The position numbers and the translations under genes were made by a program. Source: Escherichia coli (GTDB lineage Bacteria > Pseudomonadota > Gammaproteobacteria > Enterobacterales > Enterobacteriaceae). Taken from it: a stretch of DNA of 64,000 nt. The number at the start of each line of letters is the position of its first letter. Position 1 is the first letter of the stretch. Below the pieces are notes generated by a model. The model was not told where the DNA came from, did no database searches, and saw nothing but the letters and a program-made list of their open reading frames with translations. Location of the stretch: NCBI RefSeq assembly GCF_003334815.1, contig NZ_QOWO01000016.1. The stretch is one strand, 5' to 3'. Below are positions 1 to 64,000 of the stretch, one piece after another.

Positions 1-77
1 AAAAAATCGGCTCAAACATGAAGAAATGAAATGACTGAGTCAGCCGAGAAGAATTTCCCCGCTTATTCGCACCTTCC
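1..77 (-). mobile_element. IS5 terminal fragment (the window starts inside the element; 16-bp terminal inverted repeat at 62-77)
   Basis: The reverse complement of 1-77 reads GGAAGGTGCGAATAAGCGGGGAAATTCTTCTCGGCTGACTCAGTCATTTCATTTCTTCATG..., which I recognise as the IS5 end. It is followed by CTAA (78-81), which fits the IS5 YTAR target. Confidence 0.8.
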
Positions 78-223
78 CTAAAGTCGGTCGACTGATGGCG
101 GAAGGGAAAATCACTGCTGACATGATGTTAACCCATCGCTATCCGTTCGCCACGCTGGCAGAAACCTACGAGCGCGATGTGATTAACAATCGTGATTTGA
201 TTAAGGGTGTAATTACTTTCTGA
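78..223 (+). pseudogene. lgoD: 3' fragment of L-galactonate-5-dehydrogenase gene lgoD (yjjN), cut by IS5
   Basis: The open frame encodes ...KVGRLMAEGKITADMMLTHRYPFATLAETYERDVINNRDLIKGVITF* with TGA at 221-223. The frame is closed upstream by IS5 sequence. The position next to opgB matches the K-12 gene order. Confidence 0.75.
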
Positions 224-318
224 TAAGGCGAGATTATTAAAGTTGCCATGCAGCGTCCGGGGAAGTGTTGGGCGCTGTTTTTTTGTTTCTTAATAATGTG
301 TTGTAAGCCGTAGAAGGT

Positions 319-347
319 GTGTAGGTCGCACCTTATGCGACCTACAC
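319..347. terminator. Bidirectional hairpin between convergent lgoD and opgB
   Basis: Perfect 12-bp stem gtgtaggtcgca / tgcgacctacac with a 5-nt loop. Confidence 0.6.
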
Positions 348-359
348 ATCAGTCAGGAA

Positions 360-2651
360 TTACCCTTCACGTTCTACCACTTTAATTTCCACCATGCCGA
401 TCCCGAGCTTACGCGGCGAGTGTCCGAGGATATTCCCTTCGTTGGTTGAGACAGGTTCCGGCGGCACAATTACCAGTGTGTCGGCATCGGTTGGGTTATC
501 GAAATGCAGTGTGGTGGTGGTCACTTCATTGCCCAGCACAAGAGTTTGTTCTTCATTGCCTACGCGTACCGGAATAGGACGGCTGGCGTTATTGCCGTAT
601 GCTTTGGCGGTAATCACCAGGTCAAATTTCTTCGGCAGCGGATGCTTGTACTCGATTTTTACTTCATCGCCCAGCTGCGCGTTGGACCAGCGGCCCCACG
701 ACTCCGGACGGGAAATCCCGCTAAACTGTTTCACCTCTTCTGGCGCACCGGCGACGTTAAAGATGAAACTGTCGGCTTTGTAGCGAATATCGTTATCAAC
801 AATCTTCAGCGTATCGACATTGCCTTTGTAACGCGCCATGTCGATGACCGTATCTTTAAATGCCGTTTTGCCCTTCCATGTTGTTTTGTCAACATGCTGA
901 ACAATTTGCTGACCGCCAAGCTGCCCCTGCGAGACACACCAGTCGGTGGAAAGTGCCAGTTCCGGAGCCCAGAGTTGTGCCATCTTGTAGCAACGGTCAA
1001 CCCAGACGAAATTGTCGCGTGGAGCGAAATCGGCCAGCTGGAAACGCAGCGGTGCTGAGTATTCGCTTTCCGGCAGCGGTTCCACGCGTTTGTCTGAAAC
1101 CCGCAACAGCAGCGGCAAACGGAAATGGCTACCCGAGAAGGCAATCATGTTTTTCTGCTGGTCGATGGTGAACTCTTTCATCTCTTTAGGGAATTTCCAC
1201 AGGCGGATGATATCTGGCTTCCACGCCAATGTTTTCTCTTTGATATTGAGGAAGATTTCCGACATCGACTGCCCGGATAAACTGCTACGACCAAGTCCGA
1301 GATAGTTATCGCCACCGAGAATGTCCAGCACCGTCGCGCCGTTATCCATCGTGTTACGCTTCACTGCCAGCGTCTCTTGCTGCGGCTTGTCGCCACGAAT
1401 GACAAAAAACAGGTTATTGCGATCCTGCTTATTGAGGTATTTCCACGCCGTGTTGTTCATCGCTAAATGGTCAGAAGAGACGACGATGACGGTATCTTTA
1501 AACCACGGTGATGCTTTGATTTTGTTGATAAACGTCGCGATGTTCTCCTGGCTGCAACTTACCGCGCTGAATGACTGATTAGGCTTACCGTCAAAATCAT
1601 ATTTTTTGCGGTTACAGGTGCGCGAGATAAAACCATCCGGGTGATGGGTATCGACCGTCAGGGTAAACAGTGAGAATCGCTGACCTGAGCGGGAAAGCTC
1701 TTCAAACTTTTTCCACGCTTCATCGAGAACGGTATCGTCGTAGAATCCCCAGTCGTTGCGATAGTGCGGGTCGGCCACCACGCTTTTCAGCTCTTCTGAG
1801 CCGTATAAGTGGTCGAAGCCGTGCGATTTCAGGAACACATCTTTACCGGCAAAACGCAGATTCGCGCCCTGCACGAAATAGTTCTGATAACCCGAGTTTT
1901 TCAGGATATCGCCCAGACAGATGTTCTGCGGGAAGAAGCTGGAGACAGAGGCGGAGGCGTTGCCTTCAAAGGGGGCAAACAGCGGTATGCCGCACTGAGA
2001 AGCCACCATGCCCGCAATCGTGTAATCCGTTCCTGGCAGCTGCTGCGTGTGGCTGAAATCCAGGCCTTCATTTTTCAACGCGCCCAGTTCAGGCGTGAGA
2101 TCCGGGAAAGCTTCGTTATCAAAATAGGTTCGCTCGAGACTTTCGCCGTAGATATAAACCAGGTTGAGTTTCGGGTCAGGGATAGTTTTCGACGGCTCTT
2201 TATAATAAGCCGCAAAGTCCGGGTCGCCGTCGCGTGACTGGGATTTCACCAGTTCCGTTATCTGACGAAATGCCGGGCTGGCATCCACTGAACCCAGCGC
2301 CAGTAAGAGCGCCAGCAGGCTGTAACCAAAATGGTGCGGATGATGACGACGACGGCGCAGGATCCAGCCCAGCGCACCGAACACCGCTGTCAGCCCCAGC
2401 ACAATGCCGATACCCGGCAGGATGTATTTGCTGACGCCAGCACCGGTCAGGCTGTTGGTTAAGGTATAGAGAACCGCGTCGTTAATACCATCGCCAGTAA
2501 AATAGTCGCTGGCAAACAGGGTGATATTTAAAACGACAAATAGCCCCAGCACCGTTAATGTGGCTGCAAACCACCAGGTGTTACGTCCCGCTTTCCATGC
2601 GTAAATCAGCACAGAGGCGAGAAAAAGGGCGAAAGAGAGTAGTTCTGACAA
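360..2651 (-). CDS. opgB: Phosphoglycerol transferase I (osmoregulated periplasmic glucan biosynthesis)
   Basis: 763-aa ORF with N-terminal TM helices followed by a sulfatase-like domain. The sequence is recognised as MdoB/OpgB. Confidence 0.95.
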
Positions 2652-2904
2652 CGGGCGATCCTCACTAAACCGGGCCGTTTAGCCAACGTTTAAGCTTTTT
2701 GAGAAGCACAATGTAATGGCGTCGCCATATTGCTGCAATTCTAGTGTCAAAAAAATGCGATGTTGTTAGGAATTAGTTTATAAACAGACTTTTTTGATCG
2801 CGGTCGCTTCCCGTGTAACAGGGGGAAAACCGTCCAGGAGCAGGGAAAAGGGCAGGAGAGAGCCGCGTCAGCCGGGTAACAGCTAAAACGCGGCGTTTCG
2901 CGGT

Positions 2905-3402
2905 TCAGGAAATGAAGTTCAGCCCCTGCTTTAACACCAGATCGCAGGCTTTGGTTTTCACCTTTTCTGCCAGCGGAGTCGTTCCGATGTTATCCAGATT
3001 GAGTTGCTGACCATCTTTGGTTTTCAGCAAACCCTGAATACCGTCCAGATAGTTGGTGTCTTCTTTTTGCTCTTCACTGTTCAGGCCCAGCTTTTCCAGC
3101 ACCTGATTCTTGATGTTTTCGGCATCGGTTACCGAAGCCAGCTTTTGCTTCGCGCAGTATTGCAGAATGCCTGCGGCGTTGTTCATGTTATCTGCGCTTA
3201 AGGCCTGGTTCCCGCTGCTAAGCAAGTTAGTTAATGACGCGAGCGACCAACCGCCTTCCTGTGTCGTGCTGTTTTGGTTGCCAAGTTCGCTGGCGGCGCT
3301 GGAGAGCGCATCTTTCCAGGACGCAGCATGCACCCCGGTGGAAATTAATGCGCTGGCGGCAATGGCACAGCACAGAAGATGTTTAACAGTTTTCATCATC
3401 AT
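2905..3402 (-). CDS. yjjA: DUF2501 secreted protein YjjA
   Basis: 164-165 aa with a signal peptide (..STGVHA/AS). Synteny with dnaC. Confidence 0.9.
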   Translation of the reverse strand: MMMKTVKHLLCCAIAASALISTGVHAASWKDALSSAASELGNQNSTTQEGGWSLASLTNLLSSGNQALSADNMNNAAGILQYCAKQKLASVTDAENIKNQVLEKLGLNSEEQKEDTNYLDGIQGLLKTKDGQQLNLDNIGTTPLAEKVKTKACDLVLKQGLNFIS

Positions 3403-3447
3403 TACTCAAGGTGGAATTGTGTCGCAGTATACCGCCAGAAACGGGGA

Positions 3448-4185
3448 TTAATACTCTTTACCTGTTACACGGCTACGGTAGCTATCCCAGTTGAAGATCA
3501 CCCACAAACTGTTACCCAGGCGCATACGGTCCATCACGCGTTCGCCCAGCAACTTGGTCATCTCTTCCATATTACTGTTGGTCAGCATCCCGGTTGGGCG
3601 TTTGGAAGAAGAGCGGCGATCGACGATCTGGTTGATGATCACTTTTTCGTATTTCGATTCGGTCTGCACGCCGATCTCATCGATCACCAGCAGATCAACG
3701 TTGCTCAGATCGTTAAGCAGTTGTTCTTCGCTGGTACCGCTATTCCTGAAGGTATCTTTCATCGCCGACATAATATCGGCCACGGTGATGATCAATACGG
3801 ATTTACCGCGTAGCAGCAGCTCGTTGCAGATTGCCGCCGCCAGATGGTTTTTGCCGGTTCCTGGCTTACCAGAAAAGATGAAGCTGGCGATGTTGCCGTC
3901 AAACTCTTCGACATACTGGCGCGCTTTGCTTAACGCATTCATCTGCCCTTCACACTCAACGCGATAGTTCTCAAAGGAGCAGTTCTGATGCAGTGGACGA
4001 ATACCGGAGCGGTTAAAGGTGCGCTGCATTTTCATCGCCCGATTTTCACGTTCGAGAGCGGCGGAGCGGATCGCCCCTTGTTCTTTCTGCCAGGCCAGTA
4101 GTTCTTCACCCGTTTTAAACGCAGGTTTGATATGGGCAGGCATCATTTTTTGCAGGCGTTGCATCAGGTCGCCAACGTTTTTCAT
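3448..4185 (-). CDS. dnaC: DNA replication helicase loader DnaC
   Basis: 245 aa with Walker A GKPGTGKNHLAAA. The sequence is recognised. Confidence 0.97.
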   Translation of the reverse strand: MKNVGDLMQRLQKMMPAHIKPAFKTGEELLAWQKEQGAIRSAALERENRAMKMQRTFNRSGIRPLHQNCSFENYRVECEGQMNALSKARQYVEEFDGNIASFIFSGKPGTGKNHLAAAICNELLLRGKSVLIITVADIMSAMKDTFRNSGTSEEQLLNDLSNVDLLVIDEIGVQTESKYEKVIINQIVDRRSSSKRPTGMLTNSNMEEMTKLLGERVMDRMRLGNSLWVIFNWDSYRSRVTGKEY

Positions 4186-4187
4186 CG

Positions 4188-4727
4188 TTACCCTCTGAAT
4201 CCTGGTGGAATTTGGCTGTCAGGTTCGCTGACCGTATTCACATCTCGTTTCGGCAGTCCGCCGTTGCTGGCACGGCCGATTTGCAGGCTGCGCGCCAGTT
4301 TTTGTTGCCACTGTACATGGTGAAAGACTTTACCTTCCGCCTGCCAGTAGGCAATGAATGAGGCCAGTTCTTCGGTGGTCACCGGCTCTCTTAGCGCCAC
4401 GCCCCATAGCGCCGCCAGGCGGATAAAGTCGGCATCGGGTTGCCAGTCCGGATACATGGCGAATTTCCCCATGGGTACAGCAACGGGAGCGGCTTGCGGT
4501 TCCTGATAGAGTTGATCGTCCAGAGCGACATCGCTTCCCGGACGCGCCAGCTTTTCTTCCAGCGCCAGCAGTTCAGCCAGGCGTGCAGGCGTGACGGCAT
4601 AAAACGCCGGGGCATTGTTAGCAAATACGGCAACCACACCGCCTTCAGCTTTTGCCAGAACGGTTTGGTGATCGTGTACCAGGGCGTCAATACCAACGAC
4701 GTCCGGGGTCAAAACTCTGGAAGACAT
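4188..4727 (-). CDS. dnaT: Primosomal protein DnaT
   Basis: 179 aa counted from [12 protein letters not shown]. The track ORF starts 4 codons earlier. Confidence 0.95.
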
Positions 4728-4834
4728 ACTGTTTCTCAAATATGGAACGATGAACGAGAAGGGAGATAACTTTTATAGTAACACATGGAGGAGAGGAGGC
4801 TGTCTCTCATCCGTGTGCTTTAAGCGAGGCAATT

Positions 4835-5308
4835 TTATACGCGAGGGCGCTTGCGGTACAACCATAATCCAGGAATGGAAAGACCGATGGATAACGCACC
4901 AACAATCGATGAAGCTGTAAGAAAGTTGGTTAACAGGGTAATCATCAATGACTCGCTGTAACCTAACTGGCTGATTTTTACCGCCGAAATCATTGCGGTA
5001 TAAGCCGATATGCCAGGGAACATAGGGATAACGGCCGCCACGGTAAACACTTTCGGATGCGCCAGATACCAGCGCGACCATTGAATACCAATGGTGCCGA
5101 CCAGCATAGAAGCCATAAAAGTTGACCACTCAATATTCAGCCCGCTGGTCATTAAGATCATTCGTGAACCATGACCAATCGCGCCAAGCAGCGCACACCA
5201 GCGTAACGCCCGAACGGGAACGTTGAACACCATCGCAAAGCCGACCGCTGGAATGGCGGCGAGGATCATATCCTGCGCCAATGTAAACAGAAACTCGATC
5301 ACACCCAT
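4835..5308 (-). CDS. yjjB: ThrE-family inner-membrane protein YjjB (YjjPB exporter subunit)
   Basis: 157 aa from MGVIEFLF..., polytopic membrane protein. It overlaps the yjjP stop. Confidence 0.9.
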
Positions 5309-6069
5309 CCGCGTAGCCCCCAAATCGTCAGTGCCATCACCACGCCGACGCAGGTAGCCAGTGTCAGCAGACTGGCGATCGCCCAGCGTGCCAGTCCGGT
5401 ATTGATGTGGCCTTTAAACATATCGGCGACGGCATTAATCAACGGAAAGCCCGGCACCAGCAGCAGAACGCTGGCGGCCATCGCGATGGTGGGGGTATTG
5501 CTGAAAGTAGGGAGTTGCAAAAGCAATCCGGAAATGGTGGTGGCGGCGAAAGCGGTAAGGCAAAAGTTGATCTGTGGATGAAGATGACGTTGTGCCAGCA
5601 GCTGGCGGATATACATCGCGGCCGTACTGGCAAAGAAGGTGATGACGGCACCATCCCAGCCACCTTTATTGAGTTTACAGAAACAGGCGCAGGAAAGGCC
5701 AACCATTAAGGCTACCAGCCATCTTGGGTAACGTAATGGCTGAATTTGGCTAAATCGTTTCTCTACGCCTTTGTAATCCAGCAGATGGTGCTCCGCCAGA
5801 ATCACAATGTGCTGGACTTCAGTCACCACATGCATATTAATGCCGCGATCTTGATTTTTACGTGTCGATGTCAGGCATTGCCCATCTTTAATGGTTGTCA
5901 GCACTATGGCGTTCGAAGAGATAGAACTTTCGACGCTGTCCATCCCCAACGCCCGACCCAGTCGTGAGGAAAGCTCATCAACCAACGCGCTTTCCGCACC
6001 ATGTTGCAAAAGAAATAATCCACACTGGATACAAAGCCGTGTTACGGCTCGCTGTTGCTCAGTTTGCAT
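5299..6069 (-). CDS. yjjP: ThrE-family inner-membrane protein YjjP
   Basis: 256 aa from [12 protein letters not shown].... The track ORF is 21 codons longer. Confidence 0.9.
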
Positions 6070-6687
6070 AACTCGCCCTTTGTCATAGACGTGCTGCGTA
6101 TTGTTCAGATAATGAGAATCCATTTGTATCATGAAGCACGGTAGTTTTGCGGTAGGTTAAGATCAAAATTGCGCTGATTAATCCTGGTTATCGGGACAAG
6201 CTCGGTGATAAAAAGGGAATTATCTCTCGCCGCAAACAAATTATCACATGAATATTATCACTATAATGAATTTATTCTTTAGCCTTTACGAATCAGGATA
6301 AAAGATAACTGGGCGCGTTTTTTAATTTTTACAAGTTAAAACTATCAGATTTTATTGAACAAATATTGATTGTGTGATTTTGCATTCTGCGGGAAGGGAT
6401 ATCAGTTAATTATAAATTAAATGAATGAGAACTCTGTTTTTCATTAAGTATTTCTAACAACTTAATGTAGATATTTTAAATGTCTCCAGGCTATTTCAAC
6501 AGGTTATCATTTGATGCTAACCTTCTGACACATGCTGTGGAGTTGTTGTGCAGCAGGAGTATGCTGATATGAAAGTGAATGCTAAGGATAATTTATTCGC
6601 TTAATCTATTAATTTGCTGGAAACATTTAAGGAATGAATATCCTGAATAAACCATCATGATTTTTAGACAGTGGATGTGGAGGAAAT

Positions 6688-7413
6688 ATGTTGCCAGGAT
6701 GCTGCAAAAATGGAATTGTTATCAGTAAAATACCTGTTATGCAAGCAGGGTTAAAAGAGGTCATGAGGACTCACTTCCCTGAATATGAAATAATATCCAG
6801 CGCCTCTGCGGAGGACCTTACCTTATTACAATTACGTCGTTCCGGATTAGTCATTGCTGATTTAGCCGGTGAAAGTGAAGATCCACGTTCTGTTTGTGAA
6901 CATTATTATTCTTTAATCTCACAATATCGGGAAATTCACTGGGTTTTCATGGTGTCACGCTCCTGGTATTCCCAGGCAGTAGAACTGCTCATGTGCCCTA
7001 CGGCGACGTTATTGTCTGATGTTGAACCCATTGAGAATCTGGTCAAGACCGTACGTTCCGGCAATACGCACGCAGAGCGTATCAGCGCCATGCTGACCTC
7101 TCCGGCAATGACTGAAACTCATGATTTTAGCTATCGCTCCGTCATTCTCACTCTTTCAGAGCGCAAGGTACTGCGGCTATTAGGTAAAGGATGGGGCATC
7201 AACCAGATAGCTTCATTGCTTAAGAAAAGTAATAAAACTATCAGCGCCCAAAAAAACAGTGCGATGCGTCGACTGGCAATTCACAGCAACGCTGAAATGT
7301 ATGCATGGATAAATAGCGCGCAGGGTGCAAGAGAACTTAACTTGCCTTCTGTTTATGGAGATGCCGCAGAATGGAACACAGCCGAATTAAGAAGAGAAAT
7401 GTCGCACTCATAG
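6688..7413 (+). CDS. yjjQ: LuxR/FixJ-type transcriptional regulator YjjQ
   Basis: 241 aa with a C-terminal LuxR HTH ([34 protein letters not shown]). It is preceded by a 555-bp very AT-rich intergenic region. Confidence 0.93.
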
Positions 7414-8048
7414 AAAAATGCGTCATGAGCAGTATCGGTATTGAGAGTTTATTCAGAAAGTTTGCAGGTAACCCTTATAAGCTCCATACCTATACCAGTC
7501 AGGAGTCATTTCAGGATGCCATGTCGCGGATCTCGTTTGCGGCGGTCATTTTTTCTTTTTCTGCCATGAGAAGTGAACGCAGAGAGGGATTATCTTGCCT
7601 GACTGAACTGGCGATTAAGTTTCCGCGTACCCGACGTTTAGTTATTGCGGATGATGATATTGAAGCTCGGCTGATCGGTTCATTGTCGCCATCACCGCTG
7701 GACGGTGTATTAAGTAAAGCGTCAACGCTGGAGATTTTTCATCAGGAACTCTTTTTGTCATTAAATGGTGTACGTCAGGCGACCGACCGACTGAACAATC
7801 AGTGGTACATTAACCAAAGCCGGACGCTAAGCCCGACGGAGAGAGAAATATTGCGCTTTATGTCGCGTGGCTACTCAATGACACAAATTGCCGAGCAGCT
7901 TAAACGCAATATTAAAACGATCCGTGCACATAAATTTAATGTGATGTCGAAACTGGGCGTCAGTTCTGATGCAGGGTTGTTGGAGGCCGCAGATATTCTG
8001 TTATGTATGCGGCATTGCGAAGCAAGTAATGTGTTGCATCCCTATTAA
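7371..8048 (+). CDS. bglJ: LuxR-type regulator BglJ
   Basis: 225 aa with a C-terminal LuxR HTH ([36 protein letters not shown]). It overlaps the yjjQ 3' end. Confidence 0.93.
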
Positions 8049-8085
8049 TTTGCATGATGCCGGGTTTACTTCCCCGGCAGTGCTT

Positions 8086-8874
8086 TCATTTCAGCGTACA
8101 ATCGCCACATTGCTGCACATCCGGTAAGCGATAACGCTGGCAGCAAGTGCGGCGCACCAGCAGGCCGTCGCGCAGCACCACGGTACGCCAGAGTGGATTA
8201 TCTTCACCGTTCGTGAGCGTTTTCTCAAAAAAGAGGGCATGGCGCAGCGATTCAACCGTCGCCTCGCCGAGCAGCTGTTTCATCTCAGTCAGATACCAGT
8301 TGATCAAATAACCGGTATTGCTCCAGATAAGTTTACCGTTAATCTCTCCCGTTGCTTCTAGTGCCTGCACAACCGGAACAAGCGCCTGGCTGATTAACGT
8401 TTCCATTCGCTGCTGCGGCGAATGTAGTGTTGCGTTTTTATCTTCACACACATCGACCCAGAAACAGGCGGCGCGTCCGGTTTCGTGAAACTCAACGTGG
8501 AAATGTTCCGGCGTCACATCTAATGCTTTTTCCTGCGTCAGCAGCGCCAGCATTAATGGTGGCACCATCAGGCCGATATACCATTGTGCCCACAGTGAGA
8601 TCAGCGGCTTGTTCTCGCGGATCATCGTTGGTTGGTTGCGGTAGATATGATCGGAATAGACCGCCAGTAGGGAACTTAGCGTATTCGGTGATGACCATTG
8701 CGCCAGCGTCATGGCGCGAAGCGGGGCGGGTTCATCCAGACGGATAAACTCCAGCAAATGTTCACGATGTTCGGCGATCGTCGCACGTACGGCTTGTGCA
8801 AGCCCAGCATCCTGTGGCTGGAGATGCGTTCGCCAGATGATATCTTCATAGAGCGGTGCGGAACGATAGGCCAT
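8086..8874 (-). CDS. fhuF: Ferric-siderophore reductase FhuF (2Fe-2S, C-terminal CC-x10-C-x2-C)
   Basis: 262 aa ending ...RRTCCQRYRLPDVQQCGDCTLK. Confidence 0.95.
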   Translation of the reverse strand: MAYRSAPLYEDIIWRTHLQPQDAGLAQAVRATIAEHREHLLEFIRLDEPAPLRAMTLAQWSSPNTLSSLLAVYSDHIYRNQPTMIRENKPLISLWAQWYIGLMVPPLMLALLTQEKALDVTPEHFHVEFHETGRAACFWVDVCEDKNATLHSPQQRMETLISQALVPVVQALEATGEINGKLIWSNTGYLINWYLTEMKQLLGEATVESLRHALFFEKTLTNGEDNPLWRTVVLRDGLLVRRTCCQRYRLPDVQQCGDCTLK

Positions 8875-8954
8875 AATCGGGATAGTAATCTAAATGATAA
8901 TGATTGCTAATCCTAGCGATAGGTTTACCCGATAGCAAGGGATTTCTCTGGCTT

Positions 8955-8996
8955 GCAAATGATAAAAATTATCATATGATATTGGTTATCATTATC
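8955..8996. promoter_or_regulatory. Fur boxes in the divergent fhuF / yjjZ promoter region
   Basis: gcaaatgataaaaattatcat and gatattggttatcattatc; the latter matches 16 of 19 positions of GATAATGATAATCATTATC. A further aaatgataatgattgc lies at 8892-8907. Confidence 0.75.
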
Positions 8997-9014
8997 AATG
9001 AAAGAGATGAAACC

Positions 9015-9251
9015 ATGTTGCAACGTATGCTGGGCAGTGGCTGGGGAGTGTTGCTGCCGGGATTGCTGATTGCAGGGCTGATGTATGCGGATTTATCGCC
9101 GGATCAGTGGCGGATTGTCATTCTGATGGGATTAGTATTGACGCCTGTGATGCTGTATCACAAACAGTTGCGGCATTACATTTTGCTACCATCGTGCCTG
9201 GCGCTTATTGCTGGCATCATGCTGATGATAGTGAATTTGAATCAGGGATGA
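9015..9251 (+). CDS. yjjZ: Small membrane protein YjjZ
   Basis: 78 aa from MLQRMLGSGWGVLL.... The track ORF begins upstream at a non-native start. Confidence 0.8.
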   Translation: MLQRMLGSGWGVLLPGLLIAGLMYADLSPDQWRIVILMGLVLTPVMLYHKQLRHYILLPSCLALIAGIMLMIVNLNQG

Positions 9252-9289
9252 CAAAACAGGGAAGAAACAAGAAAGGAAGTAAAGATAAT

Positions 9290-9376
9290 TGGTGCGAGGG
9301 GGGGGACTTGAACCCCCACGTCCGTAAGGACACTAACACCTGAAGCTAGCGCGTCTACCAATTCCGCCACCTTCGC
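9290..9376 (-). tRNA. leuV: tRNA-Leu (anticodon CAG), single copy
   Basis: The reverse complement reads GCGAAGGTGGCGGAATTGGTAGACGCGCTAGCTTCAGGTGTTAGTGTCCTTACGGACGTGGGGGTTCAAGTCCCCCCCCTCGCACCA. This is a type-II tRNA with a long variable arm and encoded CCA. Confidence 0.95.
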
Positions 9377-9498
9377 ATACCATCAATTCTTAAAAAGAAT
9401 TGCTACCACGGAGGCGCATTCTAGTGGTTTTCAGCTTTTCGTCAATAGTTAATTATCGCCGGAGGTGTAATTGCTGGAAAAATGTCCATCAGGAAACT

Positions 9499-9665
<167 letters not shown>

Positions 9666-9676
9666 CGGCGGGATAC

Positions 9677-10708
9677 TTAACCTTTCTTCGCCTGGCGGGT
9701 CATAATGGCGCGATACACCTTGAAGCGCCCGGTTTGCGCGATCACTTCATGGAAGCCAAATGTCTCATCCAGCACGTCCGGATAAGGCAGGAAGGCGTTC
9801 GCTACAATTCGCAGCTCGCCGCCGCTGTTAAGGTGACGCACCGCGCCGCGAATCAGCGTTTGCGCCGCATCGAGGCTGGTTTGCATCCCATCGTGGAACG
9901 GCGGGTTGGAGATGATCATATCAAAACGACCTTTCACCTCGGAAAAGACGTTACTGGCAAAGACTTCACCTTCAACACCGTTGGCCGCAAGTGTTGCGCG
10001 GCTGGCTTCTACCGCTGGCGCAGAGACATCGCACAGAGTGAGACGAATTTTCGGTGAATGGCGCGCAAAGGCAACCGAAAGCACGCCCGCGCCGCTGCCG
10101 ACATCCAGCACTTTACCTTTCGTGTGCGGAGTTAACGTCGAGAGCAGCAACTGGCTACCGACATCCAGACCGTCGCGGCTAAACACGCCAGGCAGCGTTT
10201 TGACCGTCAGGCCATCGACGCTGTATTCGCCCCAGAATTTATCGGCATCAAATACCGGCTGTTTTTCCAGACGACCAAAATAGAGGCCACAGCGACGGGC
10301 GCTGTCGACTTTATTCAACGGCGCATAATCTGCCAGCATCTGTTCGGCGCTGCGCACGCCGCTGCGGTTCTCGCCAACGACAAAAATATCCGTCCCCACC
10401 GGCAGCAGAGAAAGTAAATTCATCAACTGGAACTGGGCTTCCGGTTTGTTCTTCGGCCAGTAGTAAATCAAAGTATCGCAATCTGCGACGTCATCCGCCG
10501 TGGCGACCAGACTAAAACGGGCGTTATCACCCATCTGGCGGCTTAACACCTGCCAGTGGTGGAATTGCTGGGTATGAGCACGGCTGGCCGCGGTATCTAA
10601 ACGCGCGGGCAGGTCATCCTGTAAGTCTCCGGCAAAAAGAATACGGCTTTGTTCGAAATCATCACTGTGACGCAGCAAGACTTCACTTGCCGGGGTAAAT
10701 GCAGACAT
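9677..10708 (-). CDS. rsmC: 16S rRNA m2G1207 methyltransferase RsmC
   Basis: 343 aa with SAM motif [12 protein letters not shown] and NPPFH. Confidence 0.96.
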
Positions 10709-10810
10709 GGAATGCTCCTCAATTGATACTGGCGGCGATTATAGCCATATGTTGGCGCGGTATCGACGAATTTGCTATATTTGCGCCCCTGACAACAGGA
10801 GCGATTCGCT

Positions 10811-11224
10811 ATGACATCCCGACGAGACTGGCAGTTACAGCAACTGGGCATTACCCAGTGGTCGCTGCGTCGCCCTGGCGCGTTGCAGGGGGAGATTGCC
10901 ATTGCGATCCCGGCACACGTCCGTCTGGTGATGGTGGCAAACGATCTTCCCGCCCTGACTGATCCTTTAGTGAGCGATGTTCTGCGCGCATTAACCGTCA
11001 GCCCCGATCAAGTGCTGCAACTGACGCCAGAAAAAATCGCGATGCTGCCGCAAGGCAGTCGCTGCAACAGCTGGCGGTTGGGTACTGACGAACCGCTATC
11101 ACTGGAAGGCGCTCAGGTGGCATCACCGGCGCTCACCGAATTACGGGCAAACCCAACGGCACGCGCCGCGTTATGGCAACAAATTTGCACATATGAACAC
11201 GATTTCTTCCCTCGAAACGACTGA
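10811..11224 (+). CDS. holD: DNA polymerase III psi subunit
   Basis: 137 aa, recognised sequence, overlaps rimI. Confidence 0.95.
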   Translation: MTSRRDWQLQQLGITQWSLRRPGALQGEIAIAIPAHVRLVMVANDLPALTDPLVSDVLRALTVSPDQVLQLTPEKIAMLPQGSRCNSWRLGTDEPLSLEGAQVASPALTELRANPTARAALWQQICTYEHDFFPRND

Positions 11225-11639
11225 TTTACCAGCGGCTTTCCACATTGAACAACGCGCCCACGCCTTTCCGTGGAGTGAAAAAACCTTTGCCAGCAACCAG
11301 GGCGAGCGTTATCTCAACTTTCAGTTAACGCAAAACGGCAAAATGGCGGCGTTTGCGATTACGCAAGTGGTGCTGGATGAAGCTACATTGTTCAATATTG
11401 CGGTCGATCCCGACTATCAGCGTCAGGGACTGGGAAGGGCGCTGCTGGAACATCTGATCGACGAACTGGAAAAACGCGGCGTGGCGACGCTATGGCTGGA
11501 AGTCCGTGCCTCAAACGCTGCCGCCATTGCACTGTACGAAAGTTTAGGCTTTAACGAGGCGACGATTCGCCGCAATTACTACCCCACCACGGACGGTCGC
11601 GAAGACGCCATCATCATGGCGTTGCCAATCAGTATGTAA
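11193..11639 (+). CDS. rimI: Ribosomal protein S18 alanine N-acetyltransferase
   Basis: 148 aa with the GNAT motif [13 protein letters not shown]. Confidence 0.95.
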
Positions 11640-11653
11640 GACAAGGTGGAATA

Positions 11654-12331
11654 ATGAAGTGGGACTGGATTTTCTTTGATGCCGATGAAACGCTGTTTAC
11701 CTTTGACTCATTCACCGGCCTGCAGCGGATGTTTCTTGATTACAGCGTCACCTTTACCGCTGAAGATTTTCAGGACTATCAGGCCGTTAACAAGCCACTG
11801 TGGGTGGATTATCAAAACGGCGCGATCACTTCATTACAGCTTCAGCACGGGCGGTTTGAGAGCTGGGCCGAACGGCTGAACGTCGAGCCGGGTAAACTCA
11901 ACGAAGCCTTTATTAATGCGATGGCGGAAATCTGTACGCCGCTGCCGGGAGCGGTTTCTCTGCTTAACGCCATTCGTGGCAACGCCAAAATCGGCATCAT
12001 CACCAACGGTTTTAGCGCCTTGCAACAGGTGCGTCTGGAACGCACGGGCCTGCGTGATTACTTCGATTTGCTGGTGATTTCCGAAGAAGTTGGCGTTGCT
12101 AAACCGAATAAGAAAATTTTCGATTATGCGCTGGAACAGGCGGGCAATCCTGACCGTTCACGCGTGCTGATGGTTGGCGACACTGCCGAGTCCGATATTC
12201 TCGGTGGCATCAACGCCGGGCTTGCGACCTGCTGGCTGAATGCGCACAATCGCGAGCAACCAGAAGGCATCGCGCCCACCTGGACCGTTTCTTCGTTGCA
12301 CGAACTGGAGCAGCTCCTGTGTAAACACTGA
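11654..12331 (+). CDS. yjjG: HAD-family pyrimidine 5'-nucleotidase YjjG
   Basis: 225 aa with the HAD motif I FFDADETL. Confidence 0.95.
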
Positions 12332-12421
12332 TTGCCTCCCCCCCGTTGATGGGTAAAATAGCCGCAATTTTTCGTTTTCAACAAGCGCGGCGCGATGCCG
12401 CTTACTCAAGAAGAAAGAATT

Positions 12422-12496
12422 ATGACGTTGTCTCCTTATTTGCAAGAGGTGGCGAAGCGCCGCACTTTTGCCATTATTTCTCACCCCAATAATTAA
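12422..12496 (+). pseudogene. prfC: Orphaned native 5' end of prfC (first 22 codons, then 2 phage-derived codons and a stop)
   Basis: Encodes [24 protein letters not shown], the K-12 RF3 N-terminus as I recall it. It diverges from prfC after ...tctcaccc at 12486. Confidence 0.9.
12473..12486. repeat. attL core
   Basis: attatttctcaccc, identical to 54397-54410. Confidence 0.8.
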
Positions 12497-12650
12497 GCCC
12501 AAATTAAAGCTCTTTTACTCTTTCAAAATCCTTTCAGTTAATTGAGGTTGAGCTATATAACTCATTTAAATACATTTGGTTATGTAGCTTCTTTAATTGA
12601 AAATTCTTTCATGTAACTTTAAATCGATCAGTTTGCTTTCATCAAAAATC

Positions 12651-12707
12651 TGTACATATGCTTGTACATAATGTACAAAACAGCAGAGGTGTTTTGCGAT
12701 TTGTACA
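12651..12707. promoter_or_regulatory. Cluster of four TGTACA motifs upstream of int (candidate integrase arm-type or regulatory sites)
   Basis: TGTACA at 12651, 12663, 12672 and 12702. The same hexamer is clustered at the other prophage end. Confidence 0.4.
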
Positions 12708-12716
12708 AGGTGAGTA

Positions 12717-13940
12717 ATGGCGCTGTCTGATGCGTGGTTGCGTTCAGTCGTTGGAAAGGAACGTGATAAGGTTTTGGTTAAATCCGATCGTGATGGTCTG
12801 TCTGTCAGAGTATCACCGAAAGGTCGCGTAGTGTTCCAATATCGTTATCAATGGGCAGGGAAAGGTGAGCGTCTTGATATCGGAACTTACCCGGCAACTG
12901 GATTAAAAGAGGCCAGAGAAGAAGTTATCCGTCTCCGTGGTGAACTTGAGTCAAACCGTAATCCACGATTGGTCAAGCAGGCTGAAAAACGAAAAGCTAC
13001 TGAAGCCATGACGGTAGAGTCTGTGATCCGTGCCTGGTATGAAGCATATTGTGTAAAAAATAAAAAAGGTTCTGAACAGATACTCCGCTCGTTTGAGCTG
13101 CACCTGTTCTCTAAAATCGGGAATATCCCTCACGATGCAGCTACATTGCATGATTGGTTAGAAGTCCTGGAGCCTCTTAGCACTAAGACTCCAGCAATAG
13201 CAGACCGATTGCTAATTAACGCAAAGCAGGCCCATGTCTGGGCGTATAAGAGAAAGCTCATTGAAACTCGCCCGCTGTCGGATATCACGGGTAAAGATAT
13301 GGATATCCGTAAAGGTCAGAAGAAACGGTTTCTGACACATGATGAAATTAAAATCCTTTATGCTGCGATCGATGGTTCTCGAATGGTTCCTAAATACCGG
13401 GCCTTCATTAAGCTATTGCTGCATTTTGGCTGCCGTAGTTCAGAGCTAATTACTGCCAGGGTGGACGATTTTGATTTCATTAATAAGGTATGGACTGTAC
13501 CACCAGAACGACATAAGACTGGAGAGATAACAGGCGAACCGCTAAAGAGGCCCATTATTGAACCGGTGGAGGAGCTTATAAAGAACGCTATCTCTATGAA
13601 CAATGGTTCCGATATGCTTTTTACTAAGGAAGGAAGCAGGGAACCCGTTGGTCGAACATCATTGCAGTCGCTGCCTTACAATTTAATGCAGTACGCATGG
13701 AGGCGTTTGGGGCATCAATTCCCTCATTGGTCTCTTCATGATTTGAGGCGAACAGCACGAACAAACTTTTCTGATCTTACTGCTCCTCATATTGCAGAAA
13801 TAATGCTCGGCCATAAACTGCCAGGGGTTTGGCAGGTTTATGACAAGAGCGATTATCTAGAAGAACAGCGTAAAGCATATCAGGCATGGTGGGAGAGAGT
13901 TGAATCGATCGTTACTTGTACTGGCCCAGAATCTACCTGA
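12717..13940 (+). CDS. int: Tyrosine integrase, P4-type
   Basis: 407 aa. The N-terminal arm-binding domain pattern is (DGLSVRVSPKGRVVFQYRY). Catalytic residues are R (GCRSSEL), H-x-x-R (HDLRRTART) and Y (VYDKSDY). Confidence 0.92.
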   Translation: MALSDAWLRSVVGKERDKVLVKSDRDGLSVRVSPKGRVVFQYRYQWAGKGERLDIGTYPATGLKEAREEVIRLRGELESNRNPRLVKQAEKRKATEAMTVESVIRAWYEAYCVKNKKGSEQILRSFELHLFSKIGNIPHDAATLHDWLEVLEPLSTKTPAIADRLLINAKQAHVWAYKRKLIETRPLSDITGKDMDIRKGQKKRFLTHDEIKILYAAIDGSRMVPKYRAFIKLLLHFGCRSSELITARVDDFDFINKVWTVPPERHKTGEITGEPLKRPIIEPVEELIKNAISMNNGSDMLFTKEGSREPVGRTSLQSLPYNLMQYAWRRLGHQFPHWSLHDLRRTARTNFSDLTAPHIAEIMLGHKLPGVWQVYDKSDYLEEQRKAYQAWWERVESIVTCTGPEST

Positions 13941-14190
13941 CAGCTTGCGTAGCCCTGACAGTCTGTTTTGAGCGAACAGTGGACATTTTCAATGGCATTC
14001 TTGAGTAGGTTACGCTTAGACCAGAAGTAAGAGGTGATAGAATTATCAACAATACATAAAACATAGGGGATCCTTATTGATTTATTGATCTTGACCAACT
14101 TATGTGATGCAGTATGTCTTTAACTTGTATTACTATTATCTTTATCTTGTTGTTTCTAATAAACTTATCTTATTTCAGAAAGGAGTTTTT

Positions 14191-15891
14191 ATGCATTTAG
14201 TCACGAAATCTTATTTCGATGCCTTTTGCAAAGCATTCGCTGCGCCCTATGAGGAGACCAAAAATTTTGAGGCGTTTGTGAACTATTGTGCTTTTTCAAA
14301 ATACTCAGGCGACAAAGTTGAGGTCAGTGATCTTGTGTATGAAGGCCCGGACCCTGGTATTGATGGCGCATTTTTATTTTTAGACGACAGAGCAATTTTT
14401 TCAACTGAAGAACTTCAGGAGATTTTCCAAAACTCACGTCGCGAGTTTCAAGTTTCATTAATATTCACGCAAGCTAAGTCATCGGAGAAGTGGAGCAAAC
14501 AGGAAATAGACTCTTACATTGCGTCAATAAGAGATTATCTTTCACCAGCGCCACAACAACCCCACAGTGAATATCTAGCGGACTTTAAAAAAATGTTCAA
14601 CTTGATATTTGCTAATATCGGCAGAGTCAAAAATGGCCTTCCAGACTTATACGCATATTTTTTTAGTGCTGCACAAAATACAGAGGCCAGAGAAATAAAA
14701 GCTGCATTTGCATCGGGTGAAAAAAGCTTAAAGTCACTCGGGTTTTCACATGAAACATCCTTCATTATGGCTCACAAAGACATGATTCATGAGCTTTGGC
14801 TTGCTGCGGAAGGTCCAATAGAAGCTAAACTTCCTACAATAGGCTATGCTCCATTCCCAGCGGCCCCTAATATTAATAATGCCTATGTAGCTACAGTCAA
14901 AGCTCGTAGTTTTATTGATTCTATACTTAAAGACAAAAATGGAAACCCTCGAAAAAAATTATTCGAAGAAAATGTTAGAGATTTTCTGGGAATTGATGGT
15001 GACGTAAATTCAGAAATTGCAGGAACACTAGATACTGATGGAAAAAAAGCAAGATTTGGTTTAATGAATAATGGAGTGACAATAGTTGCATCAAGCGTGA
15101 GGCCTGCAGGACAAGAAATTTTTATACGAGATTTTCAAATTGTTAATGGATGTCAAACGTCTAATGTTCTTATATCAAAAGACATTCAAGTAGATGAATC
15201 AGTTAGTTTAATGATTAAATTAATTGAAACCGATGAGCCAGCGATCCTTGATGACATTGTACGAGCTACGAATAGACAATCTAAAGTTGAAGATGCACAG
15301 TTCATTTCAACGCTAAAAAAATTAAGGGAATTAGAGCATTATTTTAATGCTAAAGGTGCTATTGAAGGAAATAAAATTTATTTTGAGAGAAGAAAGGGGC
15401 AGTATAGTTCAGAAAGTATAGCTCCAGTACGCATATTTGATATCAGAGAAGTTGCGCGAGCATATGCTGCTATTGTTATGATGAGACCAGATTATTCCAG
15501 TCGTTATCCAAATAGGTTAACTGGTGACTTACTTAATGAGGTTTTCTCTTCCGATGCCCTCGAGGATGATTATTATATATCTTGCTATTGCTTGTATAGG
15601 CTAAAGGCTCTTATCTCAAATAAGAGGTTTGATGGGAAGTATTCAAAATTACGCTGGCATATTCTAACTGCTGCGTCAAAATACTGTGGTAATAATTATA
15701 AGGTTTGGGGGTTCAAAAATAAAAATGAAGCTCTTCATAACTTATTCTCAATGAATGATGGGGAGTGGTTTGAAAAACTTGAGAGTTTAGTAAAAATAGC
15801 TATACCAGATCCGGATATTTCTCGAGACTTACTAAAGTCGCAGCCTTTAACATCAACGATTCTCAAAAGTGTTGATAGCGTACCTAAATAA
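14191..15891 (+). CDS. AIPR-family (abortive infection phage resistance) protein, putative
   Basis: 566 aa from the ATG preceded by aaaggag. The central ..NNGVTIVA..FQIVNGCQTS.. matches my memory of the AIPR family signature. It is very AT-rich relative to the flanks and is followed by the hairpin gggaagc-ttatt-gcttccc. Confidence 0.6.
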   Translation: MHLVTKSYFDAFCKAFAAPYEETKNFEAFVNYCAFSKYSGDKVEVSDLVYEGPDPGIDGAFLFLDDRAIFSTEELQEIFQNSRREFQVSLIFTQAKSSEKWSKQEIDSYIASIRDYLSPAPQQPHSEYLADFKKMFNLIFANIGRVKNGLPDLYAYFFSAAQNTEAREIKAAFASGEKSLKSLGFSHETSFIMAHKDMIHELWLAAEGPIEAKLPTIGYAPFPAAPNINNAYVATVKARSFIDSILKDKNGNPRKKLFEENVRDFLGIDGDVNSEIAGTLDTDGKKARFGLMNNGVTIVASSVRPAGQEIFIRDFQIVNGCQTSNVLISKDIQVDESVSLMIKLIETDEPAILDDIVRATNRQSKVEDAQFISTLKKLRELEHYFNAKGAIEGNKIYFERRKGQYSSESIAPVRIFDIREVARAYAAIVMMRPDYSSRYPNRLTGDLLNEVFSSDALEDDYYISCYCLYRLKALISNKRFDGKYSKLRWHILTAASKYCGNNYKVWGFKNKNEALHNLFSMNDGEWFEKLESLVKIAIPDPDISRDLLKSQPLTSTILKSVDSVPK

Positions 15892-16129
15892 AGAGAAGGG
15901 AAGCTTATTGCTTCCCAATAAATTAACACACTTATAGAACCCTTGACTTAAACTTTTTACTGGTTCTCTCAGATATCGATAATTTTATAGGTTGTATCAT
16001 AGCGTGATCGTCTTCAAGAGAAACAACTTAACATTAAATTAGCAACGTTTGCTCTTGGCACAGACTTGACTGTCAGATTAGTTTGGTCTGTGCCATAGAT
16101 ATGTCAGCTCCCATCTGAGATAATACACG

Positions 16130-16324
16130 TTACTCAATAACTCCAGCAAATCTGTATATCTTGCATGATGCCCATTTATTTGGGCAGGATTTAATATCAG
16201 GATCTGGAAAGTCAGGCCTGTATTTCTGGCCAGTTCTCCTGTTTACGCTGTTCCAGCGAAGAACAGTCGATACTGAAACGCCACAGAAGTCGGCGACTTG
16301 TTTAGTTGTCATTAAGTTGTTCAT
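16130..16324 (-). CDS. Excisionase/AlpA-like HTH protein
   Basis: 64 aa with HTH TTKQVADFCGVSVSTVLRWN. It is the last gene of the leftward operon, next to int. Confidence 0.5.
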   Translation of the reverse strand: MNNLMTTKQVADFCGVSVSTVLRWNSVNRRTGQKYRPDFPDPDIKSCPNKWASCKIYRFAGVIE

Positions 16325-16944
16325 TACTTCACCTCCTGCGGCGGCTCCGGTAGCGGCATCCAGTGGGTTACTTTCGATGCCGGTTCTTCCCCATCGTCAG
16401 TAACTGCCCACCATTTGTTTCTCGACCAATCGTAATACCCTTCGAAGGTATCGCACTCAGTCCAGCCGTAAGGCTTCCCCCAACACCAAACATACTGTTT
16501 ATCGTTCGGCATTCGCTCACTACAGCTTATCCAACCATCCGGAGTTACCGGAGAGTTGCCCGACAGCTTGTTCAACTTGTAAGTCTGGCTTACAGGTTCG
16601 GCACCATGAAGCATGGCGGCGCGGCAGGCGTTCCAGCCTTCATTAAAACCGACTATGCCATTATTTAAAGACGGACGAGCATCTGGCACCACCGGCACTG
16701 GCTTGGCTATATATAGCGGCTGAACATACCAGCCCTTTGATAACCAACTGTCAGCAATGTTTTTACTCCTCGTTATTGCCGGAATACCTAAGCCATTTTC
16801 TGAATGCAGCCATGCCACCGGCTCCTCTTCTAGCGATGCCAGAGCAATTTCATAAGCACGGCGCTCAATATCGTCTCGAACCTCTAGGCTGCTGATTCGT
16901 TCTTTGATTTCTTTAATCAGTTCTTTATTGGTAAATGTGGTCAT
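16324..16944 (-). CDS. DUF551-like phage protein
   Basis: 206 aa with a C-terminus ...KVTHWMPLPEPP typical of DUF551. Confidence 0.5.
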   Translation of the reverse strand: MTTFTNKELIKEIKERISSLEVRDDIERRAYEIALASLEEEPVAWLHSENGLGIPAITRSKNIADSWLSKGWYVQPLYIAKPVPVVPDARPSLNNGIVGFNEGWNACRAAMLHGAEPVSQTYKLNKLSGNSPVTPDGWISCSERMPNDKQYVWCWGKPYGWTECDTFEGYYDWSRNKWWAVTDDGEEPASKVTHWMPLPEPPQEVK

Positions 16945-17306
16945 TATGCTCCAGCCTCCGGTGCTTTTGGCATTACTGCCCAGTGAGTGATATTGACGTT
17001 TTCAAGGTCCCCGACCTGAAATGTCCACTGCCATTCTCCGGTTTCTTTTTGTCCCCAGGTGTACCATAGAGAACGCCAGCCAATCAGCCAGCCTTCTCCA
17101 TTAGCATCAAATAACAGAACACTTTCATTTGCTGGTGGCAGTTCAGCTGACACTGGTATTATTTTGTTTTCCAGTGCCGCACATTTAGCTTCAAGCGCGT
17201 CGAATTTACGTACCAGGTACTCAGCATTTGTTTCGTTCACTTTCAGATCTCGCGGTACACATTTCCCGCGAAGAAACCCTTCCATTTCGAAAACATTCAT
17301 GCGCAT
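16944..17306 (-). CDS. YfdS-like phage protein (DUF551-like C-terminus)
   Basis: 120 aa with ...NITHWAVMPKAPE. It resembles CPS-53 YfdS as I recall it. Confidence 0.5.
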   Translation of the reverse strand: MRMNVFEMEGFLRGKCVPRDLKVNETNAEYLVRKFDALEAKCAALENKIIPVSAELPPANESVLLFDANGEGWLIGWRSLWYTWGQKETGEWQWTFQVGDLENVNITHWAVMPKAPEAGA

Positions 17307-17833
17307 TTGCGTAACTCCGATAAATCGTTAAAACGTTCCATAAACATCCCGTAGGCATGACCCGGTGCCAGTGGAATCACGTTGAACATCTCTGTTGCCG
17401 GGATGCCTTCCAGTACAGGCCAGAAAGAGCCATCATCAAGCCCGAGATCGCGGCGTTCGGTTGCCAGCATGATGAGATCGGCATATTTCACAGGCGTACT
17501 CATAACTGGGGGTAACCCGTATTTCTCACGGATTACGGCGTCTATTTTTTCTTCCATCCGTTTATAGTCAGGAAGAAGTCGTTTCAGTGGTGCGGGGATG
17601 TCCTGGCAATATGCTTCTGTTGCATCATGCATTAACGCTTCAAAAGCAAATTCCTGCGGTACCAGCTGGCTGCAAAGCACCGCATGTTGGGCGACGCTGT
17701 AGAAGTGTGAAAGATGCCCTGCAAAGCGACAGATATTTGAAAGGGAAACCGCGATATCGTTAATAACGATGTCGTCTTTATTTATCTTGTCATAATAAAA
17801 ATGCTTCCCGGAAAAAGTTTTAATAAATGACAT
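17297..17833 (-). CDS. HD-domain 5'-deoxynucleotidase (YfdR-like)
   Basis: 178 aa from MSFIKTFSGKHFYYD. HD motif residues are (SVAQHAV..HDATEAY). The track ORF is 21 codons longer. Confidence 0.7.
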   Translation of the reverse strand: MSFIKTFSGKHFYYDKINKDDIVINDIAVSLSNICRFAGHLSHFYSVAQHAVLCSQLVPQEFAFEALMHDATEAYCQDIPAPLKRLLPDYKRMEEKIDAVIREKYGLPPVMSTPVKYADLIMLATERRDLGLDDGSFWPVLEGIPATEMFNVIPLAPGHAYGMFMERFNDLSELRKCA

Positions 17834-17961
17834 TTTGTTCTCCACGTTATGTGCGCTGCACCGCACTGAATTTTGGTAAAAAGAAGCCCTTACCATCCGG
17901 CGATTATTGAGTTAATTACGTTTCCATAAATGCCCCCGCAGGGGCATTTGCAGTAATGAAA

Positions 17962-18786
17962 TCAGGCGGTGAAAGTACCAATAAAGGTTTCTACTTTGCT
18001 GTCTTTGAATTTCTCAACAAGCAGATCACGAAATTCGTTAGCCATTTCTTCCTGGACTGCTTCCAACTGAATAATGCGCAGAACCAGTACAGGACGATCG
18101 CCAGTGATAATGCTGAGGCGTAATTTAAACGGACGTTCTTTCAGACCTTCAAACGGAACGCATTTAAATTCAAATGCCACTGGCATAATATCTTTGGTTT
18201 TCGCCTCGACAGACTCCATCAGGGAGCGTTTTCCGCTGAAGTCATTATCTTCAAAATCAGCGGTCTGGTTTGCTTCAATCGTGATTTTACGGACAGCCGC
18301 AGCCGCTTTTGTTGCCTGAATAGCGTCACCATTAGCATCAAAGCCTACAAGGTAGTCGGCCCAGTCTTCAATCCATTCTGCCAGTGACTTCTGGGAGTTA
18401 CGCTCGCCGTTAACAGACAACAGAGCAGAGAACGGTGCTGTCTTTTTCAGTTTGAGAGTGGCGGTGTTATCTGCGTGACCTGGTTCATCAATAGTACCCA
18501 GGTTAAGCACACTGACGGCACGCATATTATCAGCATCGATAAAGCAGCGGGTGCCTTCATCTGCAAGATCTTTAGAATAACGGGTAAAGTCATCGATGCT
18601 GGCAGTGGAAAGCGCACCACGGAAACGGAAGCGATTTAAATTAAATTTTTCCAGATCATGAATGCGGAAGTTCTCAGGCAATGCCACAGCATCGGCACCA
18701 ATCTTACTGATAATTTCATTAACACCCTGAGCAGAAATAAGGGCATGGATTTGATTAATTGCGGTTGCGTCTAAGTTCTGAGACAT
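17962..18786 (-). CDS. DUF2303 / YfdQ-like protein
   Basis: 274 aa. It is the same length as, and sits in the same context as, CPS-53 YfdQ. Confidence 0.6.
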
Positions 18787-18851
18787 AATAAGTCCTCACT
18801 ATATAAAGATATTCAGTGATGAGATAAATAATCAGTTTATTAAAAACGATA

Positions 18852-19214
18852 TTAACGACCAGCTGCGCGGAGTTTTCCGTCAGGTTCACCGGCAAGAGTC
18901 AGTAATTGTCCCTGGTCTTCCTGCAGAATAGTCAGGCGACCACCGCGATTGACATACATCGGCGTTTCGGTGGTGTCTTCTTCGGAAATTTTCCCGCGGT
19001 TAGTTGGGCGAACATATGAGAGTTTGTGTTTGATTTTCACACGGTTCTCATCAAACGGTTCGATTTCCAGATTGAGTGAGACCTTCCCTTTGGTTTTCGT
19101 GTTCATCACACCGGAAGCGACTTCACTTAGAACTGCGCCGATTTTGGTTTCAAATACGCCGCCGTCCAGCTCCCCGATAAATGCCTGCACATCAGTACTG
19201 CGTTCACTAGCCAT
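18852..19214 (-). CDS. YfdP-like protein
   Basis: 120 aa from MASERSTDVQAF.... The in-frame upstream extension in the track (to 19532) is Cys/Arg-rich and not protein-like. Confidence 0.55.
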   Translation of the reverse strand: MASERSTDVQAFIGELDGGVFETKIGAVLSEVASGVMNTKTKGKVSLNLEIEPFDENRVKIKHKLSYVRPTNRGKISEEDTTETPMYVNRGGRLTILQEDQGQLLTLAGEPDGKLRAAGR

Positions 19215-19651
19215 TTTGCTGCTCCTCATCATATCGACCCTGCAAGGTCGGTTAGTTTCTCCACAAAACAGAGAAGAACACCTGCGGTGGCAGCCGCCCG
19301 GATGGATTGGGTTATGAGCCCGTCGTCCGATGATGCTCTTCTCTGTTTTGTAAAAAGAGCGGTACCAGCCGGAAGCAAGTGTACAAACTGGTACCGCCAA
19401 GACTACACACAGCATAAAGTTGTGGTGCCGGGTGCCTCCCGGTGCCTGGCGAAGGTTGCACACCAGGCTGGTGGGTATCCACAGAAGGTCGACTGTCAGC
19501 CTCAACCTTATCCCGCGTGCGCTGAGCCGCATTCACCACAACGCTAAGGATTCTCTCTGGTTGAAAATACTTAGCTGTTATGTGCCTGTCTTTTCACCAC
19601 TTCAGGCTCGGTGGTATCCTTTTAAGCCCGTATACATAAAAGGAAAATCAA

Positions 19652-19897
19652 ATGACTTTTGATGAAAAAGAACTTGATAATGCAATTAATAAAATCATCG
19701 TAACGTCGCTCTTTTCCTGTCTCAGCGACACTCAGCAAAAACAGTTCTACGAATCGGCTTTCAACATGATCGAGCGTTGTTGTTTCTGCGATGCCGACGA
19801 GTTACCTGAAAAAATCAGGAAACAGTTGGCTGATGCTCTTCGAGTGCGACTTTCTGACCAATTTTCTGAAATGTACTCTCCGAATTTGGACAAATAG
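19652..19897 (+). CDS. Hypothetical 81-aa protein
   Basis: The ATG is preceded by aaaagga. The 3' end overlaps the convergent ORF 19815-20111 by 83 nt. Confidence 0.35.
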   Translation: MTFDEKELDNAINKIIVTSLFSCLSDTQQKQFYESAFNMIERCCFCDADELPEKIRKQLADALRVRLSDQFSEMYSPNLDK

Positions 19898-20111
19898 AAA
19901 AAGGCCATTTCCATTCAGGGTCTGATGGAAAGACTTCAGCCTGTTCTAAAGCACGGCGTAAAGAGAATACAACTCCAGCCATAATCTGATGTTTCCCATT
20001 GGCCCAGCTATCGCCGCTCTGATCTACATGGGCGGCTATGTCGTATGACCAAACGACTTCACAGTTATTGTTTAAAATCTGGACTTTCATTTCATACACC
20101 TGCTTTAACAT
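19815..20111 (-). CDS. Hypothetical 98-aa protein, first ORF downstream of the putative PL
   Basis: ORF only; no clear SD. Confidence 0.35.
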   Translation of the reverse strand: MLKQVYEMKVQILNNNCEVVWSYDIAAHVDQSGDSWANGKHQIMAGVVFSLRRALEQAEVFPSDPEWKWPFSICPNSESTFQKIGQKVALEEHQPTVS

Positions 20112-20214
20112 GAGTGCCTAGTGGCACAACATGACTCAACGAATCATCCTGGACTTCATATGCCCCAGGCGGCTACTTCGTGGGCGTCCTGCCTGTTCGT
20201 TATCTTTGACATAA

Positions 20215-20243
20215 AATCTAACTTAACTTAGTTTTTAAGGCAA
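20215..20243 (-). promoter_or_regulatory. Putative PL with overlapping operator
   Basis: On the minus strand: TTGCCT, 17 nt, TAGATT. The 14-bp operator-like ctaacttaacttag (20218-20231) covers the -10 and spacer. Confidence 0.45.
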
Positions 20244-20276
20244 GAGAAAACACCAAACTTTTCTTAGCTTGGTGCC
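20244..20276 (-). terminator. Rho-independent terminator after cI
   Basis: On the minus strand: CACCAA-gctaagaaaagt-TTGGTG followed by TTTTCTCTT. Confidence 0.6.
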
Positions 20277-20296
20277 TTAGTTAGAGAAGGGAGGTA

Positions 20297-20923
20297 CTAG
20301 AGTTCGTATTGAACTCCTTTGACTACACCAATGATCAGGCAATTACCATTGATCGGGATGTTGGGATACCGGGGATTCAATGGTACTAAAAACTTTTGAT
20401 GACCATCGATGACTAATTTTTTTACTGTAGCTTCGTTCGTTCCATCAAGTCGAGCAATGACTATTTTTCCATGACGGGGTTCTGCATCAGGATCTACAAT
20501 CACTGTTGCACCTTCTGGTATTGTTGGGAGGCCATTAGGGTTAGTCATGGAGTCGCCTTTAACTTCTAATGCAAATGAGTTATCACCAATCTTTAAAGAT
20601 GTATCTACCCACTTGTCCACTTCACTAAACACTTCTGCTGCCCTGCACTCAGTAAACTGCCCAGCCTGAACCCACGAAATTACAGGAACTCTGCGCATGT
20701 TTGTGACGAGTTTGCCTTCAAACTCAGCACCATAAAGAATGTAATCTATTGACGTATTAAAGAACTTCGCTAATTTCGAAAGTGCTTCCCCGCCAGGGAC
20801 ATTGATGTCTTTTTCCCAGTACCCCACAGCAACGTCACTTACCCCACAAAATTTACCCAATTCTTTCTGGGACGTTCTGGTAACCCTTCTCAGAGCTTTT
20901 ATACGCTGACCAACCGTTTCCAT
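20297..20923 (-). CDS. cI: CI-like repressor (XRE HTH plus S24 LexA-type autopeptidase)
   Basis: 208 aa with HTH TSQKELGKFCGVSDVAVGYWE, an Ala-Gly site (VQAGQF), Ser (GDSM) and Lys (TVKKL). Confidence 0.9.
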   Translation of the reverse strand: METVGQRIKALRRVTRTSQKELGKFCGVSDVAVGYWEKDINVPGGEALSKLAKFFNTSIDYILYGAEFEGKLVTNMRRVPVISWVQAGQFTECRAAEVFSEVDKWVDTSLKIGDNSFALEVKGDSMTNPNGLPTIPEGATVIVDPDAEPRHGKIVIARLDGTNEATVKKLVIDGHQKFLVPLNPRYPNIPINGNCLIIGVVKGVQYEL

Positions 20924-20945
20924 AGGAGCACCATTTCTTGAATTG

Positions 20946-21008
20946 CTAAGTAATCTTAGTTTTTATTGACCTAAGATAGATTGATAATTAACATCTAATA
21001 AAACTTAG
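20946..21008. promoter_or_regulatory. OR region: three ~14-bp operators spaced 24-25 bp apart, plus putative PR
   Basis: ctaagtaatcttag (20946-59), ctaagatagattga (20971-84, weaker) and ctaataaaacttag (20995-21008). PR is TTGACC (20966-71), 17 nt, TAACAT (20989-94). Confidence 0.55.
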
Positions 21009-21021
21009 TTTTGGAGGGTGT

Positions 21022-21222
21022 ATGACAACTGACGATATCGAAAGCTACTTCGGCAGTATTGAGAAAGTTGCTGATTTTTTCGGCATAACAACTGAAGCCG
21101 TTTATCAGTGGCGAAACCGTCCGGGCCGGTTAATTCCAAAAGGACGTGCAGCAGAAGCTGCATATAGAACTTGCGGACGCTTGCCATTTAAACCTGAGCT
21201 TTATGAAAAATCTAATGGATAA
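21022..21222 (+). CDS. cro: Cro-like HTH regulator
   Basis: 66 aa, divergent from cI, SD ggaggg, HTH KVADFFGITTEAVYQW. Confidence 0.75.
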   Translation: MTTDDIESYFGSIEKVADFFGITTEAVYQWRNRPGRLIPKGRAAEAAYRTCGRLPFKPELYEKSNG

Positions 21223-21817
21223 ATCGATTAACAGAAACCACAGAACGATGAGGCTAACCGTGGGTAATCATCACTGGAAAATAGAAAAACAGCCTGTGTG
21301 GTACGTGAAAGCTGTCAGAAAAACTATCGCGGCGTTGCCGGGTGGTTACGCTGAAGCGGCTGACTGGCTCGATGTAACAGAAAACGCTTTATTCAACCGC
21401 CTTCGTGCAGATGGCGATCAGATTTTTCCGCTGGGATGGGCAATGGTTTTACAGCGTGCTGGTGGCACTCACTTCATTGCTGATGCTGTGGCGCAGTCTG
21501 CAAATGGCGTCTTTGTGTCTCTTCCTGACGTCGAGGATGTGGACAACGCCGATATTAACCAGCGTCTGCTGGAAGTCATTGAACAGATCGGCAGTTATTC
21601 AAAACAGATTCGTTCAGCAATCGAAGACGGTGTAGTGGAACCGCATGAGAAGACAGCAATTAACGACGAGCTGTATCTCTCAATTTCGAAGCTGCAGGAG
21701 CATGCAGCACTTGTCTACAAAATTTTTTGCATTTCAGAAAGTAATGACGCCCGCGAGTGTGCAGCTCCGGGCGTCGTGGCGTCGATTGCTTCTGGTTGTG
21801 GAGAAACTAACGCATGA
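21203..21817 (+). CDS. CII-like regulatory protein (putative)
   Basis: About 204 aa directly after cro. The assignment rests on position and loose resemblance to phage CII/CP76-type proteins. The start is uncertain (21203 or 21215). Confidence 0.4.
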
Positions 21818-22152
21818 ACAGTTTAACAACACACTACCGTCGCTCGCAACTGATTGCGCTTCCTGTACCGGGTGGAAAAGCGAAGGTGGAATATTGCTAT
21901 GCAGTGAATGTACCAGGTGACAGGGAAATTGTAACCCACAGCTTTGCAGAGTGGGCTGTGGGTGATTTCAACCGGCAGAAGGAGACAGTCCTTTGCGACA
22001 AGTTAACCGCTGGTTCAAAGATCACTACGGAGTGCCCGTCAGAGTCATTCGTTGGGAGCCGGAAACACAACGGGTTATCTACCTCCGCGAAGGTTATGAG
22101 CATGACTGCTTCAGTCCGCTCGAACAGTTTCGTCGTAAATTCAGGGAAATAG
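21814..22152 (+). CDS. Hypothetical protein; the 3' half is doubtful (see the alternative frame 21993-22172)
   Basis: 112-aa ORF. The second half is Ser-rich and unlike the first half. Confidence 0.35.
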
Positions 22153-22161
22153 AGGTCGGTC

Positions 22162-23103
22162 ATGAGCACTAAATTAACCGGCTATGTATGGGATGGTTGC
22201 GCAGCGTCAGGCATGAAATTATCCAGCGTGGCAATTATGGCCCGCCTGGCTGATTTCAGTAATGACGAAGGTGTGTGCTGGCCATCAATTGAAACCATTG
22301 CCCGTCAGATTGGCGCGGGGATGAGTACCGTCAGGACGGCTATCGCACGGCTGGAAGCAGAAGGCTGGTTAACGCGTAAGGCGCGTCGCCAGGGTAACCG
22401 CAATGCGTCGAATGTTTATCAGCTTAACGTTGCGAAGCTTCAGGCAGCGGCATTTTCTCAACTGTCAGATTCTGACCCGTCAAAATCTGACGCATCAAAA
22501 TCTGACCCGTCAAAATTTGATGCGTCGAAATCTGGCAAAAAAGCGGGTTTTCACCCGTCAGAATCTGGCGGGGATCCGTCAGTAAAATCAAAACATGATC
22601 CGTCAGATAAAAAAACTTCTCGTCCGGACGCTTCGCAACCGGACACGCAGAAGGCTGAACAGGATTTTTTAACTCGCCATCCTGATGCGGTTGTATTCAG
22701 CCCTAAAAAGCGCCAGTGGGGGACGCAGGATGATTTGACCTGCGCACAGTGGCTCTGGAAAAAAATCATCGCCCTGTACGAGCATGCCGCCGAATGTGAC
22801 GGCGAGGTGGTTCGTCCCAAAGAACCGAACTGGACAGCCTGGGCAAACGAAATTCGCCTGATGTGTGTGCAGGATGGTCGTACTCACAAACAAATCTGCG
22901 AGATGTACAGCCGCGTCAGCCGCGATCCGTTCTGGTGCCGTAACGTGCTCAGCCCGTCGAAGCTGCGGGAAAAATGGGATGAGCTTTCCCTGCGCTTATC
23001 GCCGTCCGTCAGCACGTACACAGAAAAACGCGAAGACCCGTACTTCAAAGCCAGTTACGACAATGTGGACTACAGCCAGATCCCGGCAGGATTCAGGGGG
23101 TGA
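22162..23103 (+). CDS. Replication initiator (O-like; N-terminal winged-helix, internal iterons)
   Basis: 313 aa with an N-terminal HTH (WPSIETIARQIGAGMSTVRTAIARLEAEGWL) and a repeat-encoded DPSKSDASKSDPSKFDASKS linker. Its position after cII is as in lambdoid phages. Confidence 0.7.
   Translation: MSTKLTGYVWDGCAASGMKLSSVAIMARLADFSNDEGVCWPSIETIARQIGAGMSTVRTAIARLEAEGWLTRKARRQGNRNASNVYQLNVAKLQAAAFSQLSDSDPSKSDASKSDPSKFDASKSGKKAGFHPSESGGDPSVKSKHDPSDKKTSRPDASQPDTQKAEQDFLTRHPDAVVFSPKKRQWGTQDDLTCAQWLWKKIIALYEHAAECDGEVVRPKEPNWTAWANEIRLMCVQDGRTHKQICEMYSRVSRDPFWCRNVLSPSKLREKWDELSLRLSPSVSTYTEKREDPYFKASYDNVDYSQIPAGFRG
22462..22612. repeat. Iteron array (putative ori) inside the initiator gene
   Basis: About seven copies of ccgtca(a/g)aatctg(a/g)c-like units, for example cccgtcaaaatctgac, gcatcaaaatctgac, ccgtcaaaatttgat, gcgtcgaaatctggc, cccgtcagaatctggc. 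Confidence 0.65.
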
Positions 23104-23594
23104 GCATGAGTCTTTTGAATGACGTTCAGAAATTCATTGAAGCCCATCCGGGCTGTACTTCCGGAGACATTGCGGATTCTTTTGCAGGTTACTCACGGCA
23201 GCGCGTTCTGCAGTCAGCAAGCAAGTTACGTCAGAGTGGGCGTGTGGCTCACCGTTGTGAAGGAGATACACGCAGACATTTCCCGCGCCTGACTGAGAGA
23301 GCGCAGGATCCGGAACCACAACCAGTTCGTGAAACCAGACCTGTGCGCAATTTCTATGTCGGCACTAACGACCCGCGGGTGATTTTGTGCCTGACCCGCC
23401 AGGCGGAAGAACTGGAGTCCAGGGGCTTATACCGTCGTGCTGCAACGGTGTGGATGGCGGCATTCCGTGAAAGCCACTCCCAGCCAGAACGAAACAATTT
23501 TCTGGCGCGTCGTGAGCAGTGCTTACAGAAAAGCAGCAAGCGCGCTGCATCGGGTGAAGAGTGGTATCTGTCAGGGAATTACGTGGGGGCTTAA
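23100..23594 (+). CDS. YfdN-like protein (winged-helix N-terminus), possible replication accessory
   Basis: 164 aa, translationally coupled to the initiator gene. Confidence 0.4.
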   Translation: MSMSLLNDVQKFIEAHPGCTSGDIADSFAGYSRQRVLQSASKLRQSGRVAHRCEGDTRRHFPRLTERAQDPEPQPVRETRPVRNFYVGTNDPRVILCLTRQAEELESRGLYRRAATVWMAAFRESHSQPERNNFLARREQCLQKSSKRAASGEEWYLSGNYVGA

Positions 23595-24247
23595 TGAGTA
23601 ATAAATATTGCCGGGCGCTGGTGGAACTGCGGAACAAACCAGCCCATGAACTGAAGGAAGTGGGCGATCAGTGGCGCACGCCGGATAACATTTTCTGGGG
23701 AATTAACACCCTGTTTGGTCCGTTTGTTCTGGATCTGTTCACTGACGGTGATAACGCCAAATGTGCCGCGTATTACACGGCGGAAGACAACGCGCTGGCG
23801 CATGACTGGTCAGAACGTCTTGCGGAGCTTAAAGGTGCTGCCTTTGGTAATCCCCCATACAGCCGCGCCAGTCAGCATGAGGGGCAATACATCACCGGCA
23901 TGCGTTACATCATGAAGCATGCCAGTGCCATGCGTGATAAAGGCGGGCGCTATGTTTTCCTGATCAAAGCTGCCACCAGCGAAGTGTGGTGGCCGGAAGA
24001 CGCAGACCATATTGCTTTTATTCGCGGGCGTATTGGTTTTGAACTGCCTGCCTGGTTTATCCCGAAGGATGAGAAGCAGGTGCCGACAGGCGCTTTCTTC
24101 GCTGGTGCTATTGCTGTTTTCGACAAGACCTGGAAGGGACCGGCAATCAGCTACATCGGGCGCGATGAACTTGAGGCATGTGGTGAGGCGTTTCTGGCGC
24201 AGGTTCGCCAGCAGGCGGAAAAACTGGTCAGGGAGATGGCGGCATGA
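23594..24247 (+). CDS. Phage DNA N6-adenine methyltransferase (Dam-like)
   Basis: 217 aa with the catalytic motif FGNPPYS. The TAATG overlap with the upstream gene marks the start. Confidence 0.8.
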   Translation: MSNKYCRALVELRNKPAHELKEVGDQWRTPDNIFWGINTLFGPFVLDLFTDGDNAKCAAYYTAEDNALAHDWSERLAELKGAAFGNPPYSRASQHEGQYITGMRYIMKHASAMRDKGGRYVFLIKAATSEVWWPEDADHIAFIRGRIGFELPAWFIPKDEKQVPTGAFFAGAIAVFDKTWKGPAISYIGRDELEACGEAFLAQVRQQAEKLVREMAA

Positions 24248-24570
24248 CGACGTTAACTCAATGCCAGCAGCAGGTGCTGGATATGCTGATTTCTTACCAG
24301 CAAGAACGTGGCTTCCCGCCAACCAATCAGGAGGTGGCAACCATGCTGGGATACCGTTCAGTGAATGCAGCAGTGGAGCATCTTCGCGCACTGGAGAAAA
24401 AAGGCGTCATCACGATAAAGCGTGGCGTGGCCCGGGGCATCACGCTTCATACCGCGGTGAAGGACGACGACAGCGAGGCGGTCGGGATTATCCGCTCACT
24501 GCTTGCCGGTGAGGAAAACGCCAGGCTGCGTGCAGCCCACTGGTTACATGAGAGGGGCCTGAAAGTATGA
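24244..24570 (+). CDS. LexA DNA-binding-domain-only protein
   Basis: 108 aa. QQVLDMLISYQQERGFPPTNQEVATMLGYRSVNAAVEHLRALEKKGVITIKRGVARGI matches the LexA N-terminal winged helix. There is no S24 domain. Confidence 0.75.
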   Translation: MTTLTQCQQQVLDMLISYQQERGFPPTNQEVATMLGYRSVNAAVEHLRALEKKGVITIKRGVARGITLHTAVKDDDSEAVGIIRSLLAGEENARLRAAHWLHERGLKV

Positions 24571-24956
24571 AGCTGATTCTGCCGTTTCCGCCCAGCGTGA
24601 ACACGCACTGGCGACACCCCAACAAAGGGGCGTTTGCTGGTAAGAGCCTGATAAGCACGGCGGGACGAAAATTCCAGAGCGCGGCGTGTGCCGCCATCAT
24701 TGAGCAGTTACGTCGTCTGCCGAAACCAACGTCGGCACCTGCTTCAGTGGAGATCGTGTTGTTTCCTCCGGATAACCGGATCCGCGATCTGGACAACTAT
24801 AACAAGGCGCTGTTTGACGCCCTGACCCACGCGGGTGTGTGGGAAGACGACAGTCAGGTGAAAAGAATGCTGGTTGAGTGGGGATCGGTTATCCCGGGAG
24901 GGAAGGTCGAGATCACTATCAGTAAGTACGAGAAAACGGCGGGTGCAGCCGCCTGA
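24567..24956 (+). CDS. rusA: RusA-family Holliday junction resolvase
   Basis: 129 aa with MKLILPFPPSVNTHWR...DLDNYNKALFDALTHAGVWEDDSQV. Confidence 0.9.
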   Translation: MKLILPFPPSVNTHWRHPNKGAFAGKSLISTAGRKFQSAACAAIIEQLRRLPKPTSAPASVEIVLFPPDNRIRDLDNYNKALFDALTHAGVWEDDSQVKRMLVEWGSVIPGGKVEITISKYEKTAGAAA

Positions 24957-24975
24957 TTAAGAGGAGAAACGAAGT

Positions 24976-25785
24976 ATGAATAATCTGATGGTCATTGATG
25001 GTATTGAAGTTCGTCGTGATGCTTATGGGCGTTACAGCCTGAACGATCTGCACAGGGCAGCCGGGGGAGAACAAAAAAACCGCCCGAAATACTGGCTCTC
25101 CAATAAGCAAACCTGTGAATTGATTGAACAACTTTTCACCGAGGGTGGAATTCCGCCTCTGGAACAAAATCAACCAGTTAGCGTCATTAATGGCGGAAAT
25201 AACCAGGGGACGTATGTCTGCAAAGAACTGGTGTATGCCTATGCAATGTGGATCAGCCCGTCATTCCATCTGAAGGTGATCCGTACTTTCGATATGGTAA
25301 CCAGCGCACCGGAAAAATTATCCGGGCAGGCTGCTGACAAGATGCAGGCTGGAGTGATTCTGCTGGACTTTATGCGCAGGGAGTTAAACCTGTCTAACTC
25401 TTCAGTGCTTGGGGCCTGTCAGAAACTCCAGGAGGCTGTTGGCTTACCGAATCTGGCACCGCGCTATGCCATTGATGCTCCTGCTGACGCGCCTGATGGC
25501 TCAAGCCGCCCCACGCTGTCACTGAGTGCACTGCTGAAGCAGTATGGTATCCGCCTGACAGCTAATCAGGCATATCACCAGATGGTGAAGCTGGGGATCG
25601 TCGAGCAGCGCGAACGATACAGCCGTACCGCGATTAACAACATCAAAAAATTCTGGTCACTGACAGCGAAAGGCTGCATGTTCGGCAAGAACATCACCAG
25701 TCCCGCAAATCCGCGCGAGACGCAGCCGCATTTCTTCGAATCCCGATTCCCTGAGCTGTTAAAGCTGCTCGATACCGTTCATTGA
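24976..25785 (+). CDS. KilA-N domain protein
   Basis: 269 aa. The N-terminus GIEVRRDAYGRYSLNDLHRAAG....PKYWL is typical of KilA-N. Confidence 0.65.
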   Translation: MNNLMVIDGIEVRRDAYGRYSLNDLHRAAGGEQKNRPKYWLSNKQTCELIEQLFTEGGIPPLEQNQPVSVINGGNNQGTYVCKELVYAYAMWISPSFHLKVIRTFDMVTSAPEKLSGQAADKMQAGVILLDFMRRELNLSNSSVLGACQKLQEAVGLPNLAPRYAIDAPADAPDGSSRPTLSLSALLKQYGIRLTANQAYHQMVKLGIVEQRERYSRTAINNIKKFWSLTAKGCMFGKNITSPANPRETQPHFFESRFPELLKLLDTVH

Positions 25786-25786
25786 G

Positions 25787-26782
25787 GTGACCGTGAGAGC
25801 ACTACTGACCCCTGAAATTGCCCCGCGTATGGGGATCGTATTGTTCAGACCAGGTTCAGAGCTGATGCCCTTGTTTATGCAGGGGCGTGTCTTGCTGGAG
25901 CCTGAGCCGGAATGTTATTCATCTTTCGCCAGTGGTGCCGTTCCGGCGGCATCACAACCGCTGGCGGATGATCCTGCCGTTCGGGCCGTGTTCCGCAATG
26001 AGGCAGTGATCCGTCGTGCTGGTGGCGTGGAATGTCTTGAAAGCTGGTTACTTCGTGAAAAAGGCTGCCAGTGGCCTCATTCCGACTGGCACAGCGAGAA
26101 CATGACAACAATGCGACACGCTCCGGGCGCAATCCGTCTGTGCTGGCACTGCGATAACCAGCTGCGCGATCAGTTCACGGAACGGCTGGAATCAATGGCA
26201 ACGGATAACTGTGCCCGCTGGGTGTTGTCTGTTGTGCGTCGGGATCTCGGTTTTGATGACAGTCATGTTGTGACAATGCCGGAACTGTGCTGGTGGCTGA
26301 TTCGTAATGATCTGGCGGATGCCTTACCGGAAAGTGCAGCCCGTAAGGCACTGAGATTACCGAAGCCTGTTGTGCCGTCTGTTACCCGGGAAAGTGACCT
26401 TGTGCCTTCGGTTCCTGCCACCAGCATCATCCAGGATAAAGCGAAAAAGGTGCTGGCGCTGAAAGTGGATCCGGAGTCGCCGGAGTCTTTTATGTTACGT
26501 CCCAAACGTCGCCGCTGGGTTAACGAAAAGTACACGCGATGGGTTAAGACGCAGCCGTGCGCATGTTGTGGAAAACCTGCTGATGATCCCCACCACCTGA
26601 TAGGTCACGGTCAGGGTGGAATGGCTACAAAAGCGCATGACCTCTTTGTGTTGCCTTTGTGCAGAAAGCATCACGACGAGCTGCATGCGGATACCGTGGC
26701 ATTTGAAGATAAGTATGGCTCCCAGCTGGAGCTGATATTTCGTTTTATCGATCGTGCGCTGGCAATAGGCGTACTGGCGTAA
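25787..26782 (+). CDS. DUF968 protein (YdfU-like)
   Basis: 331 aa with a GTG start. The C-terminus CACCGKPADDPHHLIGHG...LPLCRKHHDELH is an HNH-like Zn motif of DUF968. Confidence 0.7.
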   Translation: MTVRALLTPEIAPRMGIVLFRPGSELMPLFMQGRVLLEPEPECYSSFASGAVPAASQPLADDPAVRAVFRNEAVIRRAGGVECLESWLLREKGCQWPHSDWHSENMTTMRHAPGAIRLCWHCDNQLRDQFTERLESMATDNCARWVLSVVRRDLGFDDSHVVTMPELCWWLIRNDLADALPESAARKALRLPKPVVPSVTRESDLVPSVPATSIIQDKAKKVLALKVDPESPESFMLRPKRRRWVNEKYTRWVKTQPCACCGKPADDPHHLIGHGQGGMATKAHDLFVLPLCRKHHDELHADTVAFEDKYGSQLELIFRFIDRALAIGVLA

Positions 26783-26795
26783 GTGGAGAACGAGC

Positions 26796-27548
26796 ATGAA
26801 CCTTGAAGCTTTACCAAAATATTACTCCCCAAAATCTCCAAAATTGAGTGATGACGCACCGGCGACAGGCTCGGGTGGTTTAACAATTACAGATGTGATG
26901 GCTGCGCAGGGGATGGTGCAGTCGAAAGCACCGCTTGGGTTTGCCTTATTCCTGGCAAAAGTTGGTGTTCAGGATCCTCAGTTTGCGATTGAAGGTCTGC
27001 TCAATTACGCGATGGCACTGGATAACCAGACATTGAACAAATTGAGTGAAGAAACCCGGCTACAGATCATTCCTTACCTTGTGAATTTTGCCTTTGCTGA
27101 TTATTCCAGGTCTGCGGCAAGTAAGGCTCGCTGTGAGCGTTGTTCTGGTACTGGATTTCATAATGTATTGCGCGAAGTGGTGAAACACTCCAGAAGCGGG
27201 GAGTCTGTTATCAAGGAAGAGTGGGTGAAGGAACTATGTCAGCATTGTCATGGTAAGGGAGAAGTCAGCACAGCGTGCAGAGGGTGTAAGGGTAAAGGTA
27301 TTGTCCTGGATGAAAAAAGAACCCGGCTTCATGGCACGCCTGTTTATAAGATTTGTGGGCGTTGCAATGGAAACCGGTTTAGCCGTTTACCAACCACACT
27401 GGCGCGGAATCATGTCCAGAAGCTGGTACCGGACCTGACTGATTATCAGTGGTACAAAGGATATGCAAATGTCATTGATAAACTGGTTACAAAGTGCTGG
27501 CAGGAGGAATCTTACGCTGAAGCACAATTGAGAAAGGTGACGAGATAA
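26796..27548 (+). CDS. Late antiterminator Q (QuuQ-like, four CxxCxGxG motifs)
   Basis: 250 aa, near-identical by memory to Qin QuuQ (MNLE.LPKYYSPKSPKLSDDAPATG...). It lies immediately upstream of the putative PR'/tR' and the lysis genes. Confidence 0.8.
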   Translation: MNLEALPKYYSPKSPKLSDDAPATGSGGLTITDVMAAQGMVQSKAPLGFALFLAKVGVQDPQFAIEGLLNYAMALDNQTLNKLSEETRLQIIPYLVNFAFADYSRSAASKARCERCSGTGFHNVLREVVKHSRSGESVIKEEWVKELCQHCHGKGEVSTACRGCKGKGIVLDEKRTRLHGTPVYKICGRCNGNRFSRLPTTLARNHVQKLVPDLTDYQWYKGYANVIDKLVTKCWQEESYAEAQLRKVTR

Positions 27549-27579
27549 GTAATTTTCGCCGAAGATGGCGACATGATGC

Positions 27580-27608
27580 TTGCATTTTTCAAAAAATATG
27601 GTTAGGAT
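27580..27608 (+). promoter_or_regulatory. Putative late promoter PR'
   Basis: TTGCAT, 17 nt, TAGGAT, followed by the hairpin gttagg-atttc-cctaac. Confidence 0.35.
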
Positions 27609-27654
27609 TTCCCTAACGATGGGCTTTGTGTGTCTACCGTTGATAATCTTCAAG

Positions 27655-27678
27655 AAACCGCCACCGAGCGGTTTTTTA
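27655..27678 (+). terminator. tR'-like rho-independent terminator
   Basis: aaaccgc-caccga-gcggttt followed by tttta. Confidence 0.7.
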
Positions 27679-27836
27679 TTGATGTCAATTGTGTTTTTAA
27701 GGCTCTCCTTCCTTAAAGTGTGTTGTACAAAAAACTGGCAGCCAGCTACGCTCATTTTGAAAAAGTGACACCCTTCAATGTTTCTTTTGAATGGAATTGC
27801 TACCCATAAATCTCTATCAAAAACAGGAGAGCATAT

Positions 27837-28079
27837 ATGGTGGAGCGTTGTTCTGTTTGTGAGCAGTCATTAAGTTATTCACGAGAAGTTGAACAAGATG
27901 GCGTTGAATATAAATCTTGCCCAAAATGTTCTGCTGATGCCGGAGTGCACGTTTTTTATAAAACAATAGACTTTGGTTATAGGGATATGGGAGACGGCAG
28001 GCATATCGTTCAGTCATGGTGTCCGGCTTGCCGTTCTGGTGAAAAACCTTCTATACCACCAGCATTTAAATGTTGTTAA
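27837..28079 (+). CDS. Cys-rich zinc-ribbon protein (moron between Q/tR' and the holin)
   Basis: 80 aa with SD aggaga and CxxC motifs (CSVC, CPKC, CPAC). It has its own terminator downstream. Confidence 0.6.
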   Translation: MVERCSVCEQSLSYSREVEQDGVEYKSCPKCSADAGVHVFYKTIDFGYRDMGDGRHIVQSWCPACRSGEKPSIPPAFKCC

Positions 28080-28098
28080 CTCAATGAATTATAAAAAG

Positions 28099-28124
28099 AG
28101 GCTGCCTGTGGGCGGCCTTTTTTG
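28099..28124 (+). terminator. Rho-independent terminator
   Basis: aggctgcc-tgtg-ggcggcct followed by ttttt. Confidence 0.75.
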
Positions 28125-28210
28125 TGCACTACGCATCTTTTGCGACTCAGCGCTATAACCAGCTTCTTTCCCTTCACTCGTTGCACTTCCGATAACCGGA
28201 GGTGGGAATT

Positions 28211-28552
28211 ATGAAAATGCATAACGATCCTCATTCCTGGTCTGACTTACTTGAATTGTTACAGAGCTGGTGGCGTGGAGACACACCGCTGGGCGCAGTA
28301 ATTATGTCGATCGTTATGGCTGGCTTGCGCATTGCCTATTTTGGCGGTGGTGGTGGCTGGAAGCGAAAAACGCTCGAGATTTTGCTCTGCGGCGCTCTGA
28401 CGCTGACTTTTGCATCCGCTCTTGAGTATGTCGGATGGCCTAAATCGCTTTCTGTTGCCATTGGTGGTGGCGTTGGGTTGATCGGTGTCGATGCTATTCG
28501 TGGGGCTGCAATGAGAGTAATCGGTAACAAGTTTGGTGGCTCTAAGGAGTAA
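28211..28552 (+). CDS. Holin, lambda S-like class I with an MKM dual-start motif
   Basis: 113 aa beginning MKMHND.. with hydrophobic helices and a charged C-terminus. SD ggagg. It lies immediately upstream of the endolysin. Confidence 0.8.
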   Translation: MKMHNDPHSWSDLLELLQSWWRGDTPLGAVIMSIVMAGLRIAYFGGGGGWKRKTLEILLCGALTLTFASALEYVGWPKSLSVAIGGGVGLIGVDAIRGAAMRVIGNKFGGSKE

Positions 28553-28555
28553 TTT

Positions 28556-29032
28556 ATGCAGGTACTAAATTCCCAGCGTAAAGCTTTCCTGGATATGGTG
28601 GCATGGTCAGAAGGAACGGATAACGGGCGACAACCGACACGTAACCACGGTTATGACGTTATTGTCGGTGGCGAACTCTTCACTGATTACTCCGATCACC
28701 CTCGCAAACTTGTCACGCTAAACCCGAAACTCAAATCAACAGCTGCAGGCCGTTATCAACTTCTTTCACGTTGGTGGGATGCTTACCGTAAGCAGCTTGG
28801 CCTGAAAGACTTCTCTCCCAAAAGTCAGGACGCTGTGGCATTGCAGCAGATTAAAGAGCGTGGCGCTTTGCCGATGATTGACCGCGGTGATATTCGTCAG
28901 GCAATCGACCGTTGCAGCAATATCTGGGCTTCACTGCCGGGCGCTGGTTATGGTCAGTTCGAGCATAAGGCTGACAACCTTATTGCAAAATTCAAAGAAG
29001 CTGGCGGAACGATCAGAGAGATTGAGGTATGA
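28556..29032 (+). CDS. Endolysin, lambda R-type lytic transglycosylase
   Basis: 158 aa, near-identical to lambda R as I recall it ([35 protein letters not shown]...). Confidence 0.95.
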
Positions 29033-29466
29033 GCAGAGTAACCGCGATTATCTCTGCTCTGGTTATCTGCATCATCGTCTGCCTGTCATGGGCGGTTAAT
29101 CATTACCGTGATAACGCCATCACTTACAAAAAGCAGCGTGATAAGGCCGCATCCATTATTACTGACATGCAGAAGCGTCAACGTGATGTAGCAGAACTCG
29201 ACGCCAGATACACAAAGGAGCTTGCTGATGCTAACGCGACTATCGAAAGTCTCCGTGCTGATGTTTCTGCTGGTCGTAAGCGCCTGCAAGTCGCCGCCAC
29301 CTGTGCAAAGTCAACGACCGGAGCCAGCAGCATGGGCGATGGAGAAAGCCCAAGACTTACAGCAGATGCTGAACTCAATTATTACCGTCTCAGAAGTGGA
29401 ATCGACAGGATAACCGCGCAGGTTAACTACCTGCAGGAATACATCAGGACGCAATGCCTGAAATGA
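29029..29466 (+). CDS. i-spanin Rz
   Basis: 145 aa with an N-terminal TM, then a coiled coil. It overlaps the endolysin stop. Confidence 0.85.
29222..29413 (+). CDS. o-spanin Rz1 (lipoprotein) embedded in Rz in the +1 frame
   Basis: Lipobox LVVSAC followed by a Pro-rich segment ([16 protein letters not shown]). Confidence 0.8.
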
Positions 29467-29501
29467 TCGGGCGATGAAAACCAAAAAAACAGGAGCAATA
29501 C

Positions 29502-29777
29502 ATGACTAAGCTTTATCACCGCATCTCAGCTTTTCTCTCTGGGTGCTGGGCGTTTATCACGTCTATTTCGTTCGCCATCTTTAGTTTCGGTAGCACAGCA
29601 TGCTCGCTTAGTCGGGGTCTGTGGCGTGCTATTTCAGCACTAGCGCCGAAATTTTTACCTGAAAAGGTTGTTTGGCGAATTGTAGAGCGAATGTGTAGTG
29701 AGAGCGTTCGCGAGAAGATTAACGTATTTGGACGTCATCCTCGAAATACAGGCGCATTGTGCAGTTCGTTACTGTAG
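29502..29777 (+). CDS. Hypothetical 91-aa hydrophobic protein (moron)
   Basis: SD aggag with a hydrophobic N-terminal half. Confidence 0.45.
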   Translation: MTKLYHRISAFLSGCWAFITSISFAIFSFGSTACSLSRGLWRAISALAPKFLPEKVVWRIVERMCSESVREKINVFGRHPRNTGALCSSLL

Positions 29778-29895
29778 TCATTACAAAGCCCATCTTTGGG
29801 TTTGGTTTGTAATTTCGCTGCTGCAATAATCACCAGAAATATGGCATTGTTATTGGTGGTCATATGTCATACCCATCAATTACAAAGGAGCAGAC

Positions 29896-30147
29896 ATGTC
29901 ATCTACAAAATTAGTTAAAACTATCCTTTTCCATGGAGATAATAAATATGAAGTTTATGCAACCTCCGAGTACGCTGACGTAGATAGAATCATTCATTAC
30001 AAGTTACGCTCATGTAAAAACACAGATGGTTCAGATGGCAAGTCTGAATCTATATGGGTTGTATATAATCCTGCTGTTCAACTACCGGATGATCTGAACT
30101 ACAAAAAAGTTAGCAACATAGCTCCTTATCTTGAAAAGTTACAATAA
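29896..30147 (+). CDS. Hypothetical 83-aa protein (moron)
   Basis: SD aaaggag, AT-rich, followed by a strong terminator. Confidence 0.5.
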   Translation: MSSTKLVKTILFHGDNKYEVYATSEYADVDRIIHYKLRSCKNTDGSDGKSESIWVVYNPAVQLPDDLNYKKVSNIAPYLEKLQ

Positions 30148-30167
30148 ACTTCCTTTTCCACATGCTA

Positions 30168-30193
30168 AAAGCCTCGTATTCGCGGGGCTTTTT
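30168..30193 (+). terminator. Rho-independent terminator
   Basis: aaagcctcg-tattcg-cggggcttt followed by ttatt. A second hairpin aagccactc-cctaca-gagtggctt follows. Confidence 0.75.
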
Positions 30194-30359
30194 ATTGTCA
30201 TTACAAAAGCCACTCCCTACAGAGTGGCTTTGATAATGGTTTATACCCTACACGGGATAACTTAACTGATATCCCTTTTAACGGATAAACGGAGCCAACA
30301 ATGGCAGAGAATGTCGGCATTATGGCAGTTAAATTTGGATAAATCGGAGATTAGTACAT

Positions 30360-30710
30360 ATGCCGCCACGAATCCCGAAAGCCTGCCGTGCTCGAGGTTG
30401 CCGTAATACCACCACAGACCCGTCAGGCTACTGCGAAAGCCACAAAAGCGAAGGCTGGAAGCAATACAAGCCAGGCCAGTCCCGACACCAGCGCGGTTAT
30501 GGTTCGAAATGGGATGTTATCCGTGAACGTGTACTCAAGCGTGACAAAGGCCTGTGTCAGCTATGTCTGCGTGCTGGTGTGGTGCGTGAGGCGAAAACTG
30601 TTGACCACATCATCCCTAAAGCGCATGGCGGCACAGATGCCGACAGCAATCTGCAGAGCCTGTGCTGGCCGTGCCATAAGGCGAAGACGGCCCGTGAACG
30701 GCTAAAGTGA
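30360..30710 (+). CDS. HNH endonuclease (packaging-associated)
   Basis: 116 aa with ..VDHIIPKAHGGTDADSNLQSLCWPCHKAKT... It lies directly upstream of the terminase genes. Confidence 0.9.
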   Translation: MPPRIPKACRARGCRNTTTDPSGYCESHKSEGWKQYKPGQSRHQRGYGSKWDVIRERVLKRDKGLCQLCLRAGVVREAKTVDHIIPKAHGGTDADSNLQSLCWPCHKAKTARERLK

Positions 30711-30835
30711 TCATAATTCTCAACTGTCTGAGGGGAGGGGCGGGTCAAATCTCTGTGACCTGACGTCTTCCGGACTGCCCGCCCCATCGTTTTTTTATAC
30801 CCGCGAAAAATGAAATTTAACCAGGAGTGCCGCAT

Positions 30836-31330
30836 ATGGCTGGAACGGCGGGGCGTTCCGGGCGTCGCCCCAAGCCAACGGCGCGCAAGGCGCTGGCCGG
30901 AAACCCCGGCAAGCGAGCCCTGAACAAAGATGAACCTGTTTTTACGCCCATCAAAGGTGTTGAGCCACCGGAGTGGTTCGCTGAAGAAGATCTCCCTCTC
31001 GCCACGATCATGTGGCAACTGACAACCAAAGAACTCTGCGGTCAGGGCCTGCTGTGCGTGACTGACCTCGCGGTGCTTGAGCGGTGGTGCGTGGCCTATG
31101 AGTTCTGGCGACGTGCTGTGAAAAATATTGCCATACAGGGCAACACCATCACCGGCGCAATGGGCGGCAGGGTCAAAAATCCGGAGCTGACAGCCAAAAA
31201 AGAACAGGAGTCCGAGATGAGCAGCACGGGGGCAATGCTCGGACTCGACCCCAGCAGCCGCCAGCGTCTGATTGGCCTGGCGGGGCAGAAGAAAGCTACT
31301 AACCCGTTTCTGAAAATCATCGAATCATGA
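30836..31330 (+). CDS. Terminase small subunit (P27 family)
   Basis: 164 aa beginning [27 protein letters not shown], characteristic of P27-type TerS. SD aggag is 8 nt upstream. Confidence 0.85.
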
Positions 31331-33060
31331 GCCGGAAATCTTACCCCAACGTAAATGCTGCCAATCAGTATGCCCGGGATGTCGTTCGCGGAAAGATTGT
31401 GGCCTGCCAGTTTGTGATTCAGGCCTGCCAGCGCCATCTTGATGACCTGATGGAGGAAAAAAGTAAGTCGTTTCGTTACCGCTTCGACAAGGACCTGGCT
31501 GAACGGGCCGCGAAATTTATTCAGCTGTTGCCGCACACCAAGGGTGAGTGGGCATTTAAGAGGATGCCCATCACGCTGGAGCCGTGGCAGCTCTTTGTGA
31601 TCTGCTGCGCGTTTGGCTGGGTCAATAAAGGCTCCCGGCTGCGCCGCTTCCGTGAGGTGTATACCGAAATCCCCCGTAAGAACGGCAAATCGGCAATCTC
31701 TGCCGGTGTCGCCCTGTATTGTTTTGCCTGTGATAACGAGTTCGGCGCGGAAGTGTATTCCGGTGCCACGACGGAGAAACAGGCATGGGAAGTCTTTCGT
31801 CCGGCAAGACTGATGTGTAAACGCACGCCCATGCTGACGGAAGCGTTCGGGATTGAGGTTAACGCCTCAAACATGAACCGTCCGGAGGATGGTGCGCGTT
31901 TTGAACCGCTGATCGGTAACCCCGGTGATGGTTCATCACCCCACTGTGCGGTGGTGGATGAATATCACGAGCACGCCACAGATGCGCTTTACACCACGAT
32001 GCTTACCGGGATGGGGGCGCGACGTCAGCCACTGATGTGGGCTATCACTACCGCCGGGTACAACATTGAGGGGCCGTGCTACGACAAACGGCGGGAAGTC
32101 ATCGAGATGCTCAACGGCTCGGTGCCTAACGATGAACTGTTCGGGATCATCTATACCGTTGATGAAGGTGACGACTGGACCGACCCGCAGGTGCTGGAAA
32201 AAGCCAATCCAAATATTGGCGTGTCGGTTTATCGCGAATTTTTGTTAAGTCAGCAGCAGCGTGCGAAAAATAACGCCCGTCTGGCAAACGTCTTTAAAAC
32301 AAAACACCTCAATATCTGGGTGTCGGCGCGTTCGGCGTATTTCAACCTGGTGAGCTGGCAGAGCTGCGAGGATAAATCACTGACCCTTGAGCAGTTCGAG
32401 GGGCAGCCGTGCATTCTGGCCTTTGACCTGGCGCGTAAGCTGGATATGAACAGCATGGCGCGACTTTATACCCGCGAGATTGACGGTAAAACGCATTACT
32501 ACAGTGTGGCCCCGCGTTTCTGGGTACCGTATGACACGGTGTACAGCGTCGAGAAAAATGAAGATCGACGGACAGCCGAACGCTTTCAGAAATGGGTGGA
32601 AATGGGCGTTCTGACCGTTACCGATGGTGCGGAGGTGGATTATCGCTACATCCTCGAGGAGGCCAAAGCGGCGAACAAAATCAGCCCGGTCAGTGAGTCA
32701 CCCATCGACCCCTTCGGGGCGACCGGGTTGTCACATGACCTTGCTGATGAAGACCTGAACCCCATCACTATCATTCAGAACTACACCAACATGTCCGACC
32801 CGATGAAAGAGCTGGAAGCGGCAATTGAATCGGGGCGCTTTCATCATGATGGCAATCCCATCATGACCTGGTGTATCGGCAACGTGGTCGGCAAAACCAT
32901 TCCGGGTAACGATGATGTGGTGAAGCCCGTCAAAGAGCAGGCGGAAAACAAAATCGATGGTGCAGTTGCGCTGATTATGGCGGTTGGCAGAGCCATGCTG
33001 TACGAGAAAGAAGACACGCTGTCTGACCACATTGAGTCCTATGGGATCCGCTCGCTTTAA
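31327..33060 (+). CDS. Terminase large subunit
   Basis: 577 aa with Walker A-like IPRKNGKS and the position after TerS. Confidence 0.9.
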
Positions 33061-33071
33061 CTGAGGTAATT

Positions 33072-33254
33072 ATGATCATGCTGATTCTCGCGCCTCTGGT
33101 GGGCGTGCTGGGGGCGCTTTTGCTGGCGTATGGTGCCTGGCTGATTTATCCCCCGGCGGGGTTTGTTGTTGCCGGGGCGTTGTGTCTGTTCTGGTCGTGG
33201 CTGGTGGCGCGATATCTCGACCGTACACAGCCGTCTTTCGGCGGAGGTAAATAG
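33072..33254 (+). CDS. Small 2-TM membrane protein
   Basis: 60 aa, hydrophobic, between terL and portal. Confidence 0.45.
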
Positions 33255-34495
33255 TGTTCTTTTCGGGATTATTTCAACGAAAAAGTGACGCACCGATGAC
33301 CACGCCAGCAGAGCTGGCGGAGGCTATCGGGCTATCATATGACACCTATACCGGAAAGCAGATCAGCAGCCAGCGGGCCATGCGACTGACGGCGGTTTTT
33401 TCCTGCGTCAGGGTGCTGGCAGAGTCGGTCGGGATGTTGCCCTGCAATCTGTATCACCTGAACGGCAGCCTGAAACAGAGAGCCACCGGCGAACGTCTGC
33501 ATAAGCTGATCTCCACGCATCCCAATGGCTATATGACGCCGCAGGAGTTCTGGGAGCTGGTGGTCACCTGTCTGTGCCTGAGGGGAAACTTTTACGCCTA
33601 CAAAGTGAAAGCATTTGGCGAAGTGGCTGAACTGCTGCCCGTCGATCCCGGTTGTGTGGTACCGAAGCTTAACAGTAGCTGGGAGCCGGTCTATCAGGTC
33701 ACATTCCCGGACGGCTCCACGGATGTGCTGAGCCAGGAGGATATCTGGCATGTGCGCACGCTGACGCTGGACGGACTGGTGGGGCTGAATCCCGTCGCCT
33801 ATGCCCGCGAGGCAATATCGCTGGCGGCAGCGACTGAAGAGCACGGGGCCAGACTGTTCAGCAATGGTGCGGTGACGTCGGGTGTGTTGCGTACAGAGCA
33901 GACGCTGTCAGATCAGGCTTATGAGCGCCTGAAGAAAGATTTTGAGGAGCGTCACACCGGGCTTGGCAATGCTCACCGCCCGATGATCCTTGAGATGGGG
34001 CTGGACTGGAAGTCGATGGCGCTGAACGCCGAGGACAGCCAGTTCCTGGAAACCCGCAAGTTTCAGCTTGAAGAAATCTGTCGTCTGTTCCGGGTACCGT
34101 TGCACATGGTGCAGAACACCGATCGCGCCACCTTCAACAATATCGAAGAACTGGGGCTCGGATTTATCAACTATTCACTGGTGCCGTATCTGACCCGCAT
34201 CGAACAGCGGATCAACACCGGACTGGTACGAAAAAGTAAGCAGGGCGTTTATTACGCCAAATTTAACGCCGGGGCGTTACTGCGCGGGGATATGAAGTCC
34301 CGTTTTGAAGCCTACGCCACCGGGATTAACTGGGGAATTTACTCTCCCAATGACTGCCGCGACCTGGAAGATATGAATCCGCGTCCCGGTGGGGATGTCT
34401 ATCTCACACCGATGAACATGACCACGAAACCCTCCGATGGCAGTAAAGCCGGTAAGCAGAAGGATAACGCCAATGCAGACGAAACAACGTCTTGA
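33254..34495 (+). CDS. Portal protein (HK97 family)
   Basis: 413 aa with a GTG start after ggagg. Order is terL-portal-protease-capsid. Confidence 0.88.
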   Translation: MFFSGLFQRKSDAPMTTPAELAEAIGLSYDTYTGKQISSQRAMRLTAVFSCVRVLAESVGMLPCNLYHLNGSLKQRATGERLHKLISTHPNGYMTPQEFWELVVTCLCLRGNFYAYKVKAFGEVAELLPVDPGCVVPKLNSSWEPVYQVTFPDGSTDVLSQEDIWHVRTLTLDGLVGLNPVAYAREAISLAAATEEHGARLFSNGAVTSGVLRTEQTLSDQAYERLKKDFEERHTGLGNAHRPMILEMGLDWKSMALNAEDSQFLETRKFQLEEICRLFRVPLHMVQNTDRATFNNIEELGLGFINYSLVPYLTRIEQRINTGLVRKSKQGVYYAKFNAGALLRGDMKSRFEAYATGINWGIYSPNDCRDLEDMNPRPGGDVYLTPMNMTTKPSDGSKAGKQKDNANADETTS

Positions 34496-35123
34496 TGTAC
34501 CGCTGAGTCTGAAATCTGTCAGTGACTCCGGTGAGTTTGAAGGGTATGGCTCCGTCTTTGGTGTAAAGGACAGCCACGATGATGTGGTGATGTCCGGGGC
34601 ATTTGCTGCTTCCCTGCGGGCGTGGAGTGACAGAAAAGCGTTACCTGCGCTGCTCTGGCAGCACCGCATGGATGAGCCCATCGGTGTTTACACCGAAATG
34701 AAGGAAGACGATGTCGGGCTTTACGTCAGGGGGCGGTTGCTCATTGATGATGATCCCCTGGCAAAACGCGCACATGCACACATGAAGGCCGGTTCGTTAA
34801 CCGGCCTTTCTATTGGGTACGTCCTGAAGGACTGGGAATACGACCGGACGAAAGAAGCCTTTCTGCTGAAAGAAATCGACCTCTGGGAAGTCAGTCTGGT
34901 GACGTTTCCGTCTAACGACGAGGCGCGGATCAGCGACGTCAAGAACGCGCTGGCCCGCGGGGAAATCCCCGAACAGAAAAAAATCGAAAGAGTCCTGCGT
35001 GATGTCGGACTCTCCCGTACCCAGGCCAAAGCATTCATGGCCGGGGGCTATAGCGCACTGTCCCTGCGCGACGCTGAGGATGTGGGCTCTGCACTGAATG
35101 CACTGAAAAATCTGAACTTCTAA
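34473..35123 (+). CDS. Prohead protease (HK97 family)
   Basis: 216 aa from MQTKQRLD with GEFEGYGSVFGVKDSHDDVV. Confidence 0.85.
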   Translation: MQTKQRLDVPLSLKSVSDSGEFEGYGSVFGVKDSHDDVVMSGAFAASLRAWSDRKALPALLWQHRMDEPIGVYTEMKEDDVGLYVRGRLLIDDDPLAKRAHAHMKAGSLTGLSIGYVLKDWEYDRTKEAFLLKEIDLWEVSLVTFPSNDEARISDVKNALARGEIPEQKKIERVLRDVGLSRTQAKAFMAGGYSALSLRDAEDVGSALNALKNLNF

Positions 35124-35137
35124 TCAGGAGAAATACG

Positions 35138-36343
35138 ATGGCGGTAGATATTAAAGATGTCGAACAGGTCGCGCAGGAGCTGCAGCAGAAGTTTGACGAC
35201 TTCAAAGCAAAGAACGACAAGCGCGTGGATGCGATTGAGCAGGAAAAAGGCAAGCTTGCCGGGCAGGTGGAAACCCTGAACGGGAAACTCAGCGAGCTGG
35301 AAAATCTCAAAAGCGATCTTGAAAAAGAGCTGCTTGAGCTGAAACGTCCGGCAGGTGGCGCGCAAAATAAACTGGCCACCGAGCATAAAGAAGCGTTTGT
35401 GGGCTTTTTGCGTAAAGGCCGTGAAGATGGTCTGCGCGATCTGGAGCGTAAGGCATTGCAGGTGGGCACCGATGAAGACGGTGGCTATGCCGTGCCGGAA
35501 GCGCTGGATCGCAACATTCTCACCCTGCTGAAAGATGAAGTGGTGATGCGCCAGGAAGCCACGGTGATCACCGTTGGCGGTTCCGACTACAAAAAACTGG
35601 TGAATCTGGGCGGCACGGCTTCCGGATGGGTGGGGGAAACGGATACGCGATCCCAGACTGCCACCTCCAGACTGGAGCTGATTGAACCTCTCATGGGGGA
35701 AATCTACGGCAACCCGCAGGCCACCCAGAAAATGCTGGACGATGCCTTCTTCAACGTGGAGGCCTGGATCAACAGCGAGCTGGCAACCGAATTTGCCGAA
35801 CAGGAAGAAATTGCCTTTACCTCAGGCGATGGCACCAAGAAGCCGAAAGGGTTCCTGGCGTATGAATCCACGGATGAAACCGATAAGGTCCGGGCGTTCG
35901 GCAAACTTCAGCATATTGTATCCGGCGAAGCGACTGCGGTGACCGCAGACGCCATTATCAAACTGATTTACACGCTGCGTAAGGCACACCGCACTGGCGC
36001 GAAGTTCATGATGAACAACAACAGCCTGTTTGCCATCCGTCTGCTGAAAGACACCGAGGGTAACTATCTGTGGCGTCCGGGGCTGGAACTGGGGCAGCCG
36101 TCCTCTCTGGCGGGTTACGGTATCGCTGAAAACGAACAGATGCCGGATATCGCCGCTGATGCGAAAGCCATTGCATTTGGTAACTTCAAACGGGGTTACA
36201 CCATCGTTGACCGTATCGGCACCCGCATTCTGCGTGACCCGTACACCAATAAACCGTTTGTCGGTTTTTATACCACCAAGCGCACCGGCGGGATGCTGGT
36301 CGATTCGCAGGCCATCAAACTGCTGAAGATTGCAGCGGCGTAA
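35138..36343 (+). CDS. Major capsid protein (HK97 family) with N-terminal coiled-coil delta domain
   Basis: 401 aa. Assigned on position and family pattern. A GC hairpin (36351-36371) follows. Confidence 0.88.
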   Translation: MAVDIKDVEQVAQELQQKFDDFKAKNDKRVDAIEQEKGKLAGQVETLNGKLSELENLKSDLEKELLELKRPAGGAQNKLATEHKEAFVGFLRKGREDGLRDLERKALQVGTDEDGGYAVPEALDRNILTLLKDEVVMRQEATVITVGGSDYKKLVNLGGTASGWVGETDTRSQTATSRLELIEPLMGEIYGNPQATQKMLDDAFFNVEAWINSELATEFAEQEEIAFTSGDGTKKPKGFLAYESTDETDKVRAFGKLQHIVSGEATAVTADAIIKLIYTLRKAHRTGAKFMMNNNSLFAIRLLKDTEGNYLWRPGLELGQPSSLAGYGIAENEQMPDIAADAKAIAFGNFKRGYTIVDRIGTRILRDPYTNKPFVGFYTTKRTGGMLVDSQAIKLLKIAAA

Positions 36344-36392
36344 TCATTCAGGGGCGCGGAACCGCGCCCCCTGTTCTGACGGGTGAAGAATC

Positions 36393-36593
36393 ATGATCCT
36401 GAAACAAGATCTGAAATGGTCACCGGACGGTATGCGTGTTGAGGTCATTCGGGCCGGTGAGTATGACGACGGAGCGCTTCCTGCCCGGGTGCAGGAGATT
36501 GCACTTCAGGCCGGGTTAGCTGAGCGCGGAACCAGTGCAAAAAGCAGTAAAGCGGCAAAAGAGAAAAAAGCCACGACCAGTAAAGAGAGCTGA
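36393..36593 (+). CDS. Hypothetical head-associated protein
   Basis: 66 aa with a Lys/Ser-rich tail. Confidence 0.4.
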   Translation: MILKQDLKWSPDGMRVEVIRAGEYDDGALPARVQEIALQAGLAERGTSAKSSKAAKEKKATTSKES

Positions 36594-36595
36594 GT

Positions 36596-36919
36596 ATGCT
36601 TCTGACAATGGAAGAGATTAAAGCCCAACTCCGGCTGGATGAGGATTTCGATGCTGATGACCGCCATCTGCAACTGCTGGCCTGTGCGGCGCAAAAGCGG
36701 ACGGAAACGTATCTGAACCGGAAGCTCTATGCACCGGATGAATCCATTCCGGACAGCGATCCGGACGGACTGCACCTGCCGGATGATATTCGTCTGGGGA
36801 TGCTGATGCTTATCAGCCATTTTTACGAAAACCGCTCGTCGGTTACGGAAGTGGAGAAACTCGACATGCCGCAGAGTTTTGGCTGGCTTGTCGGCCCGTA
36901 CAGGTACTTTCCGCAATGA
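36596..36919 (+). CDS. Head-tail connector (gp6-like)
   Basis: 107 aa with MEEIKAQLRLDEDFDADDRHLQLL, typical of gp6-like connectors. Confidence 0.7.
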   Translation: MLLTMEEIKAQLRLDEDFDADDRHLQLLACAAQKRTETYLNRKLYAPDESIPDSDPDGLHLPDDIRLGMLMLISHFYENRSSVTEVEKLDMPQSFGWLVGPYRYFPQ

Positions 36920-37326
36920 AAATTCGTCAGGCGCAGACCAGCGCAACCTACATTCTGCCGGACCCCGGTGAACTGAATAAACGCGTCCTGATCCGCCTGC
37001 GGGTGGATATGCCCGCGGATAACTTTGGCGTGGAGCCTCAATACCCGGTTACGTTCCGGACATGGGCGAAGGTTATCCAGACCAGTGCCACCACCTGGCA
37101 GGAAACCGCGCAGACAGGGGACGCCATCACCCATTACATCACCATTCGTTATCGCCGGGGGATCACCGCTGATTATGAGGTGGTCTGCGGTGACAGTGTG
37201 TACCGGGTGAAACGTCAGCGCGATCTGAACGGGGCGCGGCGCTTTCTGCTGCTGGAGTGTACGGAGCTGGGCGAATTTACGCAGAGTCACGGAGGCAGCA
37301 ATGGCGACTCCCTTTTTTCACGTTGA
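36916..37326 (+). CDS. Head-tail adaptor / head closure protein
   Basis: 136 aa, assigned on position. Confidence 0.55.
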   Translation: MKIRQAQTSATYILPDPGELNKRVLIRLRVDMPADNFGVEPQYPVTFRTWAKVIQTSATTWQETAQTGDAITHYITIRYRRGITADYEVVCGDSVYRVKRQRDLNGARRFLLLECTELGEFTQSHGGSNGDSLFSR

Positions 37327-37798
37327 TGTTCAGCAGCCCGCGGAGATGCGCTTTAACCGCGCCCGTGTCCGGCGGGCGTTTGTCACGATTGGGCAGCGTC
37401 ATATGCGTGATGCCCGTCGGCTGGTGATGCGCCGTGCGCGGTCGGCACCAGGTGAAAACCCCGGTTATCAGACTGGACGCCTGGCTCGTTCGATTGGTTA
37501 CATGGTGCCGGGAGCCAGTAAAAAGCGAGCCGGTTTTATGACACGCATTGCCCCTAACCAGCGCAACGGGAGGGGGAACCGGATGATCTCTGGTGACTTC
37601 TATCCGGCGTTTCTGTTTTTTGGTGTCCGGGGAGGAGCAAAACGTCGTCGCAGTCATCATCGTGGTGCATCCGGTGGCAGCGGCTGGCGACTGGCTCCAC
37701 GTAATAACTTCATGGTGGAAACGCTTGAAAAGAACCGCAGCTGGACACGCTATTTTCTGGCGCGGGAATTGCGTAAATCACTGAAGCCGGAGCGATGA
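37301..37798 (+). CDS. HK97 gp10-like neck protein (putative)
   Basis: 165 aa, assigned on position. Confidence 0.45.
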   Translation: MATPFFHVDVQQPAEMRFNRARVRRAFVTIGQRHMRDARRLVMRRARSAPGENPGYQTGRLARSIGYMVPGASKKRAGFMTRIAPNQRNGRGNRMISGDFYPAFLFFGVRGGAKRRRSHHRGASGGSGWRLAPRNNFMVETLEKNRSWTRYFLARELRKSLKPER

Positions 37799-38364
37799 CG
37801 CAGATGAAACTGACGCCTGTTATTGCTGCGCTGCGTGCCCGCTGCCCGTATTTTGAAAACCGGGTGGCAGGTGCGGCACAGTTCAAAAATCTGCCGGAGG
37901 TCGGAAAGCTGAAACTCCCGGCGGCGTATGTGGTACCGGGTGATGACTCTCCTGGAGAAAACAAAAGCCAGACCGACTACTGGCAGGAGCTGAAAGAGGG
38001 CTTCTCCGTGGTTGTCATACTGAGTAACGGGCGTGATGAGCGCGGTCAGTTTGCCTCGTATGATGTGGTGGACGATGTCCGGCAGATGCTCTTTAAGGCC
38101 CTGCTGGGCTGGAACCCGGAAGCGTGCGGTAACCCGATTACCTATGACGGCGGCACGCTGCTGGATCTGAATCGTCATGAGCTGATTTATCAGTTCGATT
38201 TTTCGGTCATCAGCGAGCTGACCGAAGATGATACCCGCCAGCAGGATGATCTGAACAGTCTGGATGAACTGCAAACGCTGGCGATTGATGTTGATTATCT
38301 CGAGCCCGGTAACGGGCCTGACGGCGATATCGAACATCACACCGAAATAACCCTTCCTTCCTGA
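37795..38364 (+). CDS. Mu gp37-like tail completion protein (putative)
   Basis: 189 aa, assigned on position before the sheath gene. Confidence 0.4.
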   Translation: MTQMKLTPVIAALRARCPYFENRVAGAAQFKNLPEVGKLKLPAAYVVPGDDSPGENKSQTDYWQELKEGFSVVVILSNGRDERGQFASYDVVDDVRQMLFKALLGWNPEACGNPITYDGGTLLDLNRHELIYQFDFSVISELTEDDTRQQDDLNSLDELQTLAIDVDYLEPGNGPDGDIEHHTEITLPS

Positions 38365-38372
38365 GGATCCTC

Positions 38373-38543
38373 ATGTTTGTCAAACCTGTTAAAGGGCGGT
38401 CAGTGCCTGACCCTGCCCGCGGCGACCTTTTGCCCGCCGAAGGGCGAAATGTTGACGAGAACAACTACTGGCTGCGCCGTGAAGCAGCGGGTGATATCCG
38501 GCGCGTGAATAAAAAGGTGAACACCGATGACGATAAGCTTTAA
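38373..38543 (+). CDS. Small Mu gp38-like protein (DUF2635-like); not in the ORF track
   Basis: 56 aa, MFVKPVKGRSVPDPARGDLLPAEGRNVDENNYWLRREAAGDIRRV.... It overlaps the sheath start by 17 nt. Confidence 0.6.
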   Translation: MFVKPVKGRSVPDPARGDLLPAEGRNVDENNYWLRREAAGDIRRVNKKVNTDDDKL

Positions 38544-40023
38544 CTCCATTCCGTCGAATACGCTGGTTCCGCTGTTTTATGCGGAAATGGATAACCAGGC
38601 GGCGAATACTGCACAGGACAGCGGAGCATCGCTGCTGATTGGTCATGCCAGTAACGGTGCAGAGATTGTTGCCAACAGTCTGGTACTGATGCCGTCGGCA
38701 GACTATGCACGCCAGATTTGTGGTGCGGGAAGTCAGCTGGCGCGTATGGTCGAGGCTTATCGCCAGACTGACCCGTTTGGCGAGCTGTATGTGATTGCCG
38801 TTCCTGAATCCACGGGCGCGGCGGCAACGGTTACGCTGACGGTGACCGGGGCGGCAACCGAAACCGGCACGGTGAATGTGTATGTGGGACGTACCCGCGT
38901 GCAGGCACCGGTGACTAACGGCGATAACGTCACGATGATTGCCAGCAGTATCCAGGATGCCATCAATGCCGTTCCGACCCTGCCGTTTACGGCTTCATCT
39001 TCGGCAGGCGTGGTCACACTGACCGCGCGTCATAAGGGGCTTTGCGGGAATGAAATTCCTGTCAGCCTCAATTACTACGGCTTTGGTGGGGGCGAAGTGC
39101 TGCCAGCGGGCGTACAGATTGCCGTGGCGACGGGTACCGCCGGAACGGGTGCTCCGGTTCTCACCGGCGCGGTGGCTGCAATGGCGGATGAGCCGTTTGA
39201 TTATATCGGCCTGCCGTTCAACGACACGGCCTCCGTTAACACGCTGGTGACCGAGATGAACGATACCAGCGGTCGCTGGAGCTATGCGCGTCAGCTGTAT
39301 GGTCATGTGTATACGGCAAAGATCGGCACGCTGTCAGAACTGGTGACCGCAGGTGACCAGTTTAACCAGCAGCACATTACCCTGGCGGGATACGAAAAAG
39401 AGACCCAGACGCCTGCCGACGAGCTGGTGGCAAGCCGTACCGCCCGCGCAGCGGTGTTTATTCGCAACGATCCGGCACGTCCCACGCAGACCGGTGAGCT
39501 GGTGGGTATGCTGCCTGCGCCGAAGGGGAAACGGTTCACGATGACCGAGCAGCAGACCCTGCTGTCTCATGGCGTGGCAACGGCGTATGTCGAAAGCGGG
39601 GTGCTGCGCATTCAGCGTGATGTCACCACGTACAGGAAAAACGCTTACGGTGTTGCGGATAACAGCTACCTCGACAGCGAGACGCTGCATACCAGCGCGT
39701 ATGTGCTGCGCAAACTGAAATCCGTCATTACCAGTAAGTACGGGCGTCACAAGCTTGCCAGCGACGGTACCCGCTTTGGCCCCGGTCAGGCGATTGTCAC
39801 ACCGGCGGTGATCAAAGGGGAACTGCTGGCAACCTACCGTCAGCTTGAGCGTGCGGGGATCGTGGAAAACTACGAACTGTTTAAGCAGTACCTGGTTGTG
39901 GAGCGTGATGCCAGCGATCCGAACCGCCTGAACACGCTGTTCCCGCCTGACTATGTTAACCAGTTGCGTGTCTTTGCCGTGGTTAACCAGTTCCGTCTTC
40001 AGTATTCAGAGGAGTCTGCATAA
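38527..40023 (+). CDS. Contractile tail sheath protein (Mu gpL-like)
   Basis: 498 aa, followed by tube, chaperone with frameshift, and tape measure. Confidence 0.8.
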   Translation: MTISFNSIPSNTLVPLFYAEMDNQAANTAQDSGASLLIGHASNGAEIVANSLVLMPSADYARQICGAGSQLARMVEAYRQTDPFGELYVIAVPESTGAAATVTLTVTGAATETGTVNVYVGRTRVQAPVTNGDNVTMIASSIQDAINAVPTLPFTASSSAGVVTLTARHKGLCGNEIPVSLNYYGFGGGEVLPAGVQIAVATGTAGTGAPVLTGAVAAMADEPFDYIGLPFNDTASVNTLVTEMNDTSGRWSYARQLYGHVYTAKIGTLSELVTAGDQFNQQHITLAGYEKETQTPADELVASRTARAAVFIRNDPARPTQTGELVGMLPAPKGKRFTMTEQQTLLSHGVATAYVESGVLRIQRDVTTYRKNAYGVADNSYLDSETLHTSAYVLRKLKSVITSKYGRHKLASDGTRFGPGQAIVTPAVIKGELLATYRQLERAGIVENYELFKQYLVVERDASDPNRLNTLFPPDYVNQLRVFAVVNQFRLQYSEESA

Positions 40024-40379
40024 TGGCCCGTATCGGGGGAACCTGTTATTTCAAAATTGACGGTCAGCAGCTATCGCTGACCGGCGGCATTGAGGTGCCC
40101 ATGAACAGGACGGTCAATGATGACATCATCGGCCTGGACGGTTCAGTGGACCGCAAGGAAACTCACCGTGCGCCTTATGTCAAAGGGACCTTCAAGGTGC
40201 CGAAGAATTTTCCGGTGAGCAAAATCACCTCGTCTGATGAGATGACCATCACTGCCGAGCTGGCGAACGGTCAGGTCTATGTACTGTCGTCCGCCTGGCT
40301 GCACGGCGAAGCGAACCATAATGCCGAAGAAGGTACGGTTGATCTTGAGTTCCACGGTGAAGAAGGGGATTACCAGTAA
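40023..40379 (+). CDS. Tail tube protein
   Basis: 118 aa, assigned on position. Confidence 0.75.
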   Translation: MARIGGTCYFKIDGQQLSLTGGIEVPMNRTVNDDIIGLDGSVDRKETHRAPYVKGTFKVPKNFPVSKITSSDEMTITAELANGQVYVLSSAWLHGEANHNAEEGTVDLEFHGEEGDYQ

Positions 40380-40648
40380 TGAAAGAGCTTGAGTTAAAGA
40401 AACCGATTACTGCTCATGGCGAGACACTCTCCGTACTGGAGTTTGATGAACCCACCGGGAAGGACGTCCGCGAGCTGGGGTATCCCTACCAGATGAATCA
40501 GGATGAGTCAGTCAGACTTCTGGCGCATGTGGTGTCGAAATACATTGTGCGGCTGGCGAAAGTGCCGCAAAGCTCTGTCGACCAGATGTCTCCGGCAGAC
40601 CTGAATGCAGCGGCGTGGCTTGTGGCCGGTTTTTTCCTCCAGGCCTGA
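40379..40648 (+). CDS. Tail assembly chaperone (G-like, short form)
   Basis: 89 aa upstream of the tape measure gene. Confidence 0.7.
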   Translation: MKELELKKPITAHGETLSVLEFDEPTGKDVRELGYPYQMNQDESVRLLAHVVSKYIVRLAKVPQSSVDQMSPADLNAAAWLVAGFFLQA

Positions 40649-40797
40649 CGGCTGAATACCTCACTGATCGCTTCTTTGACTGCGCCAGCTACTGGCGCAT
40701 TAATCCTTTCGAATTGCTGAATATGCCGATCAGTGAAATTCCCTTGCTGGTCAGTCAGGCAAACAGGATAGAGCAGGAGAAACGCACACATGGCTGA
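40379..40797 (+). CDS. Tail assembly chaperone, -1 frameshift-extended form (GT-like)
   Basis: Slippery T_TTT_TTC at 40630-40636 in the 0 frame (GGT TTT TTC). The -1 frame stays open to 40797 (FFPPGLTAEYLTDRFF...) and overlaps the tape-measure start. Confidence 0.6.
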
Positions 40798-42625
40798 ATT
40801 TGAGCTTAAGGCGTTGATCACCGGTGTCGACAGGCTTTCTCCCGCGCTGTCGAAAATGCAAAAGAAAATCCGGGGATTTAAACGCCAGGCGGAAGAAGCG
40901 TCACAGGGGGGGCTGGCGCTTGGTGGCGGACTGGCAGCGGGTCTGACGCTTTCCCTGAAATCTTATGCCGATCAGGAAAACGCTGCCACCGGGCTGAAAG
41001 TCGCCATGATGGATGCGAACGGCGAGGTTGGAAAGCGCTTTCAGGACATCAATAAACTGGCTATTGGCCTGGGTAACCAGCTACCCGGTACAACGGCTGA
41101 TTTCCAGAACATGATGCAGATGCTGGTGCGTCAGGGGATCCCGGCAGAAAACATTCTTGGCGGTGTGGGTAAAGCGACAGCTTATCTTGCGGTACAACTG
41201 AAAAAAACACCGGAAGCGGCTGCCGAGTTTGCCGCAAAGATGCAGGATGCTACCGGAACGGCGTCAGAAGACATGATGGGGCTGTTCGACACAATTCAGA
41301 AGGCGTTTTATCTGGGCGTTGACGATACCAACATGTTGTCCTTCTTCACTAAAACCAGCTCTGTTCTGAAGATGGTGAACAAGGACGGTCTTCAGGCTGC
41401 ACAGAGCCTTGCCCCCATCAGCGTCATGATGGATCAGATGGGGATGAACGGGGAGTCGGCAGGTAACGCCCTGCGAAAAGTTATCCAGTCCGGATTAAGC
41501 GTTAAGAAAATCAGGGACGTCAATAAAATCATGGCCCGCCAGAAACTCGGGGTACAGCTCGATTTTACTGACGGCAAAGGGAGTTTTGGCGGTCTTGATA
41601 ACATGTTCAGGCAACTGGCAAAGCTGCGAAAACTGACCGACGTTAAACGAACTGGTGTACTTAAGGCAATATTTGGTGATGATGCTGAAACCCTTCAGGT
41701 GGTCAATGCGCTGATCGATAAAGGAAAGGATGGTTACGATCAGATCCAGCAGAAGATGAATAAACAGGCCAGCCTGAATAAACGTGTTCAGGCACAGCTT
41801 GGTACGCTGTCCAACCTGTGGGAGGCAATGACGGGGACCGCAACTAACGGTCTTGCAGCTATTGGCGGCGCATTTTCTGGTGACGCTAAAAATATCACGC
41901 AATGGCTGGGGGAGTTGGGGGAAAAATTCACGAAGTTTGCGGATGAAAATCCCCGGGTTATTCGCGGCGTCGTCGGGCTTGCTGCCGGTCTTGCGATTCT
42001 GAAACTGGGATTGATGGGCGTGGGCGGTGCCATCAGTATTGTCAGCAGGATCATGTCGATGACGCCGATTGGCATGATTGCGACGGCGATAGCCCTGGCT
42101 GCGGGATTAATTATCACTAACTGGGATGTTGTCGGACCTTATTTCAAGAAGCTCTGGGAAACCATTGGTCCTTATTTTGAGGCTGGCTGGGAACTCCTTA
42201 AGAAAGTTTTTGCCTGGTCGCCGCTGGGGATGGTGATCAATAACTGGGGGCCGGTTGTTAAGTGGTTTCAGGATATGTGGGACAAGCTGAAGCCAATTAT
42301 TGAGTGGTTTACCGACAGTTCCGGTGACACGGTCGATGCCATTAACTCTGCGCAGTGGGGCGCGGGTGCTTATGATGCTTATGGGACGGGAATACCGGCG
42401 CGGGGATACACACCTTATCCGGCGGTAGAGCCGGCTCAGTCAAACAACGCCTCCGATGCCACAGGCCCGAATCCCTTCATGATCAACAAAGCTTCTGCGC
42501 CAAAAGTTGATGGTGAGATCAAGGTCTCTTTTGTGAATTCGCCTCCGGGTATGCGGGTTATGGAAACGCGATCCAGCGGTTTTGATGTCAGCCATGATGT
42601 TGGCTATACGCGCTTTGGCAGGTAA
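40790..42625 (+). CDS. Tape measure protein
   Basis: 611 aa, Ala/Gly-rich with hydrophobic segments. Confidence 0.85.
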   Translation: MAEFELKALITGVDRLSPALSKMQKKIRGFKRQAEEASQGGLALGGGLAAGLTLSLKSYADQENAATGLKVAMMDANGEVGKRFQDINKLAIGLGNQLPGTTADFQNMMQMLVRQGIPAENILGGVGKATAYLAVQLKKTPEAAAEFAAKMQDATGTASEDMMGLFDTIQKAFYLGVDDTNMLSFFTKTSSVLKMVNKDGLQAAQSLAPISVMMDQMGMNGESAGNALRKVIQSGLSVKKIRDVNKIMARQKLGVQLDFTDGKGSFGGLDNMFRQLAKLRKLTDVKRTGVLKAIFGDDAETLQVVNALIDKGKDGYDQIQQKMNKQASLNKRVQAQLGTLSNLWEAMTGTATNGLAAIGGAFSGDAKNITQWLGELGEKFTKFADENPRVIRGVVGLAAGLAILKLGLMGVGGAISIVSRIMSMTPIGMIATAIALAAGLIITNWDVVGPYFKKLWETIGPYFEAGWELLKKVFAWSPLGMVINNWGPVVKWFQDMWDKLKPIIEWFTDSSGDTVDAINSAQWGAGAYDAYGTGIPARGYTPYPAVEPAQSNNASDATGPNPFMINKASAPKVDGEIKVSFVNSPPGMRVMETRSSGFDVSHDVGYTRFGR

Positions 42626-42685
42626 TGAAAAATTAATCTGTTAATGAGTCCCACTCCGGTGGGATTTTTTATGTACGGAGTTTAT

Positions 42686-44014
42686 ATGACGTGGAAAGAC
42701 AGACTTCAGGACGCGTCATTTCGCGGTGTGCCGTTTAAGGTTGAAGAAGAAAGTGCGGGAACCGGTCGCCGTGTGGAAACACATGAATACCCGAACCGCG
42801 ACAAACCCTATACCGAAGACCTGGGGAAAATCACTTTCCGCCCGTCCATCACGGCTTATGTGGTGGGAGATGACTGTTTTGACCAGCGCGATCGCCTGAT
42901 TGACGCGCTGAATAAACCCGGTCCCGGCACGCTTGTCCATCCGACATACGGTGAGCTGAAAGTCTGTGTTGACGGGGAAGTTCGGGTCAGCACATCGAAA
43001 AGTGAAGGACGTATTGTCCGCTTTGACCTGAAGTTTGTCGAAGCGGGAGAACTCTCTTACCCCACATCAGGTGCGGCGACGGCGCAGACGCTGATGTCAT
43101 CCTGTTCTGCACTGGATGACTGCATCAGTGACAGTTTCAGTAGTTTCAGTATCGATGGCGTGGCAGATTTTGTGCAGAACGACGTCGTCGGTAATGCCAG
43201 CACAATGCTTGGGTATGTTTCTGATGCGATGAAAGTGGTGGATTCTGCCGTATCGGATGCCGCCAGGCTGTTGCAGGGGGATATCTCGGTACTTCTGCCG
43301 CCGCCATCGTCAGGCAAAAATTTCGTTGAGCAGGTGCAGAAAATGTGGCGTACCGGGAAACGCCTTTATGGTAACGCCAGCGACCTGGTCACCATGATCA
43401 AAACGCTTTCCGGTGTCAGCCTCGGCAGCGATCTGCAACCGCGCGGCGTCTGGAAAACGGACAGTAAAACCACCGCCACGGCTACGCAGCAGCGTAACGT
43501 GGTTGCCAGCACCCTTCGTACGACCGCAATCAGCGAAGCGGCGTATGCCGTCACCCGATTGCCTGCGCCAACAACTTCCGCGGTGATGCAGAATGCCGCA
43601 GTGGGGCAGGCAACAACACCTGCGCAGAGCACTGGCTGGCCTTCCGTCACGCATCCGGCACTGAACAATGCACCGGCGGTGAAAAACACAGTTGACCTGC
43701 CGACGTGGGAAGAACTGACTGACATTCGCGACACACTGAATACGGCAATTGATAAGGAGTTGTCCCGTACAACCAGTGATGCGCTGTTTCTGGCGCTGCG
43801 CCGGGTGAAAGCAGATCTGAATGCGGATATCAACACGCGCCTTGAACAGTCTGCACGGATCATTCAGCGCACGCCGGATGAGGTTTTACCCGCGCTGGTG
43901 CTGGCGGCGACCTGGTTTGATAACGCGGCGCGTGACGCGGACATTATCCGGCGTAATGCCATTACGCATCCCGGCTTTGTGCCGGTGATCCCTCTGAAGG
44001 TGCCAGTGCAATGA
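42686..44014 (+). CDS. Mu gpN-like DNA circularisation / baseplate protein
   Basis: 442 aa from MTWKDRLQDASFRGVPFKVEEESAGTGRRVETHEYPNRDKPYTEDLG, the classical N-terminal motif. Confidence 0.8.
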   Translation: MTWKDRLQDASFRGVPFKVEEESAGTGRRVETHEYPNRDKPYTEDLGKITFRPSITAYVVGDDCFDQRDRLIDALNKPGPGTLVHPTYGELKVCVDGEVRVSTSKSEGRIVRFDLKFVEAGELSYPTSGAATAQTLMSSCSALDDCISDSFSSFSIDGVADFVQNDVVGNASTMLGYVSDAMKVVDSAVSDAARLLQGDISVLLPPPSSGKNFVEQVQKMWRTGKRLYGNASDLVTMIKTLSGVSLGSDLQPRGVWKTDSKTTATATQQRNVVASTLRTTAISEAAYAVTRLPAPTTSAVMQNAAVGQATTPAQSTGWPSVTHPALNNAPAVKNTVDLPTWEELTDIRDTLNTAIDKELSRTTSDALFLALRRVKADLNADINTRLEQSARIIQRTPDEVLPALVLAATWFDNAARDADIIRRNAITHPGFVPVIPLKVPVQ

Positions 44015-45090
44015 ACGATAACGTCACGCTACGGGTAAATGGCCGGGAGTGGAATGGCTGGACATCGGTGCGCATCGGTGCCGGTATTGAACGGCTGGCG
44101 CGGGATTTCAGTGTGGAGATCACTCGCCAGTGGCCGGGAGATGAGGGTATCACCACGCTTCAGCCGCGCATTAAAAACGGTTCAAAAGTGGAAGTGCTGA
44201 TTGGTGATGAGCTGGTGATCACCGGCTGGGTGGAGGCGACGCCCGTTCGGTACGATGCCCGTTCGGTCAGCACCGGTATTGCCGGACGCAGTCTGACGGC
44301 TGACCTGATTGACTGTGCAGCCGAACCGACACAGTTTAACGGACGCTCGCTGGTGCAGATTGCGCAGGCGCTTGCTGCGCCTTTCGGTATTGAGGTGGTG
44401 AACAGCGGTGCGCCGTCGGGTGTTATTCCTGATGTTCAGCCTGATCACGGTGAAACGGTGATTGAGGTAATCAACAAAATACTCGGTCAGCAGCAGGCGC
44501 TGGCTTACGACGACCCGCACGGCAGGCTGGTGATTGGCGGTATTGGCTCAACGCGGGCACATACCGCGCTGGTACTTGGGGAAAACATCCTTTCCTGTGA
44601 TACGGAGAAGAGTATCCGGGAGCGGTTTTCTGTTTACCAGGTGGCGGGGCAGCGTGCCGGAAACGACGATGATTTCGGTGAGGCCACCACCACCGCGCTG
44701 CGGGCCCGCACAGAGGACGCATTTATTGCCCGTTACCGTCCGATGTATATCAGGCAGACAGGGCAGGCTACGGGGGCAGGCTGTATTGCGCGTGCTGACT
44801 TTGAAGCCCGGCAACGGGCGGCGCGGACGGATGAAACCACCTATGTGGTGCAGGGCTGGCGACAGGGTAACGGTACGCTGTGGCAACCCAACCAGCGGGT
44901 GATTGTCTTTGATCCGGTCTGTGGTTTTGACAATACCGAACTGCTTGTTTCGGAAGTCACGTTTACTCAGGACCAGAACGGCACCCTGACGGAAATCCGT
45001 GTCGGCCCGCCTGATGCTTATCTGCCTGAACCTGAAGCCCCCGGCGCGCGGAAAAAGAAAAAAGCCAGAGTACAGGAGGACCCGTTCTGA
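44011..45090 (+). CDS. Baseplate hub (Mu gpP-like)
   Basis: 359 aa, in Mu baseplate gene order. Confidence 0.7.
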   Translation: MNDNVTLRVNGREWNGWTSVRIGAGIERLARDFSVEITRQWPGDEGITTLQPRIKNGSKVEVLIGDELVITGWVEATPVRYDARSVSTGIAGRSLTADLIDCAAEPTQFNGRSLVQIAQALAAPFGIEVVNSGAPSGVIPDVQPDHGETVIEVINKILGQQQALAYDDPHGRLVIGGIGSTRAHTALVLGENILSCDTEKSIRERFSVYQVAGQRAGNDDDFGEATTTALRARTEDAFIARYRPMYIRQTGQATGAGCIARADFEARQRAARTDETTYVVQGWRQGNGTLWQPNQRVIVFDPVCGFDNTELLVSEVTFTQDQNGTLTEIRVGPPDAYLPEPEAPGARKKKKARVQEDPF

Positions 45091-45638
45091 TGAGGACGAT
45101 TGAAGCCATGCAGCGACAACTTCTCGGCCTGATTGGGCGGGCAGTGGTGAAAAGCATCAGTGCCGCCACGAAATGTCAGACCGTGGATGTGTCCCTGATT
45201 GCCGGTGAACCCAAAGCCGGGGTTGAACATCTTGAACCCTACGGTTTTACCGCAAGGGCAAACAGCGGTGCGGAAGCGGTGGTGTTGTTTCCGGATGGCG
45301 ACCGTTCTCATGCGGTGGTTGTTACGGTGTCGGACCGGCGCTACCGCCTGAAAGGGCTGCAGACGGGTGAGGTGGCTGTCTATGACGATCAGGGGCAGTC
45401 TGTGACGCTGACCCGGGAGGGGATCGTGGTGGACGGTGCAGGTAAAACGATCACGTTTCGCAATGCGCCCAGAGCACGTTTTGAAATGGACCTGGAAGTG
45501 ACCGGACAGGTGAAAGACCTGTGCGACTCCGGCGGCACCACCATGTCAGCGATGCGGCTTGCCTATAACGGCCATTGTCACAGAGAGAACGGTCAGGGCA
45601 GTAACACCGACAAACCGGATAAAGCGATGGAGGCATGA
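45090..45638 (+). CDS. Baseplate assembly protein V / spike (Mu gp45-like)
   Basis: 182 aa, assigned on position. Confidence 0.7.
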   Translation: MRTIEAMQRQLLGLIGRAVVKSISAATKCQTVDVSLIAGEPKAGVEHLEPYGFTARANSGAEAVVLFPDGDRSHAVVVTVSDRRYRLKGLQTGEVAVYDDQGQSVTLTREGIVVDGAGKTITFRNAPRARFEMDLEVTGQVKDLCDSGGTTMSAMRLAYNGHCHRENGQGSNTDKPDKAMEA

Positions 45639-46063
45639 TGGAACTGTGGCTGACGGTGAACGGTAAACGCACCTGCGCCAGCGCACCGCTGGATCCGCTG
45701 ACCCGCGCCGTGGTGATTTCCCTGTTTACCTGGCGGCGGGCGGAGCCTGATGACAATGCCGACGTCCCGATGGGATGGTGGGGGGATACCTGGCCTGCGG
45801 TACAGAATGACCGTTACGGCTCCCGGCTGTGGCTGCTTCAGCGCGGCAAACTGACCAATCAGCTGGTGCAGACGGTAAGGGGGTATATCCGCGAATGCCT
45901 GCAATGGATGATTGATGACGGTGTGGTGTCCCGTATTGATCTGGATATCCGCCGCACCGGGATTAATGAACTGGGTAACAGTATCACTCTCTGGCGTCGT
46001 GACGGACCGGTAATGATTTCTTTTGATGATCTGTGGAGTGCGATAACGCATGGCGGACAGTGA
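45635..46063 (+). CDS. Mu gp46-like baseplate protein
   Basis: 142 aa, assigned on position. Confidence 0.65.
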   Translation: MMELWLTVNGKRTCASAPLDPLTRAVVISLFTWRRAEPDDNADVPMGWWGDTWPAVQNDRYGSRLWLLQRGKLTNQLVQTVRGYIRECLQWMIDDGVVSRIDLDIRRTGINELGNSITLWRRDGPVMISFDDLWSAITHGGQ

Positions 46064-47108
46064 ATTTCAGCGCCCGACGCTGGCAGAAAATATCAGTATG
46101 CTCCGTAACGATTTATTCGCCAGGCTGGACGTCAGCGACACGCTCCGGCGCATGGATGAAGACGTGCGGGCAAAGGTGTATGCGGCGGCGCTGCATACGG
46201 TTTACGGTTACATCGATTATCTGGCAATGAACATGCTGCCTGACCTGTGCGATGAGTCCTGGCTGGCGCGACATGCTGCGATGAAACGGTGTCCGCGCAA
46301 GGGGGCCACGTCTGCCAGCGGGTATATGCGCTGGGAAGGTGTCAGCGATGGCCTGAAGGTGACCGCCGGGAGTGTTATTCAGCGCGATGACCTGGTTCAG
46401 TACACGGCAACTTCTGATGCAACCAGCTCAGGTGGAGTCCTGCGCGTGCCGATCGCCTGCTCAACTGCAGGCGCGGTCGGTAACGCTGACGACGGTACGG
46501 CATTAATCCTGGTCACGCCGGTGAATGGTCTGCCGTCTTCCGGTGTGGCAGATACCCTGACTGGCGGATTCGATACTGAAGATCTGGAAACGTGGCGCGC
46601 CCGCGTCATTGAGCGGTATTACTGGACGCCGCAGGGCGGGGCTGACGGGGACTATGTCGTCTGGGCTAAAGAAGTGCCCGGCATTACCCGCGCATGGACA
46701 TACCGTCACTGGATGGGAACGGGGACTGTCGGTGTGATGATTGCCGGCAGTGACCTGATTAATCCCATTCCGGAAGAATCAACGGAAACGGCGGCAAGAC
46801 AACATATCGGGCCACTGGCCCCGGTGGCAGGCTCTGATTTGTATGTGTTCAGGCCGGCGGCGCATACGGTGGATTTTCATATCCGCGTGACGCCGGACAC
46901 ACCAGAAATACGGGCTGCCATTACCGCGGAGTTGCGTTCGTTCCTGCTGCGTGATGGTTATCCGCAGGGAGAACTGAAGGTATCGCGTATCAGTGAGGCG
47001 ATTTCCGGTGCGAACGGGGAATACAGCCATCAGTTGCTTGCACCGGCGGACAATATCTCCATTGCAAAAAATGAACTGGCGGTTCTGGGGACGATTTCAT
47101 GGACGTGA
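46050..47108 (+). CDS. Baseplate J-like protein (Mu gp47-like)
   Basis: 352 aa, assigned on position. Confidence 0.75.
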
Positions 47109-47683
47109 CAAACGATGATTACATCCGTCTGTTGTCGGCACTGCTGCCGCCCGGTCCGGCGTGGTCAGCCAGCGATCCGGCGATTGCCGGTACGGCACCG
47201 TCATTAACCCGTGTTCATCAGCGTGCGGATGCCCTGATGCGGGAGCTGGATCCGCGCACCACCACCGAACTGATAAACCGCTGGGAGCGTCTGTGCGGCC
47301 TGCCGGATGAATGTATTCCTACAGGGACACAGACCCTTCGCCAGCGCCAGCAACGGCTGGATGCGAAGGTTAACCTGTCGGGTGGCATCAACGAGGATTT
47401 TTATCTTGCACAGCTTGCTGCCCTGGGCAGACCAGATGCTACCATCACGCGATACGACAAAAGCACGTTCACCTGCTCATCGGCCTGTACTGACGCGGTG
47501 AATGCGCCGGAATGGCGGTATTACTGGCAGATCAACATGCCAGCCGCCACCAACACCACCTGGATGACATGTGGCGATCCCTGTGATTCCGCACTGCGTA
47601 TCTGGGGCGACACCGTTGTCGAATGTGTGCTTAACAAACTCTGCCCGTCGCATACCTACGTAATTTTTAAATATCCGGAGTAA
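47099..47683 (+). CDS. Mu gp48 / YmfQ-like tail protein (DUF2313)
   Basis: 194 aa, assigned on position before the tail fibre. Confidence 0.65.
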
Positions 47684-47686
47684 TCC

Positions 47687-48367
47687 ATGCATCGTATAGA
47701 CACGAAAACCGCGCAGAAGGATAAGTTCGGCGCGGGTAAGAACGGTTTTACCCGTGGTAACCCCCAGACTGGCACGCCTGCCACCGATCTGGATGATGAC
47801 TACTTTGATATGTTGCAGGAAGAACTCTGCAGCGTGGTGGAGGCATCCGGTGCCAGCCTGGAGAAGGCGCGGCACGACCAGTTGCTTACCGCGCTTCGTG
47901 CGCTGCTGTTAAGCCGCAAGAATCCGTTTGGCGATATCAAATCGGATGGCACGGTGAAAACGGCTCTCGAAAACCTTGGTTTGGGAGAAGCGGCAACGAG
48001 GAACGTCGGAACGGATACCGGGCAAGTACCAGATATGAGTAGTTTTACAACGGGGTACTCTGGAGCAGCAGACTGGCCGAATAGTAAATCTGGATGGAGT
48101 AAGGGGCCGGATGGGGTAATTACACAATGGGGTATTTTCGGTTTCCCCGTTGGACAGACAGGGACGAATGTTGTTTTCCCGCTACCTTTCCCCGCGCGGG
48201 TCGAATCAATTACACTGACAATGGCAGATATCCAGGAGTCTCTGCTTTCTCCAGCAACCATGCCTGCTTATGGAGTTAACTCAACTGGTACTTCAAGAAC
48301 GGGTTTTACAGCCCGTATGTCAGGCGCCGGTGGGTTTAATCTTTGCTATATAGCGAAAGGGAGATAA
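47687..48367 (+). CDS. Tail fibre: constant N-terminal part (to ~47976) fused to the currently expressed variable C-terminus
   Basis: 226 aa. The N-terminus [22 protein letters not shown] is typical of side tail fibres. The recombination site lies inside the gene at ENLGLGE. Confidence 0.8.
47964..47989. repeat. Invertase crossover site, left (26 bp, hix/gix/pix-like)
   Basis: The reverse complement TTCTCCCAAACC-AA-GGTTTTCGAGAG fits the pattern TTxTCxxAAACC-NN-GGTTTxxGAxAA. Confidence 0.75.
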
Positions 48368-48371
48368 CAGA

Positions 48372-48815
48372 ATGAATAAAGTTAAAAGTGTTTACAGCCC
48401 GTCCGAAAATGCAATCTACAACGCAGCGCTATATGAAAGTTATATCAAGGAGGGGACATGGCCGCAGGATGGTATTGAAATCAGCGATGAGGATGCTGTC
48501 AGATTTAATGGGGGAAATAAGCCAACAGGAAAAATGCTGGGAATGGTTTCAGGGACCCTTGCATGGGTTGATGAGCCGCCGCTTTCACCAGAACAGAAAA
48601 TATCAGATGCAGAAAACATGAAAGCCACATTTCGTGCAAAAGCTGACAGTGAAATATCCTGGCGTCAGGATGCTGTTGATGCTGGTATCGCAACTGATGA
48701 AGAAACTTCAACTCTCACCCAATGGAAGAAATACCGTGTGCTGCTGATGCGTGTTGATACTTCAACAGCACCCGATATTGAATGGCCTACGCCTCCGGCA
48801 GTCCAGGCCAGATGA
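48372..48815 (+). CDS. Tail fibre assembly chaperone (Tfa), currently expressed orientation
   Basis: 147 aa with the C-terminus ...YRVLLMRVDTSTAPDIEWPTPP. Confidence 0.8.
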   Translation: MNKVKSVYSPSENAIYNAALYESYIKEGTWPQDGIEISDEDAVRFNGGNKPTGKMLGMVSGTLAWVDEPPLSPEQKISDAENMKATFRAKADSEISWRQDAVDAGIATDEETSTLTQWKKYRVLLMRVDTSTAPDIEWPTPPAVQAR

Positions 48816-49389
48816 CGTCCGGCGCTGTGCTGGTATCTGTTGCCGTCACCGCGTCAATGTAATCCAGCACGGCGTTAAGTCGGGTTGTTTCTGCCGGCGT
48901 CAACTTCCGTCCGGCCTGTAATTTCAACTGAATCAGACTGATGGAAGCCATTGCAGCATCAATCAGATACTGGCGCTGTGCTTCTGCCGCTTCTACTGCG
49001 GCGCTATGCTGTGCCTCAGTATCCGTCACCCATTTCTCACCATCCCATTTATCGTATGGCGTTAATGGGGCGATAGTGGTTGTATTATCAGGGTAATCAC
49101 CCGGAGCTGTGATTTCTTTGGCGTCTCCCGTTTCGGTGCTATAGACAATTTCACCACGATGGTCTGACACATATTCCCATGATTTTAAATCCATAGAACG
49201 GCAGATAGCATAACCCGCCTTATATGTGCCAGGTTCATCCAGACAGGAATATGCAGGGATACCGACACCAATGGCAAGATATTCATTTGAAGTAGAAATA
49301 TATTCCCGAGTTTTACCATCATAGTTATAGACGGTAATATTCCCCGCCTTCGTGGCAATAAGCTCGCTATTTAATACGGCGTTATCCAT
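48787..49389 (-). CDS. Alternative tail fibre assembly chaperone (silent orientation)
   Basis: 200 aa with the C-terminus ...DAVTATDTSTAPDVIWPGLPEA. Confidence 0.8.
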   Translation of the reverse strand: MDNAVLNSELIATKAGNITVYNYDGKTREYISTSNEYLAIGVGIPAYSCLDEPGTYKAGYAICRSMDLKSWEYVSDHRGEIVYSTETGDAKEITAPGDYPDNTTTIAPLTPYDKWDGEKWVTDTEAQHSAAVEAAEAQRQYLIDAAMASISLIQLKLQAGRKLTPAETTRLNAVLDYIDAVTATDTSTAPDVIWPGLPEA

Positions 49390-49868
49390 TATGCAGCCCT
49401 CACGATATAGTTAAATGCAATATTTCGTGGACGGGTTTCACTCCCGCCAGTATTACCGATACTCCCTCGTGAATGAAGTGTCGGTGATGGGATCAGACTC
49501 CCTCCTGTATTTGTGGCATCAAGTCCCCGTCCTTGTGTGTATGTCTTTTTGAAAATCGTAGCCAGTTCCCATTCATCTTTTGTGTCGTAACCATCATTGG
49601 CAACAACAATATGGCGGTGTTTTTCCAGCATCCCTGTCTGAATGCTCAATAAAACACGTCCTGCATCAATACCGCGCCCGTCATCCCAGCCACGAATAAA
49701 CTCACCACGTAAATCAGGCAATTTATTTGTCGGATAAGCCTTTGCCAGTTCCGGGTATTCTTCAGCAGAAAAAGCCGCACCGTTGCATTTCAGCCAGCCT
49801 GTTGGCGGTGTGGCTGAAGGCCATGGAACAGGCACACCAACAGGTAATGCAGAGCCTTCTCCCAAACC
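49389..49868 (-). CDS. Alternative tail-fibre C-terminal cassette (promoterless, collar-domain type)
   Basis: Reads GLGEGSALPVGVPVPWPS...GWLKCNGAAFSAEEYPELAKAY...LPDLRGEFIRGW from the recombination site. It has no start of its own. Confidence 0.75.
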   Translation of the reverse strand, partial: GLGEGSALPVGVPVPWPSATPPTGWLKCNGAAFSAEEYPELAKAYPTNKLPDLRGEFIRGWDDGRGIDAGRVLLSIQTGMLEKHRHIVVANDGYDTKDEWELATIFKKTYTQGRGLDATNTGGSLIPSPTLHSRGSIGNTGGSETRPRNIAFNYIVRAA

Positions 49869-49882
49869 AACGTTTATGAAAA
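49857..49882. repeat. Invertase crossover site, right (inverted relative to the left site)
   Basis: TTCTCCCAAACC-AA-CGTTTATGAAAA. The first 14 nt are identical to the reverse complement of the left site. Confidence 0.75.
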
Positions 49883-49936
49883 TGCAGAAATAACGAGCAA
49901 ATGGCATCATTCCTGCTTTTGTCAGGGAGATCTACT

Positions 49937-50491
49937 ATGCTTATTGGCTATGTACGTGTGTCAACAAATGACCAGAACACAGATCTACAACGTAATGCGC
50001 TGAACTGTGCAGGATGCGAGCTGATTTTTGAAGACAAGATAAGCGGTACAAAGTCCGAAAGGCCGGGACTGAAAAAACTGCTCAGGACATTATCGGCAGG
50101 TGACACTCTGGTTGTCTGGAAGCTGGATCGGCTGGGGCGTAGTATGCGGCATCTGGTCATTCTGGTTGAGGAGTTGCGCGAACGTGGCGTTAATTTTCGC
50201 AGCCTGACGGATGCTATTGATACCAGCACACCGATGGGGCGTTTTTTCTTTCATGTGATGGGTGCCCTGGCTGAAATGGAACGAGAACTGATTGTTGAAC
50301 GAACAAAAGCTGGACTGGAAGCTGCTCGCGCACAGGGACGAATTGGGGGACGTCGTCCCAAACTTACACCAGAACAATGGGCGCAGGCCGGGCGATTAAT
50401 TGCATCAGGCGTTCCTCGCCAGAAGGTGGCGATCATCTATGATGTTGGTGTATCGACACTGTATAAGAAGTTTCCGGTCGGAGATAAATGA
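49937..50491 (+). CDS. pin: Serine DNA invertase (Pin/Gin/Cin/Hin family)
   Basis: 184 aa from MLIGYVRVSTNDQNTDLQRNAL with a C-terminal HTH. Confidence 0.93.
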   Translation: MLIGYVRVSTNDQNTDLQRNALNCAGCELIFEDKISGTKSERPGLKKLLRTLSAGDTLVVWKLDRLGRSMRHLVILVEELRERGVNFRSLTDAIDTSTPMGRFFFHVMGALAEMERELIVERTKAGLEAARAQGRIGGRRPKLTPEQWAQAGRLIASGVPRQKVAIIYDVGVSTLYKKFPVGDK

Positions 50492-50590
50492 AACCGCAGG
50501 CTCGTCGTATGCAAGAAAGTGCTGCGGCTGGCTGGTTAACTTCCGATAGTGAGAGTATTGAATGATTTCCAGTCGTTATCGATTTTACGT
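50489..50590. repeat. Direct repeat copy 1 (~102 bp)
   Basis: tgaaaccgcaggctcgtcgtatgcaag...gattttacgt. By my hand count it differs at about 7 positions from 53774-53875. It contains the hairpin ccgcag..ctgcgg. Confidence 0.85.
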
Positions 50591-50849
50591 ATTTTTTGCA
50601 TGAGATGATTTGAACGCCCTAGCACCAACCGTTCATGATTGCACGCCACTGTCTCTAGAACTGCTATGAGCATGAAGCCGCTGTTCAAACTAAGAATTTA
50701 TATGGCACTAACAGAAAAAATGTTACATATATGTTGAGCTTTAACGCAACATAGACATGTTCTATAGTTTGTGTCTCACCACCAGTTGAAAAAAAACGAA
50801 AATAGATTAACAATGTTCAGAAGAAACCTTCATAATAGAAGAGGTATAA

Positions 50850-51104
50850 ATGGGTAAGATTATTCGGTGGATGCTTTTTTTTGTCGGATTATTTTCCGTT
50901 GCATATTCAATATATAAATATCAACAATCTCCGCAGAGTTTATTTTACATAATCGGTGCTATAGGAACACTTTTATCTGCTACATGTGGTTTACTTGAGA
51001 TAAAAAGCAAGAAATCGAATGGCAGTATAACTGCTGGCGACAACTCAAATATCGTTGTCATTAATGGTTCAGAAAACACATCAAAAATAAAAAATAGAGG
51101 GTGA
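50850..51104 (+). CDS. Small 2-TM membrane protein with a hydrophilic GDNSN-motif tail (unknown function)
   Basis: 84 aa with SD gaggt and two hydrophobic helices. The tail is ...ITAGDNSNIVVINGSENTSKIKNRG. Very AT-rich. Confidence 0.6.
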   Translation: MGKIIRWMLFFVGLFSVAYSIYKYQQSPQSLFYIIGAIGTLLSATCGLLEIKSKKSNGSITAGDNSNIVVINGSENTSKIKNRG

Positions 51105-51106
51105 TT

Positions 51107-52042
51107 ATGTTTGATAAAGAGGTTAACTTAGGAGACAACTCAAACGTAGTAAAAACAGAAGGGAATAACAACACAACAATAATAAATAATTTTGATGAGA
51201 AGTTTATAGGTCACGTTGTAAGATCCATGCTTTATGAAAGTATGCCTTCCTTTCAAGAAGAAGCTAGAAAAAAGATAATTGCGTCAACTGATGAATACAT
51301 TAGAGAGCTAATATCTGAGTTAGTAATTCAAAAAACAGATGCAGATACATTAAACCAAAAACTATCAACGCCTGACGTTCAATACTCTCTTTTTGAATCA
51401 GCTAAATGTTTTGCAAAAAATCCAGAAAGAACAGCAAAATCAACTCTGTTAAATTTAGTTGTAAAAAAAATAAATGAATTGGATGGAGATCATGAAGAGC
51501 TTTCCTCTATCGATCTGGCAATAAACGTCGCTACAAAACTTAGCGTAAAGCAAATAAGGTATATATCTTTAATATACTATATTAAAGATATTGTAAAAAT
51601 ATCACAAGATAGTGCCGGCGCTTATTGCATAATAGATCCTTCAAAAGATACAACAGAAGAAGTTGACGATTTCTTTTTATTCCCAAATGATATAAAAAGG
51701 AACAAGCAGGATGTTTATGATCTTTATATCGATCTATATAACAATCAAATGGATGTTGTATTTAAAGATGAAGAGATTGGCCCAGTTGATTATAGTATGC
51801 TTATAGCATTGGGTTGTATCATTCAACCTGCATTCCCTCAGCGAACATTTGTACAAAATGTAAAGAAAAGAACAGGATTAGATTTAAACGACAGCGAACA
51901 AAAATTAAAGCTATCGACATTCATTGAGAAAATAGAAAAAGCTATAGAGATAGATTCTGTCGATTATATAGTATTAACTACGGTTGGTAGACAAATAGCT
52001 AACGCCTATATATCAACAAGAATGAGATTAGTTAACTTATAA
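51107..52042 (+). CDS. Uncharacterised 311-aa cytoplasmic protein, coupled to the 84-aa ORF
   Basis: ATG at 51107 (or GTG 51101, overlapping the upstream TGA). The N-terminus is ..VNLGDNSNVVKTEGNNNTTIINN. I see no catalytic motif I can recognise. Very AT-rich. Confidence 0.6.
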   Translation: MFDKEVNLGDNSNVVKTEGNNNTTIINNFDEKFIGHVVRSMLYESMPSFQEEARKKIIASTDEYIRELISELVIQKTDADTLNQKLSTPDVQYSLFESAKCFAKNPERTAKSTLLNLVVKKINELDGDHEELSSIDLAINVATKLSVKQIRYISLIYYIKDIVKISQDSAGAYCIIDPSKDTTEEVDDFFLFPNDIKRNKQDVYDLYIDLYNNQMDVVFKDEEIGPVDYSMLIALGCIIQPAFPQRTFVQNVKKRTGLDLNDSEQKLKLSTFIEKIEKAIEIDSVDYIVLTTVGRQIANAYISTRMRLVNL

Positions 52043-52063
52043 ATATCTCATATTTCTTCATCC

Positions 52064-52099
52064 AAGGTGGTGGCTTCATCATCCACCGCCTTCTTTTCT
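52064..52099 (+). terminator. Rho-independent terminator of the two-gene module
   Basis: aaggtggtgg-cttcatcat-ccaccgcctt followed by cttttct. Confidence 0.65.
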
Positions 52100-52103
52100 G
52101 CTC

Positions 52104-52265
52104 TTAAGAGTAGTGAACAAACCACTCGTCAGCAAACTCCCAAGTATCTTTCAGAGTCTCCTGAACAAAAGCCTTAGCAGAATCCTTATCTGCGGTGTAC
52201 GTAACAGGAAAATCATCGCTATGGTAGCTTTGACGCTCACCCCCATACCATAAAATATCAAGAGA
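52104..52265 (-). pseudogene. dinI-like remnant (C-terminal part only, no start codon)
   Basis: The minus frame reads ...[37 protein letters not shown]. About 100 nt are roughly 90 percent identical (hand count) to the 3' end of the intact copy at 53881-54129. Confidence 0.8.
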
Positions 52266-52445
52266 TTACGACTCATTTCCCCATGACTCTTCACCAACCA
52301 ACAGTTCTATCAACATAAGATGTAAACTCATAAACTAAGCAAGATAAAAAAATTAACAGAATTTTGTTGATTTCATGTCTGTGGAGTGTTAACTTAAAAT
52401 GAGACCTGAAGTACTGAAGGTCTTTGACACACTGGAGAAGCAACT

Positions 52446-52805
52446 ATGTTAACGCCGTTTGGTAAGACAGTAAGAAAAATGCGCATAGACTTGGGGCTTA
52501 CGCTTAAAAGCATGGCTGAGGCTATGGGCATGACCTCGTCTTATCTTTCAGCGATCGAAACTGGTAAAAGGGCGGTCACTAAGCCCGTGCTTGATAGCAT
52601 CATTAGCTATTTTAATGCGGATGAAAAACAAAAAGAAAAGCTTATCAGTGCAGCTCGTGACTCTCAGCAGTCAGTAGAGATCAGCTTGTCAGGTAAGAAT
52701 GGCCACGCTCGTGAAGTCGCAATTGCGTTCGCTCGTAGTTTTGATGAATTAAATGAAGAAGACTTCCGTAATTTACGACAGATTTTGAATCGAAAACAGC
52801 AGTAG
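52446..52805 (+). CDS. XRE-family HTH regulator
   Basis: 119 aa with FGKTVRKMRIDLGLTLKSMAEAMGMTSSYLSAIETGKR. The direct repeat ctgaag-ta-ctgaag lies at 52406-52419 upstream. Confidence 0.8.
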   Translation: MLTPFGKTVRKMRIDLGLTLKSMAEAMGMTSSYLSAIETGKRAVTKPVLDSIISYFNADEKQKEKLISAARDSQQSVEISLSGKNGHAREVAIAFARSFDELNEEDFRNLRQILNRKQQ

Positions 52806-52813
52806 GAGGCGGC

Positions 52814-53335
52814 TTGAGCGGACAAGATTATCGTGTACCTCCGCAGAATCGTGAATCAATACGTTCTATCGTCACATCTCTGCGGAGCGCATTTGGTATT
52901 ACTGGGCTTAAATTCCCTGTAATGGAGGTAATTGAGTTCGCATTGCCTCAGTTGATCCCGGATTTTGAGTTCCACATTGGTGGCATGAAAGAAATGGGAG
53001 AAACGCATGGTCTTACGTACCCACAGGAACATTTATTGATTCTGCGCGAAGACATTTACGAAGGCGCTTTGAATGGGGTAGGGCGAGATAGGATGACTGC
53101 CGCGCATGAATTGGGTCATCTTCTTATGCACAGGAACATCGCATTTGCTCGTTCTGCCCCAGGGGTAAAAATCCGCCCTTTTGAGAGTAGTGAATGGCAA
53201 GCTAAATGTTTTAGTGGTGAGTTATTAGTGCCGGCTATGCATGTCAGTATTTTAAAAGGTATGACGGCTGAGGATGTTGCTAAGGCATGCGGAGTTTCAT
53301 TAGTGGCAGCGCGTTATCAGCTAGACAGAATGTAA
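52814..53335 (+). CDS. ImmA/IrrE-family zinc metallopeptidase
   Basis: 173 aa with a TTG start, the HEXXH motif AAHELGHLLMH, and pairing with an upstream XRE gene. Confidence 0.75.
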   Translation: MSGQDYRVPPQNRESIRSIVTSLRSAFGITGLKFPVMEVIEFALPQLIPDFEFHIGGMKEMGETHGLTYPQEHLLILREDIYEGALNGVGRDRMTAAHELGHLLMHRNIAFARSAPGVKIRPFESSEWQAKCFSGELLVPAMHVSILKGMTAEDVAKACGVSLVAARYQLDRM

Positions 53336-53338
53336 AAA

Positions 53339-53373
53339 CCCCTTGCTTGGCGCCAACCAGTGCAAGGGGCTTT
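53339..53373 (+). terminator. Hairpin / putative terminator after the ImmA gene
   Basis: ccccttgc...gcaagggg, an 8-bp stem with a weak T tract. Confidence 0.45.
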
Positions 53374-53492
53374 AGGTGATGAATCCAAGAGGCATCACCA
53401 CCGTGAACAGCTTCGATAGACAGCCTGAAATTAACACCTTCAGGGAAGATGTTCAAGGGAAAAATCTCTCTTGGTAAGGAGGTGTTTTATGA

Positions 53493-53642
53493 ATGGGTTT
53501 GAAATCAATTGCTTCAAAAGCGGCGCCCAAAGGGTTCCGTTGGGTTTTCTGCCGTTACCGCAAGGTGCGTGGGAAATCAAAAAAAGTCCTTGATGCTCAT
53601 GATTACGGGTACGAGGCGTGGGCATTTTTAGTGCGCTGCTAA
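53493..53642 (+). CDS. Unannotated 49-aa basic ORF
   Basis: taaggagg SD, then MGLKSIASKAAPKGFRWVFCRYRKVRGKSKKVLDAHDYGYEAWAFLVRC*, followed by a strong terminator. It is below the ORF-track size cut-off. Confidence 0.5.
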   Translation: MGLKSIASKAAPKGFRWVFCRYRKVRGKSKKVLDAHDYGYEAWAFLVRC

Positions 53643-53655
53643 GGGTTAGTATTTA

Positions 53656-53680
53656 AGGCACCTGCGGGTGCCTTTTTTGT
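53656..53680 (+). terminator. Rho-independent terminator
   Basis: aaggcacc-tgcg-ggtgcctt followed by ttttg. Confidence 0.8.
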
Positions 53681-53773
53681 ATCCTCTGACCCGATTGGTG
53701 TCTTGCTGAGCCTGATAACTACCAATTTTTGTTATTACTATTCTACTATCGCTCAATCATGATTGGCGGGAGT

Positions 53774-53875
53774 TGAAACCGCAGGCACGTCGTATGCAAG
53801 AACGTGCTGCGGCTGGCTGGTGAACTTCCGATAGTGCGAGTATTGAATGATTTCCAGCCGTTACAGATTTTACGT
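53774..53875. repeat. Direct repeat copy 2 (~102 bp), abutting the dinI-like stop codon
   Basis: See 50489-50590. Confidence 0.85.
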
Positions 53876-53880
53876 GCTAA

Positions 53881-54129
53881 TTAGTGAACAAACCACTCGT
53901 CAGCAGACTCCCAGGTATCTTTCAGAGTTTCCTGAACAAAAGTTTTAGCTGAATCTTTATCGGCGGTGCGCGTAACAGAAAGGCCATCGTTGCTGGTGGC
54001 TTTTACGATCACCTCTACATCGTCATAACGCTTACTGATGCGTCGAGTTAATTCTTCCTTTAACGCATCCACAGCACCGTTTGGCATTTTAGTCATTTTC
54101 TCTTTAGCTATGCAGATCTCAATACGCAT
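53881..54129 (-). CDS. dinI: DinI-family SOS-inducible protein
   Basis: 82 aa, [11 protein letters not shown]...[23 protein letters not shown], with LexA boxes in its promoter. Confidence 0.85.
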
Positions 54130-54144
54130 AAAAATCCCTCTACA

Positions 54145-54188
54145 CTGTGTTTGTATACAGTGTTATTTTTAACTGTATAAATAAACAG
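54145..54188. promoter_or_regulatory. Two LexA (SOS) boxes in the dinI-like promoter
   Basis: CTGTGTTTGTATACAG (54145-54160) and CTGTATAAATAAACAG (54173-54188) both fit CTGT-N8-ACAG. The second fills the 17-nt spacer between the minus-strand TTGACA (54190-54195) and TAAAAA. Confidence 0.75.
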
Positions 54189-54213
54189 TGTCAATGGAAC
54201 AAAGATTGCTGCA

Positions 54214-54328
54214 TGTACAAATGTTCTTTGGCTACAAATACACCTACTGATCATGTTCTGCTATGCTCTGATACCTCCAAAATGTACAATCAGCGGCATG
54301 AATTTTTCTTTGTACATATGATTGTACA
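54214..54328. promoter_or_regulatory. Cluster of four TGTACA motifs in the attR arm
   Basis: TGTACA at 54214, 54283, 54311 and 54323, mirroring the cluster at 12651-12707. Confidence 0.4.
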
Positions 54329-54348
54329 TAATTAAAGAGACAACAATT

Positions 54349-55935
54349 ATGACAAGCCTTTTGGCCGCAGAGGTAGCGAAAAGAAGAACCTTTGCAATTA
54401 TTTCTCACCCGGACGCCGGTAAAACTACCATCACCGAGAAGGTGCTGCTGTTCGGACAGGCCATTCAGACCGCCGGTACAGTAAAAGGCCGTGGCTCTAA
54501 CCAGCACGCTAAGTCGGACTGGATGGAGATGGAAAAGCAGCGTGGGATCTCCATTACCACGTCTGTGATGCAGTTTCCGTATCACGACTGCCTGGTTAAC
54601 CTGCTCGACACCCCGGGGCACGAAGACTTCTCGGAAGATACCTATCGTACCCTGACGGCGGTGGACTGCTGCCTGATGGTTATCGACGCTGCAAAAGGTG
54701 TTGAAGATCGTACCCGCAAGCTGATGGAAGTTACCCGTCTGCGCGACACGCCGATCCTCACCTTTATGAACAAACTTGACCGTGATATCCGCGACCCGAT
54801 GGAGCTGCTCGATGAAGTTGAGAACGAGCTGAAAATCGGCTGTGCACCGATCACCTGGCCGATTGGCTGCGGCAAGCTGTTTAAAGGCGTTTACCACCTT
54901 TATAAAGATGAAACCTATCTCTATCAGAGCGGTAAAGGCCACACCATTCAGGAAGTCCGCATTGTTAAAGGGCTGAATAACCCGGATCTCGACGCTGCGG
55001 TTGGTGAAGATCTGGCGCAGCAGCTGCGTGATGAACTGGAGCTGGTGAAAGGCGCGTCTAACGAGTTCGACAAAGAATTGTTCCTTGCGGGCGAAATCAC
55101 TCCGGTATTCTTCGGTACTGCGCTGGGTAACTTCGGCGTTGATCATATGCTGGATGGCCTGGTGGAGTGGGCACCTGCGCCGATGCCGCGTCAGACTGAT
55201 ACCCGTACTGTAGAAGCGAGCGAAGACAAATTTACCGGCTTCGTATTTAAAATTCAGGCCAACATGGACCCGAAACACCGTGACCGCGTGGCGTTTATGC
55301 GCGTGGTATCCGGTAAATATGAAAAAGGCATGAAGCTGCGCCAGGTGCGCACTGCGAAAGATGTGGTGATCTCCGACGCGCTGACCTTTATGGCGGGCGA
55401 CCGTTCGCACGTTGAAGAAGCGTATCCGGGCGATATCCTCGGCCTGCATAACCACGGCACTATTCAGATCGGCGACACCTTTACCCAGGGTGAGATGATG
55501 AAGTTCACTGGTATTCCGAACTTCGCGCCGGAACTGTTCCGTCGTATCCGCCTGAAAGATCCGCTGAAGCAAAAACAGCTGCTCAAAGGGCTGGTACAGC
55601 TTTCCGAAGAGGGCGCGGTGCAGGTGTTCCGTCCGATCTCCAACAACGACCTGATCGTTGGTGCAGTTGGTGTGCTGCAGTTTGATGTGGTGGTATCGCG
55701 CCTGAAGAGCGAATACAACGTTGAAGCAGTGTATGAGTCAGTCAACGTTGCCACTGCCCGCTGGGTAGAATGTGCGGACGCGAAGAAATTCGAAGAGTTC
55801 AAGCGTAAGAACGAAAGCCAACTGGCGCTTGATGGCGGCGATAACCTCGCTTACATCGCTACCAGCATGGTAAACCTGCGCCTGGCGCAGGAACGTTATC
55901 CGGACGTTCAGTTCCACCAGACCCGCGAGCATTAA
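54349..55935 (+). CDS. prfC: Peptide chain release factor 3 (RF3) with a phage-derived N-terminus
   Basis: 528 aa from [27 protein letters not shown].... From [12 protein letters not shown] onward it matches RF3. Codons 1-9 differ from the native [10 protein letters not shown]. Confidence 0.95.
54397..54410. repeat. attR core
   Basis: attatttctcaccc. Confidence 0.8.
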
Positions 55936-56327
55936 TTCTTGCCTCCAGGGCGCGGTAGCCGCTGCGCCCTGTCAATTTCCCTTCCTTATTAGCCGCTTAC
56001 GGAATGTTCTTAAAACATTCACTTTTGCTTATGTTTTAGCTGATATCCCGAGCGGTTTCAAAATTGTGATCTATATTTAACAAAGTAATGACATTTCTGA
56101 CGGCGTTAAATACCGTTCAATGCGTAGATATCAGTATCTAAAGCCGTCGATTGTCATTCTACCGATATTAATAACTGATTCAGAGGCTGTAATGGTCGTT
56201 ATTCATCACCCATCGCTTTTGTGATGGCGGCCATTGACTTCTGTAGAGGGTGAAGTCTCTCCCTATTCAGCAATGCAACCTCGTGTTGCCAGGCTCAAAT
56301 TATGAGCAAACATACAGGAATAAATCG

Positions 56328-56933
56328 ATGACTATGACAAGACTGAAGATTTCGAAAACTCTGCTGGCTGTAATGTTGACCTCTGCCGTCGCGACCGGCT
56401 CTGCCTACGCGGAAAACAACGCGCAGACTACCAATGAAAGCGCAGGGCAAAAAGTCGATAGCTCTATGAATAAAGTCGGTAATTTCATGGATGACAGCGC
56501 CATCACCGCGAAAGTGAAGGCGGCCCTGGTGGATCATGACAACATCAAGAGCACCGATATCTCTGTCAAAACCGATCAAAAAGTCGTGACCCTGAGCGGT
56601 TTCGTTGAAAGCCAGGCTCAGGCCGAAGAGGCAGTGAAAGTGGCCAAAGGCGTTGAAGGCGTGACCTCTGTCAGCGACAAACTGCACGTTCGCGACGCTA
56701 AAGAAGGCTCTGTGAAGGGCTACGCGGGTGACACCGCCACCACCAGTGAAATCAAAGCCAAACTGCTGGCGGACGATATCGTTCCTTCACGTAAAGTGAA
56801 AGTTGAAACCACCGATGGTGTGGTTCAGCTCTCCGGTACCGTAGATTCTCAGGCACAAAGTGACCGTGCTGAAAGTATCGCCAAAGCGGTAGATGGTGTG
56901 AAAAGCGTTAAAAATGATCTGAAAACTAAGTAA
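56328..56933 (+). CDS. osmY: Periplasmic hyperosmotically inducible protein OsmY (two BON domains)
   Basis: 201 aa from [17 protein letters not shown]. Confidence 0.95.
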
Positions 56934-57059
56934 TTCGTCGTAATTCGTCCTCCCGAACTTTGTCGGGAGGCGCGATGTGCACCACACTAAAAATATCGCA
57001 TTGAGTGATTTTCACGCTCATATCAAGCGGTGACATTAACTATGGTAAAGGAGACGCTT

Positions 57060-57221
57060 ATGTTTCGTTGGGGCATCATATTTCTGGTTATCGCGTTAAT
57101 CGCCGCCGCACTTGGGTTTGGTGGTCTGGCCGGTACCGCTGCAGGCGCAGCTAAAATTGTCTTTGTCGTCGGGATTATTCTGTTCCTGGTGAGTTTGTTC
57201 ATGGGCCGAAAACGACCCTAG
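57060..57221 (+). CDS. ytjA: Small membrane protein YtjA (DUF1328)
   Basis: 53 aa from [22 protein letters not shown]. Confidence 0.9.
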
Positions 57222-57342
57222 ATTTCAGACCATTAAGAAAATTTTATCCAAAGCCAGTCCAGCGGACTGGCTTTTGTGGTTTTAGCGAATAATAAATTGC
57301 GTTACTTTGTCATTCTTTCACAACAAAAACAGGAAGGCAGAG

Positions 57343-58416
57343 GTGGGGCAGCGAATACCTGTAACGCTTGGTAATATTGCGCCGTTGTCGCTAAGGCCGT
57401 TCCAGCCTGGACGAATAGCTCTGGTGTGCGAAGGCGGCGGACAGCGTGGAATTTTCACGGCTGGCGTGCTGGATGAGTTTATGCGCGCGCAGTTTAATCC
57501 TTTCGATCTTTATCTCGGCACATCTGCCGGGGCGCAGAACCTCTCGGCGTTTATCTGCAATCAGCCCGGTTACGCGCGCAAAGTCATCATGCGCTATACC
57601 ACAAAACGCGAATTTTTCGATCCATTGCGCTTTGTCCGTGGAGGAAATCTTATCGATCTCGACTGGCTGGTGGAGGCCACTGCAAGCCAGATGCCGTTGC
57701 AAATGGATACCGCCGCGCGGTTGTTTGACAGCGGCAAATCGTTTTATATGTGCGCCTGTCGTCAGGATGACTACGCGCCGAATTACTTTTTACCAACCAA
57801 ACAAAACTGGCTGGATGTGATTCGCGCCTCCAGTGCGATACCTGGCTTTTATCGTAGCGGAGTGTCGCTGGAAGGCATTAACTACCTGGATGGCGGGATC
57901 AGTGATGCGATTCCGGTTAAAGAGGCGGCAAGGCAGGGTGCTAAAACGTTGGTCGTCATTCGCACTGTGCCGTCACAAATGTACTACACGCCGCAGTGGT
58001 TCAAACGCATGGAACGCTGGCTGGGTGACAGTAGCCTGCAGCCGCTGGTCAATCTGGTGCAGCATCATGAAACCAGCTATCGTGACATTCAGCAATTTAT
58101 TGAGAAACCACCGGGCAAGCTGCGGATATTCGAAATTTATCCACCGAAGCCATTACATAGTATCGCGCTTGGCAGTCGGATTCCGGCGCTGCGTGAAGAC
58201 TATAAACTTGGGCGTTTATGCGGTCGTTATTTCCTCGCCACGGTTGGCAAGCTATTAACTGAAAAAGCGCCGCTTACCCGCCATCTGGTGCCAGTGGTGA
58301 CGCCGGAATCGATTGTCATTCCGCCTGCGCCAGTCGCCAACGATACGCTGGTTGCCGAAGTGATTGACGCTCCGCAGGCGAACGACCCGACATTTAACAA
58401 TGAGGATCTGGCTTGA
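57343..58416 (+). CDS. yjjU: Patatin-like phospholipase YjjU
   Basis: 357 aa with a GTG start, GGGQRG and GTSAG motifs. Confidence 0.9.
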   Translation: MGQRIPVTLGNIAPLSLRPFQPGRIALVCEGGGQRGIFTAGVLDEFMRAQFNPFDLYLGTSAGAQNLSAFICNQPGYARKVIMRYTTKREFFDPLRFVRGGNLIDLDWLVEATASQMPLQMDTAARLFDSGKSFYMCACRQDDYAPNYFLPTKQNWLDVIRASSAIPGFYRSGVSLEGINYLDGGISDAIPVKEAARQGAKTLVVIRTVPSQMYYTPQWFKRMERWLGDSSLQPLVNLVQHHETSYRDIQQFIEKPPGKLRIFEIYPPKPLHSIALGSRIPALREDYKLGRLCGRYFLATVGKLLTEKAPLTRHLVPVVTPESIVIPPAPVANDTLVAEVIDAPQANDPTFNNEDLA

Positions 58417-59195
58417 TTTGCCGTTTTATCGACACCCACTGCCATTTTGATTTCCCGCCGTTTAGTGGCGATGAAGAGGCCAGCCTGCAACGCGCGGCAC
58501 AAGCGGGCGTAGGCAAGATCATTGTTCCGGCGACAGAGGCGGAAAATTTTGCCCGTGTGCAGGCGTTAGCGGAAAAATATCAACCGCTGTATGCCGCATT
58601 GGGCTTGCATCCTGGTATGTTGGAAAAACATAGCGATGTGTCTCTTGATCAGCTACAGCAGGCGCTGGAAAGGCGTCCGGCGAAGGTGGTGGCGGTGGGG
58701 GAGATCGGTCTGGATCTCTTCGGCGACGATCCGCAATTTGAGAGGCAGCAGTGGTTACTCGACGAACAACTGAAACTGGCGAAACGCTACGATCTGCCGG
58801 TGATCCTGCATTCACGGCGCACACACGACAAATTGGCGATGCATCTTAAACGCCACGATTTATCGCGCACTGGCGTGGTTCACGGTTTTTCCGGCAGCCT
58901 GCAACAGGCCGAGCGGTTTGTACAGTTGGGCTACAAAATCGGCGTAGGCGGTACTATCACCTATCCACGCGCCAGTAAAACCCGCGATGTCATCGCAAAA
59001 TTACCGCTGGCATCGTTGTTGCTGGAAACCGACGCGCCGGATATGCCGCTCAACGGCTTTCAGGGGCAGCCTAACCGCCCGGAACAGGCTGCACGGGTGT
59101 TTGACGTGCTTTGCGAGTTGCGCCCGGAACCAGAAGATGAGATTGCCGAAGTGTTGCTTAATAATACGTATGCGGTGTTTAGCGTTCGTGGGTAG
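58413..59195 (+). CDS. yjjV: TatD-family metal-dependent hydrolase YjjV
   Basis: 260 aa with IDTHCHFDF. Confidence 0.9.
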   Translation: MICRFIDTHCHFDFPPFSGDEEASLQRAAQAGVGKIIVPATEAENFARVQALAEKYQPLYAALGLHPGMLEKHSDVSLDQLQQALERRPAKVVAVGEIGLDLFGDDPQFERQQWLLDEQLKLAKRYDLPVILHSRRTHDKLAMHLKRHDLSRTGVVHGFSGSLQQAERFVQLGYKIGVGGTITYPRASKTRDVIAKLPLASLLLETDAPDMPLNGFQGQPNRPEQAARVFDVLCELRPEPEDEIAEVLLNNTYAVFSVRG

Positions 59196-59608
59196 TTTAC
59201 CCTTCGTAGGCAGCATCCGGCAGTCGGCGCATAATGCCTGATGCGACGCTTGTCGCGTCTTATCATGCCTACAGGTTTGTGCCGAACCGTAGGCCGGATA
59301 AGGCGTTCACGCCGCATCCGGCAGTTGGCGCACAATGCCTGATGCGACGCTTGACGCGTCTTATCATGCCTACAAGTCTGTGCCGAACCGTAGGCCGGAT
59401 AAGGCGTTCAGGCCGCATCCGGCAGTTGGCGCACAATGCCTGATGCGACGCTGACGCGTCTTATCATGCCTACAAGTCTGTGCCGAACCGTAGGCCGGAT
59501 AAGGCGTTCACGCCGCATCCGGCAGTCGGCGCATAATGCCTGATGCGACGCTTGTCGCGTCTTATCATGCCTACAAGTCTGTGCCGAACCGTAGGCCGTA
59601 TCCGGCAT
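59196..59608. repeat. REP/BIME array (about 4-5 units)
   Basis: Repeated gcctgatgcgacgct..gcgtcttatcatgcctaca..gtgccgaaccgtaggccggataaggcgttcacgccgcatccggca units. Confidence 0.9.
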
Positions 59609-59609
59609 G

Positions 59610-60473
59610 TCACAAATAGAGCGCCGGAAATATCAACCGGCTCACCCCGCGCACCTTTAACGCATCAGCCAACGGCTCAACGTCTTCCGGCGTGGCGCTC
59701 GCCCAGCTTTGCGCCTCGCCATACACGCCGTGGGCATGAAACGCATTCAGGCGAACCGGAACATCGCCAAGTCTCTTGATAAACGTCGCCAGCTCATCGA
59801 TGTGATGCAAATAATCCACCTGGTCTGGAATTACCAGCAAACGCAGTTCCGCCAGCTTACCGCGCTCTGCCAGCAAACAGATGCTGCGCTTAATCTGCTG
59901 ATTATCGCGTCCGGTTAATTGCTGATGACATTCGCTCCCCCACGCTTTGAGATCGAGCATTGCGCCGTCGCACACCGGGAGTAATTTTTCCCAGCCGGTT
60001 TCGCTCAACATACCGTTACTGTCCACCAGGCAGGTGAGGTGGCGCAGTTGCGGATCGTTTTTGATAGCAGTAAACAGCGCCACTACAAACGGCAGTTGGG
60101 TCGTGGCTTCGCCGCCGCTTACCGTTATCCCTTCAATAAACAGCACCGCTTTGCGGACATGGCTAAGCACTTCGTCCACGCTCATGGATTGCGCCATTGG
60201 CGTGGCATGTTGCGGACACATCTTCAGGCAGGTATCACACTGCTCGCAGACCACAGCGTTCCACAGCACTTTGCCGTCAACAATCTGCAACGCCTGATGC
60301 GGACACTGTGGCACGCACTCTCCGCAATCATTGCAGCGTCCCATCGTCCACGGATTGTGACAGTTTTTGCAGCGCAGATTGCAGCCCTGCAAAAACAGAG
60401 CCAGACGACTGCCTGGCCCGTCAACGCAGGAGAAGGGGATAATCTTACTGACTAAAGCGCATCTGCTGTTCAT
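59610..60473 (-). CDS. yjjW: Glycyl-radical enzyme activase (radical SAM) YjjW
   Basis: 287 aa with Cys clusters CNLRCKNC and ferredoxin-like CxxCxxCxxxC. Confidence 0.9.
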
Positions 60474-61995
60474 GGCTTATCACGCGCGGCTGGCGTTCCA
60501 GAATACGAGTGTTGCGTGCGGCTTCTTCGCCCAGCCAGGTGGTGTTGGTGCGTGAACCTTCGGCGCGATATTTTTCTAAGTCCGACAAACGTACCATATA
60601 ACCGGTAACGCGAACCAGATCGTTACCGCTGACATTGGCGGTAAATTCACGCATTCCGGCTTTAAAGGCACCGAGGCAAAGCTGTACCAGTGCCTGCGGG
60701 TTACGTTTGATGGTTTCGTCGAGCGTCAGAATGTCGCTGATGCCGGAATAATAATAAGCATGATGCGGGGCGACAGTTTGCAGATGGGTGATCGGATCTG
60801 GCTCATCGCCATACGGCAAACGCGCGCCCGGCGTGGTGCCAATATCGGAACTGATCCCCGACTGTGCGTGTAACATGGCGCGTTTTTGCCAGCCATATTT
60901 CACGGGGGTATTGGCGACAAACTCCGCCAGTTGCGCGCTGATGCGATAACCCACTTCATTTGCGGCGGCTTCTTTACCGTAGCGCGCGGCAATCCCTTCT
61001 TTCTCACACAGCAAGTTAACCGCTTCCGCCAGCCCATACATGCCAAACATTGGCACAAAACGTTCAGGGTTAATCAGCCCTTCTTTCACCAGGAAGCTAT
61101 TCTCAAAGAAGTGTGATTGTTGATAGAGGAATTCACACCGCGCATCGATGATGGCGATCTGCTGCTGGCAGTAGTGCGGTAGAGTGCGCGTAAAGAAGTC
61201 ATCCAGCGATTCGCTGCGCTCGGCAATGGCTTTCAGGTTAAGGCGTACCAGCGTGCTGCCACCACCCGCCAGCGGCAGTGAGTTGTAACAGCTCACAATC
61301 CCGTAGCCCCCTTTTGTGAAAATTTTATCATGCACCGGACCGTTGGCGATGTGCGGTTTGCTACATTCACAGATGTTCTTCGCCACTTCCAGCAGCAGGT
61401 CATCAGGGGTGATTTCAGGATCGTAGATAAAGGTCAGGTTCGGTGAAACCTGCTTCAACGCTGCGTCTGCACGTAAGATCGCGCGGGTAATGGGCGAATC
61501 AGACGGGCCGATATTGGCGTGCATAAAGGCGTCTGGCAGGGTTCTGTCGAGGTAACGCCAGAAACGTTTTATTCGAACATCGATCTCGTCTTGTGTTAGA
61601 ATTCTAACATACGGTTGCAACAACGCATCCAGTTGCCCCAGGTAGACCGGCATCGATGTGACCGACGGTACGTGGTGGTAAAGAATGGTCAGCAGAGAGA
61701 GTGCGTCATCAAGATCTTTCGCGCCTTCCAGCTCCAGCCATTCGGAACCGTTCGCCAGAAAACGGGCGTAATCGGGTAAGACATAGCGCGGTTTGTACGG
61801 CGCATGACCTTCAAACATATCGCAGATTACACCTTCATCCAGCGCGCGGCGGGCTTCGGCAGGCAGCTGTGGGTAAGGCAGATTGTTTTCTGCTTCCAGT
61901 GCCAGAAAATGGCGCTTCTGCTCCGGGCTAAGCACTGGGCTGGTGACAATTTGCTGGCAACGTTGTTGCAGTGCATTTTCATGAGAAGTGGACAT
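60445..61995 (-). CDS. yjjI: YjjI (DUF3029, glycine-radical-enzyme-like)
   Basis: 516 aa from [15 protein letters not shown]. The track ORF is 43 codons longer. Confidence 0.9.
61594..61609. promoter_or_regulatory. DeoR operator (perfect palindrome) inside yjjI
   Basis: TGTTAGAATTCTAACA, 600 bp upstream of the second operator. This matches the known ~600-bp spacing of the deo O1/O2 operators. Confidence 0.8.
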
Positions 61996-62193
61996 CTTCT
62001 GTTCCTTTTTATGCCGAAGGTGATGCGCCATTGTAAGAAGTTTCGTGATGTTCACTTTGATCCTGATGCGTTTGCCACCACTGACGCATTCATTTGAAAG
62101 TGAATTATTTGAACCAGATCGCATTACAGTAATGCAATTTTGTAAGTAGATTTCCTTAATTGTGATGTATATCGAAGTGTGTTGCGGAGTCGA

Positions 62194-62209
62194 TGTTAGA
62201 ATACTAACA
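62194..62209. promoter_or_regulatory. DeoR operator at the deo P2 promoter
   Basis: TGTTAGAATACTAACA, about 45 bp upstream of the deoC ATG. The CRP/CytR-like tgtgatgtatatcgaagtgtg lies just upstream. Confidence 0.8.
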
Positions 62210-62253
62210 AACTCGCAAGGTGAATTTTATTGGCGACAAGCCAGGAGAATGAA

Positions 62254-63033
62254 ATGACTGATCTGAAAGCAAGCAGCCTGCGTGCACTGAAATTGATGGA
62301 CCTGACCACCCTGAATGACGACGATACCGACGAGAAAGTGATCGCCCTGTGTCATCAGGCCAAAACTCCGGTCGGTAATACCGCCGCTATCTGTATCTAT
62401 CCTCGCTTTATCCCGATTGCTCGCAAAACGCTGAAAGAGCAGGGCACCCCGGAAATCCGTATCGCTACGGTAACCAACTTCCCACACGGTAACGACGATA
62501 TCGAAATCGCGCTGGCCGAAACTCGCGCGGCAATCGCCTACGGTGCCGATGAAGTTGATGTGGTGTTCCCGTACCGTGCACTGATGGCGGGTAACGAGCA
62601 GGTTGGTTTTGATCTGGTGAAAGCCTGTAAAGAGGCTTGCGCAGCAGCGAACGTACTGCTGAAAGTGATTATTGAAACCGGCGAACTGAAAGACGAAGCG
62701 CTGATCCGTAAAGCGTCTGAAATATCCATCAAAGCGGGTGCTGATTTCATCAAAACCTCTACCGGTAAAGTAGCAGTGAACGCGACGCCGGAAAGCGCGC
62801 GCATCATGATGGAAGTGATCCGTGATATGGGCGTAGAGAAAACCGTTGGTTTCAAACCGGCGGGCGGCGTGCGTACTGCGGAAGATGCGCAGAAATATCT
62901 TGCCATCGCAGATGAACTGTTCGGTGCTGACTGGGCTGATGCGCGTCATTACCGCTTTGGTGCTTCCAGCCTGCTGGCAAGCCTGCTGAAAGCTCTGGGC
63001 CACGGCGACGGTAAGAGCGCCAGCAGCTACTAA
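62254..63033 (+). CDS. deoC: Deoxyribose-phosphate aldolase
   Basis: 259 aa from [29 protein letters not shown]. Confidence 0.97.
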
Positions 63034-63049
63034 GCTGCCTTTTGCCAGA

Positions 63050-63145
63050 GGGTGGATGCCGGATGCGGCGGAACGCCTTATCCGGCCTACGGGTCGAGTG
63101 CCGTGTAGGCCTTGTATGATGCGTCAGCATCGCATCAGGCAATAA
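63050..63145. repeat. REP element between deoC and deoA
   Basis: ggatgccggatgcggcg..cgccttatccggcctac. Confidence 0.8.
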
Positions 63146-63199
63146 CAACATCCGCCATCTGGCAACAACGCCTTCAAACTTATTCCACGGGAGGTTACC

Positions 63200-64000
63200 T
63201 TGTTTCTCGCACAAGAAATTATTCGTAAAAAACGTGATGGTCATGCGCTGAGCGATGAAGAAATTCGCTTCTTTATCAACGGCATTCGCGACAACACTAT
63301 CTCCGAAGGGCAGATTGCCGCCCTCGCGATGACCATTTTCTTCCACGATATGACAATGCCGGAGCGTGTCTCGCTGACGATGGCGATGCGAGATTCAGGA
63401 ACCGTTCTCGACTGGAAAAGCCTGCATCTGAATGGCCCGATTGTTGATAAACACTCGACCGGCGGCGTCGGCGATGTGACTTCGCTGATGTTGGGGCCAA
63501 TGGTCGCTGCCTGCGGCGGCTATATTCCGATGATCTCCGGTCGCGGCCTCGGCCATACTGGTGGTACGCTCGACAAACTGGAATCCATCCCTGGCTTCGA
63601 CATCTTCCCAGATGACAACCGTTTCCGCGAAATTATTAAAGACGTCGGCGTGGCGATTATTGGCCAGACCAGTTCACTGGCTCCGGCGGATAAACGTTTC
63701 TATGCGACCCGCGATATTACCGCAACCGTGGATTCCATCCCGCTGATCACTGCCTCGATCCTGGCGAAGAAACTGGCGGAAGGTCTGGATGCACTGGTGA
63801 TGGACGTGAAAGTCGGTAGCGGTGCATTTATGCCGACCTACGAACTCTCTGAAGCCCTTGCCGAAGCGATTGTTGGCGTGGCTAACGGCGCTGGCGTGCG
63901 CACCACCGCGCTACTCACCGACATGAATCAGGTGCTGGCCTCCAGTGCCGGTAACGCGGTTGAAGTACGTGAAGCGGTGCAGTTCCTGACAGGTGAGTAC
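63200..64000 (+). CDS. deoA: Thymidine phosphorylase (5' part; runs off the window)
   Basis: TTG start, then [30 protein letters not shown].... It is absent from the ORF track because of the non-ATG start and the lack of a stop in the window. Confidence 0.93.

Follow-up and report, generated by a model that had tools for sequence, protein, structure and literature searches.

A protein of 566 residues, encoded at positions 14191-15891 on the plus strand of a 64,000-nucleotide stretch of Escherichia coli DNA (contig NZ_QOWO01000016.1, in the following called the window), is on sequence grounds a clear member of the catalogued AbiU/AIPR family of anti-phage defence proteins. With high confidence we regard its gene as a single-gene AbiU-type defence gene, carried as exchangeable cargo in the slot between integrase (int) and excisionase (xis) of a lambdoid prophage in prfC. 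Family and typical prophage location are both known already and the gene is annotated in public databases; the find is thus an ordinary one, since a catalogued family sits where temperate phages commonly keep cargo.

Family membership

In the preliminary description the AIPR family had been named, and a Pfam search bore this out: residues 258-520 aligned to positions 1-294 of 308 of the profile PF10592 (AIPR), scoring 150.8 bits where 25 would have sufficed (E 9.1e-44). PADLOC, likewise proposed there as a check, called the protein AbiU over its full length (PDLC02357, E 3.7e-111, 370.9 bits, residues 2-562, profile positions 3-535 of 537), and in PHROGs it falls into phrog_1841, labelled 'Abi alpha-like abortive infection mechanism' in the category moron. 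A 100% identical protein was found in the protein collection and bears the RefSeq name 'AIPR family protein' (WP_061362269.1). The peptide quoted earlier, NNGVTIVASSV...FQIVNGCQTSNVL, lies at residues 293-327. Both AIPR signatures, N293-N-G-V-T297 and I317-V-N-G-C-Q-T323, are present, with a conservation of 98-100% in a set of 134 diverse relatives whose pairwise identities are at most 50% and from which the conservation figures given below were also taken. The AIPR core is common to MzaE of the five-gene Mza system (residues ~250-405; PADLOC E 6.5e-9, NF041935 E 8.8e-10); membership in MzaE itself was rejected, as the NF041935 score of 37.7 bits is far below the required 1050 and the neighbours are int and xis, with MzaABCD absent.

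Gene structure and flanking signals

The 566-residue reading frame exists as described before. A longer frame beginning with an alternative GTG at 14104 is mechanically possible; the ATG at 14191 is favoured because 37 of 37 aligned homologues begin with M-H-(L/R/K)-V. Direct reading of the plus strand places the Shine-Dalgarno sequence AAGGAG, noted as strong before, at 14180-14185, 5 nt before this ATG. No sigma-70-like promoter was called in the 250-bp spacer between int and the AbiU gene, and sigma-70-like sites in the whole scanned region (14, against 10.2 +/- 3.2 in shuffles) were not above expectation. RNA families were absent from positions 12300-16500 in an Rfam search at E <= 1.

At 36.8% GC (GC3 27.9%) the gene is, as had been stated, poorer in G+C than int (45.4%) and than the early-left genes (47.6%); the prophage as a whole has 49.9%. 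Gene and leader together are AT-rich (34-37% GC), and silencing of such a gene by H-NS could occur in E. coli, a point which counts against the explanation preferred here.

The claim that the gene possesses its own terminator hairpin was only partly right. A 7-bp G+C-rich hairpin, GGGAAGC-TTATT-GCTTCCC, does exist at 15898-15916, between the AbiU gene and the convergent xis/early-left operon (-13.3 kcal/mol, z -2.7), but the plus strand 3' of it reads AATAAATT and has no T-run, a T-rich tail being found on the minus strand only, and the terminator scan scored it as a minus-strand terminator. At best, it serves as a bidirectional terminator, or as that of the leftward operon, between the convergent genes.

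The prophage and its variable slot

The prophage is bounded by two identical 14-mers, the attL core ATTATTTCTCACCC at 12473-12486 in the 5' end of prfC, where a prfC N-terminal remnant is annotated by RefSeq in a matching genome, and the attR core at 54397-54410, directly upstream of which a replacement PrfC N-terminus is supplied by the prophage. Placement of the gene between integrase and excisionase was upheld: the tyrosine integrase of the prfC-integrating prophage is encoded at 12717-13940 on the plus strand (Pfam Phage_integrase, Arm-DNA-bind_3 and Phage_int_M), and an excisionase of 64 aa at 16130-16324 on the minus strand was matched over its full length by PHROG 1553 (E 3.2e-34), Pfam and NCBIfam giving HTH_17 and Xis below threshold only. 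The excisionase reading frame is missing from the annotation in four of four examined RefSeq records carrying this stretch.

Between int and xis a variable cargo slot of 2.1 kb (13955-16037) was delimited, which holds the AbiU/AIPR gene with its flanks only and no further conserved reading frame. In blastn comparisons with four prophages carrying other cargo, homology ended at 13922-13954; three of them matched again from 16038-16044 onwards, the fourth from 16122. The cargoes of these four prophages, which do not possess the gene, are unrelated to it, differ from one another and are mostly unannotated; three of the four gave no match in PADLOC. The right edge of the slot is marked by a hairpin 3' of xis (GGCACAGAC...GTCTGTGCC, 16057-16094, minus strand), whose 10 pairs are almost invariant and which is common to three of the four compared prophages in spite of their differing cargo. 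The earlier reading as an inserted moron fits, because the gene occupies a discrete slot whose flanks are conserved around other cargo. Ends of a transposon were also considered. An inverted repeat (13955-13979/16052-16076) is 72% complementary with a 9-nt core at chance level, and its right arm forms part of the hairpin downstream of xis, so that it was rejected as a mobile-element end.

Distribution

Among 5,426 complete E. coli genomes the same integrase was found in 700 (about 13%) and the AbiU/AIPR gene in 63, intact and with an identity of at least 95%; about 9% of the prophages with this integrase carry it. The AbiU profile matches 6,083 clusters formed at 50% identity. Protein identity amounts to 70-76% across alpha-, beta- and gamma-proteobacteria, which argues for strong purifying selection, and the GC content of the gene lies 8-19 points under that of its flanks in every host examined, five other hosts being likewise low. 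Close homologues in Pseudomonas and Kordiimonas keep no conserved partner gene beside them, and on this genomic context the claim of a single-gene system holds. Two matches were labelled 'plasmid'; pOHT76-1_1, the one examined, carries the same chromosomal rsmC-holD-rimI-yjjG context and therefore offers no evidence of plasmid carriage.

Predicted domain architecture

The N-terminal part (residues 1-250; 14191-14940, plus strand) is predicted to form a FokI/Mrr/MspJI-type PD-(D/E)xK nuclease fold with an alpha/beta subdomain, that is, a restriction-endonuclease-like alpha/beta fold in the model. Candidate catalytic residues of an E...D...(D/E/Q)-x-K motif are placed on the predicted core: in the AlphaFold2 model E27 (14269-14271) lies within helix 22-38, D58 (14362-14364) just ahead of strand 59-64, and Q94-A-K96 (14470-14478) closes strand 88-96. 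Conservation among the 134 relatives is 97% for E27, 100% for D58, 99% for Q94 and 91% for K96; the substitution of K96 in 9% of relatives counts against the preferred explanation. Structural neighbours of this half are the modification-dependent nucleases MspJI and AspBHI. At the level of sequence profiles no relation to a named nuclease family was found by Pfam or hhalign: when the protein was divided into three segments and E values of up to 10 were admitted in Pfam, residues 1-250 gave only a chance match to HisKA_2, and the N-terminal profile aligned with EcoKMrr at a probability of 0.9-9% by its G-I-D-G motif alone. In the literature AbiU-1 was placed in the PD-(D/E)XK superfamily (PMC13099982; bioRxiv 10.1101/2024.10.26.620412) and a FokI-like model was reported for AbiUi (PMC13064643). 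Model and residue conservation together thus point to a nuclease of FokI/Mrr/MspJI type with an E...D...QxK site, which may well be active. It differs from the FokI cleavage domain and the Mrr/MspJI PD-QxK nucleases in that a Pfam Mrr_cat match is absent from the N-terminal segment and in that the putative nuclease is fused to the AIPR core, not to a DNA-recognition or winged-helix domain.

For the central AIPR core (residues 255-430; 14953-15480, plus strand) a ParB/sulfiredoxin-like (ParB/Srx) fold is predicted. In the structure comparison seven ParB/Srx-fold chains stood in the top 50 of 48,164, the modification-dependent nucleases BrxU and SspE were neighbours of the ParB-like part, and AbiU1/AIPR had been assigned to the ParB superfamily before (Makarova et al. 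2013, PMC3632139). The invariant motifs N261-V-R263, N293-N-G-x-T297, N319-G-C-Q-T323 (15145-15159), T360-N-x-Q363 and E399-R-R401 may form a ligand- or DNA-binding pocket. N-G-C-Q-T, with Cys321 conserved at 98%, is located at a strand-helix junction of the AlphaFold2 model, and by reading of the BrxU sequence its local context resembles that of D-G-Q-Q-R in BrxU. In place of D-G-Q-(Q/H)-R, however, the E. coli protein has Asn for Asp and Thr for Arg, and ParB-type NTP binding therefore may not apply. Profile comparison by hhalign gave a probability of 1.5% between the AIPR core (119 sequences) and a BrxU-type DUF262 alignment of 121 sequences, and no relation to single BrxU and ParB sequences. 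Compared with the GmrSD-family proteins BrxU and SspE (DUF262 ParB-like NTPase followed by DUF1524 HNH), the domain order is reversed here and the predicted nuclease is PD-(D/E)xK, not HNH; with the low profile-profile probability, this led to rejection of membership in that family.

AlphaFold2 models the remaining residues (431-566; 15481-15888, plus strand) as an all-helical C-terminal domain. Its block-mean pLDDT values are mostly 76-95, with a dip to 61 at residues 441-450, and it is less conserved than the rest of the protein. The HEPN-type motif R-x4-6-H, which would have to be conserved on an all-alpha fold, is not present in this domain. Foldseek found nothing in the PDB at E <= 0.001, its best matches (EF-Tu, SSU processome) being meaningless, and a profile of 38 homologues gave only a chance match to PDB sequences (E 0.8).

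Comparison with known relatives

Lactococcal AbiU (AbiU1/AbiUi; PADLOC PDLC02357, also in DefenseFinder) is the closest known system, with a full-length model match and similar length (566 against 589 aa). The AIPR protein of 589 aa on Lactococcus cremoris plasmid pG322, AbiU1-type by model score (1.2e-177 against the AbiU model), shares 24% identity with the E. coli protein over residues 48-476 (E 6e-28), including the motifs D-G-x-D, Q-x-K, F-E-x-N-V-R-D, N-N-G-x-T-I, I-V-N-G-x-Q-T-S, A-T-N-x-Q and R-R-K; Cys321 of N-G-C-Q-T is replaced by Leu in the lactococcal protein. As judged by genomic context, the E. coli gene would act singly, as does lactococcal AbiU, but while the pG322 gene is followed by one of 341 aa in an AbiU1/AbiU2-like layout, no AbiU2-like (HEPN) gene lies 3' of the E. 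coli gene, which moreover belongs to a prophage in a Gram-negative bacterium and not to a plasmid. Dai (2001), as cited in PMC13064643, reported that lactococcal AbiU reduces the efficiency of plating and delays phage transcription. Full-length homologues (98-99% query coverage) in temperate phages are Fels-2 STM2723.1 (30% identity), in a slot flanked by gpA/DinI and the portal gene, and mycobacteriophage Thyatira gp38 (26%), which adjoins the integrase; both represent other phage lineages and other insertion slots than the E. coli prophage. A Vibrio AbiU was selected for experimental validation and served to validate 'Surt', an anti-AbiU protein of phage origin (bioRxiv 10.1101/2024.06.14.598830).

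Proposed mechanism and alternative explanations

The protein is likely a single-protein nuclease gated by its ParB-like module. This module would sense a cue of infection, either phage DNA or a nucleotide, and would then license the nuclease, probably by way of oligomerisation as in FokI; the licensed nuclease would cut DNA, and phage transcription or replication would be delayed or blocked. Of this explanation, the membership in the family, the resemblance of the folds, the conserved residues of catalytic type, the cargo slot and the lack of a partner gene were observed, while nuclease activity, target, trigger and expression from the prophage are inferred; the outcome may or may not be abortive. 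Counted against it are the missing profile-level link between the N-terminal part and EcoKMrr, the exchange of Asp and Arg in the D-G-Q-Q-R motif, the lack of a called promoter, and the protection conferred by lactococcal AbiU, which was just 10- to 100-fold (PMC13064643).

A different outcome, direct immunity instead of abortive infection, would follow if the protein were a Type IV-like restriction enzyme that depends on the modification or structure of its target, in which the ParB-fold module recognises modified or unusual DNA of the phage, like that of GmrSD, BrxU and SspE, and an MspJI-type D...QxK nuclease cuts such DNA only, so that the infected cell survives. Both halves have modification-dependent nucleases as structural neighbours, no partner or antitoxin would be needed, and intactness of the gene in all 63 E. 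coli genomes is what a non-toxic enzyme would lead one to expect. Against this stands the weak effect of lactococcal AbiU on three lactococcal phage groups (PMC13064643). Moreover, the arginine of D-G-Q-Q-R is missing, a profile-level relation to DUF262 was not seen, and a DNA-reader domain such as SRA was not found. The three phage groups are not known to carry hypermodified DNA. On balance, a Type IV-like enzyme is considered unlikely.

Still less credit is given to a gene without any role in defence, be it an accessory DNA-binding or partition-like (ParB-like) factor of the prophage or a silent passenger repressed by H-NS. Its ParB-like fold, its very AT-rich sequence without a called promoter and its presence in just a small share of the prophages with the same integrase would suit such a gene, but the protein matches over its full length a family for which lactococcal defence data exist and a phage anti-AbiU protein from Vibrio has been validated, the nuclease-type residues are invariant over diverse relatives, purifying selection is strong across three proteobacterial classes, and the location is a cargo-exchanging slot; we hold this to be quite improbable. 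An RNA-targeting HEPN-type abortive toxin, for which the N-terminal HEPN domain attributed to AIPR proteins (Makarova et al. 2012, PMC3506569) and the effect of lactococcal AbiU on phage transcripts (PMC13064643) could be cited, is disfavoured by fold and motif and deserves hardly any credence.

Within the preferred explanation of a gated nuclease we tentatively suggest, as one possibility among several, that AbiU/AIPR proteins are a permuted counterpart of GmrSD-type enzymes, in which a ParB/Srx switch gates a FokI/MspJI-type D...QxK nuclease. As D-G-Q-Q-R is exchanged for the invariant N-G-C-Q-T, a non-NTP cue would then be sensed, for instance a structural feature of DNA, a base modification or some small molecule.

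Significance

The int-xis slot of prfC-integrating prophages is a cheap hunting ground for uncharacterised defence genes, because the four sampled cargoes differ, are mostly unannotated and in three of four cases remained without a PADLOC match. The AbiU family is widespread. The proposed dissection into an E-D-QxK nuclease and a ParB-fold core with N-G-C-Q-T leads to defined mutants and assays, in a host that is easily manipulated genetically, and, if the permuted GmrSD-like arrangement is true, the E. coli prophage orthologue would be a tractable model for the AbiU family.

Family assignment and spread of the AIPR gene

The AIPR membership proposed in the preliminary description was borne out by a Pfam match (PF10592 AIPR, E 9.1e-44, residues 258-520) as well as by the PADLOC model AbiU (E 3.7e-111), which covers the entire protein, and judged by sequence this identification is correct. 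The peptide on which it had been based is present at residues 293-327. The PADLOC match to MzaE, the AIPR protein of the Mza system, was weak and limited to the AIPR core, and no NCBIfam equivalog was found (MzaE with 37.7 bits vs a cutoff of 1050). The gene belongs to a known family, its location is a typical one, and public records already carry the annotation: the identical protein is named 'AIPR family protein' in RefSeq (WP_061362269.1), and a 100% identical entry of the protein collection falls into a cluster of 214 member sequences.

When 1.84 billion cluster representatives were searched with the profile, 6,083 of them passed E <= 0.001 and 1,031 passed E <= 1e-30; most of the best 150 are of full length. 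Between gamma-, beta- and alpha-proteobacteria, homologues of 566 residues, give or take a few, remain 70-76% identical, and the orthologue keeps this level in Pseudomonas, Burkholderia, Methylobacterium and Kordiimonas as compared with E. coli; those of Pseudomonas and Kordiimonas are solitary and have no neighbour in common. The homologous gene lies 8-19 GC points under its flanks in Pseudomonas, Kordiimonas, Fels-2, mycobacteriophage Thyatira and Lactococcus, and AbiU orthologues of 40-43% GC stand amid flanks of 56-60% in two comparison loci (L002, 6001-7701; L005, 6001-7698), a deficit typical of horizontally moving genes. Because both the 70-76% identity and the AT-richness were kept in GC-richer genomes, the comparison implies a wide and fairly recent horizontal spread of the orthologue under strong purifying selection. 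The AIPR protein of a Lactococcus cremoris plasmid (589 aa, AbiU model E 1.2e-177, its gene followed by one of 341 aa) shares only 24% identity with the E. coli protein (E 6e-28), yet all motifs are common to both.

Open reading frame and expression signals

The 566-aa ORF was confirmed at 14191-15891 (+). A GTG at 14104 would mechanically permit an extension by 29 residues, but all 37 of 37 aligned homologues (alignment A1) begin with M-H-(L/R/K)-V, and hence the ATG at 14191 was taken as the start. The strong Shine-Dalgarno sequence reported previously was found as AAGGAG at 14180-14185, 5 bases before this ATG, and the lower GC likewise holds, with 36.8% in the ORF (GC3 27.9%) against 45.4% in int, 47.6% in the early-left genes and 49.9% in the whole prophage. 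As for the 'own terminator hairpin', the hairpin itself exists (GGGAAGC-TTATT-GCTTCCC, 15898-15916; -13.3 kcal/mol, z -2.7), whereas its role as a private terminator was only partly upheld: since the T-rich tail belongs to the minus strand, a terminator of the convergent leftward operon, or a bidirectional one, fits better.

The promoter scan called no sigma-70-like promoter in the 250-bp spacer after int. The AIPR gene has the orientation of int, and the scan placed no terminator between the two; expression through read-through from the int promoter is therefore possible, and H-NS silencing of the AT-rich leader could equally apply.

Prophage context

The left part of the window represents the E. 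coli fhuF-yjjZ-leu tRNA-rsmC-holD-rimI-yjjG region, where ARAGORN called one tRNA-Leu (9290-9376) within 9087-9409; the RefSeq annotation of the matching genome has three tRNA-Leu genes there, arranged in tandem. The prophage of about 41.9 kb is bounded by the 14-bp repeat ATTATTTCTCACCC (12473-12486 and 54397-54410) within the 5' end of prfC. Integration took place inside the first 22 codons (12422-12486 and 54349-54410), and a substitute N-terminus of altered sequence is provided by the phage at attR; PrfC thereby stays intact, and its 5' end and the region upstream now derive from the phage. The palindrome TGTACA occurs in clusters just inside both prophage ends (12650-12709 and 54283-54330): upstream of int there are four copies, among them the inverted repeat 12661-12681/12689-12709, and near attR there are three. 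These clusters probably serve as Int arm-type or Xis binding sites, and a role in int autoregulation is possible.

The gene order is int (12717-13940, +), AIPR gene (+) and a 64-aa excisionase (16130-16324, -; PHROG 1553, E 3.2e-34), in agreement with the placement between integrase and excisionase described initially, and beyond the excisionase follow the early-left genes DUF551, DUF551, yfdR, yfdQ and a yfdP-like one.

A second low-GC cargo region was noticed at the attR end (50687-53335; lowest 1.7-kb stretch 32.9% GC). It holds ORFs of 84 aa (50850-51104) and 313 aa (51101-52042), both without Pfam or PADLOC match, and an XRE HTH gene (52446-52805; PADLOC capH 3.6e-10) with an ImmA/IrrE protease gene (52814-53335; capP 4.9e-11), by sequence a CapH/CapP-like pair of DNA-damage-responsive regulators. 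Tail-fibre collar and tail-fibre-assembly genes on the minus strand (48787-49910) adjoin an oppositely oriented serine invertase of the Hin/Gin type (49901-50491; Resolvase E 1e-51), and this arrangement suggests an invertible host-range switch at 48787-50491.

The int-xis cargo slot

The integrase is present in 700 of 5,426 complete E. coli genomes and the AIPR gene in 63; it occupies the same int-xis slot in all three genomes examined, one of them a record labelled plasmid, yet with chromosomal context. In four prophages without the AIPR gene, homology to the window ends at 13922-13954 and restarts at 16038-16044 in three and at 16122 in the fourth (slots at L009 5736-7371, L010 5707-7582, L011 5725-9075 and L012 5739-7147). 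By this comparison 13955-16037 (about 2.1 kb) is a cargo-exchange slot of prfC-integrating prophages. The cargo consists of a 331-aa hypothetical protein in NU14, 81-aa and 436-aa hypotheticals in O103:H2, a DUF4365 protein in ETEC6334 and a 342-aa hypothetical protein in A26; PADLOC matched only the DUF4365 protein, weakly (Aga_REase), and all are candidates for uncharacterised defence genes.

A hairpin of 9-10 bp, GGCACAGAC...GTCTGTGCC (16057-16094, minus strand), follows xis at a distance of about 35 nt; its position matches the slot's right edge, and it was found in three other prophages with different cargo. It lacks a subsequent T-run and could be a processing/retroregulation site or a recombination boundary. 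About 10-65 nt past the int stop codon, the motif TGAC(A/T)GTC(C/T)G(C/T)TTTGAGC was observed (13950-13975), which recurs beside different cargo in L009 (about 5783-5801) and L011 (about 5772-5790); L012 has a diverged version. This motif is a possible marker of the slot's left recombination boundary.

Protein architecture

In the AlphaFold2 model (mean pLDDT 83), the pTM of 0.44 points to several domains whose packing is uncertain. Among the top 50 of 48,164, the ParB/sulfiredoxin-fold chains were PadC (5.9), pNOB8 ParB-N (5.8), BrxU (5.7), sulfiredoxins (5.4 and 5.3), SspE (5.3) and KorB (4.9), a number that looks far beyond chance by judgement, not by calculation. Assignment to the ParB superfamily in the literature agrees (PMC3632139).

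Across 134 relatives of at most 50% mutual identity, N261, R263, N273, N294, G295, T297, N319, G320, Q322, N361 and R400 are invariant and C321 is conserved at 98%; in the N-terminal part, conservation is 97% for E27, 100% for D58, 99% for Q94 and 91% for K96. In the model E27 is part of the first long helix, D58 comes ahead of the first core strand and Q94-x-K96 closes the third, the same E...D...QxK arrangement as in the Mrr-type PD-(D/E)xK nuclease EcoKMrr (F-E...G-D-G-G-I-D-G...V-Q-A-K). Published assignment to the PD-(D/E)XK superfamily (PMC13099982; bioRxiv 10.1101/2024.10.26.620412) and a FokI-like model of lactococcal AbiUi (PMC13064643) are in agreement. Foldseek against the PDB, a sequence-profile search of the PDB and Pfam for residues 1-250 found nothing, and with EcoKMrr hhalign gave an alignment of the G-I-D-G motif alone.

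N-G-C-Q-T is located at a strand-to-helix junction of the model. On reading the sequences, its region is similar in pattern to V-L-D-G-Q-Q-R-I-T-A-L of BrxU, a GmrSD-family enzyme, and N-V-R-D-F resembles I-Q-R-E-F. The protein was nevertheless not classed as a DUF262/GmrSD member, since neither the Asp nor the Arg of D-G-Q-Q-R is retained; when the AIPR core was compared with a BrxU-type DUF262 alignment by profile-profile hhalign, the probability was 1.5%. The protein thus resembles the DUF262/GmrSD design, and nothing more is claimed.

Proposed mechanism and significance

The most likely picture is a putative single-polypeptide nuclease, in which the AIPR/ParB-like core would respond to DNA or a small ligand as the sign of infection and then, probably after self-association, license a FokI/Mrr-type nuclease to cut DNA. 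What we infer here comprises the nuclease activity with its target and trigger, whether the outcome is abortive or direct, and expression in the lysogen. The picture as a whole would fit the delay of phage transcription by lactococcal AbiU, in the account of Dai (2001) given in PMC13064643, and the choice of a Vibrio AbiU for experimental validation together with the validated phage anti-AbiU protein 'Surt' (both bioRxiv 10.1101/2024.06.14.598830). The remaining value of the gene is twofold: it lends itself as a tractable model of how AbiU works, and it points to a variable int-xis slot that carries, in other E. coli prophages, candidate defence genes without annotation.

Follow-up and report, generated by a model that had tools for sequence, protein, structure and literature searches.

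Minus-strand structured RNA modules, including a divergent STnc100-related core, in the early-left region of an SfV-type prophage of Escherichia coli

INTRODUCTION

The closest described relatives of the element analyzed here belong to the STnc100 family (Rfam RF02076), prophage-borne RNAs of Enterobacterales that are co-oriented with tRNA arrays and lie in late regions, near Q, stx, and lysis genes. STnc100 was also detected as EcOnc27/sRNA103, downstream of stx2B, and it overlaps EcOnc27, an RNA cited as bound by Hfq (PMC12711010). PasD1 and PasD2 of EPEC E2348/69 are likewise prophage intergenic sRNAs that end in a terminator, and they are encoded in the late region, adjoining the Q antiterminator and lpxR genes. 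They were characterized by northern blots, Hfq-dependent stability, and RIL-seq partners (PMC8550237), and a preprint reports them to be structurally homologous to STnc100 (bioRxiv 10.64898/2026.05.13.724894). PasD is compared here by its published description, and its seeds and targets do not apply to the locus studied. PasB, also considered as a relative, was rejected; it sits among phage structural genes.

Other phage RNAs are relevant by position. The species 1 and 2 RNAs of bacteriophage T4 are stable non-tRNA RNAs encoded inside a phage tRNA array. DicF (RF00039), from the Qin prophage, is encoded in an immunity-adjacent early operon. Phage HK022, a lambdoid phage without an obvious N gene, carries structured RNAs (putL and putR) in its early-operon leaders; put RNA is ~70 nt long, forms two stem-loops, and is found after both early promoters, PL and PR (PMC9378689).

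Here, we analyze a GC-rich block (19215-19650) in a 64,000-nt stretch of E. coli DNA, hereafter the window. Across genomes, this block is currently left without annotation or is labeled as a hypothetical protein or a frameshifted pseudogene. An initial annotation, made from the sequence alone, had proposed a cis-acting RNA (put-like antitermination element, processing site, or sRNA) or protein-binding sites, with a decayed gene as the alternative. We find that the block is a chain of separable structured-RNA modules on the minus strand, the direction of transcription from PL, and that its central module is a conserved structured RNA related to STnc100.

RESULTS

Genetic setting and distribution of the block

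The block is carried by a lambdoid prophage of the SfV/CPS-53 type. It is bordered on the left by a yfdP homologue on the minus strand, whose ATG begins at 19214, and on the right by a small plus-strand ORF (19652-19897). Farther right are a homologue of SfV orf33 (19815-20111, minus strand), a LexA/cI-type repressor gene (20297-20923, minus strand), and cro (21022-21222, plus strand). Operator-like palindromes of the form CTAAG-N4-CTTAG occur between cI and cro (20946-20959 and 20995-21008) and just left of cI (20218-20231), the last being a candidate OL. A putative PL promoter with its OL operator was placed at 20210-20245 on the minus strand, with hexamers recognized by eye. From this arrangement, we infer that PL fires leftward from ~20210-20245 and that the block would be transcribed as minus-strand RNA, 650-1000 nt into the early-left transcript. 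A promoter consensus scan, which missed even the putative PL, returned no minus-strand promoter near the block, so the 5' end of any discrete RNA would depend on presumed processing. At the yfdP-proximal end of the block are the yfdP Shine-Dalgarno sequence GAGGAG (19222-19227, minus strand) and a small minus-strand hairpin, CGACCUUGCAGGGUCG (19235-19250, within 19222-19252).

Of 5426 complete E. coli genomes, 1361 (roughly one in four) carried the complete block. Its core was also found in the Shigella serotype-converting phages SfV and SfII, in Salmonella ST64B, in Cronobacter phages, and in P1-like phages, and the core-bearing block occupies the same early-operon position in SfV and ST64B. 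Among relatives, the core is located in the PL operons of SfV, ST64B, and phiES15 and in the C1-controlled ban operon of phage P1. Homology between the window and CPS-53 of E. coli K-12 extends only from 19233 leftwards, and K-12 thus lacks the block; K-12 transcriptomes are therefore uninformative about it.

Composition, symmetry, and folding of the block

The GC content is 0.525-0.55 over 19100-19600 and 0.37-0.47 in the flanks. The block is thus richer in GC than its surroundings, but "much more GC-rich", as first described, was an overstatement. All of the symmetric elements reported earlier were present. These are a perfect 15-bp inverted repeat (19263-19277/19337-19351), a perfect 10-bp stem (19359-19368/19388-19397), three GGTGCC copies within 19424-19446, a CACCAG-G-CTGGTG palindrome at 19461-19473, and a CCACC..GGTGG hairpin followed by a T-run at 19596-19615. 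By calculation, perfect 15-bp inverted repeats within 100 nt are expected ~0.006 times per 64 kb; the one found here extends to 25 nt with 84% complementarity. Inverted repeats of 10 bp are expected several times per 64 kb, and the 10-bp stem alone is therefore not significant. A further 9-bp perfect long-range pairing joins 19419-19427 with 19534-19542. The hairpin and T-run at 19596-19615 have a terminator-like shape on the plus strand only.

Folding of the 436-nt block as minus-strand RNA gave -178.8 kcal/mol, compared with -138.0 ± 6.5 kcal/mol for shuffled sequences (z = -6.26; 0 of 100 shuffles were equally stable). The plus strand folded at -158.9 kcal/mol (z = -4.19). The minus strand is thus 20 kcal/mol more stable, which was the first hint that a minus-strand RNA is the functional form. 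The same strand is indicated by the T-run that follows the 10-bp stem on the minus strand and by the tRNA genes near family members, which are co-oriented with them. The symmetric elements had been described as parts of one block; comparison with related phages resolved them into separable modules, each with its own evolutionary distribution.

The core is related to STnc100

At the gathering threshold, an Rfam scan of the window returned nothing in the block. A permissive scan returned STnc100 on the minus strand at 19350-19572, aligned to the full model (positions 1-206) with 44.9 bits and E = 4.4e-8, which falls short of the RF02076 gathering threshold of 47 bits. The same core matched STnc100 positions 31-147 with 33-42 bits in SfV, ST64B, 118970_sal3, phiES15, SJ46, and P1; canonical STnc100 copies score 48-138 bits. 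Five other early-type genome loci (L134, L167, L205, L216, and L144) likewise had no STnc100 match at the gathering threshold. By BLAST against phage genomes, the element is 96-98% identical in SfV, SfII, and other E. coli and Shigella phages, ~87% in ST64B and 118970_sal3, 76% in Cronobacter phiES15, and ~71% in P1-like phages. An exact-pattern scan of viral contigs added 120 loci with 37 distinct core sequences, and the collected cores were 121-134 nt long.

The core (19418-19544, minus strand) is a closed RNA domain of 125 nt, identified from the Rfam match, RNAalifold, and pair counts. RNAalifold of 24 distinct cores gave five helices: the 9-bp closing helix P1 (19534-19542 with 19419-19427), P1a (19515-19530), the long-range helix P2 (19511-19514 with 19469-19472), P3 (19465-19468 with 19444-19447), and P4 (19438-19442 with 19428-19432), all on the minus strand. 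The three GGTGCC copies and the palindrome CACCAGGCTGGTG fall within this domain, and the triple GGTGCC is the reverse complement of CACCGGGAGGCACCCGGCACC, the most conserved stretch of STnc100. In both the window core and STnc100, the closing helix flanks GGUGAAU on the 5' side and CACCGGGAGGCACCCGGCACC on the 3' side. Both also have a first hairpin immediately after GGUGAAU, a middle part that varies, a CCGGG/CCCGG hairpin at the end of the core, and a terminator 3' of it. The two differ in that first hairpin, which is GCGGCUCAGCGCACGC in the window core and CCCCCnnGCGGnGGGG at the same place in STnc100, in the 9-bp closing helix of the window core, and in location, early-type cores being found in PL or P1 ban operons and STnc100 in late regions. 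A covariance model of the core (R1) matched the window once, with 123.7 bits. Canonical STnc100 was absent from the window, with no STnc100-type match in 20000-64000. Judged by these alignments and model scores, the window core is a member of a divergent "early-operon" subgroup of the STnc100 superfamily that lies outside the Rfam threshold.

Compensatory changes support an RNA structure

In the alignment of the cores (A2), 99.2% of cells were paired, compared with at most 51% when partners were slid. Covariation, proposed earlier as a check on the RNA reading, was found: five pairs in helices P1, P2, and P3 were altered on both sides (33 cells), a result matched by none of 500 shuffles. Helices P1a and P4 were invariant among the 24 cores, which speaks neither for nor against pairing; some of this uniformity stems from the search pattern. 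In the large sets, the 5' and 3' blocks likewise appear constant partly because the copies were collected with exact-match patterns. A second scan, anchored on the 3' block, yielded 136 copies from many Enterobacterales genera, mostly canonical (GGUGAAUCCCCC...) and some with other first-hairpin variants. The two variable pairs of helix P1 were paired in 106 and 104 of 108 distinct superfamily sequences, alternating between U-A and C-G and between G-C and A-U, respectively. The window core itself has a private C-to-A change that disrupts one of the four P2 pairs.

These changes also bear on the proposal that the symmetric elements work as DNA, either by binding proteins or as joints at which phage modules recombine. 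The module borders do coincide with mosaic joints: the terminator and the adjacent long hairpin accompany yfdP in phages that lack the core, and the core is combined with different terminators. The compensatory changes, however, tolerate G-U pairs, and together with the strand asymmetry of folding, they indicate RNA. The palindromes noted earlier lie within RNA helices or straddle the junctions between them and show no conservation as dyad sites, and the operators of this phage have another sequence, CTAAG-N4-CTTAG. We therefore regard a DNA-level role as very unlikely.

A conserved unpaired stretch and a terminator follow the core

Hfq-type base-pairing sRNAs usually consist of a structured body, an unpaired stretch, and a terminator. 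Immediately 3' of the core on the minus strand, the stretch UUUAUGCUGUGUGUAGUCUU (19399-19418) is unpaired in the predicted fold and is a candidate base-pairing seed. Its sequence, AUUGCUGUGUGWAGUCUU, is kept in SfV-, ST64B-, and phiES15-type loci despite three unrelated terminators. Within the window, the complement of this stretch occurs only at the locus itself, and the window thus holds no target. The 10-bp stem reported earlier belongs to an intrinsic terminator on the minus strand (19352-19398), in which GGCGGUACCAG...CUGGUACCGC is followed by UCUUUUU.

A hairpin and T-run were found 40-100 nt after the core in all 96 lambdoid early-type copies. ST64B shares the core with the window and has a different terminator. 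Phages mEp460, cdtI, and Stx2c are 98-100% identical to the window in the terminator and everything leftward of it (19150-19400) and lack the core. In P1-like phages, the terminator is missing after the core in 15 of 18 copies, and the core lies 30 nt upstream of the tciA start codon.

With moderate confidence, we interpret the block as the leader or intercistronic region of the PL operon, the main product of which would be a discrete sRNA, the terminator also gating yfdP-yfdQ-yfdR. This reading best accommodates the full-length sub-threshold STnc100 match, the covariation, the conserved single-stranded stretch, and the terminator. The principal sRNA would comprise the core (19418-19544), the single-stranded stretch (19399-19418), and the terminator (19352-19398), with a predicted size of roughly 180-230 nt. 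Such an RNA may accumulate as a discrete species and pair with targets with the aid of Hfq, and the block may also act as an attenuator and a processing element. Several observations weigh against an sRNA: at 44.9 bits, the match misses the curated threshold, which canonical members exceed; no promoter of its own was found; the C-to-A change breaks a P2 pair; and the window offers no target. In addition, the terminator-less core of P1-like phages, just upstream of tciA, would fit a cis-acting or processed element better. A literature search for ST64B or SfV sRNAs, or for tRNA-like early-operon RNAs, returned nothing relevant.

Comparison with HK022 put

The core could instead be a cis-acting processive antiterminator of the put kind, which would bind RNA polymerase on the nascent PL transcript and replace N. 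Early-type cores are always in repressor-controlled early operons, upstream of most early genes and followed by terminators, and their long invariant stretches could form a protein- or polymerase-binding surface. The phage, moreover, has no evident N-like gene, as was noted from the outset: the only match of orf33 was to phrog_3195, a family of unknown function, and Pfam returned nothing for it. Direct comparison with HK022 nonetheless failed to support this idea. With filters off, the best R1 score in HK022 24000-34000 was 11.7 bits, inside IS903, which is noise, and HK022 was not among the BLAST matches of the element in phage genomes. Membership in the put family was rejected, the core being a closed 125-nt domain of five helices and put a far shorter RNA of two stem-loops. 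HK022 has put after both PL and PR; the R1 search found one core in the 64-kb window and none on the PR side. The canonical relatives are encoded in late operons and among tRNA genes, and they accumulate as sRNAs bound by Hfq; an antiterminator that always works next to a terminator would never yield a conserved unit of seed plus terminator. Put-like antitermination, one of the roles suggested initially, is thus unsupported, and we consider it quite improbable.

In P1-type copies, a boxA-like sequence, UGCUCUUU, is present 5' of the core; it was dropped as a candidate because it pairs as the 3' half of a hairpin. At this place, the window instead reads AAUCCUUAGC.

The D-module and the hairpins upstream of the core

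Downstream of the terminator in the direction of PL transcription is a long hairpin of 89 nt, here called the D-module (19263-19351, minus strand), in which a 25-bp outer stem containing the 15-bp inverted repeat encloses two arms. The tip of arm 1, CGGGCUCAUAACCC (19309-19322), is a 14-nt exact match to the anticodon arm of the E. coli initiator tRNA metY. The permissive Rfam scan assigned the D-module to no family. It was found in 71 phage records, including phages of Klebsiella, Salmonella, and Pantoea. In phages of E. coli, Salmonella, and Klebsiella, it is located ahead of genes of the yfdP type; D-related forms precede the core in P1-like and Pantoea phages. Nine of its 22 pairs were altered on both sides, including five of seven in the lower stem of arm 1, and 76.5% of alignment cells were paired, compared with at most 55% when slid; these counts use a structure that we defined ourselves and are weaker evidence than those for the core. 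RNAalifold, applied to the D-module alignment, which is heterogeneous, recovered no more than 3 bp at the apex.

Upstream of the core on the minus strand, hairpin A (GCUAAGUAUUUUC...GAGAAUCCUUAGC, 19543-19575) was recognized from an inverted repeat, the predicted fold, and comparison with P1. By this comparison, it seems to be a collapsed version of the D-type module found ahead of the core in P1-like phages. A further hairpin and linker (ACCACCGAGCCUGAAGUGGU, then GAAAAGACAGGCACAUAACAG) at 19575-19615 on the minus strand look like the 3' remnant of one more upstream module. The sequence CCACCUCGCCUGAUGUGGCUAAAAGCAGGCACAYAACA ahead of the core is also found in Cronobacter phiES15 and at two further loci (L057 and L124), and a CAYAACAG-NNAAG linker recurs ahead of every module. 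The ban-operon leader of P1 has three tandem D-like units, the first of which contains a perfect T-arm, GGGTTCGAATCCC. In Klebsiella phage GZ7, a D-like element directly follows tRNA-Arg and ends in ...CAGGCC-ACCA.

Association with tRNA genes

Family members are repeatedly found among phage tRNA genes, in tRNA-like slots. At locus L087, an early-type core fills a slot in the tRNA array Asn-Tyr-Thr-core-Ser, and there and at L126, the core is 3 nt before tRNA-Ser. Canonical STnc100 copies are interleaved with tRNA genes and at three loci lie 9-12 nt upstream of tRNA-Met. All tRNA genes within 2 kb of a family member were on the same strand, and the family also forms tandem arrays of two or three copies spaced ~250 nt apart. 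This context suggests co-transcription with tRNAs and tRNA-style excision, and perhaps a tRNA origin.

One explanation that follows from this context is that the modules are tRNA-derived structured RNAs with a role in processing or mimicry rather than in base-pairing regulation. They might be punctuation, excised by RNase P, Z, or E from polycistronic phage transcripts, or they might mimic parts of tRNAs towards host or defence factors. The slots next to tRNA-Ser and tRNA-Met, the alternation with co-oriented tRNA genes, the tandem arrays, the initiator-tRNA match of the D-module, the GZ7 element, and the T-arm in P1 all argue for it, as does the cloverleaf-like plan of the core, a closing helix with four arms, the last of which abuts the 3' strand. 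Against it, ARAGORN found no tRNA gene in 18800-20300, the Rfam tRNA model RF00005 had no match in the block even at E <= 10, and the modules in the window have no CCA end. The window copy has no adjacent tRNA, and for most copies (84 of 120 viral and 95 of 112 genome loci), the locus as fetched likewise contained no tRNA; lambdoid copies also bring their own terminators. We weigh this explanation as a serious contender, though an unlikely one; it overlaps with the sRNA interpretation, with which it is compatible.

In a more specific form, the core and the D-module would be tRNA-derived mimics with a target other than mRNA, or the core would be a polymerase- or protein-binding RNA, which we consider improbable. 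The D-module might then be a decoy for anticodon-loop nucleases (VapC-type toxins) or a ligand of the 30S P site or IF3; alternatively, the invariant core might control early-operon elongation in N-less lambdoid and P1-like phages.

Open reading frames in the block

GC-rich structured RNA is a frequent source of long spurious ORFs. The ORFs of the block had been dismissed as nonsense, and their frames are indeed not conserved across lineages; one of them, however, has database relatives, the 86-aa plus-strand ORF 19287-19547 matching PHROG family phrog_3651 with E = 7e-49. At the equivalent place in a near-identical E. coli prophage, PGAP calls a "frameshifted hypothetical protein" on the minus strand, and several phage records have a "hypothetical protein" annotated over the region. 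A protein-coding gene or its remnant, on either strand, would account for these calls. No frame is open through the core in all lineages, however; in phiES15 and at loci L087 and L118, every one of the six frames contains stops, and the most common variant (L009, 52 loci) interrupts the frame that stays open in the window. Core lengths vary by non-multiples of three, substitutions compensate for base pairs, and a Pfam search returned no match for the ORFs of the block. The best explanation for these ORF families is that gene callers were misled by GC-rich RNA genes. Decay of a gene, the alternative raised in the initial annotation, is refuted by the lack of a conserved intact frame in homologous regions, and we regard any coding function as extremely unlikely.

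DISCUSSION

Much of the original structured-RNA proposal has held: the block is non-coding, it is a conserved structured RNA that would be transcribed with the early-left genes, and of the roles listed for it, an sRNA fits best; the put-like and decayed-gene options have been set aside. In the scheme we favor, derepression of PL would lead RNA polymerase through orf33 and then through the block. Most transcripts would end at the terminator at 19352-19398 and thereby free a small RNA, whose 5' end would be made by processing near the CAYAACAG linker. The terminator would in this way restrain expression of yfdP-yfdQ-yfdR. Read-through transcripts would bear, immediately ahead of the ribosome-binding site of yfdP, the D-module (19263-19351), a long, double-stranded, tRNA-like hairpin that probably functions in processing or stability.

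The locus extends the STnc100/PasD family past the present Rfam boundary and into early operons, and it connects prophage tRNA arrays with this family and with a second tRNA-like module, one not previously described. It offers a concrete handle on the role of abundant prophage RNAs and bears on how N-less lambdoid phages pass the terminators between PL and the delayed-early genes. Recognition of the block as RNA would also remove spurious protein families such as phrog_3651.

A smaller resemblance concerns DicF, which shares with the block an immunity-adjacent early setting. The 5' arm of the terminator, UUGGCGGUACCAGUUU, is identical at 15 of 16 positions to a stretch of the Rfam DicF consensus. 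In its loop and 3' arm, the terminator does not match DicF, the 5' seed of DicF is missing, and the DicF model scored 18.9 bits on the block (E = 0.4), short of its 48-bit threshold. Separately, the P1 record has a "dicF-like region" annotated in the ban operon, the home of the P1 copy of the core.

Tandem structured-RNA units outside the window

Canonical STnc100 copies (Rfam RF02076, the type found outside early operons) also occurred as tandem arrays of two to three copies, spaced ~220-260 nt apart, at five collected loci from Superficieibacter, Enterobacter, and others (L171, L189, L213, L234, and L166). The scaffold was constant among the arrayed copies while their variable middles differed, and tRNA genes were often intermixed with them. 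In phage P1 (NC_005856, 920-1630), the ban-operon leader consisted of three tandem units, each comprising a closed GUUGUG...CACAAC domain and a hairpin resembling the D-module, the long tRNA-like hairpin at 19263-19351 of the window. The P1 units are immediately preceded by tRNA-Asn and tRNA-Thr, and the opposite strand carries two annotated genes, plp and upl, that overlap them; the first of the D-like hairpins contains a perfect tRNA T-arm.

Sequence surroundings of the RNA block

An apparent protein match, phrog_3651 (a 162-aa profile; 19287-19547, plus strand), seems to derive from an ORF that lies on the strand opposite to that of yfdP and the RNA block; this protein family is probably spurious. 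To the right of the block lie two convergent ORFs of unknown function, 19652-19897 (plus strand, phrog_3311) and 19815-20111 (minus strand, phrog_3195), whose 3' ends overlap by 83 nt. Only the minus-strand ORF is annotated in SfV, and only the plus-strand ORF was called by PGAP.

Directly 3' of the putative leftward early promoter PL, a 70-nt segment (20129-20199, minus strand) that includes a GC-rich hairpin showed ~86% conservation in ST64B and 118970_sal3, where the flanking sequence was different. This segment may represent a leader element in the RNA transcribed from PL. CTAAG-N4-CTTAG operator-like palindromes (20218-20231, 20946-20959, and 20995-21008) flank the cI-type repressor gene on each side, consistent with their being OL and OR of this prophage's immunity type.

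Other RNA family matches

Three naRNA4 (REP/BIME-type) repeats in tandem, one further copy elsewhere, and a tRNA gene (59292-59571, plus strand; 9516-9598, plus strand; and 9293-9376, minus strand) probably represent host DNA or the prophage boundary. IS009 (RF02111) gave a sub-threshold match at 48577-48766 on the plus strand (48 bits against a 117-bit threshold; E = 4e-8). At the ST64B locus, isrK (RF01394) was matched at 21-97 on the minus strand with 64 bits, close to replication-side genes.

Follow-up and report, generated by a model that had tools for sequence, protein, structure and literature searches.

The principle that a replication origin can lie inside the gene of its own initiator has been textbook knowledge since phages lambda, phi80 and 82. 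The iterons of lambda are spaced by roughly two helical turns, and work with lambda/lambdoid hybrids reportedly placed origin specificity in the N-terminal half of the protein. In lambda ori and its six-iteron Stx-phage variants, the iterons lie mid-gene, are dyad-symmetric and contain an A-tract, and A+T-rich DNA comes next; in the Stx-phage variants, extra iterons lengthen the linker of the initiator protein (PMC7466680). Gene 15 of phi80 has a mid-gene array between its N- and C-terminal domains, in which four gp15 binding sites are annotated (known from GenBank JX871397 alone), and A+T-rich DNA with a GATC after the repeats. Iteron plasmids (RepA, pi, TrfA) have winged-helix initiators, direct repeats, an adjacent A+T-rich region and variation in iteron number (PMC4980987).

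Apart from the iteron spacing of lambda, the locus described here resembles each of these systems in the features just named. It lies in a 64-kb stretch of Escherichia coli DNA (the window), and its mid-gene repeats are, in our judgement, quite probably the iteron part of a prophage replication origin placed inside the gene of the initiator that would read it. The gene shares 99% identity with gp41 of Shigella phage SfIV and with the SfII "O protein family" gene, and the protein matches PHROG 391, "replication initiation O-like," from end to end (E 3.2e-135; protein 1-313, profile 1-298 of 298). RefSeq names it "helix-turn-helix domain-containing protein" and annotates no origin. The full and partial repeat copies, at 22462-22614, correspond to aa 101-151 of 313, between the DNA-binding and C-terminal domains as delimited by the AlphaFold model. 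The features of the gene are as follows.

22162-23103, plus strand: replication initiator gene, 313 aa (open reading frame, PHROG 391 match, phage matches)
22162-22461, plus strand: N-terminal winged-helix DNA-binding domain, aa 1-100 (Pfam HTH_36, AlphaFold model)
22403-22585, plus strand: spurious 60-aa ORF (LTRQNLTHQNL...), wholly within the initiator gene in another frame
22462-22536, no strand: five iteron units (repeat finding, consensus scan, core alignment)
22537-22554, no strand: gap of 18 bp between units 5 and 6, AAAAAAGCGGGTTTTCAC (sequence)
22555-22569, no strand: sixth full unit (consensus scan, alignment of relatives)
22573-22620, no strand: two GATCCGTCAG repeats at 24-bp spacing, proposed unwinding region
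22607-22640, no strand: module joint (phage matches, alignments)
22663-23001, plus strand: C-terminal domain, aa 168-280, phi80 gp15 homologue (BLASTP, alignment)

Initiator domains and comparison with described systems

The N-terminal domain matches Pfam HTH_36 (aa 23-70, E 4e-11). Its AlphaFold model contains helices at 3-16, 20-31, 43-50 and 54-66 and a wing at 70-73/85-88 (pLDDT ~70-86). All of 10 N-domains compared agree at V57, in helix 54-66, and at R75, N81, S83, N84 and Y86, which belong to the wing or flank it. A Foldseek search of the PDB gave MarR/ArsR-type winged helices as the best matches to this domain, none with E ≤ 0.001, and a sequence search for relatives of solved structure gave only weak MarR-type matches (E ~0.008). 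We presume that this domain is the iteron reader. In the Morganella/Erwinia variant of the domain, TVTAAI replaces TVRTAI and the cores are of the TCAAATATTGA type, a first hint of pairing between recognition helix and core. The C-terminal domain is modeled as helical (pLDDT 73-90), with no family in Pfam and no match in the Foldseek search of the PDB, and is presumed to be the part that recruits the replisome.

In BLASTP, aa 169-278 align with the C-terminal domain of phi80 gp15 at 36% identity (E 4e-25), which marks the two domains as homologous. The two genes differ in their N-terminal domains, Phage_rep_O in phi80 (6e-25) and HTH_36 here; in their repeats, which in phi80 are TTCCCGAAAACGGGAA-type units of ~15-16 bp that recur every 21 bp and here are palindromes of 11 bp that recur every 15 bp; and in the P-like gene 14, which lies directly downstream in phi80 and is absent from this phage. 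A search with the lambda O N-domain family (Pfam PF04492, Phage_rep_O) gave no match at E ≤ 0.01, and hhalign of this N-domain against the phi80 N-domain profile reached a probability of 27% over 31 columns, covering the helix-turn-helix only. Because the N-terminal domain thus falls outside the lambda O sequence family, the resemblance to lambda concerns the architecture and falls short of full homology. The locus further differs from lambda ori in its 15-bp unit spacing, in having no P gene, and in its weaker A+T-rich part.

Initiators of the SfV orf39/mEp460 type belong to the same PHROG, occupy the same gene position, end in a C-terminal tail that is the same or related, and each have a mid-gene array of their own; the layout is again "solo," with a YfdN-like gene and then a Dam gene coming next. 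They differ in having other N-terminal domains and other units, palindromic GTGCA-N5-TGCAC at 21-24 bp or GGTCAAAATGAC-type at 23 bp. A plasmid iteron replicon of the RepA type was also considered and rejected. Plasmid iterons lie outside the rep gene, usually with DnaA boxes, whereas here they are intragenic and no DnaA box with at most one mismatch was found within 21900-23300; none of the plasmid Rep families in Pfam reaches its cut-off, the RP-C N-terminal domain scoring 17.2 bits against 24.4.

Composition of the repeat array

An earlier note on this DNA had described about seven copies of the unit. The array stands, but its count becomes five contiguous units (22462-22536, period exactly 15 bp), one more after the 18-bp gap (CCGTCAGAATCTGGC at 22555-22569, core 22558-22568) and two partial, left-half iteron copies (GATCCGTCAG, starting at 22573 and 22597, 21 and 24 bp further on). 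Tandem Repeats Finder called the array (22471-22534) as 4.3 copies of period 15 with 81% matches and also as 2.1 copies of period 30 with 88%. When CCGTCAAAATCTGAC was searched with up to three mismatches on both strands of the 64 kb, nine matches were found, eight of them within the array; in 100 shuffles, both strands included, the mean was 1.81 and the maximum five, and 0/100 reached nine. Six matches are on the plus strand in 22462-22569, at 22462, 22477, 22492, 22507, 22522 and 22555. The sole match outside the array, at 1588, is at chance level.

The palindromic cores of the five contiguous units start at 22465, 22480, 22495, 22510 and 22525 and read, in order, TCAGATTCTGA, TCAAAATCTGA, TCAAAATCTGA, TCAAAATTTGA and TCGAAATCTGG. 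Across relatives, the conserved part of the unit is an 11-bp palindrome, TCAGAWTCTGA, and the other four nucleotides are variable. The dyad symmetry of the core is seen in the copies at 22464/22465 and 22557/22558, which match on both strands. A core logo, built from matches picked for core similarity, has an inflated information content. The unit at 22555-22569 is the best conserved, with one or two mismatches in every relative, and forms an identical block in the alignment. The gap that precedes it consists of an A6 run and most of a small inverted repeat (CGGGT/ACCCG, right arm reaching 22557), and its sequence is partly conserved in relatives. A terminator-like hairpin at 22557-22544 on the minus strand was rejected as a terminator within the array, the number of such hairpins being at chance level (8 found vs. 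4.3 ± 1.9 expected), and the promoter/terminator scan found no promoter inside the array.

The number of 15-bp units differs between strains, giving proteins of 308, 313, 318, 323 and 328 aa, and core counts differ from locus to locus. Scans of IMG/VR with the N- and C-terminal domains gave 160 nearly identical loci, which are informative on copy-number variation only. Such free variation of the unit number, as for auxiliary sites, would suit a reading in which the repeats are initiator sites with a regulatory role (autoregulation, keeping related phages out, or control of copy number through titration or handcuffing) and synthesis starts elsewhere; plasmid iterons, too, have control functions (PMC4980987), and the A+T-rich part beside this array is only moderate. 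We regard this reading as quite unlikely. Apart from the match at 1588, the motif is absent from the rest of the 64 kb, so that there is no second cluster of sites to act as the real origin, and the layout of N-terminal domain, repeats, A+T-rich DNA and C-terminal domain is common to phi80 gene 15 and to lambda O, in which this region is the origin.

Within the 313-aa ORF, the array is read in a single frame (CCG TCA encoding Pro-Ser) and encodes a repetitive linker peptide, SDSDPSKSDASKSDPSKFDASKS. It also creates the +1-frame ORF at 22403-22585 (LTRQNLTHQNLTRQNL), which is spurious because it lies wholly inside an initiator gene with strong family matches; a minus-strand ORF at 22424-22591 is another by-product of the repeats. 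The A-rich stretch after the repeats is GATAAAAAAACT, at 22605-22616. The position inside the 313-aa ORF, the repetitive linker, the spurious ORF in another frame and the A-rich stretch agree with what the earlier note had read from the letters. In the AlphaFold model, residues 102-161 have pLDDT < 50 and no secondary structure and stand between two confident domains; the repeat-encoded peptide is thus predicted to be a disordered linker.

Conservation of the repeats as DNA

The unit period equals five codons, all copies in the window share one frame, the unit number changes in slippage-like steps, and the encoded region is predicted to be disordered. The repeats might then matter as protein only, as a flexible Asp/Pro/Ser/Lys linker generated by slippage and without DNA function. 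We compared codons between the window and phiNP, Klebsiella phage 1 LV-2017, Flotzy, KpF5, YeP2 and phiP27. Among codons for the same amino acid, 81-95% are identical in the repeats (codons 101-150) vs. 33-47% in the N-terminal domain (codons 1-98; Fisher's exact test, P = 3e-8 to 1e-4 per pair), whereas amino acid divergence is higher in the repeats (16-55%) than in the N-terminal domain (12-39%). Synonymous sites are therefore far more conserved than in the folded domain, and amino acids less. Codon choice in the repeat region is narrow: serine is encoded by TCA or TCT in 80/89 cases and lysine by AAA in 41/42.

In phiP27, the cores are spaced by 15, 15, 33 and 32 bp, and the fifth copy is in a different frame (TLQNLD rather than PSESG) with the DNA motif kept. 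Sister arrays with a 23-bp period are, by that period, not peptide repeats, and palindromic units would be meaningless for a peptide. A pure peptide repeat, to which we give hardly any credence, is largely refuted by the codon comparison, the copy in a shifted frame and the arrays of 23-bp period. Judged by these comparisons, the repeats are selected as DNA in addition to their coding role. Being conserved as DNA rather than as protein, they are most likely lambda-style origin binding sites. Since the linker they encode is predicted to be disordered, its peptide sequence would be free to follow the function of the DNA.

Association of the repeats with the N-terminal domain

The same N-terminal domain and the same iterons were found with three types of C-terminal domain, namely phi80-15-like, Phg_2220_C (phiNP) and SfV-like (phiP27); by inspection of translations, the C-terminal domains of Flotzy and YeP2 resemble that of phiNP. 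The same C-terminal domain also occurs with other N-terminal domains, and other arrays, of 23-bp, 21-24-bp or 21-bp units or, in Morganella, of a different 15-bp unit, then stand at the same site. Among species-representative genomes, a mid-gene array is present in 15/18 intact genes, and in one 5′-truncated gene (L186) only the 12-bp post-iteron repeat is left. Relatives that otherwise share just one half of the gene, N-terminal or C-terminal, have a short stretch in common, the module joint at 22607-22640; the match of Citrobacter phage phiNP covers query positions 2-479, and that of mEp460_4F5 covers 446-942. In the shuffling of modules seen across these genomes, the repeats accompany the N-terminal DNA-binding domain whichever C-terminal domain is present, a co-variation that is partly confounded by physical adjacency.

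The sites could also be read by another protein; candidates are some host factor, the regulator resembling cII, and the product of the downstream YfdN/PerC-like gene, whose N-terminal part is HTH-like too. The GATCCGTCAG elements persist in Erwinia and Morganella relatives despite their different 15-bp units, and this persistence would fit a distinct conserved reader of that sub-element, e.g., SeqA or Dam. Against such a reader, arrays change with the type of N-terminal domain while the downstream genes stay constant (mEp460_4F5, SfV), Klebsiella phages have the same iterons with no YfdN-like gene downstream, and the 21900-23300 interval lacks the DnaA box searched for above. We consider another reader very unlikely, and reading by the initiator itself remains our preferred explanation.

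A+T-rich segment and strand folding

Within the gene, stability is lowest over 30-40 bp at 22581-22621 (71-74% A+T), directly to the right of the repeats, on their promoter-distal side; the instability is modest, as this segment falls only among the least stable 3.3% of windows in the 64 kb. The two GATCCGTCAG copies, one inside this segment and one next to it, carry Dam sites, GATC, at 22573 and 22597, and the pair is kept in 10/11 relatives that have this type of N-terminal domain or its diverged Erwinia/Morganella variant. Three points are odd: the lack of a helicase-loader gene, the 15-bp phase and these two near-invariant GATC sites.

A single strand of 22455-22625 folds much better than shuffled sequences (z = -5.3 as DNA, -6.2 as RNA), as would be expected of a folded RNA or ssDNA element, e.g., one that makes translation pause, is cut by an RNase or primes synthesis from a hairpin. 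The same stability would be seen with palindromic cores in any array, however, and the details speak against an element of this kind. Across seven relatives the covariation term is unfavorable (+1.57), most pairs involve invariant core positions, pairs in the variable spacer (alignment columns 52-54) are broken in two or three of the seven sequences, and no Rfam family matches. A structured RNA or ssDNA was rejected as extremely improbable, the fold being a by-product of the palindromic cores.

Proposed origin function

The parallel with lambda ori drawn in the earlier note is supported, and the support is comparative throughout: constraint on the DNA, co-variation with the N-terminal domain, the position of the linker, the A+T-rich segment and the annotated phi80 sites. 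The early rightward operon runs in the order cro-like gene, cII-like gene, DUF4222 gene and initiator, and is followed by PerC/YfdN-like, Dam (23561-24247), LexA-DBD-like, RusA, KilA-N and DUF968 genes. A candidate early rightward promoter, which would transcribe through the initiator gene, adjoins the cI-like repressor on one side and the cro-like gene on the other; promoter-like sites are no more frequent than expected (two found vs. 3.9).

20966-20994, plus strand: promoter-like site TTGACC, 17 nt, TAACAT (consensus match only, weak)

Upon induction, transcription of the early rightward operon would include the initiator, whose N-terminal winged-helix domain would bind the 11-bp palindromic cores TCAGAWTCTGA. 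The bound sites would be the five back-to-back units at 15-bp phase, the sixth past the gap and the two half-sites at 21-24-bp spacing. We infer that the resulting nucleoprotein complex would stress and open the adjacent A+T-rich DNA at 22581-22621 and that replication would start at the array, with the C-terminal domain, the phi80 gp15 homologue, bringing in the host replicative helicase. The geometry of such a complex is not transferable from lambda, because the 15-bp phase amounts to ~1.4 helical turns, whereas the sister arrays are phased at 21-24 bp. Among the genes downstream of the initiator, none is found for a helicase or its loader (P, gp14, DnaC-like or DnaB-like), and helicase loading, a step of the lambda model, thus has no visible actor here; the route by which the helicase would be loaded is our conjecture. 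Some relatives, such as phiP27, do have a DnaC-like gene.

A more specific version, which we consider unlikely, is a loader-less "initiator-solo" lambdoid origin with an iteron array on alternating faces, helicase recruitment free of P or gp14, and firing gated by Dam and SeqA. In such an origin, the back-to-back 15-bp palindromic iterons would seat a continuous initiator array on alternating helix faces, and the phi80-gp15-like C-terminal domain would recruit the host helicase with no phage P or gp14 partner. Methylation of the two near-invariant GATC sites in the unwinding region, set by the phage Dam and read by the host SeqA, would gate firing.

Occurrence and implications

At least 80% of the initiator gene is present in 1576/5426 complete E. 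coli genomes, and the module also occurs in the Shigella serotype-converting phages SfII and SfIV. In the literature on SfIV, SfV, phiP27 and yfdO, no described origin of this module and no experiment on it were found, and the paper on the SfIV genome says nothing of an origin. The design is familiar, the prophage module is very common in E. coli, and we found no description of its origin anywhere. Because the general principle is long established, the finding is confirmatory rather than surprising.

The array is a clean natural case of a DNA element overriding codon choice within a gene. How a C-terminal domain of the phi80 gp15 type works with no P-like partner is a question of modest scope that is directly testable. 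Once named, the origin and its 11-bp core would offer something concrete by which to annotate prophage origins, would help to predict whether co-resident prophages with the same N-terminal domain and iteron type are incompatible in replication or activate one another, and could be used as a start for building small replicons.

The initiator gene and its operon

The repeats lie inside a 313-aa ORF, identified by an ORF scan and family profiles, that sits in a lambdoid early-right operon. The operon consists, in order, of a cI-like repressor gene (minus strand), cro-like, cII/CP76-like and DUF4222 genes and the initiator, followed by PerC/YfdN-like, Dam methylase, LexA-DBD-like, RusA, KilA-N and DUF968 genes.

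22162-23103, plus strand: initiator ORF, 313 aa
start at 23100, overlapping the initiator stop codon: PerC/YfdN-like gene, 164 aa, with an N-terminal HTH-like part
23561-24247: Dam methylase gene

The initiator protein aligns end to end with the PHROG 391 profile ("replication initiation O-like", E = 3e-135), and residues 23-70 are a Pfam HTH_36 helix-turn-helix. The gene is 99% identical in DNA to Shigella phage SfIV gp41 and to the SfII "O protein family" gene, and is named "helix-turn-helix domain-containing protein" in RefSeq E. coli genomes. The overlap with the initiator stop codon suggests that the PerC/YfdN-like gene may be translationally coupled to the initiator. Two ORFs in different frames overlap just upstream of the initiator (21814-22152 and 21993-22172); in the SfIV record the 112-aa ORF is gp40, the gene called in RefSeq E. 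coli genomes is the 59-aa ORF (Pfam DUF4222, E = 5e-19), and at least one annotation is probably wrong.

Anatomy of the repeat array

An earlier note had described about seven tandem copies of a repeat within the initiator ORF. The repeats are real: Tandem Repeats Finder (TRF) reports period 15 with 4.3 copies at 22471-22534, and a search of both strands of the 64 kb with the proposed consensus (at most 3 mismatches) gave nine matches where 1.8 were expected, eight of the nine falling in the array; none of 100 shuffles reached nine. The array therefore stands, and its count becomes five contiguous units, a sixth after an 18-bp gap, and two left-half copies 21 and 24 bp further on.

22462, 22477, 22492, 22507, 22522, plus strand: five contiguous 15-bp units
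22544-22557, minus (antisense) strand: small hairpin then T-run (CGGGTGAAAACCCG CTTTTTT), in the gap between units 5 and 6
22555, plus strand: sixth unit
22573 and 22597: two partial copies, GATCCGTCAG, right of the sixth unit
22573-22576 and 22597-22600: two GATC sites, 24 bp apart, inside the GATCCGTCAG repeats

The earlier note's account of the repetitive peptide, the ORFs in other frames and the A-rich run also holds. The spacing of 15 bp corresponds to about 1.4 helical turns; in sister arrays it is 21-24 bp. The scan for terminator-like hairpins found 8 against 4.3 ± 1.9 expected, which is close to chance. Far outside the replication module, at 59213-59598, a 101-bp tandem repeat (3.8 copies, 95% matches) holds GCCGGATAAGGCGTTCACGCCGCATCCGGCA-like units and looks like host REP/BIME-type intergenic repeats.

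Constraint on the repeats as DNA

Codon alignments were made with relatives of the same N-domain type (60-88% amino acid identity): Citrobacter phage phiNP, Klebsiella phages 1 LV-2017 and KpF5, Escherichia phage Flotzy, Yersinia phage YeP2 and phage phiP27. Where the amino acid is identical, the codon is also identical at 81-95% of positions in the repeat region, whereas the figure is 33-47% in the folded N-domain (P = 3e-8 to 1e-4, Fisher's exact test, six mutually non-independent comparisons). At the protein level it is the repeats that diverge more (16-55%, against 12-39% for the N-domain). Of the serine codons in the repeats, 80 of 89 are TCA or TCT, and of the lysine codons there, 41 of 42 are AAA; the N-domain draws on every serine codon. 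The core spacings in phiP27 are 15, 15, 33 and 32 bp; there the motif is intact as DNA in the fifth copy (CCTTCAGAATCTGGA), although its reading frame differs and gives TLQNLD. The conserved part of the unit across relatives is the 11-bp palindrome TCAGAWTCTGA (the core), and the 4 nucleotides between cores vary freely; the core logo was made from motif-selected hits, which inflates its information content, and the contrast is also plain in the raw alignment. By these alignments, the repeats are selected as DNA. A purely peptide-level repeat is excluded, being contradicted by the codon test, by the frame-shifted phiP27 copy, and by sister arrays whose 23-bp period makes a peptide repeat impossible. 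Z-scores of -5.3 and -6.2 hint at a folded RNA or single-stranded DNA element, but covariation support and an Rfam match are both absent.

The AlphaFold model, for which 30 homologues were used, has a winged-helix N-domain (pLDDT about 70-86), a helical C-domain (73-90) and, at residues 102-161, no secondary structure and pLDDT below 50. The stretch predicted disordered is that encoded by the repeats, thus a DNA function could set its sequence without much loss to the protein. In the PDB, the folds matched are MarR/ArsR winged helices of a generic kind.

Association of the array with the N-terminal domain

The repeats travel with the N-terminal domain. In phiNP the match is confined to the first half of the gene (query 2-479, 83% DNA identity), and window-type iterons are joined to another C-domain (Pfam Phg_2220_C); in mEp460_4F5 it is confined to the second half (query 446-942), with a different N-domain and six GGTCAAAATGAC-type units in 23-bp phase. 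A third N-domain, in SfV orf39, goes with five GTGCA-N5-TGCAC units at 21-24 bp. Every type of N-domain carries a unit of its own (15, 21, 23 or 24 bp). A C-domain scan of species-representative genomes gave 23 loci; 15 of the 18 intact genes carry a TRF-detectable mid-gene array, and one further gene, 5'-truncated (L186), retains only a 12-bp post-iteron repeat. At a Morganella locus (L177), an N-domain of the same lineage has recognition helix TVTAAI instead of TVRTAI, and its units keep the 15-bp phase with an altered inner core (TCAAATATTGA), a single anecdote of protein-site co-variation. That the sites are read by another protein, or are purely regulatory, fits poorly: both are at odds with the co-variation of modules, and no second site cluster occurs anywhere in the window.

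About 34 bp at 22607-22640 (ATAAAAAAACTTCTCGTCCGGACGCTTCGCAACC, encoding ..KKTSRPDASQP) are common to left-half-only and right-half-only relatives and look like a conserved joint for exchange of replication modules. The arrays of sister initiators with 23-bp iterons are followed by another short repeat, ACAGAGAATACA (2.8-3.8 copies, peptide TENTTEITTEN), at relatives' loci (L003 1470-1507; genes of L175 and L178-L181), where the window has its A+T-rich segment.

Candidate unwinding region, copy number and GATC sites

Within the gene, DNA stability is lowest over 30-40 bp at 22581-22621 (71-74% A+T), immediately to the right of the sixth unit and overlapping the half-copies. Because this stretch is no more extreme than the least stable 3.3% of the window, it is a moderate candidate for an unwinding element. 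No DnaA box with at most one mismatch was found near the array.

Prophages that are otherwise 98-100% identical differ in how many 15-bp units they carry (proteins of 308, 313, 318, 323 and 328 aa). Among IMG/VR loci (L005-L164, e.g., L042, L013 and L116), contiguous units give 2-6 plus-strand core matches per locus; the sixth unit and the half-copies, which form the distal part, are constant in copy number there, point substitutions aside. This suggests that three CCGTCAG sites at 21-24-bp spacing may be the core sites, accompanied by an expandable auxiliary array.

Of 11 relatives, 10 retain the GATC pair, which lies at the edge of and within the least stable DNA; among them are the Erwinia and Morganella loci with different 15-bp units. 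Within the 15-bp units GATC is avoided, Asp before Pro being GAC. The phage encodes its own Dam methylase. These observations hint that the putative origin may be under methylation control.

In E. coli K-12 MG1655 (NC_000913; locus L195), cryptic prophage CPS-53 holds a remnant of the module, corresponding to window 22397-23103.

L195 about 3380-3520, minus strand: module remnant
L195 2879-3247: yfdO; YfdO (122 aa) equals initiator C-terminal residues 192-313, 98% identical

Upstream of yfdO the iteron array, in full, and the A+T-rich part persist, and the N-terminal DNA-binding domain is deleted, thus the remnant may be an orphan origin.

Relationship to the phi80 and lambda origins

The C-domain (aa 169-278) is 36% identical to that of the phi80 replication initiation protein gp15 (E = 4e-25). 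In the GenBank record of phi80, four gp15 binding sites are marked mid-gene 15, at the position equivalent to the array, and A+T-rich DNA follows them. In phi80 the P-like gene 14 follows the gene with this C-domain, whereas no helicase or helicase-loader gene was found beside the window initiator among operon genes to 26782 (including 23100-24247). Extra iterons make a non-DNA-binding stretch of the O protein longer (PMC7466680). The N-domain has no Pfam match to Phage_rep_O, and profile-profile comparison gave 27% probability, over the HTH only, which does not support that assignment. Judged by sequence comparison, the window element is a domain-shuffled relative, sharing the architecture, with half of the protein from another family.

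The parallel with lambda ori inside gene O, drawn in the earlier note, is supported by DNA-level selection, module co-variation and the gp15 homology, and the array as a putative lambda-like origin inside the initiator gene is well supported by comparison. Among 5426 complete E. coli genomes, 1576 carry at least 80% of the initiator gene. The design of an origin inside the initiator gene has long been known, and the window adds a case from a very common prophage family.

Follow-up and report, generated by a model that had tools for sequence, protein, structure and literature searches.

Near the right end of the prophage in the window (the whole 64-kb stretch of Escherichia coli DNA that was analyzed), two direct repeats delimit a slot in which accessory cassettes, apparently anti-phage for the most part, are swapped in and out. 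The host element, a lambdoid prophage whose baseplate is Mu-like, has inserted into the 5' end of prfC. The slot (50489-54129) would be delimited by R, a non-coding module of about 100 nt, and by the SOS-regulated dinI gene beside attP, with cargo entering as self-contained units that each bring their own promoter and terminator. We assign a probability of roughly 80% to this account as a whole, namely an anchored exchange slot in a prophage that is a recombinant of two parental arrangements. The features are listed in Table 1.

Table 1. Features of the prophage and its right-end slot, in window coordinates
Feature	Position	Strand	Evidence
attL core ATTATTTCTCACCC	12473-12486	+	3-way att alignment (both window sites, attP of phage 2H10); BLAST vs 2H10
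Integrase gene	12717-13940		Pfam Phage_integrase
pin-type serine invertase (PinE-like)	49937-50491	+	Pfam Resolvase 8.7e-52 and HTH_7
R copy 1 (R1), left slot anchor, ~100-nt conserved module	50489-50590	-	Repeat search, alignment, fold
Rext, conserved 83-nt extension of R	50591-50673	.	Alignments
Cassette A, autonomous unit	50674-52108	+	Homologue ends, composition, terminator
84-aa membrane protein, cassette A	50850-51104
311-aa Vpar_1526/LPO_1073-family protein, cassette A	51107-52042		NCBIfam NF045477 3.3e-24; PF28206 on homologues
Cassette A terminator	52064-52092		dG -15.3, z -4.6
dinI remnant, 3' part only	52104-52241	-	Repeat search, BLAST
Cassette B, autonomous unit	52276-53677	+	Ends conserved elsewhere, terminator
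XRE repressor, cassette B	52446-52805		Pfam HTH_3/HTH_31; PADLOC capH 3.6e-10
ImmA/M78 HEXXH peptidase, cassette B, 173 aa	52814-53335		Pfam Peptidase_M78; PADLOC capP 4.9e-11
49-aa basic conserved protein, cassette B	53493-53642		phrog_33859 1.5e-26
Cassette B terminator	53655-53680		dG -16.3, z -4.1
R copy 2 (R2), 3' flank of dinI	53774-53875	-	Repeat search, alignment, fold
Intact dinI-like gene, 82 aa, right slot anchor	53881-54129	-	Pfam DinI PF06183 1.2e-19
dinI promoter region	54143-54194	-	Sequence reading; promoter scan 10/12 matches
attR core ATTATTTCTCACCC, within prfC	54397-54410	+	BLAST vs 2H10; 3-way att alignment

A repeat search of positions 48500-55500 identified two long pairs, the R copies (102 nt, 93% identity, 7 mismatches) and a dinI pair (52111-52218 and 53882-53989, 108 nt, 87% identity). 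No further repeat above 22 nt was present in this region, so both pairs lie far beyond chance. The R pair is the one an earlier note on this DNA had described as direct repeats of about 102 bp with about 7 mismatches. R1 begins at the pin stop codon, and 5 nt separate R2 from the stop codon of dinI (53881-53883), the gap size that had been read before. The 1.5 kb from R1 to the dinI remnant has a G+C content of 29-34% against 46-54% in the flanks, as expected from the claim that AT-rich DNA fills this copy of the slot; the insert does not, however, start exactly at the repeat as claimed, since shared homology runs 83 nt past R1, to 50673. The truncated middle copy of dinI was likewise recovered, but at 85-87% identity instead of about 90% and reaching 52241 (BLAST, 85% over 132 nt) instead of 52265; it keeps the C-terminal ~31-44 codons, carries a 1-nt deletion that shifts the frame and has no start codon.

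The proposed gene order stands except at its right end, where attR had been placed directly beside dinI. The att core lies inside prfC, at codons 17-21, and phage DNA provides a replacement 5' end for the gene, namely its ATG (54349) and first ~16 codons, while the original prfC 5' end is found left of attL. The vegetative order in phage 2H10 is R, dinI, attP and int. The pin gene is the final gene of the conserved late/tail region, with 92-100% nucleotide identity to pinE of e14 and of strain E600003. The intact dinI gene is 100% identical to that of strain 510016, and its predicted promoter, with a TTGACA -35 and a -10 element, is overlapped by two CTGT-N8-ACAG boxes (54145-54160 and 54173-54188) that we take to be LexA-box matches. 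The Pfam match and these two boxes together point to an SOS-regulated member of the DinI family.

R is present in 5,408 of 5,426 complete E. coli genomes, at ~17,560 places, and is contiguous with dinI in 1,579 genomes; it is a general module of lambdoid prophage right ends, not one restricted to related phages as had been implied. In alignments, its boundaries are razor-sharp irrespective of the neighboring sequence. The ~17,500 copies of R across E. coli are so far unannotated. Folded one by one, all 81 unique R copies form a hairpin, with compensated stem variants (for example CCGCAG/CUGCGG versus UCGUAG/CUACGG) and cases in which the inner stem is replaced entirely. The hairpin is followed by U-rich tails, UUUUU in many copies and only UUUCA in both window copies; at least 3 U among the 5 nt after the MFE-defined stem were counted in only 26 of 81 copies, a count blurred by spurious outer pairs. 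The evidence for the hairpin is these per-sequence folds and not a consensus fold, as indels in the full R alignment kept RNAalifold from finding it. On the dinI-sense strand, the terminator hairpin of R2 is intact and leads into UUUCA (dG -31 kcal/mol, z -2.5), and the R1 hairpin is degenerate (dG -17 kcal/mol, z 0.26). R appears to end in a putative Rho-independent-type terminator on the dinI-sense (leftward) strand. Rext is confined to filled loci and is common to 15 unrelated cargo types.

The content of the slot was tabulated across E. coli genomes, isolated phages and 120 R-bearing viral contigs, in which the position is fixed between R on the left, extended by Rext in some loci, and dinI/att on the right. 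The slot is empty, with R abutting dinI, in strain 33-6, phages 2H10 and PhiR63_1, Stx phages and 54 of the viral contigs. It is filled by cassette A alone in E600003, a DUF262 gene in ATCC 11775, a TrlF-type ATPase in AMSCJX04 and RT+SLATT in 510016, while in 19 viral contigs R and the 83-nt Rext are followed by 15 unrelated cargo clusters. An independent double-R structure was found in 2 of the 120 contigs (L058 and L090). Among otherwise similar elements the content is thus variable, which agrees with the earlier proposal that the repeat-dinI junction is a cargo exchange point shared by related phages. The expected variable set includes several known defense families: matches were identified to a PD-T4-6/Stk2-like kinase, an AriA/NsnB/Old-like ATPase, a RES domain, DUF4145 and an SDH-type protease, in addition to DUF262 and RT+SLATT in the E. 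coli genomes. Of 10 representative cargo proteins, 3 matched PADLOC models (PD-T4-6-like kinase, AriA/Old-like ATPase and DRT8), with the DRT8 cargo lying beyond a P4-like integrase.

Cassette A has a G+C content of about 30%, ends on the right at CTTAAG and carries promoter-like sites at 50741-50836 that are consensus matches only. A P4-like satellite and the tin/old-position hotspot of P2 also carry it; across the lambdoid, P4-like and P2-like backbones, which have no common flanks, its ends match within 1 nt at 86-89% nucleotide identity. No PADLOC model was matched by its 311-aa protein or the partner, and a defense role for cassette A is putative.

Cassette B has its own slot, left of R and not between R and dinI, and in other E. 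coli genomes (L007 and L008) it lies after attL and ahead of the integrase of another lambdoid phage. It travels alone in prophages and satellites, and the XRE-ImmA-49-aa trio is also conserved in Klebsiella and Pseudoalteromonas. Like CapH/CapP, ImmR/ImmA and DdrO/IrrE, it combines an XRE-type HTH protein with a HEXXH M78 peptidase (motif HELGH), and the two match the PADLOC capH and capP models. The capP alignment is restricted to profile positions 56-147 of 242, which in a 173-aa protein implies that the C-terminal GAF domain is missing; CapP and IrrE are defined by that domain (10.1101/2022.04.27.489752). We rejected a CapH/CapP identity, as the peptidase has no GAF domain and no defense operon is attached, the 49-aa gene being the only other gene. 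An HTH repressor with a small single-domain M78 peptidase on a mobile element fits an ImmR/ImmA-type switch, with putative cleavage of the repressor, and cassette B may have a defense role.

The window itself is supported as a chimera by its sequence identities. The left part (pin, R and cassette A) is 99.9-100% identical to E600003, where the order is pin, R, A, full dinI and prfC, and the right part (dinI remnant, B, R, dinI and attR) is 99.8-100% identical to 510016, where the block follows a different prophage and different cargo (RT+SLATT). Both of the versions that the earlier note had proposed to be concatenated by recombining phages thus exist separately. The crossover interval is a 21-nt identity block in the dinI 3' end (52114-52134), the longest perfectly identical stretch between the two parental dinI alleles. 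The part of that proposal that needs amending is the age of one junction: dinI remnant/B is older than this strain. At least 9 genomes have it, and three different partners adjoin the remnant/B/R block on the left (A, RT+SLATT and GIY-YIG'/R).

Many lambdoid phages that are unrelated elsewhere have R and dinI in common at 85-95% identity. Homologous recombination could therefore let phages that share a cell, whether co-resident or superinfecting, swap cargo between or beside these anchors. It counts against this account that a block of 21 identical nt is barely long enough for recombination of the RecA type. That incoming phages and resident prophages undergo relaxed homologous recombination is established (De Paepe 2014, cited in PMC13492144). 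From the end products, we infer that the backbone with pin, R, Rext and cassette A came from an E600003-like phage and the terminal block (dinI remnant, B, R, dinI and attR) from a prophage like that of 510016, integrated at this same site in prfC. In the simplest route, the incoming phage would have formed a tandem lysogen at prfC, and its dinI and the resident dinI remnant, being direct repeats, would then have recombined to delete the DNA between them; a double crossover could have led to the same outcome. The dinI-remnant/B junction would go back to a single non-allelic or illegitimate event and have been inherited as a block since.

Tandem lysogeny also underlies a different history, which we consider unlikely, in which internal deletions in two complete tandem prophages at prfC left the right end of the older one (B, R and dinI) behind the newer one, the duplicated R and dinI would be mere relics and no dedicated exchange point is needed. 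It overlaps with the exchange model in the route favored for the last step, a tandem would indeed place the B found between attL and integrase elsewhere to the right of an R-dinI-att junction, and remnants with R alone or R plus ~20 nt of dinI do exist (Qin and Rac of K-12); yet it requires two separate deletions with breakpoints cleanly at cassette edges, and no att or int remnant lies in the gap of only 34 nt between the dinI remnant and B. The recurrence of the same block behind three left partners also speaks against simple decay, and alternative R-dinI cargos occur in intact, inducible phages, so the variability is not confined to decaying prophages. A chimeric join or false duplication at the repeat during assembly is hardly credible: the exact A+B combination was found in none of the 5,426 complete E. 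coli genomes (best coverage 63%) and the only junction unique to the window sits in the 21-nt repeat, but a read pile counted twice would not show the 7 differences in 102 positions between the R copies or the ~15% between those of dinI, every other junction also occurs independently in complete genomes, and both parental structures occupy the one prfC locus per genome, leaving no second locus to mis-join.

The recurring cassette ends raise a further alternative, insertion by a dedicated end-specific (recombinase or integron-like) system, possibly Pin, with R/Rext as its docking site and the repeats as by-products. The ends of cassette A in its three backbones, the identical ends of cassette B in two further contexts, the sharp R boundaries and the serine recombinase gene abutting R1 all suit this idea, which is nevertheless very improbable, given that cassette ends carry no terminal inverted or direct repeats, target-site duplication or common motif except CTTAAG right of A, and coincide with promoter and terminator as expected of selection-trimmed units. 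Moreover, the sole pix-like site in the 64-kb window (at most 3 mismatches) lies upstream of pin, at 49860-49881, and many R-bearing phages have no pin. As cassette A keeps its ends without common flanks, homologous recombination would not be the whole story of first cargo entry. We give little weight to a broader variant, in which a dedicated mechanism rather than flank homology would deliver a unit with nucleotide-identical ends to lambdoid, P2-like and P4-like hotspots and R/Rext would act in docking or insulation, or as an RNA derived from a 3'UTR, instead of being passive conserved DNA.

The exchange slot is a well-defined new example of the known phage moron/defense hotspot and not a new element type. 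Lambdoid morons, a concept of Hendrix and Juhala, include HK97 gp15 and lambda lom and bor. Cassettes A and B are likewise autonomous promoter-gene(s)-terminator units flanked by conserved phage genes, A with deviant and B (40-48% G+C) without deviant base composition; the classic concept has no reusable anchor-defined slot, whereas here many alternatives occur in one slot, two of them stacked and their anchors duplicated. The pinE-mcrA end of e14 in E. coli K-12 has homologous tail/baseplate genes and pinE (88-97% nucleotide identity) and a defense gene, the McrA restriction enzyme, directly after pin and before attR, but it lacks R, Rext and dinI, its homology stops at the pin stop codon and it integrates in icd, not prfC. 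SXT/R391 supplies a new prfC 5' end on integration. These are integrative and conjugative elements (ICE) of Vibrio/Providencia with an unrelated integrase context, which also integrate in the prfC 5' end (prfC site, PMC2786100), whereas the present element is a lambdoid phage of E. coli. The P2/P4 hotspots (Rousset 2022; Moura de Sousa et al. 2026, PMC13586616) likewise combine a fixed position and conserved bounds with fast-swapped cargo, mostly anti-phage there and putatively so here, near-identical cores with different cargo, and chimeric or stacked loci; they are anchored by core genes, and the present slot by non-coding R/Rext and dinI in a lambdoid backbone with a Mu-like baseplate. P2 and P4 almost never have defenses in common according to the latter study, in contrast to the presence of cassette A in both hotspots.

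Lambdoid prophages form the most abundant prophage group in E. coli. The literature searched contained no description of the R/Rext-dinI slot and no equally well-defined anchor-based slot in lambdoid prophages. The locus is a clean natural example of two cargos stacking, with the crossover mapped to 21 nt, and the identical ends of cassette A in three unrelated backbones bear on how defense cassettes move between unrelated elements, left unresolved in the 2026 NAR paper (Moura de Sousa et al., PMC13586616). Because the R/Rext and dinI/att anchors are short, nearly universal and sharp-edged, cargo could be harvested mechanically from thousands of genomes, with the membrane protein and Vpar_1526-family pair and the XRE-ImmA-49-aa trio as immediate candidates.

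A repeat search over 48500-55500 recovered two long families of direct repeats and, beyond these, no repeat longer than 22 nt. The first pairs the two copies of R, a non-coding module of about 100 nt (R1 and R2; 102 nt, 93% identity), and the second pairs the dinI remnant with the intact dinI gene (52111-52218 and 53882-53989; 108 nt, 87% identity), BLAST stretching this match to 52241 at 85% identity. The earlier note's description of the repeats and of a dinI remnant between them is accurate. R1 starts on the pin stop codon, and the dinI stop codon lies 5 nt beyond the end of R2. The middle dinI copy retains only the C-terminal ~31-44 codons, has a 1-nt deletion, and is without a start codon, and the 1.5 kb separating R1 from it has a G+C content of 29-34%, against 46-54% in the flanks. 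Two CTGT-N8-ACAG LexA-box matches upstream of dinI overlap a TTGACA/-10 promoter, which makes SOS induction of the intact gene, with leftward transcription into R, very probable.

Coordinates of the features in the window and of the cassette A ends in comparison loci
Feature	Coordinates	Strand	Description
attL core	12473-12486		ATTATTTCTCACCC
Integrase	12717-13940
AIPR (abortive-infection phage resistance) protein	14104-15891	+	595 aa; Pfam E=1e-43
Rfam IS009 match	48577-48766	+	48 bits vs gathering score 117; E=8.9e-9
Tail-fibre/tfa segment	48753-49875
Right crossover site of invertible segment	49860-49881
pin, Pin-type serine invertase	49937-50491		Pfam Resolvase + HTH_7
R1	50489-50590
Rext	50591-50673		83-nt extension of R
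Cassette A	50674-52108
Cassette A, membrane protein	50850-51104		84 aa
Cassette A, LPO_1073/Vpar_1526-family protein			311 aa; NF045477, 3.3e-24; PF28206 on homologues
Cassette A ends, L135	5566-7002		identical to within 1 nt
Cassette A ends, L136	5566-7003		identical to within 1 nt
dinI remnant	52104-52241
Filler, dinI remnant to B	52242-52275		outside both cassettes and anchors; common only to 510016/IPCEC31-type loci
Cassette B	52276-53677		XRE HTH protein, 173-aa HEXXH M78 peptidase, 49-aa basic protein, then terminator
Cassette B, basic protein	53493-53642		49 aa
Filler, B terminator to R2	53678-53773		outside both cassettes and anchors; common only to 510016/IPCEC31-type loci
R2	53774-53875
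dinI, intact	53881-54129	minus	DinI family, 82 aa; PF06183, 1.2e-19
Phage-supplied 5' end of prfC (ATG and first ~16 codons) up to the end of the attR core	54349-54410
attR core	54397-54410		ATTATTTCTCACCC

The window is chimeric and joins two ARRANGEMENTS that also exist elsewhere. In E. coli E600003 (L001), the order is pin, R, Rext, cassette A, a full-length dinI, and prfC, with pin and R+Rext 100% identical to the window and cassette A 99.86% identical. At prfC, E. coli 510016 (L005) has a lambdoid prophage of a different kind, which lacks pin and has side fibres of the lambda type; its cargo of a reverse transcriptase and an IS1-disrupted SLATT gene is followed by the dinI remnant, cassette B, R, dinI, and prfC. 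Relative to the window, this locus shows 99.8% identity in B, 100% in R2 and dinI, and 99.6% in the att region. In a five-way alignment, the window equals L001 through G52113 and equals the remnant allele of L005 and a third locus, L006, from A52135 on; the two parents do not differ across the 21 nt at 52114-52134 (TGAACAAACCACTCGTCAGCA), the longest stretch over which the two dinI alleles match perfectly. Cassettes A and B were found together in 0 of 5,426 complete E. coli genomes (best coverage 63%), and B was present in 13. The proposal that two versions had been joined by recombination between phages with different cargo is supported, as an E600003-like left part and a 510016-like right part exist separately.

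The dinI-remnant allele and its junction to B were identified behind three left partners, namely, A in the window, the reverse transcriptase and SLATT genes in L005, and a truncated GIY-YIG gene with another R in L006, where R+Rext and further cargo follow B in place of R-dinI. This junction is older than the chimera in the window. Cassette B was also identified elsewhere at 89% identity. In L007 and L008 it stands on its own, flanked by attL at yejO and by the integrase of a further lambdoid prophage; in phage Phi06_2987 S (L011) its neighbour is a pin-like gene. The ends of the cassette do not change from one context to the next.

The element is a lambdoid prophage of ~42 kb with a CI-like S24 repressor, CII, an invertible tail-fibre segment, pin, and a Mu-type baseplate (gp47, YmfQ). 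Alignment of both prophage ends with the attP region of phage 2H10 placed the att core inside prfC codons 17-21; the phage brings a substitute promoter and 5' end of prfC, and the native 5' end is displaced to attL. The prophage thereby uses the strategy of the SXT ICEs of Vibrio, replacing the 5' end of prfC, which is a documented prophage integration site in E. coli. The 2H10 virion genome has the order invertase, hypothetical gene, R, dinI, attP, and int, and R-dinI is therefore the att-proximal end of the phage right arm. At the attL end, the AIPR gene directly after the integrase is a second accessory/defence slot at the opposite end of the same prophage. The tail-fibre/tfa segment was found reversed in E600003 (L001 1123-2245; 90.7% identity), consistent with an active Pin-invertible host-range segment. 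A sub-threshold Rfam IS009 match over the full model length falls inside the tail-fibre-assembly coding region.

The cargo at the right-end slot, the interval from R to dinI, varies among related genomes and phages as the earlier note had predicted. Strain 33-6, phages 2H10 and PhiR63_1, and many Stx1a and Stx2c phages have no cargo in the interval, and E600003 has cassette A there; in ATCC 11775 a DUF262 gene sits between R and a truncated pin, and AMSCJX04 has a hypothetical gene and a TrlF-type AAA ATPase after R+Rext. For a viral sample, IMG/VR was scanned for the invariant core of R, yielding at least 120 loci. Among the matches listed, R adjoins dinI in 54 loci, is followed by something other than dinI in 57, and reaches the contig edge in 7, and 2 loci (L058 and L090) have an independent double-R structure in the order R, ~25-nt dinI-like stub, SDH/ClpP-like protease (334 aa, minus strand), R cut to its first 60 nt, dinI, and int. 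Clustering of the DNA downstream of R gave 29 clusters among the matches listed, with 15 of these (19 loci) opening with Rext and then diverging into unrelated cargo, including a PD-T4-6/Stk2-like kinase, an AriA/NsnB/Old-like ATPase, a RES-domain protein, a DUF4145 protein, an XRE+GNAT pair, a 1,484-aa protein, and cassette A. Other clusters among these matches had R beside the att and integrase of another type, including lambda's own sib/attP/int, and one was a Qin-type end at ydfJ (18 loci). In L121, L070, L118, and L006, the R+Rext cargo is followed by a plus-strand P4-type integrase and further defence genes (e.g., DRT8 in L121), a layout suggesting tandem integration of satellites or islands at the prophage right end.

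The left edge of R falls at the same nucleotide beside pin, tfa, cassette B, or the GIY-YIG fragment, and its right side runs into either dinI or Rext. R was identified in 5,408 of the 5,426 complete E. coli genomes, at ~17,560 places (median of 3 per genome), and contiguous R-dinI in 1,579. In K-12, a full R (L133 3473-3568; 83% identity) lies in Qin, ahead of a ~20-nt dinI-like stub and then ydfJ, and Rac has only the hairpin part (L134 6730-6769); neither copy carries an annotation. No Rfam family matched R at E<=1 in the 47-56 kb scanned, where two weak sRNA matches lie beside R2, and a literature search with the core sequence found no match.

On the dinI-sense strand, R closes with ~35 nt that make up a G+C-rich hairpin and a tail ranging from UUUCA to UUUUU. 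When 81 R copies were aligned, RNAalifold did not recover the hairpin, owing to indels, and per-sequence folds were used in its place; these gave a hairpin of at least 6 bp in all 81 unique copies, with a median dG of -17.7 kcal/mol. Compensated stem variants (CCGCAG/CUGCGG, UCGUAG/CUACGG, and AACAGCG/CGCUGUU) and one variant with a wholly different inner stem were identified. R2 folds well (dG -31, z -2.5), whereas R1, parted from dinI by cargo, is degenerate (dG -17, z 0.26). We infer that R would be the 3' flank and terminator of a leftward att-proximal unit (dinI, or int in phages without dinI), insulating the late/tail genes. The best-conserved part of R is the 55 nt upstream of the hairpin; the viral sample was chosen on 22 bases of the core, making its invariance there partly a matter of construction, and the core is likewise invariant in 10 BLAST-derived copies. 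A small minus-strand ORF across R/Rext (50536-50688) was rejected, as its stop in R1 stems from one substitution (GTTAAC vs GTTCAC in other copies) and its length is therefore not conserved. A role as integrase arm site or sib-like retroregulator was also rejected, since R lies >500 nt from the att core with dinI between and co-occurs with several integrase types. In the lambda-type contig L050, R is located just outside the true sib/tI hairpin, which counts against a sib-like retroregulator.

The 311-aa protein of cassette A belongs to a rare family, with 17 clusters in 5.8 billion proteins. The cassette A gene pair was also identified in P4-like satellites of Atlantibacter and Citrobacter and in a P2-like prophage of Providencia, where it occupies the tin/old hotspot position, with the portal gene on one side and gpA on the other. 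The lambdoid, P2-like, and P4-like backbones share a DNA block from 50674/5 to 52108 at 86-89% identity. This block begins ~175 nt before the first ATG and ends in CTTAAG, 16 nt beyond a strong terminator (dG -15.3, z -4.6). The flanks of the three backbones are not homologous to one another, and no target duplication is present. The 2026 NAR paper (PMC13586616) reports that defence genes are almost never common to P2 and P4. The cassette A proteins had no PADLOC matches, a confident AlphaFold model (pLDDT 82, pTM 0.76) had no informative PDB neighbour, and a literature search for Vpar_1526/LPO_1073 found nothing specific. By guilt by association, an anti-phage or exclusion role is likely, because cassette A is present in three known or candidate defence hotspots. 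The 84-aa protein at its C-terminus (ITAGDNSNIVVINGSENT) and the 311-aa protein at its N-terminus (NLGDNSNVVKTEGNNNT; 51107-51200) have a GDNSN-rich motif in common; in the latter it falls within residues 1-27, which are disordered in the AlphaFold model, and it may be an interaction tag.

In cassette B, the XRE/peptidase pair matches the PADLOC capH and capP models. The peptidase is without the GAF domain by which CapP and IrrE are defined, and B comes with no defence operon, which makes its architecture closer to ImmR/ImmA. Klebsiella, Aeromonas, and Pseudoalteromonas also have the trio as a unit, in varied positions within prophages and satellites. Across genera, the 49-aa protein (phrog_33859; L145 5679-5828 and L147 5706-5855) has 76-92% identity, exceeding the ImmA and XRE genes, and its 76% identity between E. 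coli and Pseudoalteromonas, above the about 50% of the peptidase, points to this protein as the constrained payload. Our best guess, with low confidence, is that cassette B may be a stress- or infection-triggered derepression switch releasing the 49-aa protein.

The data fit cargo exchange by homologous recombination at shared anchors: both parental structures are known, the crossover falls within the longest block of identity, and otherwise unrelated phages have R and dinI in common at 85-95% identity. Recombination of an incoming phage with a resident prophage on short, diverged homology is established (De Paepe et al. 2014, cited in PMC13492144). Because both parents use the same prfC site, the most economical route to the structure of the window would start with an E600003-type phage forming a tandem lysogen beside a resident 510016-type prophage. 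A deletion would then have removed the DNA between the incoming dinI and the resident dinI remnant, which are direct repeats. A double crossover with its second exchange in the shared int/attL region would give the same product.

Anchor recombination leaves the first entry of a cassette into a new backbone unaccounted for, as cassette A shows. A dedicated cassette-insertion mechanism is suggested only by the cassette ends being identical across backbones, but no end repeats or sites were found, and the sole pix-like site within the window is upstream of pin; insertion mediated by Pin itself was rejected on the strength of this one site and of R occurring in phages without pin. Pure prophage decay is a possible origin of the dinI-remnant/B junction, although it fails to account for the many alternative cargos in intact phages. 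An assembly artefact, which the earlier note had named as the case against its reading of the repeats, is unlikely, as the repeat copies differ from each other and every junction except one is also known from elsewhere.

The P2/P4 defence hotspots (PMC13586616; Rousset 2022) and the classical moron concept are the closest parallels to the R/dinI slot. The e14 element of K-12 shares its tail genes and pinE with the window prophage at 88-97% identity and has the restriction gene mcrA in a position matching the slot cargo, but it is without R or dinI, and the homology ends at the pin stop codon. A search of the literature, of which the searchable part is incomplete, turned up no account of a lambdoid-phage slot anchored by R and dinI. 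The hotspot concept itself is not surprising, but R and dinI make unusually clear-cut and almost universal anchors, and the event that stacked the cargo has been narrowed to 21 nt. Also noteworthy are cassette ends that are identical in three backbones and an R that is ubiquitous and unannotated.
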